A stretch of 39,067 bases of DNA, taken from a virus. Position numbers and translations under genes: made by a program. Within the stretch, counting starts at the first letter, position 1, and each line of letters starts with the position of its first letter. Below the pieces are notes generated by a model that saw nothing but the letters and a program-made list of their open reading frames with translations, ran no database searches and had not been told where the DNA came from. The stretch lies in the IMG/VR virus record IMGVR_UViG_3300005326_000032; one strand, 5' to 3'. Below are positions 1 to 39,067 of this stretch, piece after piece.

Positions 1-123
1 AATTACAAATGGTTAATTGAAATGGGTGTAGGAAAGGCGAGGCAGAATGTAGACATGACAAGTCAGGGAGAGAAGATAACTGCGGGGATATTCGTTGATG
101 ATACAAACATATAAACCACATAA
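1..123. repeat. Terminal direct repeat, copy 1 (identical to 38945-39067)
   Basis: Read directly: bases 1-123 equal 38945-39067. Bases 1-114 repeat the 3' end of CDS 38771-39058 and 95-123 repeat the terL start. The unique genome unit is 38,944 bp. Confidence 0.95.
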
Positions 124-1432
124 GTACCAAAAAGAGTTTCATGCTTCCAACGCGAGGTTTAGAACCTTTATTGCAGGAAGAAGAGGTGGTAAGAGTGTAG
201 CAGGTACCATAGAGGCTTTATGGCAAGCAGACCAAGTACCAAAGATTAAGGGTAGACCAACTCATGGGTGGATCATATCACCTACATATCAAATGCTTAA
301 GGATGTAAACATACCAATACTACTTGAGTGGTGTCCCCCAAGTGCTATAAGAGACTGGAATAAATCAGACAACAGGCTAGAATTAATCAATGGAAGTACA
401 ATAACACTTAGAAGTGGTGAGAACCCTGATAGGTTAAGAGGTGTAGGGTTAGACTGGATATGGCTTGATGAGGCATGTTTTATGAGTAAGGCTGTATGGG
501 AAGTAATATATCCAACATTAACAGATAAGAATGGTATAGCATGGGTAACAACAACCCCACAAGGATATGACTGGGTGTATGACACCTTTTACAAACCAGC
601 AATAAGCAAAGAGGATGGGTTTGAAGCTTGGAAGTTTACAACACTGGATAACCCATACATTGATAAGAGTTTGGTAGAGCAGGCTAAGAAAGATTTAAGC
701 GACATTATGTTTAAGCAGGAGTATTTAGCTAGCTTTGAGAAGTTTGAAGGACTTGTGTATCCTGATTTCAATGAGAGAAGACATGTAAGAGAAACAGAGA
801 AACAAATTACTGATATTTACTTTGTAGGATTAGATGTGGGTTGGAACCATCCAACAGCAGGGATACTTGTTAAAGAAGATACCAATGGTAATGTGTTTGT
901 TATTGATGAGTTTAGAGAGCAATACTTAACAGCTAAAGACATAAGTAATCAACTACACGGGTTGTTAGCTAGAAATGGACTTAGAGAGGATAATATAGAA
1001 ATGTTTATTATAGACCCTGCAAGTAAGGGAACACAGCAAACAAGTGGGCAGAGTATGATGTTCCAACTGCAAGAGGAAGGGTGGGGTTTTGTACCTGGTA
1101 ATAATGATGTTATGGCAGGAATTAACAGGGTAACCAGAATGTTTAGAGACGATAAGTTGTTTGTATCTAAGAGGTGTTCTATGTTAAGAGACGAGTTGAA
1201 TAATTATCATTGGCGTAAGTGGAACGAAGAGAAGGATAGTAGTAGAGCAGAACCATTTAAGTTAGGGGAGGACTTAGCAGACACTTTAAGGTATGTTATT
1301 CATTCACGACCAGACTACTTTGAGCATCCAAAGGTTAATATGTATGGACTGCTTGAGCAAGAAGAGGAAGAGGGAGAGGTCGATATTAACGATACTATTG
1401 ATGATATGATGTCGGGAGATAGTATTATCTAA
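95..1432 (+). CDS. terL: Terminase large subunit
   Basis: 445 aa. Walker A-like AGRRGGKS (aa 27-34), Walker B-like WIWLDEA, and a C-terminal nuclease-like half (IDPASKG, acidic tail). It sits directly upstream of the portal gene, and its start overlaps the end of the upstream small ORF. Confidence 0.9.
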   Translation: MMIQTYKPHKYQKEFHASNARFRTFIAGRRGGKSVAGTIEALWQADQVPKIKGRPTHGWIISPTYQMLKDVNIPILLEWCPPSAIRDWNKSDNRLELINGSTITLRSGENPDRLRGVGLDWIWLDEACFMSKAVWEVIYPTLTDKNGIAWVTTTPQGYDWVYDTFYKPAISKEDGFEAWKFTTLDNPYIDKSLVEQAKKDLSDIMFKQEYLASFEKFEGLVYPDFNERRHVRETEKQITDIYFVGLDVGWNHPTAGILVKEDTNGNVFVIDEFREQYLTAKDISNQLHGLLARNGLREDNIEMFIIDPASKGTQQTSGQSMMFQLQEEGWGFVPGNNDVMAGINRVTRMFRDDKLFVSKRCSMLRDELNNYHWRKWNEEKDSSRAEPFKLGEDLADTLRYVIHSRPDYFEHPKVNMYGLLEQEEEEGEVDINDTIDDMMSGDSII

Positions 1433-1434
1433 TA

Positions 1435-1443
1435 TGTTATAAT
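1435..1443 (+). promoter_or_regulatory. Extended -10 promoter TGTTATAAT
   Basis: Member of the TG(G/T)TATAAT family. It lies 7 nt upstream of ATG 1451, so the mRNA would be near-leaderless. Confidence 0.5.
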
Positions 1444-1450
1444 TGTATAT

Positions 1451-1708
1451 ATGGAAACAATAGTCATTGCATTGTGTATTTTGCTAGGAGTTGCAGTCAT
1501 AGCACTTGGTGTTGTAGCCTGTTTAATAACGATAGTAGGTTCAAAGGAAACAAGAGAGCTTCAGAAGTTACTTAAGGCTAGGGATTTACCAGAGTACACA
1601 GCATACAGTGAGCCACAGGTAGACGAGATAGAAGACACAAGCAACTTAGTAGAATTAGAGAACATGGATAGTGTTATTGCAGAAGCTTTAGAGAAAAACG
1701 AAAAGTAA
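1451..1708 (+). CDS. Small membrane protein (N-terminal TM helix, acidic C-terminus)
   Basis: 85 aa. Hydrophobic segment IVIALCILLGVAVIALGVVACLITIV followed by an acidic tail. Located between terL and portal. Confidence 0.6.
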   Translation: METIVIALCILLGVAVIALGVVACLITIVGSKETRELQKLLKARDLPEYTAYSEPQVDEIEDTSNLVELENMDSVIAEALEKNEK

Positions 1709-1739
1709 ACGAGGAACTTAATCTAGTTAGTAAATACAA

Positions 1740-3422
1740 ATGGCAACAAGTACAGCCCAAGACTACGAGGAAAAGGGGAGAAAAAAGGAGTATGATAAAG
1801 CATATTGGCTATCCTATACTAAAGAGAAGTTTGAAGAGAGTAGAAACTGGAGAGGTGAGAAAGTAGAGTTGCAGTGGTTTGTTAATTACATGTACTACAA
1901 GGGCAACCAGAACCTCAAGTTTGATAAAACAACAGGTAGTTTTGTAAAAGATGTTAGAAACCCACTTACCTTTTACATTAATCACACTTATATGGTGTGT
2001 AGAGCTGTAAGAAATGCTGTAATGAAGACAAGACCAACTTGGGATGTAGACGCTTTGCCTTACGGGGAATTAGATAAAGATACAAGTAGAATATTAGGTG
2101 AATACTTAGCGTTCCAATACGATAGGCTCAACATTGAAGAGAAGATGAACAAGGGTTTGCTTTATGGTTTGCTTTACGGACTTGGTGTATTTCAATATGG
2201 ATACGATGATAGATTAGATGATGGAGAGGGGAATGCTTGGATAGAAGCACTTGATCCGTTTGATACCTACATTGACCCATATTGTACAAGTATGGAAGAC
2301 GCAAGGTATGTTGTTAAGGTTATGAGTAAGCCTTACGAGCTGATTAAAGACAACCCTAACTACGATAAGAAGATAATAGAAGATTTAAGTACCACCTCGG
2401 CACTGAGCGAAAGTGATTATAAAAACCTAATACTTAATAGTGAAAATAACACGAGTAATTCTACTAAGAACTTAATACTTCACGAAACATGGTGTGTTAC
2501 TAAAGATGGGATACGAGTAATAACAACTTGTAATGATGAAATACTAAGAAACGAGTTGTCTGAGTTTAAGAAACTTCCGTTTGAAATATACCAACCTGAT
2601 ATTAACATAGGTGGTATTTATGGTGAGGGTTGGGTTAAAAACATAGTACCCCTTAACAAAGCTTCCAATTACCTAGAAACAAGTAGGCTTGAGTACAATA
2701 TCCTCATAAACAAGGGAAGACTTCTTATACCAAAGGGTGCAGGAGTTAAGAGTGTTACAAATCAAAATGGAGAAAAGATATATTATAAGAACGGATTTAA
2801 ACCAGAGTTTCTACCTACACCTCCAATGGGAAGTGATGTAGACAGACAGATTAATGCACTTGGAACTTACATTCAGTTAATAGGTGCCGCAAACGAGGCG
2901 TTTATTGGACAAACACCAACGGGAGTTAAGAGTGGAATAGCTATTGAAAGTTTAATTGCTGCTAATTTCAATCAGTTGTACGACTTGGTCAACAACCTAT
3001 CAAACACCTTAGCAAGGCTTGGAGAGGACATACTTGAAATGGGATACAAGTATCAGTTGCTTACAAAGCCATTCAGAAGCTCTACAGGGGAGTATTATGG
3101 AATATTAGGTGGTGGAATGGAACCAAAGGAAATGGAAAGACTTATGCAGGTTGTTGCAATACCATCTAACCCAGAGGTTAAGGTAAGAATAACCAGTGGG
3201 GTAGCACATACCAAAGAGGGTAAGAAAGAGATACTAATGACCCTAAGAGCAGGTGGAGATGTGAGTAGAAAGACATTGCTTGAGGGATTAGACATTGACA
3301 GTGAAGAAGAAGCAGAGAGATTACTAGAAGAACAAATGCCACCTGAGCCACAGGGAGGAATGCCGACAGAAATGGATCCTAACATGCCACTACCAGAGGG
3401 TATGCAATTACAGGTACCCTAA
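1740..3422 (+). CDS. Portal protein
   Basis: 560 aa. Position after terL and before scaffold/capsid, typical portal size, acidic Pro/Glu-rich C-terminus. No SD; ATGGCA start. Confidence 0.8.
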   Translation: MATSTAQDYEEKGRKKEYDKAYWLSYTKEKFEESRNWRGEKVELQWFVNYMYYKGNQNLKFDKTTGSFVKDVRNPLTFYINHTYMVCRAVRNAVMKTRPTWDVDALPYGELDKDTSRILGEYLAFQYDRLNIEEKMNKGLLYGLLYGLGVFQYGYDDRLDDGEGNAWIEALDPFDTYIDPYCTSMEDARYVVKVMSKPYELIKDNPNYDKKIIEDLSTTSALSESDYKNLILNSENNTSNSTKNLILHETWCVTKDGIRVITTCNDEILRNELSEFKKLPFEIYQPDINIGGIYGEGWVKNIVPLNKASNYLETSRLEYNILINKGRLLIPKGAGVKSVTNQNGEKIYYKNGFKPEFLPTPPMGSDVDRQINALGTYIQLIGAANEAFIGQTPTGVKSGIAIESLIAANFNQLYDLVNNLSNTLARLGEDILEMGYKYQLLTKPFRSSTGEYYGILGGGMEPKEMERLMQVVAIPSNPEVKVRITSGVAHTKEGKKEILMTLRAGGDVSRKTLLEGLDIDSEEEAERLLEEQMPPEPQGGMPTEMDPNMPLPEGMQLQVP

Positions 3423-3437
3423 GTAGTGTTACGAGCA

Positions 3438-3446
3438 TGTTATAAT
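3438..3446 (+). promoter_or_regulatory. Extended -10 promoter TGTTATAAT
   Basis: Family motif in the portal-scaffold intergenic region, 123 nt upstream of ATG 3570. Confidence 0.45.
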
Positions 3447-3464
3447 TTAATGTACTTAGTGCGT

Positions 3465-3487
3465 AGTGGGTCTATCCTCGGCCCATT
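3465..3487 (+). other. 8-bp hairpin with 7-nt loop TATCCTC in the scaffold-gene leader
   Basis: AGTGGGTC / GGCCCATT pair (two G-U). The loop at 3473-3479 is complementary to the GAGGATA boxes seen elsewhere. Confidence 0.4.
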
Positions 3488-3569
3488 ACACAGTGAGCAT
3501 ATTGGCTCTTTATATTTAAATTGTTTTAGCCTGTACGACACAGAAGTCGTTAAAATGTAGGCAAGTTTA

Positions 3570-4307
3570 ATGGAGGACACAAACTCAATAGCTGTAAATA
3601 CAACGGAAGCTCCCGTTACAGAATCAGCACCTGTAGAAACAAGCACTGTGGATACTTCTGTTGAATCGTCAGAGAAGACGCTAATCACCGATAAAGTAGA
3701 GCAGGGTACTGACTTGGCAACCCAAGAGGAGAAAATATCTAAACATGTCCCTTATGATGTGTTTAGGGAAAAAAACGAGGAGGCTAAGAAGTACAAAGCG
3801 GAACTGGCAGAGCTAAAGGCAAAACAGGAAGAGAGTGAGAGACTTTCTACCATGACTCCAGAGCAACAGTACCAAGAAGAGCAATTAGAGGTTGCAAAAC
3901 AAACTCTACAAAAGCTTGGATTTGTTACTAAAGAGGAACAGGAGAAAATGGCACAAGAGCAGAAAGCTGCCAACATGTTTATTGCAGAATGTAATAGACT
4001 AGAGGGTAAGCACGATGGCTCGGATGGTATGCCTAAGTTTGTTGCTACAGAAATGGCAGAGTACATGGATGAGTTAGCTAAGAGTGGACAGTATATATCT
4101 GACCCTGAGACAGCTTATAAACTCAAATACCTTGACCAGATAGCCGAGACAAAAGCAAAGCAACAGAGAAGCTCAACATTTTCAGAGAAGCAGCAAGGAG
4201 GCATGAACCAAGTAAACGATACTAGAAGTTCAGAGCTAGAGGCTGCAAGTAAAACTGGAGATTTTACACAGTTTCTTAAGAAGCATGCACCAATGCCTAA
4301 GTCTTAA
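3570..4307 (+). CDS. Scaffolding protein (putative)
   Basis: 245 aa, E/K/Q-rich with coiled-coil-like composition, located between portal and major capsid genes. Confidence 0.65.
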   Translation: MEDTNSIAVNTTEAPVTESAPVETSTVDTSVESSEKTLITDKVEQGTDLATQEEKISKHVPYDVFREKNEEAKKYKAELAELKAKQEESERLSTMTPEQQYQEEQLEVAKQTLQKLGFVTKEEQEKMAQEQKAANMFIAECNRLEGKHDGSDGMPKFVATEMAEYMDELAKSGQYISDPETAYKLKYLDQIAETKAKQQRSSTFSEKQQGGMNQVNDTRSSELEAASKTGDFTQFLKKHAPMPKS

Positions 4308-4406
4308 AAAGACAGCCTTAACATATAGGTTAGGAATTGGAAAAGCGTAAATTATCGCAGCAGCCATTAAGAGACACGAGGACTTTAAACTATTTTAGAT
4401 ACTAAC

Positions 4407-5282
4407 ATGGCTGTTTATCAGACATACGATTCATCTACAAATCATGAAGATTTGACAGATGTATTAACAAAAATTGGTGATATGACTACACCAGCTTACG
4501 CAAAGCTAAGAAAAGTCAGTGCAAGAAACTCAATTCATGAGTGGAGCACATACGCACAGGATGCCGCAGCAGTAAATGCACAGGTTGAGGGAGCAAGTTT
4601 CTCATACGGAGCATTGACAGCACCAAGCAGACTATCTAACTATACTCAGATATTCAGTAAGACATTCCAGGTATCACAGACTCAACAGGCTGTAGATCCA
4701 GCAGGAATGGAAGACGAGTACGCATTTAGAGTAAAAGTAGGACTAGAAGCTATTGGTAGAGACATTGAGAAAGCTCTTATCAACGGAACTGCAAACTCAG
4801 GAGCATCAGGAACTGGTAGAAGATTAAAGGGAATAATGGCATTCATTACGACCAATATTTCAACTGGAACTGGTACTGGTAGAGCATTAGCAGCAGCAGA
4901 ACTTAACAGCTTAATTCAGAGTTGTTATGAGAACGGTGGTAGACCAGATTGGTTACTAGGTTCTTACACACAGGTAAATGCTATTGCAGCTTTAATGGCA
5001 GCAAAGAGAACATTTAACGATGGTAATACGACTTATACTAACGAAACATTAGTATATCAATCACCATTTGGAAGACTCTCAGTAGAGGGAGATAGCCAAA
5101 TAGCTGCAACAGAATTAGCAGTATTGCAGAAAGATATGTGGGCAGTTGCACAGTTAAGACCTGTCAGCAAGAAAGATACACCAGAGACAGCAGACGCTAA
5201 GAATGGTGTCCTTATCGGAGAGCTAACTCTTGAAGCAAGAGCAGAAGCTATGAATGGTAAGATGACTGGATTAGTAAGCTAA
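4407..5282 (+). CDS. Major capsid protein (HK97 fold)
   Basis: 291 aa. Position after the scaffold, followed by a strong terminator. The sequence style (…RLSNYTQIFSKTFQVSQTQQAV…EDEYAFRVKVGLEAIGRDIEKALING…) is typical of HK97-like capsid families. Confidence 0.8.
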   Translation: MAVYQTYDSSTNHEDLTDVLTKIGDMTTPAYAKLRKVSARNSIHEWSTYAQDAAAVNAQVEGASFSYGALTAPSRLSNYTQIFSKTFQVSQTQQAVDPAGMEDEYAFRVKVGLEAIGRDIEKALINGTANSGASGTGRRLKGIMAFITTNISTGTGTGRALAAAELNSLIQSCYENGGRPDWLLGSYTQVNAIAALMAAKRTFNDGNTTYTNETLVYQSPFGRLSVEGDSQIAATELAVLQKDMWAVAQLRPVSKKDTPETADAKNGVLIGELTLEARAEAMNGKMTGLVS

Positions 5283-5302
5283 TTACTATTCAAGTAACAG
5301 AG

Positions 5303-5326
5303 AGGGGGCTTAGGCCCCTTTTTTGT
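5303..5326 (+). terminator. Rho-independent terminator after the capsid gene
   Basis: GGGGC-TTAG-GCCCC hairpin (5305-5318, extendable by A-U and G-U pairs) followed by TTTTTTGTTG. Confidence 0.8.
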
Positions 5327-5331
5327 TGTAA

Positions 5332-5340
5332 TGGTATAAT
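5332..5340 (+). promoter_or_regulatory. Extended -10 promoter TGGTATAAT
   Basis: Family motif 5 nt upstream of ATG 5346 (near-leaderless). Confidence 0.5.
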
Positions 5341-5345
5341 ATGAT

Positions 5346-5747
5346 ATGGAATTAATAGACCCAGAGGGTAATAAACTAGAAAAGAGTACCAGTGAAGTAA
5401 TGAAAATGTTACAAGACTTGGCACCTAAGAATAAGGAACAGGAAAGAATACTAGCAACAGCAATAGGAGAGAAAATTGAAGCTGCTCGTAAAGCTAAGAT
5501 GAACAAGGGCGTTAAGAGTGGCTTTAATGGGGTGTTTGCTGACAACGCAAGACTTAAACAGAACACTGATGGGTTTAATAACGAGAGAGATTGGAGACTT
5601 ATTGCTAAGGTACCAAATGAAATGTTGTATGTGGCTAGGCAGATGTGGGGTGATGATGTATTGACTAACCCTGAGAAGTTTAAAGAGGCGTTTGTAGAAG
5701 ACGAGTTGGGGCAGCTGTGTTTAACAGTAGACCCTAAAACAATATAA
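5346..5747 (+). CDS. Hypothetical protein (head module)
   Basis: 133-aa ORF between the capsid and glycosyltransferase genes. No motif recognised. Confidence 0.55.
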   Translation: MELIDPEGNKLEKSTSEVMKMLQDLAPKNKEQERILATAIGEKIEAARKAKMNKGVKSGFNGVFADNARLKQNTDGFNNERDWRLIAKVPNEMLYVARQMWGDDVLTNPEKFKEAFVEDELGQLCLTVDPKTI

Positions 5748-5764
5748 TTTTAAGCGAGGATATT

Positions 5765-6943
5765 ATGAGTCATAAATCCAAGACGAAAGGGAAAAGACCT
5801 TTACAAGTATTATTTCTACCAGCAGACGATGGTGGGTGTGGTTGGTATAGGATAAGGCAGTTTGACGATGCCTTTCAGTTGAGAAGTGATGTTAAAAGCT
5901 ATTTAATGGACGGACACGAGGAAGCTAACAAGCAGATTGAAATGATAAAAAGTGCTGATGTTGTTGTTGGAAGACTAGGGGATTATCAGTATTACAAATT
6001 GATTAAGGAGGAAGTAGATCCTAATAAGCCTATGGTGTTTGACCACGATGATAACACAATGGAGGTATTACCAACCAGCGAGCATTACAAAGAGTTTGGA
6101 ACGGAAGACGCTTGGGCTTTATTTAATGGTAATCTTAAACCAGTATGGGTAACAGGCTTAACCGATGGGTTTAACAGGTACACTAATTTAAGTGGACAAA
6201 TGAATCTACTGTATATTTTAGCAGCGTCTCAGCTCATTACAGGACCTGTAGAGAACCTTGTAGACTTCTATGCACAGTTTGGTAGTAAAGAGGTTAAAAC
6301 TGGTATTGTTCACAATGCTATTAACTATGATTTGTACCCAGAGGGGACTTTTTTACCAAAAGATAAGAAAAAAGGTGAGATTAGACTAGGTTGGCAGGGT
6401 GGTGTGAGCCATTTAGGGGACTGGGAAGAGATAAAAGAGCCTTTAATAAGGGTTTTAAAGGATTATCCAGAGGTTACTCTACATATTTTAGGAAGTTATT
6501 ATAGAAATCAGTTTAAAGAGGTTGAAGATAGGGTTACAAGGTATCCTTGGTATCCATTTAGAGCCTATACATACAGAATTAAGACCATGGGACTTGATGG
6601 TGCTATTATTCCACTAGAAAGTAAACCTTTTAACGAGTACAAGAGTGAGATAAAGTGGGTAGAGTTTACTGCTCAAGGTGTTCCTTGTGTAGTTAAGAAC
6701 ATGTTGCCTTACTCAAGAGTTGTTACAGAGGGCAATAGCTACCCATTTAAGGATAATGGCGAGTTTGAAGTGAAGTTGAGAGCTATGATTGAAGATATTA
6801 AGGCAGGTAAAAACTGGCAAGAAAAGGTAAAAACTGGACAAGAATGGGTTAAAAAAGAGAGGAATATTGATGTAGAAGCAGGGCATTTAGTCAAGCTTTA
6901 TAAGAGTATTTTACCTAAAGATGTTCAAGGGGAACTTTTGTAG
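5765..6943 (+). CDS. GT-B fold glycosyltransferase (putative)
   Basis: 392 aa. N-terminal GGCGWYRIRQ motif and a C-terminal half (IRLGWQGGVSHLGDW…PEVTLHILG…IIPLESKPFNEYKSEIKWVEFTAQGVPCVV) match the pattern of group-1-like glycosyltransferases. SD GAGGA lies 5 nt upstream. Confidence 0.65.
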   Translation: MSHKSKTKGKRPLQVLFLPADDGGCGWYRIRQFDDAFQLRSDVKSYLMDGHEEANKQIEMIKSADVVVGRLGDYQYYKLIKEEVDPNKPMVFDHDDNTMEVLPTSEHYKEFGTEDAWALFNGNLKPVWVTGLTDGFNRYTNLSGQMNLLYILAASQLITGPVENLVDFYAQFGSKEVKTGIVHNAINYDLYPEGTFLPKDKKKGEIRLGWQGGVSHLGDWEEIKEPLIRVLKDYPEVTLHILGSYYRNQFKEVEDRVTRYPWYPFRAYTYRIKTMGLDGAIIPLESKPFNEYKSEIKWVEFTAQGVPCVVKNMLPYSRVVTEGNSYPFKDNGEFEVKLRAMIEDIKAGKNWQEKVKTGQEWVKKERNIDVEAGHLVKLYKSILPKDVQGELL

Positions 6944-6946
6944 TCG

Positions 6947-6955
6947 TGGTATAAT
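6947..6955 (+). promoter_or_regulatory. Extended -10 promoter TGGTATAAT
   Basis: Family motif. An ACGAGG box follows at 6963-6968, and ATG 6994 lies 25 nt after the box. Confidence 0.55.
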
Positions 6956-6993
6956 TAAGTATACGAGGATGTATTAATTTACAATGTAATAAT

Positions 6994-7653
6994 ATGACAT
7001 TCTCGGTAATGCAAACAGAGGTTGGGGATTTACTCAATATGACAATAAGTGCTAATAGCACTGTTACAACGACTCAGGTTAAAAGAGACCTAAACACAGC
7101 AAGAGACTTAGTACTTAATAGACTCCTTACATTAGGACAGAATTACTTTTTAAGGATTGCTAAGGCTGATACAGTCGCCAACCAATCATTGTATTCACTT
7201 CCAACAGATTTTAGAAAGTTTGCAAGACTAGAGATAGGGTATGATAGTGCAACCGATAGGGTTAAGGTTAATCAAATAGATGTTTCAGAAATAAGAGACA
7301 GTACAGACCAATTTTCACAAAGCAATCCAAAGTACACAATAATAGGGAATATGTTTGAGCTTAGACCAACACCTCTTGTTGCTGTAACGGATGGTTTGTA
7401 CATGCTTTATGTAGAAAACCCTGCCGATATGAGTGGGGATAGTGATGTTACAGGGCTTCCTCTTGATTACGATAGCTTACTAACCCTTTATGCTTCTGCT
7501 AAGGGTAAATATACTTTGGGACTAGCTAATGAGGGCAATAATATGATGGCTCAGTTTAACCTAGGGTTGGACGAAATGGAGAATAATATAGTTGAGAGAA
7601 ACATAGATAGTGGTGGAACAATCGCACTTGTAGATGAGTATGGAGGGTTATAA
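6994..7653 (+). CDS. Head-tail adaptor/connector-like structural protein (tentative)
   Basis: 219 aa. Called from its position between the head genes and the tail fibres. No diagnostic motif. Confidence 0.4.
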   Translation: MTFSVMQTEVGDLLNMTISANSTVTTTQVKRDLNTARDLVLNRLLTLGQNYFLRIAKADTVANQSLYSLPTDFRKFARLEIGYDSATDRVKVNQIDVSEIRDSTDQFSQSNPKYTIIGNMFELRPTPLVAVTDGLYMLYVENPADMSGDSDVTGLPLDYDSLLTLYASAKGKYTLGLANEGNNMMAQFNLGLDEMENNIVERNIDSGGTIALVDEYGGL

Positions 7654-7919
7654 TGACTACTTACACAAAAATAGCAGACATCCCTACAAGCTTTACTAAG
7701 ATTACAGATGTTACCACTAATTATAGTGAGGTGGCAGACGATGTAATACAGTGGAAAGCTTATGGAGGGCTTATAAGGCTTTGTACAGAGGGTGGTAGGG
7801 ACGACATAATGACAGAGGCGAGGATAGATTACATTGTAATAAGTCATGGTGAGGATGTAGAAATATGGACTGATATTGCTGATATAGCAAACATTTGGAC
7901 TAAAATTAACGACATTTAA
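7653..7919 (+). CDS. Hypothetical structural-module protein
   Basis: 88 aa. TAATG overlap with the upstream gene. Internal (T/A)KI(A/T/N)DI-type repeats. Confidence 0.5.
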
Positions 7920-7921
7920 CA

Positions 7922-11359
<3,438 letters not shown>

Positions 11360-11388
11360 TGTTGGTTTAATATAATACTGAATGAATA

Positions 11389-13287
11389 ATGGCAGTTGCA
11401 TATAAGGGAGCAGGAGATGGAGTCACGACAGAAGCCAGTAGTGGTAATTTAAATCCAACGTGTCCAGCAACAGTAGACGCAGGAGACGTACTTATTGCCC
11501 ACGTTGCTTATGAGGGAGTTGCTACAACACCTTCAACACCAGCAGATTGGACTCTCTTAACAGCAGATGGGTATGTAATGGGTGCTGATCTGTATAAGCA
11601 CTGGATATTTGGTAAGATAGCAGTTGGTAATGAAGATGGTGCAGCCATTTCTTTTGGTACACCAGCAGTAACCACAATGCGTACTGGAAGGATTTATAGT
11701 TTCTCTGGTAGAACTTCTGGAACTATAGCACAGTGCGTTCCTACTGCTAGTTTTGTTCATGAGTACAATGCAACCGACCCGACATTTCCTACTGTTACAA
11801 CTACAGTTGTTGACGCTTTAGCAGTAGCGTGTATTTTTCAGGCTGATGATAATGCTTTAGTTAGTGCTACTGGTGAAACTGGTGGGGACTGGACCGAAGC
11901 AGTTGCTGAATACGCTCAAGCTGCTACAACTCCTGACTCACAACTTGGACTTAACACTTGTACTCCAACTGCAAACCCTGGTACTGTTACAGGGGGTACA
12001 ATATCAACTGCTAACGACCCTGTTGGTGTTATTGGTTTTCAAATAGCCCCTTCTCCAGTTGCCGAGCTACCAACGGTTACCACCCAAGCAGTGTCCGCTG
12101 TAACAGGAACAACTGCTACTGGTAATGGAAATATCACAAGTTTAGGTTATGGAACAGTTACCCGTAGAGGGTTCTGTTATATGTCTGGAGATTCAGGCGA
12201 CCCAACAACAGCAAACTCTACTGCTTACGATGACAATGCTGGGTTTACAACAGGTGCTTACACAAAAAGTATAACAGGGCTGACCCCACTTACTAATTAC
12301 AGAGTCAGGGCTTATATCATAAACCAGGTGGGTACTGCATACGGCTCTACCGTTCAATTAACTGCTAATGCAGCTCCTACAGTTACTCTGGGTACAAATG
12401 TTGTAGACACAGCTACCATTACAGACACAACCCCAGCTTTTCAATTTACTGGAACTGATGCAGGTGGTGATGAAGTGGAATATGAGGTACAGGTGGATAC
12501 TGCTAATACTTTTGATAACACCACTCCTATTGTTGATAGCTATGGAATAGAGAATGCTAGTAATACTTTTGCGTTTACTACTGGTGGTAGTACCAGTAAT
12601 GGGCAATCTATTACTGGTAATGGTGATAAATTAGGTAGTGTTAATTTCCCTTTATCTAAAAGTGCTGGTACTACTGGTACTTTTACAGCCCATCTATATG
12701 CTCATTCTGGTGTGTTTGGGACATCGTCTATACCAACTGGCTCACCCATTGCTACATCAATTAATACCATAGATATAGCAGGACTATCCACCTATCCAAC
12801 ATTGACATCGTGTGATTTCGGTTTTGATGGAACTTATACGTTAAATGATGGAACTAATTATTGTATTGTTTTAACAGCAACAAGTTTAAGTGGAACTGCC
12901 TATGTATGGTCTGATACTACTTCAACCACTCATTCTGGTAATCGTTTCTATTATAGTGGTTCAACTTGGCTTGCTTCTGCAACTTTTGATACCGTTTTCT
13001 ATGTCTATGGTGGTGGTATTCCCCTTCTTGATACACTCTCCTCCACTGATGATGATGCCAACTGGACTGGTACAGGTTCTCCTAATCCTTTTCCTAGTGG
13101 TAACGAGATAACCTACACAATACCAGTAGCAAGTGCTTTAAGTGCAAATACATATTACTGGAGGGTAAGAGCAACCGACCCATTAGGTTCTAATACTTGG
13201 GGGGCGTGGAGTACACCCACAAGGAGTTTTACGATATCGGCTGGTACAGCAACAAACGTAGTTCAAATGATAATATCAAATGCGTAA
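11389..13287 (+). CDS. Tail fibre / receptor-binding-like structural protein with FN3/Ig-like repeats
   Basis: 632 aa, Thr/Gly/Ser-rich. FN3-like segment (…GLTPLTNYRVRAYIINQVGTAYGSTVQL). Follows the fibre gene, with an ATGGCA start and no SD. Confidence 0.55.
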   Translation: MAVAYKGAGDGVTTEASSGNLNPTCPATVDAGDVLIAHVAYEGVATTPSTPADWTLLTADGYVMGADLYKHWIFGKIAVGNEDGAAISFGTPAVTTMRTGRIYSFSGRTSGTIAQCVPTASFVHEYNATDPTFPTVTTTVVDALAVACIFQADDNALVSATGETGGDWTEAVAEYAQAATTPDSQLGLNTCTPTANPGTVTGGTISTANDPVGVIGFQIAPSPVAELPTVTTQAVSAVTGTTATGNGNITSLGYGTVTRRGFCYMSGDSGDPTTANSTAYDDNAGFTTGAYTKSITGLTPLTNYRVRAYIINQVGTAYGSTVQLTANAAPTVTLGTNVVDTATITDTTPAFQFTGTDAGGDEVEYEVQVDTANTFDNTTPIVDSYGIENASNTFAFTTGGSTSNGQSITGNGDKLGSVNFPLSKSAGTTGTFTAHLYAHSGVFGTSSIPTGSPIATSINTIDIAGLSTYPTLTSCDFGFDGTYTLNDGTNYCIVLTATSLSGTAYVWSDTTSTTHSGNRFYYSGSTWLASATFDTVFYVYGGGIPLLDTLSSTDDDANWTGTGSPNPFPSGNEITYTIPVASALSANTYYWRVRATDPLGSNTWGAWSTPTRSFTISAGTATNVVQMIISNA

Positions 13288-13345
13288 TATGTTTATAATA
13301 GACGTATAATATGTAGATAATAAATTAATTCATAACAAGGAAAAT

Positions 13346-13465
13346 ATGAAACAGAACATTAAGTCGGTAGTATGGTATTTACTTGGAGTTTCAACAGTTC
13401 TGGTTTTAATCTGGTTGTTTAAATATCAGGTGACTACCTTTATGATGTGGCAGTTATTAAAATAA
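13346..13465 (+). CDS. Small membrane protein (39 aa; not in the ORF track)
   Basis: ATG preceded by AAGGA 6 nt upstream. Sequence MKQNIKSVVWYLLGVSTVLVLIWLFKYQVTTFMMWQLLK contains one TM helix. Confidence 0.4.
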   Translation: MKQNIKSVVWYLLGVSTVLVLIWLFKYQVTTFMMWQLLK

Positions 13466-13473
13466 GATTGTAG

Positions 13474-13482
13474 TGGTATAAT
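13474..13482 (+). promoter_or_regulatory. Extended -10 promoter TGGTATAAT
   Basis: Family motif 5 nt upstream of ATG 13488 (near-leaderless). Confidence 0.5.
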
Positions 13483-13487
13483 AGACT

Positions 13488-14093
13488 ATGAACACGAGGA
13501 TAAAATGGCAACAAGCACAACAATGGGAGAAAGAGTGGTGGAATACCTGTGCTAACACTGTTTGGGAGGATGTTAAACAAATGGGTCTTGCACCGTATTT
13601 AGGACTCAAAATAATTCCGAATGCGTATACACAGTACAGAATACCAATGAATGGGGAGAGTGTGCTTGATATAGGAGGAGGACCAAGTTCAATACTTCTT
13701 AAATGTGAAAATATTAAGGGAACAGTTGTAGACCCTTGTGATTATCCTGCATGGGTGGGCGAGAGATACAAAGCAAGTGGTATTAAGTACCTTAAAATTA
13801 AAGGGGAAGACATACCAACAAACGCTAGATATGACATTGTACTTTTATATAATTGCCTCCAACACACCGAAAATCCCAAAAGAATTATTAAAAACGCACT
13901 AGCAATTTCCAAAGAGGTAAGGATATTTGAATGGATCAACACAGGCACTAACGATGGACACCCTCATTCTTTTACTAAGGAGCAACTTGAGAAGTGGTTG
14001 GGTGGTAGTGGACAAGTAGTTAATTTATCATCTCAAGGGCTTTTCGGAACCGCCTTTTATGGAATATTTATAGGAGATAGCTATGGAAAATAA
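13488..14093 (+). CDS. Class I SAM-dependent methyltransferase
   Basis: 201 aa. Motif I VLDIGGGPSS, post-I acidic VVDP, and YDIVLLYNCLQHTENP, typical of the Methyltransf_11/23-like fold. Confidence 0.65.
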   Translation: MNTRIKWQQAQQWEKEWWNTCANTVWEDVKQMGLAPYLGLKIIPNAYTQYRIPMNGESVLDIGGGPSSILLKCENIKGTVVDPCDYPAWVGERYKASGIKYLKIKGEDIPTNARYDIVLLYNCLQHTENPKRIIKNALAISKEVRIFEWINTGTNDGHPHSFTKEQLEKWLGGSGQVVNLSSQGLFGTAFYGIFIGDSYGK

Positions 14094-14622
14094 AGAGATA
14101 TGGAAGCCAATTAAGGGATTTGAGGGTTACTATGAGATTTCTAATATGGGTAGAGTTAAGAGTTTAGAGAGGATGGTACCCTCTGGGATTTTAGGGTTTC
14201 ATAGAAAACAAAACGAGATTATTCTAAAAGCAGCACAGGACGGGTATGGGTACTTATTTGTATGTTTGCATAAGAATAATCTAAAAAAATACAAAAAGAT
14301 TCACCAACTTATAGCAAGCGCATTTGTTACTGGAGAAAAAAAAGGTTTACAGGTTAATCATAAAAACGGAATTAGAACCGACAATAGCCCAGAAAACTTA
14401 GAATGGATTACACCAAAAGAGAATACTTGGCACGCAATAATGATACTTGGTAAAAAAAGGAGTAAAGAAAACCACTGGAAACACAAGATTACTGCTACCC
14501 AAGTAGAAGAGATGAGGGAGCTTTACAAGACGGGTAAATACTCTCAAATAGAACTTGCTAAAAGATACGGTATACACCGTGGGCAACTATCTAAAATATG
14601 TAATCATAAATCATGGACATAA
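14083..14622 (+). CDS. HNH homing endonuclease (NUMOD4 + HNH_3 + C-terminal HTH)
   Basis: 179 aa. WKPIKGFEGYYEISNMGRVKS (NUMOD4-like), VNHKNGIRTDNSPENLEWITPKEN (HNH), IELAKRYGIHRGQLSKI (HTH). It overlaps both neighbours. Confidence 0.9.
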   Translation: MENKEIWKPIKGFEGYYEISNMGRVKSLERMVPSGILGFHRKQNEIILKAAQDGYGYLFVCLHKNNLKKYKKIHQLIASAFVTGEKKGLQVNHKNGIRTDNSPENLEWITPKENTWHAIMILGKKRSKENHWKHKITATQVEEMRELYKTGKYSQIELAKRYGIHRGQLSKICNHKSWT

Positions 14623-15842
14623 GAACTCCAGGCGTTAGTTTTCTAGATAAAACTATGGTGTCAAGACAAAAGGACCATTTTCGTGTTCATATCGTTGGGC
14701 TATCACACCTACCTGTGAGTGGTAGGTATGCTGGCTGTGCTTTTACTTGTAAGGCTGTAAAGATGGCTAAAATGCTACTAGATTTAGGACATGAGGTTTA
14801 TGTATACGGGGCAGAGGGTGGTGATGTGCCTTGCACAGAGTATATTGTAACGCACTCTTTGCAAGACATTAAAGACGCTTGGGGAGACGGGGATAACAGG
14901 TTTGATATAGGGTATAACTGGAGGGAAGGTATGTTTAGACACGATATTAACAAAGCACCCACTGAGTGTACTAAGAAGTTTGTTGCCAATAGCATAAGTG
15001 AGATAAACAAACGCAAGCAACCTGACGACTTTTTAATGATAATGCAGGGGTATTTTAACAAACCCATAGCAGACGCAGTGAATTTATTCTTAACTATGGA
15101 GCCTGGAATTGGATATAGGGGAAGTGTACCACAACTTAGTAGTGGTAAAACAGTTTACAGGGGCTTTGAGAGTAGCTATATAATGAACTTTACATATGGG
15201 CGAGAGAACGCTCAAACAGGAGAAACACCCAATGGGGCTTATTATGACCGAGTATTTCCTAATTACTTTGATGGAAAAGATTTTACCTTTAAGAGTAAAA
15301 AACAGGATTACTTCTTTTATATAGGGCGTTTGATTCATAGAAAAGGGGTACAAACAGCCATTGAAACAGCCAAGGCTTTAGGTAAAAAGATAATAATTGC
15401 AGGACAACAGGACGATAACGAGAAAATTGATATGAGTTACGAGGGTATTGAGTATGTAGGGTATGTTGACCCAGATAAAAGAACAGAGCTAATGGCTAAT
15501 GCTAAGGCTTGTTTTATTCCAACATGGTATTTAGAGCCTTTTGGAGGTACTAATGTAGAGAGCCAACTTTGTGGTACTCCTGTACTCACAACGGACTTTG
15601 GTGCGTTCTTAGACACAGTAGTACAAGGTGTAACAGGTTTTAGGTGCCATACACTTAATGATTTTGTTCAATGTGCTAAGTTAGTAGACACACTAGACCC
15701 TAAAAAGATTAGGAAACACGCAGAAAGATACTTAATGGATAACATGATGTGGGAGCTTGAGGACTGGATAAGAGAGTTGTATCAAGTGTACCTGTCGGCA
15801 ACAGTGCCTAACACTAAGGGTTGGTCGCTTGTAATGGTATAA
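14613..15842 (+). CDS. GT4-family (GT-B) glycosyltransferase
   Basis: 409 aa. FFYIGRLIHRKG…YVGYV…EPFGGTNVESQLCGTPVLTTDFGAF (E-x7-E region). The start could alternatively be ATG 14655. Confidence 0.85.
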   Translation: MDIRTPGVSFLDKTMVSRQKDHFRVHIVGLSHLPVSGRYAGCAFTCKAVKMAKMLLDLGHEVYVYGAEGGDVPCTEYIVTHSLQDIKDAWGDGDNRFDIGYNWREGMFRHDINKAPTECTKKFVANSISEINKRKQPDDFLMIMQGYFNKPIADAVNLFLTMEPGIGYRGSVPQLSSGKTVYRGFESSYIMNFTYGRENAQTGETPNGAYYDRVFPNYFDGKDFTFKSKKQDYFFYIGRLIHRKGVQTAIETAKALGKKIIIAGQQDDNEKIDMSYEGIEYVGYVDPDKRTELMANAKACFIPTWYLEPFGGTNVESQLCGTPVLTTDFGAFLDTVVQGVTGFRCHTLNDFVQCAKLVDTLDPKKIRKHAERYLMDNMMWELEDWIRELYQVYLSATVPNTKGWSLVMV

Positions 15843-15843
15843 T
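15835..15843 (+). promoter_or_regulatory. Extended -10 promoter TGGTATAAT
   Basis: Family motif. An ACGAGG box follows at 15853-15858, and ATG 15881 lies 22 nt after the box. Confidence 0.55.
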
Positions 15844-15880
15844 TATATATACACGAGGGTTTTAGTTTAACATTACAAAC

Positions 15881-17356
15881 ATGGCAAGAAGTAAACGAGT
15901 TATCCAGAAGTACATTGACTTTAGTGGTGGGTATCAGACATTCACCTCTCCTTTACTACTCAAGGTAAATGAGTCTCCCTTTCTTTACAATGTAGACATT
16001 AGTAAACCAGGAATACTTGGCAAGTCTTTGGGCTTTGCACAGATAGGAACTGGTGTAGGTAGTGGTAGTAATAGGGGTGTGTTTGCATGGAACAAGGAAA
16101 GTGGCACTGATGAGTTATATCAAGTATACGGGGCTAATCTTTATAAGTACAATGGTTCAAGTTTTGCTTCAATAGGGAGTGGTTTTGGAACAGGCTCTAG
16201 CCCAGTTGAGTTTGGGGTGTCTTTTATCAACACAGGAACGGGTGTAGGAACAGCAGCAGAAACCTTTGTAGAAAGAATGTATGTAACACAGGGTTTAGAG
16301 GGTACTATTAAGTACACAACAGGGGCTAGTATATCAAGTATAGCCAATGTTTATGCCAAGCATTTAGAGGTTTATAAGGGGAGATTATACCTAGGAAATG
16401 TTAAAACAAGCACAAAAACATACCCATCAAGAGTAATATTTAGTGAGGTCAGTAAGGATAGTTTTCCAGAGAATAATTATTTTGATGACATGGGAGAGGC
16501 TATAATAGGTCTCAAAGAGTATAGTGGGTCTTTGTTTGTATTCACACAAGACAAGGTAGCAGCATGGGATGAATATGCACTAAGGGTTTTAAATACTAAT
16601 GGTGGAACAACTCACAAAGAAACAATACAGGTAAGTGAAAGTAGGCTACTTTGGTACAACCGAGGTGGGGTATATATTTATGCAGGTGGTACAGAAGCAA
16701 CACTTATTAGTAGACCAATTCAAGACTGGTTAAGTGTAGTTACAACAGCAGATAATGTTACGGGTGGGTTAGACTCAAGGGGTAGGTATTGCTTATATAT
16801 TGGAGATGTTACATTTAATGGGACTGCTTATACAGATGTTGTTTTAAGGTATGACATACTAATTAACTCATGGGATGTGCTTATTAATAGACCTTTTAAG
16901 TATTGGACAAGAAACAAAGCAGCTGGTGTTTACGAAGTATACACAACCAACCCAGACGGACAACAGGTATGGCAAACAGATTTGGGGTATGCACTAAATG
17001 GATCTGCACAGGGTTCAGTTTATCAAACACCAAAGCTGTTTGGAGCAGCAGAGAATGTTGATGATGTTAAGAATGCTTACGAAGTACAGGTCGTTTACAA
17101 GCCAACTGGTGCTAGTGAGTTTTTAACAGCACAGTACCGAATAGGTGGAACAGGCTCGTGGAGCAATGTAGAGGGTACAACAAGTAATGTGAACCTATCA
17201 GGAACAGATGAGATTAAGGTACAAAGACTTATAATGCCAAGTAAGGCTGCGGGTAAGTTTATAGAATTAAAACTTTCTCATAGCTCAAGTGGGGCAGGTC
17301 TTTCTATTTACGGACTCAACCTAATTTATGATACCGAGGCAAGGGAAATACATTAA
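15881..17356 (+). CDS. Tail/nozzle-like virion structural protein (tentative)
   Basis: 491 aa with beta-rich composition, in the tail module. ATGGCA start without SD. Confidence 0.45.
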   Translation: MARSKRVIQKYIDFSGGYQTFTSPLLLKVNESPFLYNVDISKPGILGKSLGFAQIGTGVGSGSNRGVFAWNKESGTDELYQVYGANLYKYNGSSFASIGSGFGTGSSPVEFGVSFINTGTGVGTAAETFVERMYVTQGLEGTIKYTTGASISSIANVYAKHLEVYKGRLYLGNVKTSTKTYPSRVIFSEVSKDSFPENNYFDDMGEAIIGLKEYSGSLFVFTQDKVAAWDEYALRVLNTNGGTTHKETIQVSESRLLWYNRGGVYIYAGGTEATLISRPIQDWLSVVTTADNVTGGLDSRGRYCLYIGDVTFNGTAYTDVVLRYDILINSWDVLINRPFKYWTRNKAAGVYEVYTTNPDGQQVWQTDLGYALNGSAQGSVYQTPKLFGAAENVDDVKNAYEVQVVYKPTGASEFLTAQYRIGGTGSWSNVEGTTSNVNLSGTDEIKVQRLIMPSKAAGKFIELKLSHSSSGAGLSIYGLNLIYDTEAREIH

Positions 17357-17568
17357 TGTTAGTAATTACAGCAGAACAAATTAGACAACAATTAGGGGCT
17401 TATTTAACTAAGCCTTTAGAGGTTAGCTCTGGAACATTATCAACACAACAAAGTGTGTCGGCAACCTCTTTGTCTACGGGTGGTTTAAACGGAAACTTTA
17501 TCATTACTAATGGTGGAATATTAATGTATCAAGATGGAGTTCTAACTCATTTCATTGGGTATGAATAA
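17356..17568 (+). CDS. Hypothetical tail-module protein
   Basis: 70 aa. TAATG overlaps on both sides. Confidence 0.5.
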   Translation: MLVITAEQIRQQLGAYLTKPLEVSSGTLSTQQSVSATSLSTGGLNGNFIITNGGILMYQDGVLTHFIGYE

Positions 17569-18002
17569 TGAAAAGGCCAGTAATTAAAGTAGCAAGGCAG
17601 GGTTACGGGGTTGGGGATGGGGTTAGGTATTTGACAATAGACTCTACTAAAAACCAGCTTAAAGAGTATTTGTCTGCGACTGGTATGGTAACTCTTGCTA
17701 AGACTGGTCTTACAACAGCGAAAGAGATTATAGAAGTGGAACATAACATGGGGTATCAACCCCTATTCCATGGATGGTTTAAGAGAACCTCCGACTCTAC
17801 TTGGTATAAGATTCCTAGTTATATTGATATAACAATAGGTGGGTCGCCTGTGAGCTTTGGGGCTGGTATATCAAGACCAACAGATAATGTTTTACAATTA
17901 TGCTTTTATACAGCAGACCCATTTGCTAGTGATTACGATGAAGATTTTGATTATAAATATATAATTTACATAGACCCCTACAAAGATGCCTGGGACTCCT
18001 AG
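17568..18002 (+). CDS. Tail-module protein, paralog family 'IKVARxGYG'
   Basis: 144 aa. The N-terminus MKRPVIKVARQGYGVG matches the N-terminus of the next ORF. Confidence 0.55.
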   Translation: MKRPVIKVARQGYGVGDGVRYLTIDSTKNQLKEYLSATGMVTLAKTGLTTAKEIIEVEHNMGYQPLFHGWFKRTSDSTWYKIPSYIDITIGGSPVSFGAGISRPTDNVLQLCFYTADPFASDYDEDFDYKYIIYIDPYKDAWDS

Positions 18003-19044
18003 TATAAAAGTAGCAAGAAGTGGTTATGGTGCAACGACTGCGATACCAAGAAACTTATCGTTTAGTAGTGATTACAATCTTAACAAGATAGCAAGGTGTA
18101 TCAAATCTACATCAACAGGGTCCATTGCCCACGGGCTTCCCTATACACCAAAGATTCTTACTATGAGAGAGACTGTAAGTGGTCGGTTTGGGTGGTTTGC
18201 GAAGACCACAGCAGACACAACCAATATAAATGCTACCATTGGAACACATTACACATCGCACAACCCAGACGCAACAGCAAACGATACTGCGAATTGGACA
18301 TATATCTTAATAGACCCACTATCCAGTGGTACTTATAAAAAAGACATGACTAACAAACCAGCTATTTTAGTGGGAGCTGGAGCTACAACCGATTCTGACT
18401 ACAAGTTACATAGTGGCTATGACACCTTTAAGGTTGCTAAAACAGGAACACTTACTATAAATGCTTCTGCCTATGACCCAGGGTCTAGTGGTGGAGTTGT
18501 TGTTACAACTGCCACATATACACATGGTCTTGGATATGCACCAATGTTTGCACCTTTTGTTGATTATGAAACAGACCTATGGTTTTACTACATGGCGAAT
18601 AATGCCTTCAACACTTCTATTATAAATGGTGGAGAATGGCAGGTAAGTGCTGGGTATAAACTTGGAGAGGATGTTATGGACTCTGGTTATAGTTGGTATA
18701 CATGTATTAAAACACATACCTCAAGTGCCACAGACGAACCAGGGATAGGTACTAACTGGGCTACCTACTGGAGGGTGTATGCAGACCCAGACTTTACCGA
18801 AACCTATGTAAACGATATAGAAGACACTAAGGTAAACCTATGGGTGTTTGGAGACGAGGGTGACCATAATTATTACTATATAAAACTCTACTCTACATCT
18901 ACACAGTTGGTTTTAGAGTATACAAGGAAAGTATCCCCTAGTATTCCAGATTTTTATGATTACACACCGGAACCTGCAAGCACCGTCTCTGTTGATTACA
19001 CTATCTTCTATAACGAGGCTGGTGTAGAGTTCAGTTTGTTATGA
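17986..19044 (+). CDS. Tail fibre/receptor-binding-like protein with CBM5/12-like motif
   Basis: 352 aa. N-terminus PSIKVARSGYGAT. Segment W-x-x-S-A-G-Y-K-L-G-E-D-V-…YSWYTCIKTHTSSATDEPG…WATYW resembles the chitin-binding type 3 (CBM5/12) signature. Confidence 0.5.
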   Translation: MPGTPSIKVARSGYGATTAIPRNLSFSSDYNLNKIARCIKSTSTGSIAHGLPYTPKILTMRETVSGRFGWFAKTTADTTNINATIGTHYTSHNPDATANDTANWTYILIDPLSSGTYKKDMTNKPAILVGAGATTDSDYKLHSGYDTFKVAKTGTLTINASAYDPGSSGGVVVTTATYTHGLGYAPMFAPFVDYETDLWFYYMANNAFNTSIINGGEWQVSAGYKLGEDVMDSGYSWYTCIKTHTSSATDEPGIGTNWATYWRVYADPDFTETYVNDIEDTKVNLWVFGDEGDHNYYYIKLYSTSTQLVLEYTRKVSPSIPDFYDYTPEPASTVSVDYTIFYNEAGVEFSLL

Positions 19045-19046
19045 TA

Positions 19047-19055
19047 TGTTATAAT
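19047..19055 (+). promoter_or_regulatory. Extended -10 promoter TGTTATAAT
   Basis: Family motif with an ACGAGG box at 19064-19069. The next + strand gene (19718) is 660 nt away because the minus-strand HNH gene intervenes. Confidence 0.5.
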
Positions 19056-19083
19056 TATATATAACGAGGAGAGGATTTGTTCT

Positions 19084-19100
19084 TTAACAATCTATCTCTT
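19084..19100. repeat. Left arm of the inverted repeat bracketing the minus-strand HNH gene
   Basis: TTAACAATCTATCTCTT is the reverse complement of 19674-19690, with one mismatch and one G-U in 17 positions. Confidence 0.8.
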
Positions 19101-19673
19101 GTGTCTTCCAAAAGCCTCAGGACCTCTCGTATCCCATAGGTAGTGTGTAGCACAACTACGAGAACAACAAACCAGCCTTTCTAAACTTTTAGGAACACTA
19201 AAGTTCTTTTTACAGTAAGGACAAACCTTTTGTATTCTACGAGACATCGCTTGGACAGAAGCCTCTTTTGAATGTAAAATATCGTGTTCTATCTTTGTAA
19301 AAAGTTCTAGGTTGTTAAGATGGTTGTCTTGTTTGTTTCCGTTTCTATGGTGAACAATTTCGTCAGGTAATAAGTACCTACCGAGATGTTTTTCCATAAC
19401 AAGTCTGTGTTCACGCACATACCCCCTTTTGTCTTTATAGGGGTGATCTGGTGAATATATAAGAATATAACCCTGAGAGTTTACACTGCGACCACCATTC
19501 CATTGTGGATGGTTACTACCAGAGTAGTGATGTTTAAACGCAATCTTAATAGTTTTACTATTTTTCCAGCGATATATACCACCACACTTGTAAGAGCAAA
19601 ACTTTGCAGTATTTTTACGATAGTTTCTAACATAAAATGTTTTATTACATTGTAAACACAAAATGGCTACCAT
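19092..19673 (-). CDS. HNH endonuclease with CxxC zinc-ribbon motifs (the only minus-strand gene)
   Basis: 193 aa. EHRLVMEKHLGRYLLPDEIVHHRNGNKQDNHLNNLELFTKIEH, flanked by CLQC…C..C and CPYC…CC.RSC. Paralog of CDS 26894-27547. Confidence 0.9.
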   Translation of the reverse strand: MVAILCLQCNKTFYVRNYRKNTAKFCSYKCGGIYRWKNSKTIKIAFKHHYSGSNHPQWNGGRSVNSQGYILIYSPDHPYKDKRGYVREHRLVMEKHLGRYLLPDEIVHHRNGNKQDNHLNNLELFTKIEHDILHSKEASVQAMSRRIQKVCPYCKKNFSVPKSLERLVCCSRSCATHYLWDTRGPEAFGRHKR

Positions 19674-19690
19674 AGGAGAGAGATTGTTAA
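19674..19690. repeat. Right arm of the inverted repeat bracketing the minus-strand HNH gene
   Basis: AGGAGAGAGATTGTTAA pairs with 19084-19100. Confidence 0.8.
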
Positions 19691-19717
19691 GTTATTTAAT
19701 ATAGTTAAGTATAACAC

Positions 19718-20371
19718 ATGGCCGTATATACTGTAAGAAGTGGTGAAAGTCTAAGTTCTATTGCAAAGAAACTAGGTATATCAAATTGGAGAACATTGTA
19801 CGACCAAAACAAGGCTGTTATAGGTAGTAATCCTAACCTAATTAGAAGTGGGCAACAGCTATCGTACGGATCAACACCAGCAGTAACACCTGTAGCACCA
19901 GTTTCAAATGCAACAACACTAGGTACAGAAGCGGGAGCTGCTCAACCTATTAACTTTGCTAGTGTATTACCATGGGAGCAATATTTTGCACCAGAATTGG
20001 CTCAAGGAAGTGCAGAGCAAGTGTATGCTAATTACTATGCACCTATTGTACAACAGGCACAGGGAGAGTTAGAGACTAACTTTGCTAATAGGGGATTAAC
20101 AAGAAGTGGAATAAGAGGACAGAACCTAGGTGATTTATACAGAAAGTATGGAAGTGAGCAACAGGCAGGTATTGAAGCTGATGTAATGCAACAGCAACAA
20201 ATGGCAAGAGAGGATTATAGCAGACTACAAGACCTTTATGAGTCAAGCTCAGGAAAACAGAAACCAACACAAACGACATATACGCCATATAAAGTGGCAA
20301 AACCAACTACAAGTGCTGGTACTTATGGGTCTTCTTATCTTGATTGGCTTAACAAGGCTACAAGAGTTTAG
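19718..20371 (+). CDS. LysM-domain virion protein
   Basis: 217 aa. N-terminal LysM signature YTVRSGESLSSIAKKLGISNWRTLYDQNKAV…IRSGQQLSY. ATGGCC start without SD. Confidence 0.75.
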   Translation: MAVYTVRSGESLSSIAKKLGISNWRTLYDQNKAVIGSNPNLIRSGQQLSYGSTPAVTPVAPVSNATTLGTEAGAAQPINFASVLPWEQYFAPELAQGSAEQVYANYYAPIVQQAQGELETNFANRGLTRSGIRGQNLGDLYRKYGSEQQAGIEADVMQQQQMAREDYSRLQDLYESSSGKQKPTQTTYTPYKVAKPTTSAGTYGSSYLDWLNKATRV

Positions 20372-20387
20372 TTTAATATAAACAAAA

Positions 20388-21128
20388 ATGGCAACAACAG
20401 AACAGAGGTTAGCAGAATACGAGGAACTTTTTAAGAAAGCTCAATCCTTTGACCCTAATAGGTTTAAGGGCGAGTTTGAGAAGTCTTATGGAGAGGCTAC
20501 TAACTACAACCAAGATTTAATCAACCAACAGTCCCAAGCACTAGGGCAATTACAAAGTGTAGCTCCTACATTGAGAGAAAAGTACGCAAATACGCTTATC
20601 TCAGACCCAACGAAACAAATGTCTTTAATAGCACAGGCAAGACAAGCACCTATTACACAATATGGAACAGCAGCTAATTTACTCAATGCAAGGGGGAATA
20701 GATACCAAGATATATTAGGAAAAGCTTTGGGTGTATATCAAACAGGTGCAGAACAAGCTAATACAGCAGCAGAAAATGCGTGGAGGACATACCAAGACGC
20801 AGTACAACAAAGTCAGTTTACCAGACAACTTAACAAGGGAACTGAGGGTAGTGATAACAACACATTAAACGCACTGTTAGAAATACTTAAAAATGGTGGT
20901 CAGACCCAGACGCCAGTGGTAGTGGACCCAAAACAACAAGTCTATAATGCTATAAATAATATTGTAGACCTAAGGCGGGCGTCAAATATAGAGGCTAAAA
21001 TGCCACAGTATTACAAAGAGATTTTGAACACTGCAAATAAGCTTGGATTAAAGGTAAATACTGAGGCTTTATGGCAACGCCTTGGTAACGATGTAAATGC
21101 GAGACAATCATTAAACTTATTCTTATAA
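20388..21128 (+). CDS. Hypothetical (internal-virion-like, Q/N-rich)
   Basis: 246 aa. ATGGCA start without SD, located between the LysM protein and the 688-aa protein. Confidence 0.5.
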   Translation: MATTEQRLAEYEELFKKAQSFDPNRFKGEFEKSYGEATNYNQDLINQQSQALGQLQSVAPTLREKYANTLISDPTKQMSLIAQARQAPITQYGTAANLLNARGNRYQDILGKALGVYQTGAEQANTAAENAWRTYQDAVQQSQFTRQLNKGTEGSDNNTLNALLEILKNGGQTQTPVVVDPKQQVYNAINNIVDLRRASNIEAKMPQYYKEILNTANKLGLKVNTEALWQRLGNDVNARQSLNLFL

Positions 21129-21132
21129 AGTA

Positions 21133-23199
21133 ATGGCACTATTTGGTGATTTATTAAAGGGGTTTGGAAAGTATGCAACATCAGCAGGTAGAAATGCTGG
21201 TGAAATTGCAGCACTTACAATACTTGCAAATAAGGTAAAAAGGGTTAAACCAGAAGATTATAAAAATATAGCAGACTATAAAAAGGCACTTAAAGAAAGT
21301 CAGGGGGCGTATAGTAGACTACAACAAGAACAAGTAAACCCACAGGCTAATAAGAAGTTAAACAAAGCACTGGGGGTTACTAAAGACGAACAAAAGGCAC
21401 AAATGGCAGGTGCTAATATGGAGGGTGATTTACTCAAACCAATGACTGCAATTAAAGGTGGTGCACAGGTTGCAAGTATGTTACCAGTTGGTGCTAGTTC
21501 ACTACTTGGAACGGTTGGATTAGGTGCGTTACAATCTACTATGGGTGCTGTTGGAACATCAAAAAAGGGAGATGAGCTTATGTCTGCATTGATAGCTGCA
21601 CCTTTAGGAGCTGCAGGGGCAGGAGTTTCTTATGGTATTAGTAAAGGGTTAAGCTCACTTGGTAAATCACTAATAAATAAAGTAAATGTTAAAACCCCAA
21701 AAGTAGCTGGTAAAAAGGCTACGCTTGACTGGGGGCTTGGAAAGAAAGATATTGCCGAAACACTAGATGGTTGGGATAATGCTCAAAAATGGGCAACCGA
21801 AGCCTATGAAGACGCAAATAAACTAGGACTTCCAACAAGAACAAGATACCAAAAGGCAAGTGCATTAGACGCAATTACAAGGGCACTAGATGATGATACA
21901 AGGCTTATGGTAGAGGCTTTTGATAAGGATGGTATACCAGCGGCTAGTGCTAACGATATTATAAACAAACTACAGTCTGACCCAGCTCTTTCTTATGCTA
22001 GGGCAAAAGACCCACAGACTTTTGAGTGGGCTATGAAAACAATATCTGACCAAGCAGACGAAGCTGGTAACTTATCTATGAAGGCGATTAAAGATATTAT
22101 AGGTACGGTACAAAAAACAGCAGGTGGTTTTGATAGTGCAACCGACCAATCTTCAGCTGCTGCTAAACAAATATTTACAGCAACTAGGAGTACAGTAAGG
22201 GATGTTATAGGGGATGTTTCACCAGAGTTAAGTACACTACTTTCTAAATGGTCTAAGTATATAAAAGTAAACCCTTCTGTCGTGGGGCAAGTAACGAAAT
22301 CAGCAGGAATTACAATACCCGCAGTAGGTAAGCTTGGTGCAAGCACACTTGGCACAGAGGTTAGTGATGTTTTAAGCTCTCTTACATCAGGTAGGGGTAG
22401 TGCAGGTGCTATTACAGGACCAACAGCCTTACAAAGTATATTAGGAAAACTATCAGCAGGTGCGGGACGGGCAGGACAAATGATGTCTCCAAATGTAGGT
22501 GCTACAACGGGTACGCTAGTTGGTAGTGGGTTAGTTAATCCAACACCAGCAGAAATACCAGCACTAGGAGATGATGATGAAGGTTTAATGGCTATTAGAA
22601 GTGCTTTTGCAGGTGGTGGTATGGGTGGTGGCTTAGATACAACGGGGCAATCACCAATAGCACAGCCACAGGGCAACCCACAAGCAGACCAGATTAAGCA
22701 ATTATTAGTAGTTGGAATATTAAGTGGGGATATAAATAGTACAGAAGCAAACGCAGTAATAAGCTTACTTGGGTTAGATACAGAAGAGGAAACCAAGGCA
22801 AACCAAGAAACAGCATTACTTAACAATGCTATTAGTGAAATGGAAAGGCTTTATGGTACTGGAACGGAAGATACTCTTTCAATAGGAAGAAATGTTGGAA
22901 TAGGCGGATTACTACAAAAAGGTGGAAGAACAATAGGAAAGGCGTTTAACCAAGACCTAGTTGATAGGAAGGTTGCTTATGACCAACAAAAGGCACTAGC
23001 AGCAGGTATCTTAAATAAGGCAAGGTTAGCTGGTACACTGAACGAGGGTGAATACCAAGTTATGATTGCCAATATGCCAAGCGAATATTCAACAGAAGAA
23101 CAGGCACAGAGTTGGTTTAATAATGTAAGAAGAATGCTTGGTGGTTCTACAATGCAAGATGACGGATCAAGTTTACTACAAACACTAGGACTACAATAA
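21133..23199 (+). CDS. Large Gly/Ala-rich internal virion/ejection-like protein (tentative)
   Basis: 688 aa. Low-complexity G/A/S tracts. Its position after the tail genes follows the podovirus core-protein pattern. Confidence 0.45.
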   Translation: MALFGDLLKGFGKYATSAGRNAGEIAALTILANKVKRVKPEDYKNIADYKKALKESQGAYSRLQQEQVNPQANKKLNKALGVTKDEQKAQMAGANMEGDLLKPMTAIKGGAQVASMLPVGASSLLGTVGLGALQSTMGAVGTSKKGDELMSALIAAPLGAAGAGVSYGISKGLSSLGKSLINKVNVKTPKVAGKKATLDWGLGKKDIAETLDGWDNAQKWATEAYEDANKLGLPTRTRYQKASALDAITRALDDDTRLMVEAFDKDGIPAASANDIINKLQSDPALSYARAKDPQTFEWAMKTISDQADEAGNLSMKAIKDIIGTVQKTAGGFDSATDQSSAAAKQIFTATRSTVRDVIGDVSPELSTLLSKWSKYIKVNPSVVGQVTKSAGITIPAVGKLGASTLGTEVSDVLSSLTSGRGSAGAITGPTALQSILGKLSAGAGRAGQMMSPNVGATTGTLVGSGLVNPTPAEIPALGDDDEGLMAIRSAFAGGGMGGGLDTTGQSPIAQPQGNPQADQIKQLLVVGILSGDINSTEANAVISLLGLDTEEETKANQETALLNNAISEMERLYGTGTEDTLSIGRNVGIGGLLQKGGRTIGKAFNQDLVDRKVAYDQQKALAAGILNKARLAGTLNEGEYQVMIANMPSEYSTEEQAQSWFNNVRRMLGGSTMQDDGSSLLQTLGLQ

Positions 23200-23217
23200 T
23201 ATAACACGATAGAGAAC

Positions 23218-23595
23218 ATGAACATGGAGCAAAAGACTGCTAGTTTAGAGATACAAATAACAGGGGTACAAAAAGATGTGTCCTATTTAAAAGAAAAGGT
23301 GGATGCAGTGGATGTTAAACTAGACAAAATGGATGGTAAAACTGACAAACTAATGACAGACCTACCTAGTGTTTTTAAAGATATAATGGAAAATTATGTT
23401 ACCAAAGACGAGTTCAGAGCTTTTCAGGGTGTTGTAAACATTAGTATGAAGGAATACGAGGGGTTTGAGAAAAGTATAACCAGCCTTAAAACAAATAATA
23501 AAGTAATTGCAGGAATAGGTGGTGCAATTGTTTTTATACTAAGTTTCGGGAATACTATTGCAGACTGGCTAACAAGCTTAGTACATACACGATAA
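23218..23595 (+). CDS. Tail-anchored membrane protein with coiled coil (lysis-associated?)
   Basis: 125 aa. C-terminal TM VIAGIGGAIVFILSFGNTIADWL. Immediately upstream of the lysis cassette. Confidence 0.4.
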   Translation: MNMEQKTASLEIQITGVQKDVSYLKEKVDAVDVKLDKMDGKTDKLMTDLPSVFKDIMENYVTKDEFRAFQGVVNISMKEYEGFEKSITSLKTNNKVIAGIGGAIVFILSFGNTIADWLTSLVHTR

Positions 23596-23644
23596 AATAC
23601 TATTACAGTTTAATATTTTACAACATCGGTAGAGTAGAGTGTAG

Positions 23645-23747
23645 TAGGGGGTTTTCCCCAGTAGGGGGATATTAAAAGTGTTGTATTACCAATGTTTTTG
23701 TAAAATAGGGGATATACCCAGCAGAGTGGGGGAGTGGAATAGGGGAA
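23645..23747 (+). promoter_or_regulatory. Array of five G-rich TAGGGG/GTGGGGG boxes upstream of the endolysin promoter
   Basis: Boxes at 23645, 23662, 23706, 23726 and 23740. The first two are separated by a GGGG-GTTTT-CCCC hairpin. The array ends 2 nt before the TGGTATAAT at 23749. Confidence 0.5.
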
Positions 23748-23748
23748 G

Positions 23749-23757
23749 TGGTATAAT
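23749..23757 (+). promoter_or_regulatory. Extended -10 promoter TGGTATAAT
   Basis: Family motif 26 nt upstream of ATG 23784. Confidence 0.55.
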
Positions 23758-23783
23758 ATACTATTAAGTTTAAACAAACTTAC

Positions 23784-24560
23784 ATGGCAGAGATATACAG
23801 TTCGTTATTTAAAGGTAATGTTCATGTTACCACGCCATTCAAATCCACACACAAGGCTATTGACCTAGGAAACTACAAAACTAGAAACGCTATTTATTCA
23901 CCAAACAAACTAGGAGCTGGCACAGTATCATATGTTGCTACTTCATACACAGATTCAGCAGGTAAGGCATGGGTTAATTCTTTAGTTGTTTATATTAAGT
24001 ACGATAACGGAATGACTAGTAGACATTTTCATGGGTATGTAGCCGACAAGGTAGTTAATAAGGGAGATAGAGTTTCAGTTGGACAACAAGTATACAGAAC
24101 AGGGAACTCGGGCAATTCAGTTGGGGATCACTTACACTATGTTTTACTCAACTCTTCAGGGGTTGCAATAGACCCAGCACCCTATGTTTTAGGAGACGCT
24201 ATTGTAGAGCCGCCACAGCCCCCACAACCAACGCCATGTGAAGATGAGGTAAAGAGGCTACAGGGGGTGGTAACGGGGCTTGAAGGTACCGTGAAACAGG
24301 TTACAGATACCAACGCACAGTTGGTTATAGATTTAAACCTTGCAAAAGAGAGGGTTGGCTTTTTAGAGGGAACTTTAGCAATTAGACAGGAAGAGTTGGT
24401 TCAAGCAGAAGAAGATATAGCAGGGTTAAAAACATCAAGGGATTATTGGCAAGCAGAACATAAAAAGGTGGTAACAGAACTTAATGAGTTGAAAGCTGGT
24501 CGGGACACATGGATTAATCGTATTGCAGATATTTTGCATAATTTATTTAACAGAAAATAA
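23784..24560 (+). CDS. M23 peptidase endolysin with C-terminal coiled coil
   Basis: 258 aa. HKAIDLG (HxxxD) and GDHLHYVL (HxH) motifs of the LytM/M23 family. A PPQPPQP linker is followed by heptad-like repeats. Confidence 0.85.
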   Translation: MAEIYSSLFKGNVHVTTPFKSTHKAIDLGNYKTRNAIYSPNKLGAGTVSYVATSYTDSAGKAWVNSLVVYIKYDNGMTSRHFHGYVADKVVNKGDRVSVGQQVYRTGNSGNSVGDHLHYVLLNSSGVAIDPAPYVLGDAIVEPPQPPQPTPCEDEVKRLQGVVTGLEGTVKQVTDTNAQLVIDLNLAKERVGFLEGTLAIRQEELVQAEEDIAGLKTSRDYWQAEHKKVVTELNELKAGRDTWINRIADILHNLFNRK

Positions 24561-24643
24561 TGGATTGGATATATTTAATAATTGCGTTAGGGTTGTTTTT
24601 CGGGATGATTAGTTTAATTTTTTTTAAAAGGTGCAATGAGTGA
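24560..24643 (+). CDS. 27-aa single-TM peptide (not in the ORF track)
   Basis: TAATG overlap with the endolysin stop. Sequence MDWIYLIIALGLFFGMISLIFFKRCNE. Overlaps the next ATG. Confidence 0.4.
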   Translation: MDWIYLIIALGLFFGMISLIFFKRCNE

Positions 24644-24866
24644 GCTAACTAATACGGCGAGAGCTGAGTTTGCAGGTGTTAAGGTGTTAAAAGCCTCAAA
24701 ATGGATTTTAATATCTGGAACTGCAACATTTTTCTTAACAGGACTTTTGGATGTTGTTGCTGAAGTTGAACTTCCAACTTGGGCAACACTTGGGGTTTAT
24801 TTATTAATTAACACCCTTATATATGGGGTTTCAGCATATATAAAAGGAGAAAACGGAACAAAATAA
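24636..24866 (+). CDS. Two-TM holin-like protein
   Basis: 76 aa with two hydrophobic helices (WILISGTATFFLTGLLDVV; LGVYLLINTLIYGVSAYI). Adjacent to the endolysin. Confidence 0.5.
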   Translation: MSELTNTARAEFAGVKVLKASKWILISGTATFFLTGLLDVVAEVELPTWATLGVYLLINTLIYGVSAYIKGENGTK

Positions 24867-24899
24867 CACCAAAACAACACTAACTTAAACTGCTCGAAC

Positions 24900-25040
24900 A
24901 TGAACAAGAACACGGTGTGTATTATTTCCCTACTATTTGCGATAGTCGTGTGTTGCATATTTTGGATTATACTTTGTGATTTTACTAGGGCTATTGCCCT
25001 ACTTTTTTCTAAACTTGTAATTACACTAGCTAATTTCTAA
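24900..25040 (+). CDS. 46-aa membrane peptide (not in the ORF track)
   Basis: MNKNTVCIISLLFAIVVCCIFWIILCDF… Ends 1 nt before ATG 25042. Confidence 0.35.
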   Translation: MNKNTVCIISLLFAIVVCCIFWIILCDFTRAIALLFSKLVITLANF

Positions 25041-25041
25041 C

Positions 25042-26073
25042 ATGAGTAGACCACGAGGAAGTAAAAACAAACCAAAACAACCCACCATTAAAATTACACT
25101 ACCAAACACCATGTCTAGCCTAGAAACCGAGGGTATATACAAATCAAACAAAGAGGATAGTTTTGAGTCAAAGAGGGAAATTGAACAAAGTTACTTACAG
25201 AAAGCAAGAATAGAAATTGAAGAAGGCTCTATGCCTGCAAACTTAACTTTTGAGGACTTCCACGAAGAGGCTTTGCGTAGATCAGACTTTAGGGAAAGAG
25301 TTGAGGGTGAGAAAAGACATGTTGAAATAAGTATAGAAACTAAAAAACCAATAGCAATAGCTTTCCTATCAGACCTACACATTGGAAATGCAGGAATAGA
25401 CTATGAGCTTTTAAAAGAAACAGGAAGGATTATTAAAGAACACCCCCTAGCCTATTGTATAACAGCAGGAGATATAACAGACTCTCTCTTCTTTGACTAT
25501 GGGGAAGAGATACTAAACATGCAAGAGCAATATGTTTACATGCACAAACTACTCTCTTGGATAGGTTCAGATAATATATTGGCTGGTATTGTTGGAAACC
25601 ATGAGAGCTGGGCTAGAAAAAGTGGGGTAACCAATTATATAGAGTTTAGTAATCATACACAAAGACCTCTTTTAAGGGGTGTTAGTTTTGTTGATTTAAC
25701 AGTAGGTAAGATACCTTATAGGCTTATGATGGCACACAGGTTTAGGGGAGAAAGTATGTATAACCCTACTCATCAAGAAAGCAGGGCCAACAGAGAGTTA
25801 CAAGGTGCAGATATTATTATGGCAGGACACACACACAAACCTGGTGAGAGTGTTATATACCAACCTGAGTATGGTGGTGGTGCTAGAAAGGTTGCACTTG
25901 TTAATGGGAAGACATTTAAGAAATTAGACGCTTATGGGAAGGATCAAGGCTATACGCCTATAACAGCAGAGCAACTTGGTTGTAACTGGATAGTATTAAA
26001 CCATGATAGAAAAATGGTAAGGGTATGCTCAAGTAATGAGGAAATGCTAGAAACAATGAAAGGTTATATTTAA
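25042..26073 (+). CDS. Calcineurin-like metallophosphoesterase
   Basis: 343 aa. Motifs FLSDLHIG, GDITD, GNHE and GHTH appear in the canonical order. Confidence 0.8.
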   Translation: MSRPRGSKNKPKQPTIKITLPNTMSSLETEGIYKSNKEDSFESKREIEQSYLQKARIEIEEGSMPANLTFEDFHEEALRRSDFRERVEGEKRHVEISIETKKPIAIAFLSDLHIGNAGIDYELLKETGRIIKEHPLAYCITAGDITDSLFFDYGEEILNMQEQYVYMHKLLSWIGSDNILAGIVGNHESWARKSGVTNYIEFSNHTQRPLLRGVSFVDLTVGKIPYRLMMAHRFRGESMYNPTHQESRANRELQGADIIMAGHTHKPGESVIYQPEYGGGARKVALVNGKTFKKLDAYGKDQGYTPITAEQLGCNWIVLNHDRKMVRVCSSNEEMLETMKGYI

Positions 26074-26084
26074 AACATAGAAAC

Positions 26085-26207
26085 ATGATAACAAGACAAA
26101 GATGTGAGGTTTATTCAAGAATAGTGGGTTACATTAGGCCTATTAGTCAATGGAACCCTGGGAAAAAATCGGAGTTTAAGGATAGGAAGGTGTTTAAGGC
26201 TCGTTGA
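26085..26207 (+). CDS. 40-aa ORF resembling the glycyl-radical C-terminus of class III ribonucleotide reductase (NrdD)
   Basis: Not in the ORF track. MITRQRCEVYSRIVGYIRPISQWNPGKKSEFKDRKVFKAR. The R-I-V-G-Y … W-N-x-G-K-x-x-E-F-x-D-R pattern matches my recollection of NrdD C-termini. Confidence 0.45.
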   Translation: MITRQRCEVYSRIVGYIRPISQWNPGKKSEFKDRKVFKAR

Positions 26208-26336
26208 AAACTTAATAGGGTTGGTAATTCTTATAACTAGCACACACAACTTATAGACTACAACTAGGACTTACTGCTTCGTTACCAACTCTGTTGAGTT
26301 TTTAATAGCTCAGGCTCTTTTAAAAGGAGATTGGAA

Positions 26337-26516
26337 ATGCCTATTAAAGTCCTACCATGTATTGACTGTGGTAAGGAGGAATCCTACGACTGCGAGTTGT
26401 ACCTTTGTATGACTTCAGACGGATTTCTTGTCGTGGTTTGCATTATGTACGCTGTAATGCACAACTTAACCATCTTGCAAAAGATGAGACTTGTACCCCC
26501 AGAAGACGAGGAGTAA
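26337..26516 (+). CDS. Hypothetical Cys-rich small protein
   Basis: 59 aa from the ATG, with SD AAGGAG 7 nt upstream. Contains a CIDCGK motif. Function unknown. Confidence 0.35.
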   Translation: MPIKVLPCIDCGKEESYDCELYLCMTSDGFLVVVCIMYAVMHNLTILQKMRLVPPEDEE

Positions 26517-26528
26517 AAGAGGTGTGAT

Positions 26529-26792
26529 GTGTCCAAACACAAAAACAGAACCCAAGTAGAACGAGAACCAAAGCTTGATTGGAAACACGAAATAAAAATA
26601 GCCCAAGGTTATATATGTTCGGTATGCAACCAGAAAGGAACGGAGCAATCGCTTCAAATACACCATTGTAGAAACCGTTGTCGTGGGGGGAAAAACACAA
26701 AAGAAAACTGCTGTACTGTTCACGCCCATTGCCACAAACGCATTCACTTTATATACGGAAATAATTTCCATGACCCGCGGATTGTCCAATAA
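26529..26792 (+). CDS. Small HNH endonuclease
   Basis: 87 aa with a GTG start. CSVCNQKG…QIHHCRNRCRGGKNTKENCCTVHAHCHKRIH (CxxC…HH…N…CH signature). Confidence 0.8.
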   Translation: MSKHKNRTQVEREPKLDWKHEIKIAQGYICSVCNQKGTEQSLQIHHCRNRCRGGKNTKENCCTVHAHCHKRIHFIYGNNFHDPRIVQ

Positions 26793-26801
26793 ATCCAGAA
26801 A

Positions 26802-26851
26802 GGGGGACTACTTACAAGTATCACAACTAGAACCAGTACAAAGTAGCCCCC
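26802..26851 (+). other. Long imperfect hairpin between two HNH genes
   Basis: GGGGG(A)CTACTT pairs with AAGTAGCCCCC (11 bp, one bulge, 27-nt loop). No U-tract follows, so terminator function is uncertain. Confidence 0.35.
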
Positions 26852-26877
26852 CTCACTCTCCGTTGTACTGTTAAACA

Positions 26878-26886
26878 TGGTATAAT
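26878..26886 (+). promoter_or_regulatory. Extended -10 promoter TGGTATAAT
   Basis: Family motif 7 nt upstream of ATG 26894 (near-leaderless). Confidence 0.5.
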
Positions 26887-26893
26887 AAACTAT

Positions 26894-27547
26894 ATGAAAA
26901 AACCAAACAAAGAGTCTAAACTGCGTACTTTAGTTTGTTATATTTGCCATAAAGAGTTTTCAAGACACATATCTCCTAGTGAAATTAGACTTCCTGTTAA
27001 AAGAGTTTGTTCTCCTGAGTGTAAAAGTATCCTTAATTCCACCCAAAGACTTCGCCAGATACCTATGGTTTGTATTAAATGTGGTAAGACGGTAATGATA
27101 AGGCCAAGTGAACTAAAAAGAAAGAGAAAATATTGCAGTCTTAGGTGTAAAATGAAAAGGGCCGACGGGATGTCTGTATCTACCGATGGGTATTTTGTAA
27201 AAGCAAACAAAAAAGTACAAAGAATTATAATGGAAGAACACCTAGGTAGGAAGCTTAGCCCAAAAGAAATTGTACACCATATAAATGGAGACAAGCTTGA
27301 TAATAGAATAGAAAACCTCCTGATAGTAACAAGGACTGAGCATAATCGTATACATGGAAAGTTTAAGCTCGGAGAAAACCACATAAACACAAATCTTAAA
27401 AACAGAGATGTCTTAAAGATTAAAATGGGGCAATATTGTGGTATTCGTAATGCAGAGTTATCTAGAATATTTAAAACTAGCCAAACAACAATAGGGCGTA
27501 TTAAAAAGGGTTCTGTTTGGAGTAGTATAAAGATTAAACAGGTGTAA
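26894..27547 (+). CDS. HNH endonuclease with zinc-ribbon motifs and C-terminal HTH
   Basis: 217 aa. EEHLGRKLSPKEIVHHINGDKLDNRIENLLIVTRTEHNRIH, two CxxC…C..C modules, and C-terminal ELSRIFKTSQTTIGRI. Paralog of 19092-19673. Confidence 0.9.
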   Translation: MKKPNKESKLRTLVCYICHKEFSRHISPSEIRLPVKRVCSPECKSILNSTQRLRQIPMVCIKCGKTVMIRPSELKRKRKYCSLRCKMKRADGMSVSTDGYFVKANKKVQRIIMEEHLGRKLSPKEIVHHINGDKLDNRIENLLIVTRTEHNRIHGKFKLGENHINTNLKNRDVLKIKMGQYCGIRNAELSRIFKTSQTTIGRIKKGSVWSSIKIKQV

Positions 27548-27633
27548 TTCTGATATAACACTATCCCCTAATTATTTACTACAACCCTATTTACATCGTT
27601 TAAAAATGGATATATATTAGATTTAGTATGAAA

Positions 27634-27740
27634 AAGACCAAGCAAAATGTTTCAAAGTTAGATATTCAAATAAGGGGGTTGGTTTCCACGCTTGGTCGCC
27701 AACTCTCTTATTTGGCTATTTAATTTAAGACCAAGCAAAA
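27634..27740 (+). promoter_or_regulatory. GACCAAGC repeat set (two direct copies, one inverted) upstream of CDS 27741
   Basis: AAGACCAAGCAAAA occurs at 27634-27647 and 27727-27740. The inverted copy GCTTGGTC lies at 27690-27697, inside a GTTGG…CCAAC stem. Confidence 0.5.
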
Positions 27741-28274
27741 ATGAAAACAAGAATCATACACACAAAGGTTTGGAAGGACTTGTGGTTTGCTAATTTATCT
27801 AAAGAGGCTAAATTCCTTTGGCTCTATCTTTTAACAAACGACAAGATCAACATATCAGGTATCTATGAGCTGACGGACAGAGAGTTGGAGTTTGATATGG
27901 GGTTTCAAATATCAGAGAAAACTAAAGGTGAGTTAAAACCCAAAGCAATCTTTTGTATGGGGTGGGTGTTTATTCCTAATATTGAGAAATATAATTCGTA
28001 TAGGAACTCTCCAAAGAACCAAGTCGCTTTTATTAAAGAGATTGAATGTATTCCAAGAGTGGTAATTGATACACTATTGTCTGATACTAGTATAGATAGT
28101 AGTATATATAGTACCCCTATACTCCTAGAAACCATAAATCATAAATCAGAAAACAAAAATCAGAAACCAGAAATCCTAAATAAGAAATCAGAAATAGAAG
28201 AGAGTTTACCCTTTGATTGGTTAGTAGAGGAAAAGAAGAGAACAGCTAAGTTATTAGATCAATACACCAAATGA
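27741..28274 (+). CDS. Putative replication-associated wHTH protein (tentative)
   Basis: 177 aa. The N-terminus KVWKDLWFANLSKEAKFLWLYLLTNDKINISGIYELTDRELE resembles phage replication-organiser N-terminal domains. Iteron-like repeats lie upstream. Confidence 0.3.
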   Translation: MKTRIIHTKVWKDLWFANLSKEAKFLWLYLLTNDKINISGIYELTDRELEFDMGFQISEKTKGELKPKAIFCMGWVFIPNIEKYNSYRNSPKNQVAFIKEIECIPRVVIDTLLSDTSIDSSIYSTPILLETINHKSENKNQKPEILNKKSEIEESLPFDWLVEEKKRTAKLLDQYTK

Positions 28275-28519
28275 AAAAGAAACAGTTGTTTGTTACAAAG
28301 GTTAGTGTTAATGGGGTTGAGCATTTACACTCTATGACACTAGGCACTGCACCTAGAAGTAGGGTTGAATATGCAATACAAGAAAAACTAATGCTATTTG
28401 ATAGAGAGTATGGTGATTATGGGTTTACAAGAAGGTCTACCAATTACATAAACTTCTGGAAGTGGCTACAGGGAGATGATGACAAGCTAGTTACCAAGAG
28501 TGTAATAGAAACTATTTAA
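28271..28519 (+). CDS. Hypothetical protein
   Basis: 82 aa. ATGA overlap with the upstream gene. Confidence 0.5.
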   Translation: MKKKQLFVTKVSVNGVEHLHSMTLGTAPRSRVEYAIQEKLMLFDREYGDYGFTRRSTNYINFWKWLQGDDDKLVTKSVIETI

Positions 28520-28536
28520 TTTTTATTTTTATTTTC

Positions 28537-28743
28537 ATGTTTAAGATTTACAGAGTTAAAAAGTACACACAGTTTCCTAAAAGAATGGCAACCGACAAAG
28601 TTATAAGAACAGTTGATAATATAAAAGCTGCACAAATCATTAGTATAGAGCATAACAAGAGTTCAGATGATAGATTTTATGTAGAGGAAATCCAATTACT
28701 AGAGGATAATATAGTTATTGACACTGCTTTTAAGTTGGTGTAA
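28537..28743 (+). CDS. Hypothetical protein
   Basis: 68-aa ORF in a tightly packed early region. Confidence 0.45.
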   Translation: MFKIYRVKKYTQFPKRMATDKVIRTVDNIKAAQIISIEHNKSSDDRFYVEEIQLLEDNIVIDTAFKLV

Positions 28744-28779
28744 TATATAAACAATATAAATTATTACTTATTATTTAAT

Positions 28780-28971
28780 ATGAAAGAACAAGTACAAAGT
28801 AAGACCGTCATACTACAAAACAGATATGGTGGAGACGAACTCACACTTGTAGTGGATAGGGGTTTTAAACATTTCACAATAGACTTTGGTGGGGTTAGGT
28901 TATCATTAACAGCTGATGATCTATTTGATTTGATAGAGATGTTAAATCGTGTTTACAAAATAGTTAGATAA
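28780..28971 (+). CDS. Hypothetical protein
   Basis: 63-aa ORF. Confidence 0.45.
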   Translation: MKEQVQSKTVILQNRYGGDELTLVVDRGFKHFTIDFGGVRLSLTADDLFDLIEMLNRVYKIVR

Positions 28972-28989
28972 TTTTTTATTACCAAGAGG

Positions 28990-29217
28990 ATGGAAAATAA
29001 GAAAAACGAGTATAAGATTGTACTGGTTGGTGGAGAGGTTATACCAACTGATACAGATATTTACAGTAAACTAGACACTGCGAATGTGATGGGAACTTTT
29101 TTTATTAGTGTTCGGGGGGTTGGTTTTGTTGAGGGTAGAGAGTTTTGGATTAACATAGATAAAATTGTATACATTGAGTTATTATCTAAAATTAATGAGG
29201 ACAAAGATGGAAAATAA
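28990..29217 (+). CDS. Hypothetical protein
   Basis: 75 aa. Starts with ATGGAAAATAA. Its stop lies inside the start of the next gene. Confidence 0.45.
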   Translation: MENKKNEYKIVLVGGEVIPTDTDIYSKLDTANVMGTFFISVRGVGFVEGREFWINIDKIVYIELLSKINEDKDGK

Positions 29218-29656
29218 AAAGGAGTATACATTAACCGAAAAGCTTACTTATGCAATTCCATACAAGTGGAAGATACAGAGTAAAAGCAAAGACGGAAAGA
29301 AAGCACAGTGCGTTGCTTACATAGACGCAAGAGATGTAATGGATTTATTAGACCGAGCAGTTGGAATAGAGAACTGGAGAGATAGCTACAGAAGAGAGGG
29401 TAGCCTTATTTGTAAGCTTGAGTTGAGAATAGGTGGCGAGTGGGTAGCAAAGGAAGACACTGGAGTACCAAGTCCATTTGAGGGAGAAAAGGGAGAGTTT
29501 AGCGATGCTTTTAAAAGAGCTGCTGTTAAGTGGGGCATAGGTAGATTTCTTTATGACCTAGACTTTAAGTGGGTAGACTTAGACACTTATGGCAACCCTG
29601 TTGATAAGGCAGGAGCTAGGATATGGGATTTAACAGATTACTTTAACAAATTATAA
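29207..29656 (+). CDS. Rad52/Sak-type single-strand annealing protein
   Basis: 149 aa from ATG 29207; the track start at 29165 is probably too early. AYIDARDVMDLLDRAVGIENWRDSYR…GEFSDAFKRAAVKWGIGRFLY is the Rad52/Sak signature. Confidence 0.8.
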   Translation: MENKKEYTLTEKLTYAIPYKWKIQSKSKDGKKAQCVAYIDARDVMDLLDRAVGIENWRDSYRREGSLICKLELRIGGEWVAKEDTGVPSPFEGEKGEFSDAFKRAAVKWGIGRFLYDLDFKWVDLDTYGNPVDKAGARIWDLTDYFNKL

Positions 29657-29658
29657 AT

Positions 29659-29886
29659 ATGAAAATATCAAGACCAATTAAAGGTGTGAGGGTAGTGGAT
29701 CTAACAGAAGACACTCCAAGTGTGTTTGGTAGGTTAGAAGAGAGAATGAGAATTAGAGAAAGATTGAAAAAAGAGTTGAACAAAGAAATGACTATTGAGC
29801 AGAAAGAAAAGCTCTACGAGGTTAAGATAAGATTTATGAAAGACCTAGAAGAGAGCTTTAGTAAAAAGCTGTACGAAGCAGATTAA
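29659..29886 (+). CDS. Hypothetical protein
   Basis: 75 aa, charged and helical. Confidence 0.45.
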   Translation: MKISRPIKGVRVVDLTEDTPSVFGRLEERMRIRERLKKELNKEMTIEQKEKLYEVKIRFMKDLEESFSKKLYEAD

Positions 29887-29903
29887 ATTAACTAAATAAA
29901 GAA

Positions 29904-30521
29904 ATGAAGAAGAATATAAAAGAATATCTACAAGAGTTATTAGATAAATGGAATGGTTATGACGAATTAGACGGGTTTGCTGCCGGATCTTTTAGGATTG
30001 ATTTGGAAATGTTGTTAAAGTATTGGGATTTAAGAATTGACCAACCCAAGAAGCAACCAGAGATAAAAAGTGATGCAGAGGAGGCTATTGATTTATGTGT
30101 AGATATGGCGTTCTCAAGGAATAAAGAGCTAGAGGATTTAGAGGAGGGGACAATAAAAGGCATAGAAAGGCGTTCTAAGGAATGGAAAGAACATAAAAAG
30201 GAGTTTGACAAAAAGGCAGAAGAACAGTTAGAAAGATTTAAGTTCAAACCAGAGAAGCAAGAGGAGTGGAGAGAGAGATTACTTCTTTTGTCACCTTGTA
30301 AGGGCTTAATAGGAGATGTTAAAAGTGGGAAGATTAAAGATATAGAACTGTCTTTCAAGCAGAATGAGTTGTTAGATTTCATATCCCAACTACTATCCGA
30401 GAGAAGTTTTAGTAAGAAAGAGTTTGAATATGTAAAAAACAATTTACGAATGGAAATAGGAGCAGAAGCATATTATGAAGCAGTTTTAGAAAAGATAGAA
30501 AGGTTCTTAAGTGGCTCTTAA
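29904..30521 (+). CDS. Hypothetical protein, paralog of CDS 33769-34437
   Basis: 205 aa. Shares PEKQEEWR and DFISQLLSE…SERxF(S/T)K(K/E) segments with the downstream paralog, including 25-nt and 17-nt identical DNA stretches. Confidence 0.55.
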   Translation: MKKNIKEYLQELLDKWNGYDELDGFAAGSFRIDLEMLLKYWDLRIDQPKKQPEIKSDAEEAIDLCVDMAFSRNKELEDLEEGTIKGIERRSKEWKEHKKEFDKKAEEQLERFKFKPEKQEEWRERLLLLSPCKGLIGDVKSGKIKDIELSFKQNELLDFISQLLSERSFSKKEFEYVKNNLRMEIGAEAYYEAVLEKIERFLSGS

Positions 30522-30524
30522 AAT

Positions 30525-30653
30525 AATGGGGTATCCAAAAGAGTAAGGGGTTTGCTAAATAATAAGCAGGGTGGCTTTATAGCGAAAGCTTAGCAAGGGA
30601 GTTTCATATCTTCCTGTAATAACCGTTGCTGGGTTCAATTCCCAGCCCCCATT
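30525..30653 (+). ncRNA. Expanded tRNA-like RNA (about 129 nt)
   Basis: Acceptor-like pairing AATGGGG (30525-30531) / CCCCATT (30647-30653). Canonical T-arm (G)CTGGG-TTCAATT-CCCAG(C) at 30628-30646. Internal 7-bp hairpin TTGCTAA/TTAGCAA (30552-30558 / 30590-30596). Anticodon-arm-like AGGGAG-TTTCATAT-CTTCCT at 30596-30615. Confidence 0.5.
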
Positions 30654-30675
30654 ACTATAAGATTATTTTAAACAC

Positions 30676-30703
30676 TTGACACTAGTTGTACAGGGTGTAA
30701 GAT
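30676..30703 (+). promoter_or_regulatory. Sigma70-type promoter TTGACA-N16-TAAGAT
   Basis: Perfect -35 hexamer at 30676-30681 and -10 TAAGAT at 30698-30703, 32 nt upstream of ATG 30736. Confidence 0.5.
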
Positions 30704-30735
30704 ATAAACAATATATAACTTATTATATTACAAAT

Positions 30736-31431
30736 ATGAAGGTAATTAATTTAAAAGAAAAGACTAGCAGACTTAGAAATAAGGTTGTTGGTAGCGTTAT
30801 GGGTGTTGATCTCTTTGACGGACAAAAAAGAGGAGAGGTTATAGCTAGGAGAGTGTTAATACTTGTTTTGCTAATTCTAGCGATATATGTTTTACTAGAT
30901 TTGCTAGTAGACAAGGGTTGGATAACCACAAACGAGCAAAGGCAAGTACAGGCGACTACTCAAACTATTACCCAAGCCCCTGTAGTGCCCCTAGAAATTA
31001 GAGAGGTGTCCCCTGTGGCTCAACAGACCACTCCACAAAAACAAGAGGTTTTAAAGGCACCACAGCCCCTTACGGATAATATTGAAAAGTATATAGCAAG
31101 GTATGGTGGGGAGTATGACACAAGTTACATTAAACACTTGAGAAATTATTGTGATATACCAACACTTAAGTTAGTGGTCGCAATTAGTGTAGCAGAGACA
31201 GGAATGGGAAAAACAACAGACAGGAATACAAACTACTTTGGATATTTTTACAATGGAAATAGGAGTTATGATCCAAGTCAAGAGGAGATGGCAAAGGTTA
31301 TTTGTAGGGGTATTGGAAAGTATTACAGTGATGTAGCAACTAACTATGAGAAAGCAAAAAGATACACAGGGAATGACCACACTACAACTTGGATGGGTAA
31401 TGTACAAAAAGCTCTTTTAGAAATGAATTAA
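30736..31431 (+). CDS. Membrane-anchored glucosaminidase/lysozyme-like muralytic protein (tentative)
   Basis: 231 aa from ATG 30736; the track TTG start at 30676 coincides with the promoter -35. TM helix VLILVLLILAIYVLLDLLV, a Q/T/P linker, then AISVAETGMGKTTDRNTNYFGY, which resembles the glucosaminidase (LytD/FlgJ) A-x-x-E-S-G-W-G…N-N-x-F-G motif. Confidence 0.45.
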   Translation: MKVINLKEKTSRLRNKVVGSVMGVDLFDGQKRGEVIARRVLILVLLILAIYVLLDLLVDKGWITTNEQRQVQATTQTITQAPVVPLEIREVSPVAQQTTPQKQEVLKAPQPLTDNIEKYIARYGGEYDTSYIKHLRNYCDIPTLKLVVAISVAETGMGKTTDRNTNYFGYFYNGNRSYDPSQEEMAKVICRGIGKYYSDVATNYEKAKRYTGNDHTTTWMGNVQKALLEMN

Positions 31432-31441
31432 AAATTAGGGT

Positions 31442-31537
31442 GTTACTTGTACCCTGGTTCTGGATTGTGGGTATTTAATTCGGGCAGTTTTAAATACGAC
31501 TAACCCACTTTAATTCTGGAGCTAAGGCACAGGTAAC
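31442..31537 (+). ncRNA. Structured RNA 0 (stem-closed element abutting the tRNA-Met 5' end)
   Basis: GTTACTTGTAC (31442-31452) pairs with GCACAGGTAAC (31527-31537): 11 positions, one G-U, one mismatch. An internal 8-bp hairpin GTATTTAA/TTAAATAC lies at 31471-31478 / 31490-31497. Confidence 0.35.
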
Positions 31538-31539
31538 AT

Positions 31540-31611
31540 CGCAGGGAAGTGTAACGGTTGCACTTTAGGTTCATAGCCTAAGAGTAGTTAGTTCAATTCT
31601 AACCCCTGCAA
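31540..31611 (+). tRNA. tRNA-Met (anticodon CAT); C1-A72 mismatch
   Basis: Hand-folded cloverleaf. Acceptor CGCAGGG/CCCTGCA, D-arm GTGT-AACGGTT-GCAC, anticodon arm TTAGG-TTCATAG-CCTAA, variable GAGTA, T-arm GTTAG-TTCAATT-CTAAC. No encoded CCA. Confidence 0.8.
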
Positions 31612-31626
31612 GTTCTTTTAATAATT

Positions 31627-31806
31627 TGTATGAGGTACTTTGGTGGTGTAATAGGTAGACGCAGGTTTATGTCACAGGGGCAAAGTGATTCTCCTAATCA
31701 GAGCAGCCTGTCCGCTCGGCCGAAATGTGTTGCGTGATTCGCATTGTAGCAAAGTAGGCCACTGGATGTTGTAGGGTGCAAATCCTTACCCAGAGTATCT
31801 CATACA
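31627..31806 (+). ncRNA. Structured RNA 1: tRNA-like RNA with 17-bp terminal helix, D-arm, T-arm and an ~80-nt internal insertion
   Basis: 31627-31643 pairs with 31790-31806. D-arm GTGT-AATAGGTAG-ACGC at 31646-31662. GGTTT+ATGTCAC at 31664-31675. T-arm-like GTAGGG-TGCAAAT-CCTTAC at 31771-31789. Confidence 0.55.
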
Positions 31807-31829
31807 GGTTATTAGCTCTTTAATAATTG

Positions 31830-31954
31830 AGTGTACAGAAGTAAGGTACAAGTCGGACATATCTGTTCTATATTCTAGAAGAGCAGTGGGTCTCCGAGCC
31901 AATAACAAGTAAGGTTGCAAGATACCTTGTGCGGTTCAGTTACTTCTGTATATT
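31830..31954 (+). ncRNA. Structured RNA 2: rod-like stem-closed RNA
   Basis: 31830-31844 pairs with 31940-31954 (15 bp, two G-U). A second helix joins 31846-31852 and 31926-31932. Internal hairpins TTCTA-TATTC-TAGAA (31866-31880) and TCGGA/TCCGA (31853-31857 / 31893-31897). Confidence 0.45.
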
Positions 31955-31993
31955 GAGTTATTAAGGAGTAGTTTAATTTAATCAGAAGAGAAG

Positions 31994-33175
31994 ATGAAAG
32001 AAATCAACACAGAAAAAACACAGGTAAAACTATGGTTAGAAGATATAGAAGATGGAGCTATGGAGCAGATAAAAAACATTGCTAACTTGCCATTTATATA
32101 TAAGTGGGTTGCAGTAATGCCTGATAGTCACCAAGGGTATGGTATGCCTATTGGTGGGGTTGTAGCTCTTACTGATGTTATTAGCCCCAATATGGTGGGC
32201 GTAGATATTGGTTGTGGAATGTGTGCGGTTAATACTCATATAAAAACCGAAAGTATTACGCAGGAACAATTAAAAGAGATACTTGGTGGTATTAGAAAGG
32301 TTGTACCAGTTGGGTTTGCACACCACCAGAAGAAACAAGACGAGAGTTTAATGCCTTTTAGTAACAGTAAGGGTGCTAATGGTGTAGTCGTATCTCAGGA
32401 GTATGACAACGCTTTAACACAAATAGGAACACTTGGTGGGGGTAATCACTTTATAGAATTACAGAAAAGTAGTGATGGAGAGCTATGGATAATGATACAT
32501 TCGGGTAGTAGAAACTTGGGTAAACAGGTGTGCGACTACTACAATGCAAAAGCTATTGAGTTAGCTAAGAAGTGGTATATACCAAATGTTATAGAACAAG
32601 ACTTAGCATATCTACCTACCGATACTAAAGAAGGTCAAGATTATATACAAGAAATGCAGTATTGCGTTGACTTTGCATTTGCTAATAGAAAGCTAATGAT
32701 AGAAAAAGTTATGGGAGTAATAACAGATGTACTTGGGGATTACAAAGCAGATGAGATAATTAACATAGCACACAACTACGCAAGGTTGGAAAATCATATG
32801 GGTAGGAATGTATGGGTTCACAGAAAAGGTGCAACAAGTGCAAGACTAGGAGAGGTTGGAATTATACCAGGCTCTATGGGTACAAAGTCATATATAACAG
32901 AGGGGTTAGGGAATGTTCAATCTTTTATGAGTTGTTCACACGGAGCAGGTAGAAAAATGGGTAGAATGGAAGCGAGTAGAAGTATAACATTAGAGGAAGC
33001 AGACAAGTCTATGGAGGGAGTTGTATATGGTAGGTGGGGTAAGGATAGGAAAGGTAATTTAGATTTTGGAGAAGCACCACAAGCGTATAAGGACATAGAT
33101 GTTGTTATGGAAAACCAGAAAGACTTAACAAAAATATTGGTGGAATTGAAGCCACTAGCAGTTGTTAAGGGATAA
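31994..33175 (+). CDS. rtcB: RNA 3'-phosphate/5'-OH ligase RtcB
   Basis: 393 aa. Motifs MPDSHQGYGMPIGGV, DIGCGM, GGGNHFIE, HSGSRNLG, AHNY, HRKGAT, GSMG and SCSHGAGR appear in canonical RtcB order. Confidence 0.95.
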   Translation: MKEINTEKTQVKLWLEDIEDGAMEQIKNIANLPFIYKWVAVMPDSHQGYGMPIGGVVALTDVISPNMVGVDIGCGMCAVNTHIKTESITQEQLKEILGGIRKVVPVGFAHHQKKQDESLMPFSNSKGANGVVVSQEYDNALTQIGTLGGGNHFIELQKSSDGELWIMIHSGSRNLGKQVCDYYNAKAIELAKKWYIPNVIEQDLAYLPTDTKEGQDYIQEMQYCVDFAFANRKLMIEKVMGVITDVLGDYKADEIINIAHNYARLENHMGRNVWVHRKGATSARLGEVGIIPGSMGTKSYITEGLGNVQSFMSCSHGAGRKMGRMEASRSITLEEADKSMEGVVYGRWGKDRKGNLDFGEAPQAYKDIDVVMENQKDLTKILVELKPLAVVKG

Positions 33176-33249
33176 CAGGGATTGGCTCAGATGGCTAGAG
33201 TGCCTGCATTGGAAGCAGGAGGTCGCAGGTTCAAGTCCTGCATCCCTGA
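33176..33249 (+). tRNA. tRNA-Pro (anticodon TGG)
   Basis: Hand-folded cloverleaf. Acceptor CAGGGAT/ATCCCTG, D-arm GCTC-AGATGGCTA-GAGT, anticodon arm CCTGC-ATTGGAA-GCAGG, variable AGGTC, T-arm GCAGG-TTCAAGT-CCTGC. It starts at the base after the rtcB stop. No encoded CCA. Confidence 0.9.
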
Positions 33250-33279
33250 TTAGTTAGTTTAATTTAATCATTACAGAGA

Positions 33280-33462
33280 ATGGAAGAGAAAATGCAAAAA
33301 AGAATTAAATTACTAGAAGACCTTAAAACAGACCTTGCCAACCAAAGGTGGCAGTTGAGGGAATGTGGACAGGCTTTTACCGATGGGCAAATTGCGATGA
33401 TTACCCAAGAGATTAAATGGTTGATGGAGTTCCTATCTAACATTAAACAGGACACAAAATGA
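33280..33462 (+). CDS. Hypothetical protein
   Basis: 60-aa helical ORF. Confidence 0.45.
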   Translation: MEEKMQKRIKLLEDLKTDLANQRWQLRECGQAFTDGQIAMITQEIKWLMEFLSNIKQDTK

Positions 33463-33776
33463 CACAGCAGGAGAAAGAGATAAGGAAGTTTAGAAAAGAT
33501 TTGGATATGTTCATAGTGTCCCCAATTGGAGTATCGGGTTGGACAGAGCAGAATGAGGAAGAACTAAAAGACTACTGGATTAAAGAAATAGGAGTATGGA
33601 TTAACAATGCAGTACAAGAAGCAAAGAGGGAGGTGCTAGAGGAGGTACTAAAGAAGAAAACTAATTACAAAATAGAAAAAGAGGAACACGGATATAGGGT
33701 CACATTAGAGTATGTTTTAGTAGATGATATTGAGAAAGAGTTAGATAACATTAAACAAAGTAAAAACAATGGATAA
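33459..33776 (+). CDS. Hypothetical protein
   Basis: 105 aa. ATGA overlap with the upstream ORF. Confidence 0.5.
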   Translation: MTQQEKEIRKFRKDLDMFIVSPIGVSGWTEQNEEELKDYWIKEIGVWINNAVQEAKREVLEEVLKKKTNYKIEKEEHGYRVTLEYVLVDDIEKELDNIKQSKNNG

Positions 33777-34437
33777 GATAGAGAAGATGAGTGGATATAG
33801 CGAAGTAACTATGAAGCTTAAAATCAACGAGATAATAGATTACCTTAACCAATCCCAGAAGCAACCAGAGGGAGAATACAAGTGTGGAACTTTAGAAGTG
33901 TTGAAGAATCCAAAGTTAAGAAAAGAATTATCACAAACAAGAGAATGGAATGATGAATGTGGTAATCACCATATAGAAAAAGTTGATTCAAATGGGGTTA
34001 CTAAAACTGTAATTCCAAATGAACCAGAGAAGCAAGAGGAGTGGAGGAAAAGAATTACTTGGGAAGATGGAGAATATTTTATGATAGACGGAAAAGAAGC
34101 TAATGAGGAAGATTTAAGAGATTTTATATCTCAACTACTATCCGAGAGTAAGGAGAAAGCAGAAGCATTTGATGAATTACACGATATACTTAAACCTTAT
34201 CATAAAGAAGCAGAGGACTATACGGACACATTAAAGAGAGTACTATCCGAGAGGATATTTACTAAAGAGAAGTTAAACTATTTGGCAACTGGATTGCAAG
34301 TATATTATGAAGATATGGAGAGAGAGTTGCTATTCAAGAAAACAAGTTCTCTGAGGTTCTCAATTCTAAAGGAGGAGATGGAACAGATTGGTATATTAAG
34401 AGAAAAGTTGTCTAAACTATTAAAGGAGGAAGAATAA
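33769..34437 (+). CDS. Hypothetical protein, paralog of CDS 29904-30521
   Basis: 222 aa. Shares the PEKQEEWR and DFISQLLSE blocks with its paralog. Confidence 0.55.
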   Translation: MDKIEKMSGYSEVTMKLKINEIIDYLNQSQKQPEGEYKCGTLEVLKNPKLRKELSQTREWNDECGNHHIEKVDSNGVTKTVIPNEPEKQEEWRKRITWEDGEYFMIDGKEANEEDLRDFISQLLSESKEKAEAFDELHDILKPYHKEAEDYTDTLKRVLSERIFTKEKLNYLATGLQVYYEDMERELLFKKTSSLRFSILKEEMEQIGILREKLSKLLKEEE

Positions 34438-34682
34438 TGGATAAGTTTAAGTTGCCAAGATATGAATACGGAAAAGATACACTAAACGAGGAGATTGTAA
34501 GAAGAGGTTTAGATAGTAAGGAATATAATTGGACAACATTGGCAAATGGTAATGAACTAAGCCTTACAGAGTACGACTTCACACCTGCCGATAAAGACAA
34601 GGTTCAGTTATATATACTCTTCCTAGAGGATGAGATAAACAAGTTATGGGAAGCAATTAATTTATTAAAGGAGGAAGAATGA
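34437..34682 (+). CDS. Hypothetical protein
   Basis: 81 aa. Strong SD AAGGAGGAAG and TAATG overlap. Confidence 0.55.
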   Translation: MDKFKLPRYEYGKDTLNEEIVRRGLDSKEYNWTTLANGNELSLTEYDFTPADKDKVQLYILFLEDEINKLWEAINLLKEEE

Positions 34683-34930
34683 AGAAAGAGGAAATGGGTG
34701 ATGTTGTTTTAAAAATAGGAAGCATAGAAGCTAATACTACACAGATAATGGCGAAGTTCTTTGTAGAGATTTTAATACCACTTAGAAATAAAAAGATTGA
34801 TTTAATAAAAGACTATCCTGCAAGCGACATTGTTACCTTTGCAGAGATATACACCTTTTGGAAACCAAACCAGAGGGCTGTTTTAGATTATTTTAAATAT
34901 AGAAACAAGAATGAAAAAAGACGAACTTAA
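34679..34930 (+). CDS. Hypothetical protein
   Basis: 83 aa. Same SD cassette AAGGAGGAAG and ATGA overlap. Confidence 0.55.
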   Translation: MKKEEMGDVVLKIGSIEANTTQIMAKFFVEILIPLRNKKIDLIKDYPASDIVTFAEIYTFWKPNQRAVLDYFKYRNKNEKRRT

Positions 34931-35174
34931 AGAGCAGATATTTGAAAAGATAGGACAAGCTAAAGAGGTAATCTTATCCGAAAACCCAGATGTGTTTATG
35001 ATTGACAAACTAGACATGGAGCTAACAGCCCTTATGAGTAGTGCCAACCTGGTACGAGCAGAGGCAGAGAACGAGGCTAATACTTGGAAGATGATAACTG
35101 GATCAACACAGGAAATTGTAAGAAGTTTAAGAAAGGTTCACGAAACCTTTAACACAGAAAGGAGGATGAACTAA
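34911..35174 (+). CDS. Hypothetical protein
   Basis: 87 aa, helical. Overlaps the upstream ORF end. Confidence 0.5.
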   Translation: MKKDELKEQIFEKIGQAKEVILSENPDVFMIDKLDMELTALMSSANLVRAEAENEANTWKMITGSTQEIVRSLRKVHETFNTERRMN

Positions 35175-35332
35175 TGTTTTGGACAATAGTATTAGCAGTA
35201 GCCTTTGTAGTATTTGTACTACCTTTGGTTCTCCAGATTATTGGAACAATTATAGCCGCCCTAGTTGAGAGTGATGCAAGATGGGTAGTATGGGTGCTAG
35301 TTATTATAGTTTTACTTATTTTAATTTTTTAA
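35174..35332 (+). CDS. 52-aa two-TM membrane protein (not in the ORF track)
   Basis: TAATG overlap, with SD GGAGGA upstream. Sequence MFWTIVLAVAFVVFVLPLVLQIIGTIIAALVESDARWVVWVLVIIVLLILIF. Confidence 0.45.
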   Translation: MFWTIVLAVAFVVFVLPLVLQIIGTIIAALVESDARWVVWVLVIIVLLILIF

Positions 35333-35343
35333 TATTGTATAAT

Positions 35344-35469
35344 ATGAAAGAAGATATAAAAGATGGTTTGAAATTAACACTACTTTTAATTGTCTTAGGG
35401 TTCTTTGGGTGTGTAGTGGTTTATTGGGGTATTTTAGTATTACTTTACATTTGGAGTTTAGCACAATGA
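35344..35469 (+). CDS. 41-aa membrane peptide
   Basis: Internal ATG of track ORF 35281-35469. Sequence MKEDIKDGLKLTLLLIVLGFFGCVVVYWGILVLLYIWSLAQ. The upstream part of the track ORF overlaps the better 52-aa ORF. Confidence 0.4.
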   Translation: MKEDIKDGLKLTLLLIVLGFFGCVVVYWGILVLLYIWSLAQ

Positions 35470-35666
35470 AGACAGTCTATCAGATAGCAAAAGACAACAA
35501 GTCGTATCCTGTAATAATTTACAAAAGAATACGAGCAAGGGGAATTAAGCCTAGAATAATTAAAGGTGTTATGTATTTAGACGAGTGCCAAGAAAAGCAA
35601 GTTTTAACTTATGCTAAGAGAGGAAGGAAAAGTGTCAAAGATAACAAAAACAACACTAGGACATAA
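35466..35666 (+). CDS. Small basic, possibly HTH DNA-binding protein
   Basis: 66 aa from ATG 35466 (ATGA overlap). Basic C-terminus. Confidence 0.35.
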   Translation: MKTVYQIAKDNKSYPVIIYKRIRARGIKPRIIKGVMYLDECQEKQVLTYAKRGRKSVKDNKNNTRT

Positions 35667-35994
35667 ACTAGACAAGGCTTGGAGTAAGGCAATTCTTTCA
35701 AAGGGGAAGTGCGAGGTGTGTGGAAATGTTTAAAATCTAAACCCACACCACTATGTTTCAAGAAGTAACAGGATGTTAAGGTGGGACTTAAAAAATGGTA
35801 TTTGTTGCTGTGTTGGGTGTCATTTATTCAAAAACAACTCTTTTCATAAGAACCCAGAATGGGGGCATTTTTGGATGGAAGACCACCGTTGGGAAGATTT
35901 GCAGTATATTGTTTGTAATATGAATGAGATTAAAAAGTGGAGTATAGAGGATATGCAAGAGCAACTTAAATTATTACAAGATTACAATGGTTAA
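35611..35994 (+). pseudogene. NinG/Rap-like nuclease reading frame interrupted by an in-frame TAA (35731-35733)
   Basis: A single frame reads …KCEVCGNV*NLNPHHYVSRSNRMLRWDLKNGICCCVGCH… The CxxCG and HHY.SR…R.D..N…C..CH blocks of one NinG-like domain lie on opposite sides of the stop. Confidence 0.55.
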
Positions 35995-36092
35995 ACTCTT
36001 AATTACAGCACCATATGATTTTGAGGTTAGTTTAGAAAAGACTGTTAAATGGACAATGAACCATCCACACTGGTTAGGTAGTCGTTAGGTAA

Positions 36093-36122
36093 TTGACATC
36101 GTAACTTGAGTGGGGGTATATT
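36093..36122 (+). promoter_or_regulatory. Sigma70-type promoter TTGACA-N18-TATATT
   Basis: Perfect -35 at 36093-36098 and -10-like TATATT at 36117-36122, upstream of ATG 36148. Confidence 0.4.
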
Positions 36123-36147
36123 GAATATAATTTACTTTATTACTGCC

Positions 36148-36462
36148 ATGAATAAAGGAGAAGCCGACTTTGTTACATCTAGTATAGGGCTAATAGCGTA
36201 CTTGATGTGGCACGATATTTACCCAGACGATTTAACATTTGACCCACACAGGGCTTGTATCTACAGATGTAGGAAAATCAACTGGCCAGAGTTAATCAAC
36301 AGTTATTGGTTAGGCGAGAAGTTACCCATTTGTGAATTATCAGAGTGTATTGTAGTTTCAGAGCGTATCTTAAACAAGGGTGAAATCAACCACGAGTGGT
36401 ACAAGGAACTCAAGGAAGCACTAGACGATTTAAGGGCTGATTATGTATTCCCTGTAATGTGA
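36148..36462 (+). CDS. Hypothetical protein
   Basis: 104 aa from ATG 36148; the track TTG start at 36106 falls inside the promoter spacer. Confidence 0.45.
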   Translation: MNKGEADFVTSSIGLIAYLMWHDIYPDDLTFDPHRACIYRCRKINWPELINSYWLGEKLPICELSECIVVSERILNKGEINHEWYKELKEALDDLRADYVFPVM

Positions 36463-36464
36463 AA

Positions 36465-36473
36465 TGGTATAAT
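36465..36473 (+). promoter_or_regulatory. Extended -10 promoter TGGTATAAT
   Basis: Family motif. A GCGAGGAT box (SD-like) follows at 36491-36498, before ATG 36503. Confidence 0.5.
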
Positions 36474-36502
36474 ATATATAGATAAATTAAGCGAGGATAG
36501 TG

Positions 36503-37075
36503 ATGTTTGAAGAGTTTAAATGGTACGAACACTTAGGAAAATATAAGTCTGCATGGGAAGGACATATTCTTTACATTTACAACCAGATACCCGTTTGGAA
36601 GCCAAAGGTTATTGTTGAACTTGGGGTGTATTTAGGACACTCGCTTGCTACAATGGCAGAGAGTTGTTTAGATAACGAGTTACCAACTAAGCTGTATGGT
36701 GTGGATCACTTCATAGGAGACGAACACAGTGGGAAGTTTGGTAATGAGATAGAGAACATAGCAATGGAAACTCTCAACCAGTACCCTAATGTAAAAGTAA
36801 TCAAAAAGACATTTAATGAAGCACTTAGAGGTTGGAACAAGCCCATAGACTTGTTACACATTGATGGTAGGCATTTTTACGAGGACATTAAAGAAGACTT
36901 TGAAAACTGGAGTAAGTTTGTACCTAAGGGTGGGCGTATTATACTTCATGATACTCAGGTAACAGAGAGAGGTTTTGGTGTTAAGCAGTATTTTAGAGAA
37001 CTACAAGAGCAACATCCGGAGTGGACATTTAGTGAGCGACTTAACTCAAACGGACTAGGTCAAATACAAAAATGA
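36503..37075 (+). CDS. Class I SAM-dependent (O-)methyltransferase, Methyltransf_24-like
   Basis: 190 aa. VELGVYLGHS (motif I) and IDLLHIDGRHFYEDIKEDFENWSKFVPKGGRIILHD, typical of sugar O-methyltransferase-like enzymes. Confidence 0.65.
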   Translation: MFEEFKWYEHLGKYKSAWEGHILYIYNQIPVWKPKVIVELGVYLGHSLATMAESCLDNELPTKLYGVDHFIGDEHSGKFGNEIENIAMETLNQYPNVKVIKKTFNEALRGWNKPIDLLHIDGRHFYEDIKEDFENWSKFVPKGGRIILHDTQVTERGFGVKQYFRELQEQHPEWTFSERLNSNGLGQIQK

Positions 37076-37683
37076 AAAGAATAGCGGTAACATTTGAACA
37101 CGACCACTCAGACATGACCGGTATTTGGAAGGACTATTACTCAAAGTATTTAGACATTAAAATAGTTAAGATAGGGGATATTTTAAGAAGAGACTGGGGT
37201 GCCACTTATTCTTTGCTTAACTCCCTACAAGAAGAGTTGTTTAAGGAGTACGACTTAATCTTGTTTGCTGATATTGATGAGATAGTGGTAGCCAATCCAG
37301 AGAAGTATAAGGATTTAGGAGAGTATTTGGATAGGGTTAAAGAGAGTGCAGTAAGGTGTGTTGGTTATAATGTACTACAAATGGTAGGGGATAAGCCCAT
37401 AGACCTAAGTAAACCTATACTATCGCAAAGGACTCATTGGAGTAGAGATGAAATGTACGATAAGTGTGTGATAATAACAAAGCCTCAAGTGTATTTAAGT
37501 AATCATCGTGTAAAGGGTACTACTCTGCTTGATGCAGACTTAATTATGTTACATCTAAGAGACATTGATGTTGATTTGGTTAAGGAAAGAAACAAGAAAA
37601 TAGGTGCAGTTTATAATGAAAGAGACCTAGAGCATAGGCGATCAATAGCTAATTTAATACCAGGGAAGTGGAAACTAATATGA
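37072..37683 (+). CDS. GT-A fold glycosyltransferase-like protein (Glyco_tranf_2_4-like, tentative)
   Basis: 203 aa. The LILFADIDEIVV D-x-D-E motif is in the expected context. ATGA overlap with the methyltransferase gene. Confidence 0.45.
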   Translation: MKRIAVTFEHDHSDMTGIWKDYYSKYLDIKIVKIGDILRRDWGATYSLLNSLQEELFKEYDLILFADIDEIVVANPEKYKDLGEYLDRVKESAVRCVGYNVLQMVGDKPIDLSKPILSQRTHWSRDEMYDKCVIITKPQVYLSNHRVKGTTLLDADLIMLHLRDIDVDLVKERNKKIGAVYNERDLEHRRSIANLIPGKWKLI

Positions 37684-38483
37684 AATATCTTGTATACAAC
37701 CATCATAACTTTTGGCAATGGGAACCAAGTAATAGTGATTTAGCAGGTGCAGAAGTGGTGTTTATGTGGGCAGACTTTCCGTTTGCTCAACATGTGAGGA
37801 CACTTAAGGGGTTAGGAAAGAAAGTAGTTGTGTTTGAACATGGCTTTGGTGCTTTGTATGACTATGAATTAAACAGTAGAGAGCCAATGGCTGATGGGTA
37901 CTTGGCATTAGGGCAGGGAAGTTTTATGTCTTTAGTAAGAAAGGGTGTGCCAATGAGTAAAATACTAATAACAGGTAATCCAATTTATGACGACATTAAA
38001 AAGACAAAGCACACAGGCAACAAGGCTTTGTTTGTAGCATTGCACTGGGTGAAAGATATGTCTATTTATAATCAGGTACTCTTTGACCAGTTAGTTAAGG
38101 CATACCCAGAGCTAGACTGGACTGTAAAACTTATTGACAAGTCAGGGGATATTACAACAGACAAGGGTAAGTGGTTTAACAATGTAGAGAGTGATACTAT
38201 TTTAGCAGACATTAAAGAGAAACTACCTAGTTACGACATGGTGTTTACTCCTAATCCGTCTACATTTGAAAGCTTTGCAAGGCTTATGGGAATACCCGTG
38301 TATGTAGTAGACGAGCATGAAGCTTTTAAGGCGAGTGGAGAGCCAAACAGAATGCCAATGAACAACACATACTTAAAAATAGGAGATAAACTACCAAGGC
38401 AAAAGAAAATTGACATGGATTATCATATACAACGACCTAGTTTAGACTTAATTGATGTTGCCATTTGGGCTACACAACTATGA
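37680..38483 (+). CDS. GT-B/TagF-like transferase (tentative)
   Basis: 267 aa from ATG 37680 (ATGA overlap). ILITGNPIYDDI…NKALFVALHW…YDMVFTPNPSTFESFARLMGIPVYVV is reminiscent of CDP-glycerol glycerophosphotransferase-type motifs. Confidence 0.35.
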   Translation: MKYLVYNHHNFWQWEPSNSDLAGAEVVFMWADFPFAQHVRTLKGLGKKVVVFEHGFGALYDYELNSREPMADGYLALGQGSFMSLVRKGVPMSKILITGNPIYDDIKKTKHTGNKALFVALHWVKDMSIYNQVLFDQLVKAYPELDWTVKLIDKSGDITTDKGKWFNNVESDTILADIKEKLPSYDMVFTPNPSTFESFARLMGIPVYVVDEHEAFKASGEPNRMPMNNTYLKIGDKLPRQKKIDMDYHIQRPSLDLIDVAIWATQL

Positions 38484-38734
38484 GTAGTGATATAAGTAAA
38501 CCAACAACAACCAGAACCAAGCAAGACATTAAAAATTATGAGGAAAACTGGGATAGAATATTTGGTAAAAGAGATAGGCTTAAAAAACAACTGGCCCAAA
38601 TTAACCTTGAAAGACATAATATAATCAATAGTCTACAAGCTAAAAGAAACAGATCACAAACAACCGAGGATAAGCTAGAGGTATTAAAGAAAAAGAGAAC
38701 AAAAATAATAAAAGAATTAGATAGGTTAAAATAG
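38480..38734 (+). CDS. Basic coiled-coil protein
   Basis: 84 aa from ATG 38480 (ATGA overlap). K/R-rich. Confidence 0.45.
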   Translation: MSSDISKPTTTRTKQDIKNYEENWDRIFGKRDRLKKQLAQINLERHNIINSLQAKRNRSQTTEDKLEVLKKKRTKIIKELDRLK

Positions 38735-38743
38735 TGGTATAAT
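38735..38743 (+). promoter_or_regulatory. Extended -10 promoter TGGTATAAT
   Basis: Family motif 27 nt upstream of ATG 38771. Confidence 0.5.
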
Positions 38744-38770
38744 TAAATATAGTTTAACCCATAATTAGTA

Positions 38771-39058
38771 ATGCTAAAGAAAGTAAAAGACATAGTACAA
38801 GACAGTGAGAACAAAGCTATTATTCAAAGACACACCTATGAAGATTTAATGATAGTCTATGATGAGCTTGCAATACTTGATAGTGCACTGCGAGGTTTAT
38901 GGGGGATAACATTAACAACTGATGACGAAAAGGTTAAGAGTGATAATTACAAATGGTTAATTGAAATGGGTGTAGGAAAGGCGAGGCAGAATGTAGACAT
39001 GACAAGTCAGGGAGAGAAGATAACTGCGGGGATATTCGTTGATGATACAAACATATAA
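38771..39058 (+). CDS. Putative small terminase subunit (by position only)
   Basis: 95 aa. Its end overlaps the terL start (39039 corresponds to position 95) across the terminal repeat. No motif recognised. Confidence 0.35.
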   Translation: MLKKVKDIVQDSENKAIIQRHTYEDLMIVYDELAILDSALRGLWGITLTTDDEKVKSDNYKWLIEMGVGKARQNVDMTSQGEKITAGIFVDDTNI

Positions 39059-39067
39059 ACCACATAA
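38945..39067. repeat. Terminal direct repeat, copy 2 (identical to 1-123)
   Basis: Same 123-nt string as the window start. It is either a circular-assembly overlap or a genuine terminal redundancy. Confidence 0.95.

Follow-up and report, generated by a model that had tools for sequence, protein, structure and literature searches.

An RtcB ligase gene beside a lineage-wide array of helix-clamped RNAs: a probable RNA-repair island in an SU10-like podophage

Why does a phage genome of only about 39 kb carry a gene for an RNA ligase together with a row of structured RNAs, and do the two belong to one system? The DNA analyzed here, referred to as the window, is the whole stretch of 39,067 nucleotides from an uncultured groundwater phage of the SU10-like podophage lineage, and the locus in question lies in its early region. 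An earlier note had read the locus as a phage RNA repair system in which RtcB is encoded together with its cognate RNAs. That interpretation as a whole is partly supported: the features it listed are all present, with some coordinates shifted by a few bases, and the intact RtcB and the adjacency of phage RtcB and tRNA genes agree with it, but the idea of cognate RNAs is not supported. The island is probably an RNA-repair island with new RNAs, because an intact RtcB, tRNAs and clamped RNAs are found together and because sister phages have Ro60 and Y RNAs there.

A sigma-70-type promoter-like site (TTGACA-16-TAAGAT, plus strand, 30676-30703), in a region conserved in L144 and L163, is situated directly 3' of the tRNA-like RNA0 and is the probable start of a transcription unit running through the array and rtcB, inside which no terminator-like sites were seen. 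Directly before the array lies the gene of a 231-aa membrane-anchored protein (plus strand, 30736-31431), which takes the same place in L045, L138, L156, L157-161, L163 and L165-168 as in the window phage and is present on roughly 120 contigs. The protein matches nothing in Pfam or PHROG, and its C-terminal domain, modeled by AF2 with pLDDT >90, matches no PDB fold. The following 562 nt (31432-31993) contain no plus-strand ORF of at least 40 aa and are tiled, in this order, by RNA1 (31439-31540), tRNA-Met, RNA2 (31618-31815) and RNA3 (31813-31971), all on the plus strand. The tiling of this stretch by tRNA-Met and three RNAs had been recognized before, but the closing helices, then given as 11-17 bp, are much longer: ~24 bp (interrupted) in RNA1, 26 bp in RNA2 and 29-30 bp in RNA3.

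The rtcB gene (plus strand, 31994-33175) encodes a full-length 3'-phosphate/5'-hydroxyl RNA ligase, which covers the entire profile of Pfam PF01139 (E=1.4e-116). Consistent with the canonical motif set previously ascribed to it, the alignment keeps all catalytic residues, i.e., Asp95, Cys98, Asn202/His203, His234, His329 and GMP-His404 (P. horikoshii numbering), with no loss among the metal-binding or GMP-His residues, and RtcB is thus predicted to be catalytically intact. tRNA-Pro(UGG) (plus strand, 33176-33249) indeed begins at the very next base after the rtcB stop codon, while tRNA-Met(CAU) (plus strand, 31539-31612) lies within the array; both are called by ARAGORN and Rfam. The latter has an initiator-like C1.A72 mismatch, lacks an encoded CCA and is 100% identical in L045, with which tRNA-Pro makes a clean presence/absence difference. 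The description of a dense cluster of tRNAs was overstated because true tRNAs number only two. Among 117 phage RtcB loci, 22 show a tRNA on the strand of rtcB and no more than 300 nt away from it, and tRNA-Pro lies directly downstream of the gene in 14 of the 17 loci with a downstream tRNA.

All non-tRNA units of the array have closing helices that are rich in G.U and at least 22 bp long. RNA1 is a rod-like hairpin (fold z=-5.7) whose core helix, CCCUGNUNNUGGA/UCUGNNGNUAAGG, is conserved in the opening unit of the array in at least five lineages; in a comparison of five sequences, 3 of the 13 core pairs show compensatory double changes and 4 are invariant G.U pairs, and the first array unit of L163 is similar. 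The stem of RNA2 (fold z=-5.1) encloses 146 nt, with a D-arm-like hairpin beside the 5' arm and a T-arm-like one, GUAGGG-UGCAAAU-CCUUAC, beside the 3' arm. This stem hardly varies across lineages: L045, L139 and L156 have the very same arms and L138 almost the same, with interiors that all differ, whereas the flanking protein is just 42-64% identical. RNA3 (fold z=-4.3) has a 95-nt interior that holds a T-arm-like hairpin, and all six members of its family keep stems of 22-30 bp despite inner-arm identity of only 7-36%. Most interiors fold no better than shuffles (z from +0.9, the value for the RNA2 interior folded alone, to -2.6), are unique to each haplotype and are swapped whole between close relatives, so that a specific folded effector domain is unproven. 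An element in the style of the array, with a G.U-rich stem of 27-30 bp and an unstructured 52-nt loop (plus strand, 26201-26308; z=-5.25), also exists in the early region distant from rtcB, where a 40-aa ORF, a C-terminal fragment of NrdD, has its stop codon within the element.

RNA0 (plus strand, 30516-30662) was found where an expanded tRNA-like RNA had been proposed (30525-30653), and is longer than thought, but its fold is weaker (z=-1.9) and neither Rfam (E<=10) nor ARAGORN, with or without introns, calls it a tRNA. Its T arm is canonical (CTGGG-TTCAATT-CCCAG, 30629-30645), the acceptor stem is lengthened into a 16-bp terminal helix (30516-30531/30647-30662), the anticodon position is taken by a 6-bp stem capped by an 8-nt loop, and the variable region of ~58 nt forms two hairpins. 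It is 98.6% identical in L045, the differences being a hairpin G.U changed to G-C and T-loop C56 changed to U, and is missing from L144 and L156.

Under a strict filter, five long clamps were detected on the plus strand of the window and none on the minus strand; clamp arms pair 6-12 sd better than shuffles, and 12 stems contain 60 G.U pairs versus 7 A.C mismatches. Judged from sequence comparison, the clamped elements are plus-strand RNAs under selection, because G.U pairs far exceed A.C mismatches and pairing is kept through sequence replacement. Compensatory pairs occur in RNA1 and in the element designated RNAx. That the clamps are instead plus-strand ssDNA hairpins for lagging- or second-strand initiation, like plasmid sso cassettes, is hardly credible. 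The clamps are indeed long imperfect palindromes confined to one strand, arranged in tandem like cassettes where nothing is coded, and G.T is the mismatch best tolerated in DNA, but a true tRNA gene lies within the array, tRNA-like D/T arms are seen in RNA0 and RNA2, homologous arrays hold YrlA RNAs, and the elements follow the promoter-like site in the direction of transcription.

Comparison of relatives separates the array from its neighbor. Many members of the lineage have an array in the corresponding place of the genome, and seven haplotypes (L138, L139, L141, L144, L156, L157-161 and L165) have arrays of the same architecture with no rtcB, Ro60 or tRNA in the DNA examined; the RNAs, therefore, would need no phage-encoded partner. 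Conversely, rtcB is found without an array in L162, where it accompanies RlaP, and in all phages with more distant RtcB, in which coding DNA lies immediately 5' of rtcB and long clamps are not enriched. In L163, the slot of rtcB is occupied by Ro60/TROVE, and the array before it gives a YrlA match in Rfam (48.5 bits, E=8.7e-9); L169 and L170, which were found via their Ro60, likewise have TROVE and upstream arrays with YrlA (RF02553) matches; in other relatives the slot holds unrelated small genes. In the window, an intergenic boundary motif on the plus strand stands as a direct repeat on both sides of rtcB and tRNA-Pro, AGTAGTTTAATTTAA just 5' of rtcB (31967-31981) and GTTAGTTTAATTTAA just 3' of tRNA-Pro (33253-33267). 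The former stands before other genes in L139 and L141, and L045 and L139 match 33253-33290 at 100% identity. The array is the conserved feature of the lineage and rtcB a swappable cargo gained and lost as a module, and the earlier claim that the RNAs are substrates, decoys or scaffolds cognate to RtcB finds no support. PeSLs are conserved boundary cassettes that drive modular shuffling in T4-type hyperplastic regions, and the present lineage resembles them in its short conserved module boundaries and in the presence/absence and replacement of cargo between close relatives, but here the boundaries are two RNA-stem arms and the cargo is non-coding.

Such independence could also mean that the array and rtcB are neighbors with no link in function, a reading we consider rather unlikely. 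The clamps would then be generic RNase III, insulator or 3'-stabilizer hairpins of early polycistronic transcripts, similar to the T7 R sites, whose loops drift or are swapped, and rtcB with tRNA-Pro would be a moron that landed in a hyperplastic region, at a boundary where recombination is frequent. The arrays without rtcB, the rtcB genes without arrays, the direct repeat, the largely unstructured interiors, the distant clamp at 26201-26308 and the brief conserved stretches that mark many gene junctions of the lineage, which indicate modular shuffling, all suit this reading. RNase III stems of rRNA operons and of T7 early mRNA, which are at least 20 bp long and flank RNA to be excised from polycistronic transcripts, do resemble the long tandem flanking stems of the transcript predicted here. 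The enclosed RNAs of 50-270 nt are, however, hypervariable, cleavage is only predicted, and RNase III has no need of a stem as invariant in sequence as that of RNA2. Moreover, three different RNA-repair or quality-control cargos (RtcB, RlaP with RtcB, and Ro60) occupy the slot in 4 of ~13 haplotypes, the arrays in the Ro60 cases contain the partner Y RNAs, and RNA0 and RNA2 have tRNA-like arms.

The Ro60-bearing slot of the sister phages makes the previously drawn analogy with RtcB, Ro and Y RNAs an apt one for the locus, as do RlaP and RtcB in L162. Y RNAs consist of a long stem of the 5' and 3' ends and a tRNA-like module, with the arm order T-AS-D in YrlA (PMC4201824). The stem-closed small RNAs, the tRNA-like module and the location on the same strand as RNA-repair genes are shared with Ro60(Rsr)-YrlA/YrlB and rsr-yrl-rtcBA systems (PMC4201824), which L163, L169 and L170 match exactly. 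It is nevertheless quite improbable that the RNAs of the window, RNA2 and RNA3 above all, represent divergent Y RNAs and act with a host Ro60, with RtcB co-expressed as in rsr-yrl-rtcBA operons. In addition to the Y-RNA-like architecture and the sister loci, this reading has sequence matches in its favor: the Ro60-array motif occurs once, as an exact match, in RNA3 (CAGUUACUUC, 31937-31946), GUGUACAGA is common to RNA3 and the helix that closes a YrlA-like unit of L163, and the invariant arm of RNA2 holds the related GGUACUUU. In contrast, no RF02553 or RF00019 match exists in the window at E<=10, nor was Ro60 found there, as the earlier note had also observed; the arms follow each other as D...T, and the terminal stem takes the acceptor position; the stems are far longer (24-30 bp), with interiors swapped wholesale between close relatives; the GNCGAAN0-1G motif was not found near any 5' end; and the sole motif copy lies on the 3' arm of RNA3 and is fully base-paired, with no copies in the other Ro-less arrays. 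The motif, C[AG]G[AT]UACUUC, has 12 copies in the Ro60-linked arrays, which it marks, and this single one in the window, which does not favor the main reading given below.

RtcB might instead mature the clamped RNAs, if an endonuclease left 2',3'-cyclic-P/5'-OH ends at the stem for RtcB to circularize or splice, as a natural analogue of circular RNA production by ribozymes or endonucleases plus RtcB. The terminal stems would bring the 5' and 3' ends together, rtcB is adjacent in the same orientation, and RNA0 and RNA2 resemble tRNAs with large insertions, but we regard this as very unlikely. The window RNAs have no YrlA or ribozyme match in Rfam at E<=10, ARAGORN gives no intron-containing tRNA among them, and RNA0 and RNA2, their tRNA-like D/T arms notwithstanding, match no tRNA, intron-tRNA or YrlA model. 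No candidate cyclizing nuclease was found among the ORFs scanned, the arrays exist without rtcB, and the stems are perfect duplexes in which bulge-helix-bulge features were not seen. Perfect dsRNA stems of this length suggest processing of the RNase III type, which leaves 5'-P/3'-OH ends that RtcB cannot join and so argues against the window RNAs as RtcB substrates.

A conflict over RNA cleavage is the most likely function of the island, and we give a probability of about 45% to the full reading, in which RtcB reseals, the tRNAs replace, and the clamped RNAs serve as mimics, decoys or scaffolds, with a swappable cargo slot just behind the array. The membrane-protein gene, RNA1, tRNA-Met, RNA2, RNA3, rtcB and tRNA-Pro would be transcribed from 30676 as one host-type unit, with RNA0 upstream of the promoter. 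The closing stems might be cut by host RNase III, serving excision and stabilization and releasing small RNAs that would be stable, while RNase P/Z would free the tRNAs at their flanks; the invariant RNA2 stem and the RNA1 core may additionally bind protein. RtcB would reseal host or phage tRNAs cut by host ribotoxins to 2',3'-cyclic-P/5'-OH ends, phage tRNAs would stand in for vulnerable host species, and the partly tRNA-like clamped RNAs might be Y-RNA-like mimics, decoys or scaffolds.

T4 repairs tRNAs with Pnkp and Rnl1, unlike the phage studied here, in which the enzyme is RtcB, and to our knowledge the clamp-and-cassette architecture has not been described for T4. Phage RNA-repair modules were reportedly treated by Burroughs and Aravind in 2016. 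The T4 tRNA cluster co-encodes with its tRNAs the stable RNAs RNAC and RNAD, whose role is unknown (PMC3014915, PMC9697503), and predicted small RNAs likewise accompany the phage tRNAs in the window. That phage RtcB and tRNAs counter tRNA-cleaving defenses is an established idea (Iyer et al. 2021, PMC7824862), and modules combining RtcB or Rnl with tRNA clusters, RlaP or Pnkp share with the window an intact RtcB among phage tRNAs. RlaP also lies beside RtcB in L137 and L162, the presumed role being the resealing of ribotoxin-cut tRNAs. The present island differs from those modules in that a 39-kb podophage combines two tRNAs and a single enzyme with an array of non-tRNA structured RNAs.

The 562 nt between the gene for a membrane-anchored 231-aa protein (30736-31431) and rtcB contain no plus-strand ORF of at least 40 aa, and minimum-free-energy folding tiles this entire gap with RNA1, tRNA-Met, RNA2, and RNA3, each of the numbered units being clamped by a long closing stem. 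An ORF-free stretch upstream of rtcB filled by tRNA-Met and three RNAs, as the earlier note had described it, is therefore borne out by folding. The closing helices it had assigned are likewise present in all three RNAs, but they exceed the claimed 11-17 bp: the helix is about 24 bp and interrupted in RNA1 (31439-31540; z = -5.7 versus dinucleotide shuffles), 26 bp in RNA2 (31618-31815; z = -5.1 versus the same type of shuffles), and 29-30 bp in RNA3 (31813-31971; z = -4.3, likewise). A further unit, RNA0 (30516-30662), reaches a z of only -1.9; its T arm is canonical, its acceptor stem continues into a helix of 16 bp in all, and an 8-nt loop occupies the anticodon-loop position. Directly after RNA0 comes a promoter-like site, TTGACA-16-TAAGAT (30676-30703), and no terminator-like site was found from there to rtcB. 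RNA2 of the window and of the related locus L138 bears a D-arm-like hairpin beside its 5' arm, a T-arm-like hairpin beside its 3' arm, and, at the anticodon-stem position, a helix with compensatory differences; these tRNA-like arms are reduced to a remnant in L139 and lacking in L045 and L156. Of the window units, only RNA0 and RNA2 bear both D- and T-like arms, arranged D...T.

The base-pair composition of the stems bears on the molecule in which they form. Twelve closing stems from the window and its relatives comprise 238 Watson-Crick pairs with 60 G.U and 7 A.C pairs, and the excess of G.U over A.C fits stems of plus-strand RNA rather than palindromes of double-stranded DNA. Because the plus strand of the window is G/T-rich, a broad G.U-tolerant helix scan was noisy and stricter filters were used instead; under the strict filter, the five long clamps of the window all lay on the plus strand. 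That the clamps serve as signals in single-stranded DNA, for which a strand bias would also be conceivable, is highly improbable. All six members of the RNA3 family retain stems of 22-30 bp that are 6-12 standard deviations better than those of shuffled sequences, and since these persist at an inner-arm identity of only 7-36%, the helix has been retained while its sequence was replaced. The core helix of RNA1 is kept in five lineages, with compensatory double changes in 3 of 13 pairs and four invariant G.U pairs. An additional three-helix RNA of about 80 nt, RNAx, is missing from the window and shows three compensatory pairs between L045 (3095-3180) and L156 (about 3590-3667); a fold-back copy of its hairpin at the end of another contig (L130 1-40) was considered as a variant and discarded as an assembly artefact. 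Conserved or compensated helices, whose absence from homologous phages the earlier note would have taken as a refutation, occur in the RNA1 core, the RNA3 family, and RNAx. On the grounds of the strand bias, the RNA3 family, and the RNA1 core, sequence comparison identifies the clamped units as RNAs under selection.

The interiors behave differently from the stems. Folded alone, most of them do not exceed shuffled sequence in stability (z +0.9 to -2.6), and they resemble neither each other, nor the phage genome, nor any comparison locus, so that selection acts mainly on the stems. An antisense role was rejected, given that the interiors lack significant complementarity to the phage genome. RNA2 is under a further, sequence-specific constraint, because its arms hardly differ among the window, L045, L138, L139, and L156, where identity of the neighbouring protein is down to 42-64%. 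An origin of the RNA2 stem from a host or prophage was also rejected: a 17-mer gave 10 matches in 185,579 bacterial and archaeal genomes, the 3' arm was found in none of them, and the matches are attributable to chance.

Comparison within the lineage separates the array from rtcB. At 95% identity or above, rtcB occurs in two haplotypes only, that of the window and that of L045, whose rtcB genes are 88% identical in nucleotides and 29% divergent at third positions. Between these two loci, RNA0 is 98.6% and tRNA-Met 100% identical; the stems of RNA1 are 100% identical with a diverged apex; the arms of RNA2 are identical around a completely different interior; and RNA3 keeps the same outer stem with an inner stem that differs yet is still complementary. 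L045 additionally carries RNAx as an extra 83-nt unit inserted exactly after tRNA-Met, and tRNA-Pro is precisely missing from it. Further members of the lineage were found with three queries, the RNA2 arm, the 3' boundary of RNA3, and the 231-aa protein, homologs of which are encoded on roughly 120 contigs. Full arrays stand at the same position in L138, L139, L141, L144, and L156, and a short version in L157-161 and L165, where the gap of L165 was folded and L166-168 share its gene layout; the boundary motif GYUCUUU(U)RA precedes units in these arrays. Neither rtcB nor a tRNA was found in the sequence covered at any of these loci (L138, L139, L141, L144, L156, L157-161, and, from gene tables only, L165-168). 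Homologs of the window genes at 33459 and 33769 come next after the array in L141, with no intervening rtcB. In the window, rtcB and tRNA-Pro lie between two direct copies of an intergenic motif (31967, AGTAGTTTAATTTAA; 33253, GTTAGTTTAATTTAA) that also precedes other genes in L139 and L141. Phages whose RtcB is at most 88% identical have coding DNA directly upstream of rtcB, and a general association of RtcB with clamps was rejected after 121 other loci gave 48 plus-strand and 39 minus-strand clamps in 754 kb, which is no enrichment. The arrays without rtcB, the flanking repeat, and the lack of clamp enrichment at other rtcB loci together indicate that the array is a feature of the lineage and rtcB an insert. 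One unit heading the array of L139 (minus strand 6968-7197; 230 nt, 53% G+C, z = -3.5, no Rfam match) is possibly a distinct structured RNA. Gene-junction sequences of 25-50 nt that are 90-100% identical in otherwise very diverged relatives (34418-34444, 34657-34680, 33736-33787, and 29882-29913), among them the ribosome-binding region ATTAAAGGAGGAAGAAT, probably serve to anchor recombination when modules are shuffled.

The inserted gene itself is intact. RtcB (31994-33175) matches PF01139 over its full length (profile positions 1-426 of 426; E = 1.4e-116) and phrog_1075 (E = 2.6e-125), and a phmmer alignment to 1uc2/4dwq shows D95, C98, N202/H203, H234, H329, and H404 (Pyrococcus horikoshii numbering) to be kept, so that all metal ligands and the GMP-accepting histidine are conserved and the full catalytic motif set read from the sequence earlier holds. 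Both tRNAs named at that time were also confirmed by ARAGORN and by Rfam RF00005 above the gathering threshold: tRNA-Met(CAU) at 31539-31612 (47.7 bits) and tRNA-Pro(UGG) at 33176-33249 (63.6 bits), the latter beginning one base past the rtcB stop. A C1.A72 mismatch is the hallmark of bacterial initiator tRNA, whose anticodon stem usually has three G-C pairs; tRNA-Met is initiator-like in having this mismatch, and its anticodon stem has only two G-C pairs. A tRNA-Pro lies directly downstream of rtcB in 14 of the 17 phage RtcB loci that have a tRNA there (L002, L003, L006, L007, L023, L048, L049, L051, L052, L054, L059, L061, L085, and L100, not all of them independent; 56-75% identity), with the anticodon UGG or, in two, CGG. 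This suggests that rtcB and tRNA-Pro travel as a cassette, and perhaps a host nuclease aimed at tRNA-Pro lies behind the pairing. Another RtcB phage, L014, has a tmRNA gene (2889-3236; Rfam 81.5 bits) about 700 nt upstream of rtcB. The lack of Ro60, RtcA, and Pnkp noted before was reproduced among the window ORFs scanned with Pfam and PHROG; these scans also revealed no domains of the T4-type tRNA repair pair Pnkp and Rnl1, and no archease, reverse transcriptase, or integrase was found among the ORFs scanned. The sole metallophosphoesterase of the window (25042-26073) matches the DNA repair exonuclease family phrog_7339.

The position directly after the array, which we call the slot, holds other cargo in relatives. 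In L162 the 231-aa homolog is followed within 1.7 kb by RlaP and RtcB. RlaP (PF10127, RNA-ligase-associated nucleotidyltransferase), absent from the window, lies within two genes of rtcB in L137 (2254-3018, downstream) and L162 (3197-3967, upstream). L163 is a 36-kb sister contig that the same study produced; its 231-aa gene is 53% identical and its promoter region is conserved, and it carries Ro60 (476 aa, TROVE and vWA_Ro60) at the exact position of rtcB in the window. Upstream of it lies a clamped array of 660 nt that matches the Rfam YrlA model (48.5 bits, E = 8.7e-9) and that also holds a second YrlA-like unit with a T arm, an acceptor-like hairpin, and a D arm, which is the YrlA order. 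L169 and L170 encode Ro60 proteins at 81% and 74% identity, their upstream arrays also match YrlA, and L170 has a homolog of the Erf/Rad52-like gene of the window at 65%. The motif C[AG]G[AT]UACUUC occurs four, five, and three times in the arrays of L163, L169, and L170, respectively (12 copies, all on the plus strand), and not once in the Ro-less arrays of L045, L138, L139, L144, L156, and L157, which makes it, from its distribution, a candidate Ro60-binding element of the L163, L169, and L170 phages. The repeats (L163 3974-4282; L169 1947-2427; L170 2214-2420) sit at the top of the 5' strand of the unit stems, where an A is sometimes bulged. What fills the slot is not random: RtcB, RlaP with RtcB, or Ro60. 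That generic processing hairpins and an rtcB moron are merely neutral neighbours, as the separate distribution of array and rtcB would allow, is possible though doubtful beside this choice of cargo.

The presence of Ro60 in sister phages raises the question of whether the window RNAs are Y RNAs of a host Ro60. Set against YrlA, the observations are these: a long stem joining the 5' and 3' ends is present in all units, the window has a single copy of C[AG]G[AT]UACUUC (31937-31946), base-paired in the RNA3 3' arm, GUGUACAGA of the RNA3 5' arm recurs in L163 in the stem that closes the second YrlA-like unit, and the invariant arm of RNA2 holds the related GGUACUUU; each of these motif similarities is a lead only. 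One criterion for YrlA is a Ro60/TROVE gene encoded on the same strand at a distance of about 4 kb at most (PMC4201824), and no such gene was found among the window ORFs scanned or by tblastn with the Ro60 of L163. The order of arms in the window is D...T versus T-AS-D in YrlA, for which the Ro-binding motif near the 5' end is GNCGAAN0-1G and, in these phages, C[AG]G[AT]UACUUC. The YrlA model (RF02553) gave no match in 30400-33400 at E<=10, although it matches the L163, L169, and L170 arrays. We therefore regard host-Ro60 Y RNAs as quite improbable.

Other known families fared no better. The Rfam searches covered the whole window (gathering threshold), 30400-33400 (E<=10), L045, L138, L139, L144, L156, and L157 (E<=1), and 12 other RtcB loci (gathering threshold only); over the Ro-less arrays and RtcB loci they returned tRNAs only, plus the tmRNA of L014. 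Y_RNA, YrlA, tmRNA, and group I introns, the families the earlier note had proposed to check, gave nothing at E<=10 in 30400-33400, where only tRNA matched. GOLLD, ROOL, and tmRNA were not found in the window either (Rfam at E<=10 on 30400-33400; ARAGORN tmRNA mode), nor were hammerhead, twister, HDV, pistol, or hatchet ribozymes at E<=10 in the window and E<=1 in six related arrays. RNA0 and RNA2 have no RF00005 match at E<=10, and ARAGORN default and intron modes were empty, with noise only at an 80% threshold. Intron-containing or split tRNAs were rejected, because ARAGORN -i with introns up to 300 nt found none at default stringency and the stems are uninterrupted duplexes. With no integrase among the ORFs scanned, RNA0 is not readily taken as an attP or integration site. 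The window is thus a member of the RtcB and tRNA families, and its RNAs fall outside YrlA, intron tRNAs, and ribozyme-flanked RNAs by the criteria tested.

We favour, at a probability of about 0.45, the reading that the island takes part in an RNA-cleavage conflict with the array RNAs as tRNA-like mimics, decoys, or scaffolds, and the occurrence of Ro60 with Y RNAs or of RlaP with RtcB in the slot of sister phages supports their belonging to such a conflict. The island would be transcribed from the promoter-like site at 30676. Stems of 22 bp or more have the length that RNase III needs, and rRNAs are flanked by similar processing stems; by a size criterion of at least 20 bp, or about two helical turns, RNA2, RNA3, and a clamp at 26201-26308 qualify, and RNA1 has its interrupted helix of about 24 bp. 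Clamps of at least 22 bp would accordingly be predicted to let RNase III excise and stabilize the enclosed RNAs, whereas RNase P and RNase Z would release the tRNAs. The RNA1 core and the RNA2 stem probably bind protein. RtcB joins 2',3'-cyclic phosphate or 3'-phosphate ends to 5'-OH ends, while the staggered double-strand cleavage of RNase III leaves 5'-phosphate and 3'-OH ends. The proposal that the array RNAs are substrates of RtcB was accordingly not sustained, as RtcB cannot join the ends that RNase III leaves and the majority of arrays occur without a phage RtcB; maturation or circularization of the window RNAs by RtcB, which their adjacency to the gene might suggest, is very unlikely. 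Following the accepted reading of phage RtcB and phage tRNAs (PMC7824862), RtcB would instead repair the tRNAs cut by host ribotoxins and the phage tRNAs would replace them. We consider it unlikely that the units form an undescribed class of phage noncoding RNA, a Y-RNA-like island with constant closing stems, exchangeable interiors, and no phage Ro60, in which some members such as RNA0 and RNA2 would be tRNA-cleavage decoys or scaffolds alongside RtcB, possibly sealed by it or circular.

Phages are already known to carry RtcB with tRNAs and, separately, Ro60 with Y RNAs. The locus compares most closely with the Ro60-YrlA loci of bacteria and phages and rsr-yrl-rtcBA operons, with phage modules for RtcB-tRNA repair, and with the tRNA cluster of T4, whose RNAC and RNAD still lack an explanation (PMC3014915, PMC9697503). 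What looks new is the tandem clamp-and-cassette architecture in which stems are constant and interiors replaced wholesale, its existence as a lineage-wide locus, and an adjoining slot that takes RtcB, RlaP, and Ro60 as alternatives. One hyperplastic slot beside a clamped-RNA array links the RtcB-tRNA and Ro60-Y RNA systems in a single evolutionary module, and a compact 39-kb genome is offered for asking what Y-RNA-like and tRNA-like RNAs do in infection. The invariant RNA2 stem, the RNA1 core with its four fixed G.U pairs, and the Ro60-tracking C[AG]G[AT]UACUUC yield testable hypotheses of protein binding, RNase III excision, and decoy function; if the RNAs are functional, families of structured decoy RNAs would join proteins and tRNAs in the counter-defence repertoire of phages.

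As for the phage itself, the ENA contig ERZ27247099 k141_832134 (39 kb) is essentially the window. The phage is uncultured and encodes nearly everything on the plus strand, and the related contigs come from groundwater metagenomes. Pfam identified a terminase, a P22/SU10-type portal, and an SU10 major capsid protein and adaptor. Against GenBank phages, blastn and tblastn found the major capsid protein at no more than 35% identity and otherwise tRNA-Pro matches only, with no match to the 231-aa protein; a motif-based guess that the latter is a lysozyme or glucosaminidase was dropped, as it has no Pfam, PHROG, or PDB fold match. The high-GC, repeat-rich stretch at 8-11 kb is explained by a gene (7922-11359) for a tail-fibre-like protein of 1145 aa that combines a right-handed beta-helix with collagen triple-helix repeats in five matched stretches. 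A 40-aa ORF (26085-26207) corresponds to the extreme C terminus of NrdD only (PF13597 positions 531-562 of 562, E = 1.7e-10), contains an RxxGY glycyl-radical-like motif, and stands alone beside a pair of genes for HNH endonucleases; either a "spare part" peptide or a remnant brought by homing is conceivable. Its stop codon is overlapped by the clamp at 26201-26308, a G.U-rich helix of 27-30 bp with a CA-rich unstructured loop of 52 nt (z = -5.25) in the style of the rtcB-proximal clamps, and a weaker clamp candidate lies at 35379-35570. On either side of the island, 29904-30521 and 33769-34437 encode paralogous E/K-rich proteins of no assigned function that have near-identical short nucleotide segments in common, for example, 30247-30275 and 34020-34046, and this protein family is present in multiple copies in L139 and L141.

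Follow-up and report, generated by a model that had tools for sequence, protein, structure and literature searches.

The window analyzed here, the whole 39,067-nt stretch of viral DNA in IMG/VR record IMGVR_UViG_3300005326_000032, encodes a helix-closed tRNA-like RNA, hereafter RNA-1, that belongs to a large family of small RNAs of phages and prophages, one that appears not to have been described before. In this family the anticodon arm is absent, and a short linker and a structured module, usually helix-closed 2 nt before the T-arm, are found in its stead. We consider that the family is best explained as a non-decoding tRNA scaffold with an exchangeable RNA module, a reading that comprises a putative tRNA-like processing and a putative division into scaffold and cargo, and to which we attach a probability of about one half.

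RNA-1 is a helix-closed tRNA-like RNA

The component parts of RNA-1 and its neighboring genes are listed in Table 1. A previous sequence-only reading of this DNA had described the element as a tRNA-like RNA with an extended acceptor helix, and every sequence string that it cited was present exactly where it had placed it. The contiguous 17-bp helix that it reported (31627-31643 with 31790-31806, including two G-U pairs) was recovered as the outer helix of both the MFE and the centroid folds of RNA-1 (z = -2.8), and none of 200 shuffled sequences folded equally well. The corresponding inverted repeat runs on imperfectly to 25 nt (31619-31643 with 31790-31814), and the would-be discriminator base position (31797, an A) is here paired. 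An acceptor extension of more than 12 bp was present in one of the 96 family members listed, with most members presenting a stem of only 7-9 bp.

A covariance model (R2) built from 41 relatives, leaving out the window and its twin contig L145, yielded a sole match in the window, at 31634-31800 (58 bits, E = 6e-14). The acceptor-position stem, the TG dinucleotide, the D-arm with its GG and the abutting T-arm that had been noticed from the sequence are all present. The 17-bp helix, the D-arm and the T-arm of RNA-1 are genuine and far above chance. The long acceptor helix (17 bp, or 25 with mismatches) may redirect end formation, for instance through RNase III or the lack of trimming, or may merely clamp the ends.

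Table 1. Coordinates of RNA-1, its component parts and its neighboring genes in the window
Feature	Position	Strand	Evidence
tRNA-Met(CAT), 14 nt upstream of the RNA-1 helix, same strand	31539..31612	+	ARAGORN; Rfam RF00005, 47.7 bits
RNA-1, whole helix-closed tRNA-like RNA	31627..31806	+	Fold and family-model matches
Helix extension, 5' strand (10 bp, lineage-specific; pairs with 31797-31806)	31627..31636	+	
Acceptor-like stem, 5' strand ACTTTGG (pairs with 31790-31796)	31637..31643	+	Covarying 7-bp helix in family
U8-G9 and class-II (tRNA-Leu-type) D-arm, TG GTGT AATAGGTAG ACGC	31644..31662	+	Family comparison
Variable module, 108 nt	31663..31770	+	Folds and identity with L145
T-arm, 6-bp stem GTAGGG/CCTTAC, loop TGCAAAT, G replacing U55	31771..31789	+	
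Acceptor-like stem, 3' strand CCAGAGT	31790..31796	+	Covarying in family
Helix extension, 3' strand (10 bp)	31797..31806	+	Fold
RNA-2, second helix-closed structured RNA candidate (core 31832-31955)	31816..31968	+	Fold z = -2.7; 29-nt inverted repeat
RtcB RNA ligase	31994..33175	+	Pfam PF01139, E = 1.4e-116
tRNA-Pro(TGG), begins one base after the RtcB stop codon	33176..33249	+	ARAGORN, Rfam

RNA-1 relatives are widespread in phages and prophages

Relatives of RNA-1 were gathered through the T-arm sequence, without using the D-arm or the acceptor stem; the invariance of the T-arm is therefore partly by construction. The exact 19-mer was found in 29 IMG/VR contigs, and a version degenerate at two positions in 98 stretches of GTDB genomes. 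Among GenBank phage records, 170 contain the element, and in 64 of these both arms are present, long-studied phages included. Approximately 100 distinct relatives were identified in this manner in phages and prophages. Carriers include phages of Listeria (B054, B025), Enterococcus (EFDG1), Lactobacillus (phiJL-1, LP65, ATCC 8014-B2) and Leuconostoc (Ln-9), all of them cultured, and the hosts of the family's phages span the Bacillota, CPR and Proteobacteria. Several differing copies can be found within one phage (L053, L098, L116, L153 and L111). Members follow a common layout, with a 7-bp acceptor stem, U8, a Leu-type D-arm, a middle of 32-194 nt, a U, and a 6-bp T-stem with a UGCAAAU loop.

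ARAGORN identified no genes in 14 short relatives, and Rfam searches of the window, 14 family loci and the sister phage L174, both at the gathering threshold and at E<=10, returned only true tRNAs, with the element itself unmatched. Likewise, no family in Rfam 15 covers the RNA-1 relatives, and neither INPHARED phages nor E. coli genomes gave a BLAST match to the region or to its relatives. In GenBank phage records the members are unannotated, their positions being either blank or overlain by spurious small ORFs. Full-text searches of the open-access literature returned no description of the family; an earlier one may exist elsewhere.

The conserved half resembles class-II tRNAs

Among the 41 relatives used for the model, the 7-bp acceptor stem is paired in 97.9% of cases and presents double, compensatory changes at all seven pairs, with pairing falling to ~40% in register-shift controls for the family stems. 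Covariation is also observed in the D-stem (GC to AU and CG to UA) and at pair 4 of the T-stem (AU/GU/GC). Compensatory changes in the acceptor, D and T helices of homologs, the absence of which the sequence-only reading had taken as grounds for abandoning its proposal, are thus present. The D-arm TGGCGGAATAGGTAGACGC is shared by 46 of 100 members, the remainder differing through compensated changes, and D-arm and T-arm are near-invariant among phages of very different hosts.

Several features relate this half to tRNA-Leu. The acceptor stem has 7 bp and is followed by U8 and by an almost letter-identical D-arm with G18G19, an A15/U48-type pair is formed with a U that always lies directly 5' of the T-arm, and a hairpin ends just 5' of the T-arm, in the manner of the long class-II variable arm. 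A second model, R1, aligned the acceptor and D-arm half to annotated phage tRNA-Leu(TAA/TAG) genes with 25-31 bits. To judge from these similarities, the family is derived from a class-II (leucine-type) tRNA of which the upper half has been retained. In contrast to tRNA-Leu, family members lack an anticodon arm, carry a 6-bp T-stem that yields a 13-bp acceptor/T stack, have a UGCAAAU T-loop instead of UUCRANY and a hypervariable 32-194 nt middle, and are invisible to tRNA finders at the loci searched. They also differ in the discriminator, position 73 being unconserved (A in 50% and U in 36% of members), an observation that speaks against one aminoacylation identity for the family. Position 74 is enriched in U (63%), and CCA is not encoded.

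The variable module is structured and exchanged between genomes

The middles of the family are different in almost every genome, 100 distinct middles being almost only singletons. Their folds have a mean MFE z of -1.1, and a helix ending exactly 2 nt before the T-arm is present in 52% of members, compared to 14% of shuffled sequences. In RNA-1 the module comprises a 6-nt linker, a multibranched domain closed by AUGUC.../...GGAUGU and the U preceding the T-arm. One module type sampled from six genomes was analyzed with RNAalifold and consists of a long hairpin in which compensatory changes occur and an internal loop, GCGAGUAACGGGU, is invariant; this hairpin forms a domain of its own, closed 2 nt before the T-arm, at the site of the class-II variable arm. 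The MFE folds of the remaining middles point to a similar layout. The module is, as far as these comparisons indicate, structured and under selection.

Evidence of exchange was obtained from several genome pairs. Between the window and the unrelated contig L145, similarity is limited to 31642-31791 (150 nt, 98.7%), with the module being 100% identical and the acceptor stem different. Conversely, unrelated middles are present in prophages whose flanks and acceptor stems are identical, and a Tenericutes phage and a Levilactobacillus prophage have a module in common (91%). These patterns point to a hypervariable module that moves horizontally between genomes. Some middles hold tRNA debris: that of L051 contains a canonical T-arm, and in L060 the D-arm is duplicated. 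No enrichment of CsrA-type GGA or other common motif was detected in the modules, beyond a 3' YAU and some enrichment of UAAG, and the longest complementarity of the RNA-1 module within its own phage was 11 nt, the same as for shuffled sequences, which provides no antisense target.

An intron-bearing tRNA-Asp is not supported

The sequence-only reading had proposed that RNA-1 could be a tRNA-Asp(GUC) with an intron of ~80 nt, matured by the adjacent RtcB. The strings invoked for its anticodon arm exist, but they do not exceed chance expectation. The putative U33-GUC-A37 pattern (GGTTT/ATGTCAC) sits in the 5' strand of the module's closing helix, and an anticodon stem can be closed by AGGCC (31756-31760) only with two G-U pairs and across a gap of 80 nt, with only three contiguous anticodon-stem pairs being formed directly. 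The boundaries proposed for an intron at the 37/38 site (31676-31755) are equally at chance level, and the relatives share no intron position. The hairpin at 31686-31700 does exist, as part of the larger fold of the middle; this hairpin, the supposed loop and the supposed intron all fall inside the module.

Across the family, an anticodon-arm-like hairpin of 5 bp and 7 nt at the canonical place was found in 3 of 100 members, as against 5% of shuffled sequences, and a 37/38-intron arrangement could be drawn for 7 of 100 members (4.9% in shuffled sequences), with seven different "anticodons". ARAGORN with intron search reported only tRNA-Met and tRNA-Pro in the window at the default threshold. 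When RNA-1 was spliced in silico, no tRNA was called at the default or at a 90% threshold, and a marginal tRNA-Asp appeared only at 80%. The Rfam tRNA model RF00005 did not match RNA-1 even at E<=10, no Rfam intron or ribozyme family matched in the window, and no splicing-endonuclease domain was identified in the ORFs scanned, a set that includes part of the small ORFs. A group I intron would also require more than 80 nt. With intron searches, relaxed thresholds, in-silico splicing and family-wide arm and intron analyses all at chance level, an intron-containing tRNA was rejected, and RNA-1 is very unlikely to be an intron-bearing tRNA-Asp. What stands of the earlier description as a tRNA-like RNA are the acceptor stem, the D-arm and the T-arm; an anticodon arm, an anticodon and an intron position are not conserved among the relatives. 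The option of a tRNA mimic or decoy, which that reading had also entertained, points in the right direction, with a non-decoding scaffold being preferred here over a pure decoy.

Genomic context of RNA-1 and its relatives

In the preferred reading, RtcB is a neighbor of RNA-1 and not its maturation partner; the two adjoin because both lie in the tRNA cluster of the phage. The adjacency of RtcB and tRNA-Pro recurs at six other loci (L002, L003, L006, L007, L009 and L023), but searches of ~120 other phage RtcB loci (43 from IMG/VR and 80 from metagenomes) with the family models did not detect any member, and a recurrent linkage was rejected. RNA-2 did not match models R1 or R2 and lies outside the family. 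It was also discarded as the representative of a second family, given that the 21 IMG/VR matches of its hairpin 18-mer correspond to coding sequence (KVARYL) in unrelated phages.

In the sister phage L174 the outer helix of RNA-1 is kept around a different, non-tRNA-like interior, and RNA-2 is replaced by another helix-closed sequence. The tRNA-like part is therefore not required by this "slot" in the lineage. Inverted repeats of 25-29 nt with common TAATAATT/GTTATTA ends bound both RNA-1 and RNA-2. A 10-nt direct repeat, TTTAATAATT, was considered as a target-site duplication and set aside as not clean, and searches for sigma-70 promoters and terminators around RNA-1 and RNA-2 returned nothing above shuffled sequences.

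Some family members are placed inside tRNA arrays, on the tRNA strand (e.g. EFDG1), and others stand at the head of the late/packaging operon, with the late regulator on one side and HNH/terminase genes on the other. A terminator-like hairpin is present 3' of 23 of 96 members. No protein family co-occurs specifically with the family RNA, the neighbors being generic late-region genes, and no co-occurring defense or anti-defense gene was seen.

Comparison with known RNAs

The tRNA-like domain of tmRNA has the same topology as RNA-1, with a 5' acceptor strand, a D region, a large inserted body, a T-arm and a 3' acceptor strand. RNA-1 differs from it in having U-A instead of G3-U70 at pair 3-70, a full canonical D-arm and no pseudoknot body; moreover, no tag reading frame is conserved among members, whose middles are unrelated. 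A search for tmRNA (aragorn -m) gave no result in the window, and this identity was rejected. Species 1 and 2 of phage T4 (rnaC and rnaD) are likewise small stable RNAs of a phage tRNA cluster, with a tRNA-like T-arm and acceptor strand at the end of rnaC, but the T-arm of rnaC is the canonical GGTTCGAATCC, unlike that of the family. Kinship with these RNAs was dismissed, with R1 finding no match in the T4 tRNA region (L073) and no sequence similarity being observed. In engineered tRNA scaffolds, the anticodon region is exchanged for a structured RNA of foreign origin, and the chimera is processed and stabilized like a tRNA. That design is artificial, whereas the arrangement of the family is natural, widespread and associated with hundreds of different modules. 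Staphylococcal non-proteogenic tRNAGly species carry TGC in place of TTC in the T-loop and have A/U-rich first three T-stem pairs, leading to a lower affinity for EF-Tu (PMC7826273). The family shares the TGC triplet and the A/U-rich first T-stem pairs; the staphylococcal molecules differ in being complete aminoacylated tRNAs with an anticodon arm that serve cell-wall synthesis.

Functional interpretation and alternative explanations

Under the preferred reading, the family genes would be transcribed together with neighboring tRNAs, and their tRNA-like half would be recognized by RNase P, RNase Z and the CCA-adding enzyme, giving rise to a stable tRNA-shaped RNA. The lack of an anticodon arm, G55 in place of psi55 and a T-stem of weak EF-Tu type suggest that this product would be unable to decode, and hence that the conserved half might act as a scaffold while the exchangeable module provides a specific activity, such as binding or sequestering a host or defense factor. 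Several observations count against the scaffold reading. The closed 17-25 bp helix of RNA-1 would bury the RNase P and RNase Z sites, the helix of L174 encloses a non-tRNA-like interior, the neighbors are generic, the discriminator is unconserved and no antisense target was detected. The broader proposition, in which a conserved class-II tRNA top half lets an RNA be processed, stabilized and kept off the ribosome, and in which phages of many phyla plug into this scaffold hundreds of modules that are traded by recombination in the invariant D- and T-arms and directed against host or defense factors, is more tentative, and we regard it as possible rather than probable.

With its fixed tRNA half and its hypervariable, horizontally exchanged module, the family has the architecture that a modular system of RNA effectors in phages might show. 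Should this be the case, it would constitute an RNA-level accessory or anti-defense repertoire that is unannotated even in well-known phages of the four bacterial genera named above, and the scaffold reading, if true, would mean that engineered tRNA scaffolds have a precedent in nature. New biology has come from each of several tRNA mimics, among them tmRNA, Y RNAs and viral tRNA-like structures, and this family is directly testable, since cultured carrier phages exist.

A somewhat unlikely alternative is that the acceptor/T/D elbow acts as a decoy or sponge, titrating a tRNA-binding host enzyme or a tRNA-targeting defense effector, with the middle being any stable non-decoding structure. The near-invariance of D-arm and T-arm across phages of Bacillota, CPR and Proteobacteria, the missing anticodon arm, the likeness of T-loop and T-stem to tRNAs kept off EF-Tu and the tRNA-repair cluster with RtcB surrounding RNA-1 would fit such a role, but the degree of structure of the modules exceeds chance, one type combines compensatory changes with an invariant internal loop, a whole module is 98.7-100% conserved between unrelated genomes, and single phages carry several differing copies, all of which is unlike a neutral spacer; the lack of a co-occurring defense or anti-defense gene also speaks against it. 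We deem it improbable that the fold is only a cis-acting cleavage signal, for RNase P/Z or for RNase III on the long helix, that separates or stabilizes polycistronic segments and releases a functionless RNA. An ordinary tRNA or hairpin would suffice for this purpose, about a quarter of the members resemble stand-alone RNA genes in being followed by a terminator-like hairpin, and it would be left unexplained why the Leu-type D-arm and the UGC T-loop are conserved at the nucleotide level, as would the selection on modules and their horizontal spread. In its favor are the typical location at late/packaging operon starts or between tRNAs, the repeats with common ends that flank RNA-1 and RNA-2, and the retention in L174 of the helix and not of the interior.

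The order RNA-1, RNA-2, RtcB in the window recalls the Salmonella yrlB-yrlA-rtcBA arrangement, and would be compatible with two Y-RNA-like partners of an RNA-repair module working with RtcB or host Ro60. Bacterial and phage Y RNAs are tRNA mimics with a long terminal stem (PMC4201824), and the family resembles them in comprising non-decoding D-arm/T-arm/acceptor mimics, in phages, at times next to rtcB and with ends closable by a long stem. YrlA, however, is permuted (T, acceptor stem-loop, D) and contains a helix bound by Ro60 as well as the motif GNCGAAN0-1G (Chen et al. 2014, PMC4201824), and its gene lies within ~4 kb of a TROVE-protein (Ro60) gene on the same strand (PMC4201824). The arms of RNA-1 follow the unpermuted D...T order, the closing G is missing from its sole GNCGAA (GCCGAAAUG, 31720-31728), the 17 ORFs scanned in the window, among them ORFs above 340 aa, gave no TROVE/Ro60 domain, and Rfam Y RNA families did not match the window at E<=10. 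Identity with Y RNAs was rejected on account of the missing motif, the arm order and the lack of a TROVE gene among the ORFs scanned, and a Y-RNA-like partnership is a distant prospect, given in addition that the RNA-1 helix is perfect, without a bulged Ro site, that most members have a 7-9 bp stem and that the family is absent from the ~120 other phage RtcB loci searched. The tRNA-Asp reading, in which an endonuclease would cut the intron and the adjacent RtcB would join the exons, is disfavored as very improbable: the cited strings, the RtcB gene next door and the relaxed-threshold call are outweighed by the lack of any default-threshold call with or without the "intron" and of an Rfam tRNA match, by chance-level arm and intron models with inconsistent anticodons in 100 relatives, by G55 in the T-loop, and by the lack of RtcB linkage elsewhere and of a splicing endonuclease in the ORFs scanned. 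Still harder to credit is a functionless remnant, either a tRNA-Leu pseudogene in decay or a scar left by recombination in a tRNA cluster. The tRNA-Leu-like D-arm and the tRNA debris in some middles could be read in this way, but a pseudogene would lose the acceptor, D- and T-stems, which covary strongly across ~100 genomes and many phyla.

RNA-1 is a member of a family of phage tRNA-like RNAs

The window is a phage genome encoding terminase and portal proteins, and BLAST of the window against GenBank phages returned no relative. The tRNA-like RNA-1, the helix-closed region RNA-2 and the RtcB gene lie between two tRNA genes, the second of which begins 1 base past the RtcB stop codon (Table). 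All the sequence strings listed for RNA-1 in the sequence-only reading were present at their coordinates, and its 17-bp helix was recovered as the outermost helix in both MFE and centroid folds (z = -2.8), growing to 25 nt when counted as an imperfect inverted repeat.

Features of the window and of the loci compared with it
Sequence	Feature	Coordinates	Remark
Window	Terminase	95-1432	
Window	Portal	1740-3422	
Window	tRNA-Met(CAT)	31539-31612	first in locus order
Window	RNA-1 (+)	31627-31806	between tRNA-Met and RNA-2
Window	RNA-1 inverted-repeat arms	31619-31643/31790-31814	
Window	RNA-1 covariance model match	31634-31800	58 bits, E = 6e-14
Window	Stretch in common with L145	31642-31791	98.7% identity
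Window	22-codon frame	31669-31737	
Window	RNA-2 (+)	31816-31968	core about 31832-31955, between RNA-1 and RtcB
Window	RNA-2 repeat arms	31816-31844/31940-31968	
Window	Common end motifs	31617-31626, 31819-31828	
Window	RtcB	31994-33175	Pfam E = 1e-116
Window	tRNA-Pro(TGG)	33176-33249	last in locus order, after RtcB
L174	Counterpart of window 31613-31968	2095-2470	
L145	Twin of RNA-1	3290-3456	adjoins tRNA-Thr
L060	Unusual member	7382-7551	extra ~50-nt insertion within D-loop
L052	Unusual member	1898-2145	248 nt
L051	Unusual member	1358-1510	module holds canonical tRNA T-arm (GCGGTTCGAGTCCGC)
L153	Weaker model match	568-670	40 bits
L052	tRNA-SeC(TCA)	737-832	ARAGORN
L067	tRNA-Pyl(CTA)	3225-3300	ARAGORN
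L062	tRNA with 4-nt anticodon	11374-11445	ARAGORN
NC_009813 (Listeria B054)	RNA with small ORF	45463-45580	
NC_009812 (B025)	RNA with small ORF	41913-42089	
LP65	RNA with small ORF	53748-53950	

The exact T-arm 19-mer (GTAGGGTGCAAATCCTTAC) was found in 29 IMG/VR contigs. Allowing degeneracy at two positions gave matches in 98 stretches of GTDB genomes. Nearly all these matches constitute the 3' portion of one common architecture, encompassing a 7-bp terminal stem with a sequence that varies by genome, a TG next to its 5' strand, a D-arm of the form G[C/T]GG-AATAGGTAG-AC[G/A][C/T], a middle 32-194 nt long, and a U followed by the T-arm and the 3' stem strand. Since the relatives were seeded by T-arm sequence, the invariance of this arm is partly by construction. 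In an alignment of 41 members leaving out the window, the acceptor stem was 97.9% paired, with both-side changes at 7/7 pairs, the D-stem presented GC to AU and CG to UA changes, and the fourth T-stem pair varied among AU, GU and GC; pairing dropped to about 40% in register-shifted controls. The covariance model derived from this alignment returned RNA-1 as its only match in the window. This independent match indicates that the tRNA-like features are real and that RNA-1 is a bona fide family member, with compensatory changes present in the acceptor and D helices of its homologs.

Extension of the terminal helix past 7 bp was mostly short: among 96 members, the contiguous helix measured 7 bp in 35, 8 bp in 28, 9 bp in 20, 10-12 bp in 12 and 18 bp in one. 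Given the rarity of long extensions, the 17-bp helix of RNA-1 is a local peculiarity. The weaker match in L153 combines the same T-stem (GTAAGG/CCTTAC) with a T-loop of the canonical TTC type and may represent an intermediate between genuine class-II tRNAs and the family.

A class-II tRNA core with an expanded domain

The D-arm half of the model aligned with genuine phage tRNA-Leu genes (25-31 bits), and the D-arm is of the class-II leucine type. The base preceding the T-arm was U in 100/100 members, with A before it in 77, and this invariant U fits an A15-U48-type pair. The T-stem spans 6 bp, resulting in an acceptor/T stack of 13 bp, and the T-loop (UGCAAAU) presents G at the position of tRNA U/psi55. 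The T-stem begins with U-A and A-U pairs, followed by A-U, G-U or G-C. Non-proteogenic staphylococcal tRNAGly species that bind EF-Tu poorly are also reported to have a TGC T-loop triplet and A/U-rich first T-stem pairs (PMC7826273), a likeness that we would treat as resemblance only. No family member encodes CCA; at position 73, 50% of members have A and 36% have U, and at position 74, 63% have U.

The middles, or modules, were more stable than their shuffles (mean z = -1.1). A helix ending exactly 2 nt ahead of the T-arm was detected in 52% of them, versus 14% of shuffles, and a single helix closing the whole middle in 52%. One module type was compared across six genomes (Levilactobacillus and Lactobacillus prophages, Lactiplantibacillus phage H1-Guo, Hujiaoplasma phage zrk29-2 and IMG/VR contigs). 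RNAalifold recovered its acceptor, D- and T-helices independently. It also outlined a linker of 7 nt, a single long hairpin that shows compensatory changes and whose internal loop is invariant (GCGAGUAACGGGU), and two unpaired nucleotides ahead of the T-arm. Together with the independent folding of the middles, this result supports a predicted architecture consisting of a class-II tRNA core that lacks the anticodon arm and bears a greatly expanded domain at the variable-arm position. No motif shared among modules and no antisense target within the phage were identified. The RNA-1 module contains an ATG...TGA frame of 22 codons (MSQGQSDSPNQSSLSARPKCVA); nothing indicates that it is used, and relatives carry unrelated modules.

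Genomic context and distribution

Neighbour clustering of 110 loci identified two families of small late-regulator-like proteins upstream on the same strand (20 and 17 loci), the late regulator being labelled DUF1492 in the H1-Guo annotation. Downstream lay an HNH endonuclease on the same strand (19 loci), a P27-type small terminase (10) and large terminases (13 + 7 + 4). In large phages, including EFDG1, the RNA is located within tRNA arrays, on the tRNA strand; the copy in Leuconostoc phage Ln-9 is ~160 nt away from the end of the genome. A terminator-like hairpin follows about a quarter of members. ARAGORN calls in the family-bearing tRNA arrays of large phages included tRNA-SeC(TCA), tRNA-Pyl(CTA) and one tRNA with an anticodon of 4 nt; these may be suppressor or recoding tRNAs.

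A combined D-arm and T-arm query matched 170 GenBank phage records, and both arms were present in 64 of these. Carriers include Listeria phages B054, B025 and LP-101, Enterococcus EFDG1-like myophages, Lactobacillus phages LP65, phiJL-1, Sha1 and ATCC 8014-B2, and Weissella, Brochothrix and Paenibacillus phages. The GenBank feature at the match was either 'none' or a hypothetical CDS; the small hypothetical ORFs annotated over or beside the RNA (gp75, gp64 and orf80) are probably spurious calls.

Hypervariability and exchange of modules

Clustering of 100 distinct middles yielded almost exclusively singletons. Four prophages (L045, L055, L068 and L069) are the same upstream, downstream and in the acceptor stem and present unrelated middles, and the acceptor GUGCUUG/CAAGCAC is found alongside many different middles. 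L145, a contig of 39.5 kb that was assigned by binning to a Candidatus Dojkabacteria MAG, has in common with the window only a stretch running from the D-arm through an identical 108-nt middle to the T-arm; its acceptor stem differs (CTTAGGG/CCCTAAG) and the surrounding DNA is unrelated. This hints at related, possibly CPR, hosts or at a recent cassette move. The sister phage L174 shows 94% identity in the flanks and 88.6% in RtcB gene DNA (blastn), with 95% in RtcB protein. It retains both strands of the 17-bp helix around a different ~110-nt sequence in which D-arm and T-arm are absent, and its RNA-2 slot holds another helix-closed sequence.

These swapped interiors indicate that interiors and frames assort independently, and the tRNA-Met-RtcB spacer is a hot spot for swapped structured RNAs. 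Within the family, recombination in the invariant arms would be the simplest mechanism. The L174 segment has an identical tRNA-Met and flanks, followed by three helix-closed cassettes, one of them within the same 17-bp helix as RNA-1 and with an unrelated, non-tRNA-like interior. Five phages or prophages (L053, L098, L111, L116 and L153) carry two or three different members with their own modules within 1-2 kb, some in tandem.

Interpretation and rival explanations

The tRNA top half is conserved and covarying, the decoding arm is absent, and the module is structured, selected and exchangeable; the RNA is placed like tRNA genes. We propose that the RNA would be transcribed along with tRNAs, matured at its ends by RNase P and RNase Z, provided with CCA and kept out of translation. 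In this model the top half would provide a scaffold for processing and stability, and the module would be the specific effector. The main rival explanation casts the top half as a decoy and the module as a spacer; selection acting on whole modules, and their transfer, speak against it. A cis processing signal and a pseudogene were also considered, as was a Y-RNA-like partner of RtcB, the enzyme that one of the two options in the sequence-only reading would use for RNA-1 maturation. About 120 other phage RtcB loci contained no members, and RtcB beside tRNA-Pro(TGG) recurs in otherwise different phages (L002, L003, L006, L007, L009 and L023); the adjacency of RtcB and RNA-1 therefore reflects a common tRNA-cluster location. 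RtcB also lies within a 23-tRNA array in L021 and downstream of a tmRNA gene in L014.

That option was an intron-containing tRNA-Asp(GUC), which we reject, as the arrangements it invokes occur near shuffled or expected frequencies in 100 distinct members. Right after the D-arm, 3/100 had a 5-bp/7-nt hairpin carrying U33 and R37, against 5% of shuffled middles. A 37/38 intron could be drawn in 7/100, against 4.9 expected, with seven different anticodons; one of these seven members is the window's twin. Following in-silico removal of the putative 80-nt intron, ARAGORN was silent at the default and 90% thresholds and called a tRNA-Asp only at 80%. The AUGUCAC assigned to the anticodon loop is predicted to form the 5' strand of the helix closing the middle domain. 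Neither ARAGORN, including its intron mode, nor Rfam, at the gathering threshold and at E<=10, called the RNA-1 region as tRNA, tmRNA, Y RNA or other RNA.

The closest known RNAs are class-II tRNA-Leu, which has an ancestor-like body, YrlA/Y RNAs, the tmRNA tRNA-like domain, T4 species 1/2 RNAs and non-proteogenic tRNAGly; the family fails the defining tests of each. No matching family was present in Rfam 15, and no description was found in the open-access literature, of which coverage was incomplete. Judged by sequence, the family appears to be a phage tRNA-like non-coding RNA set apart by a hypervariable, horizontally exchanged module.

RNA-2 and the framing repeats

RNA-2, a second candidate structured RNA, has an imperfect inverted repeat of 29 nt as its closing helix (fold z = -2.7) and contains a T-arm-like hairpin (AAGGU-UGCAAGAU-ACCUU); it is not a family member. 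IMG/VR matches to this hairpin were discarded as relatives, being irrelevant coding sequence. RNA-1 and RNA-2 have end motifs in common (5' TTTAATAATT, 3' (A/G)GTTATTA), which define stems of 25-29 nt for both, and a sigma-70 scan found nothing. These framing elements may serve as RNase III-type processing stems, as promoter-like boxes or as recombination frames.
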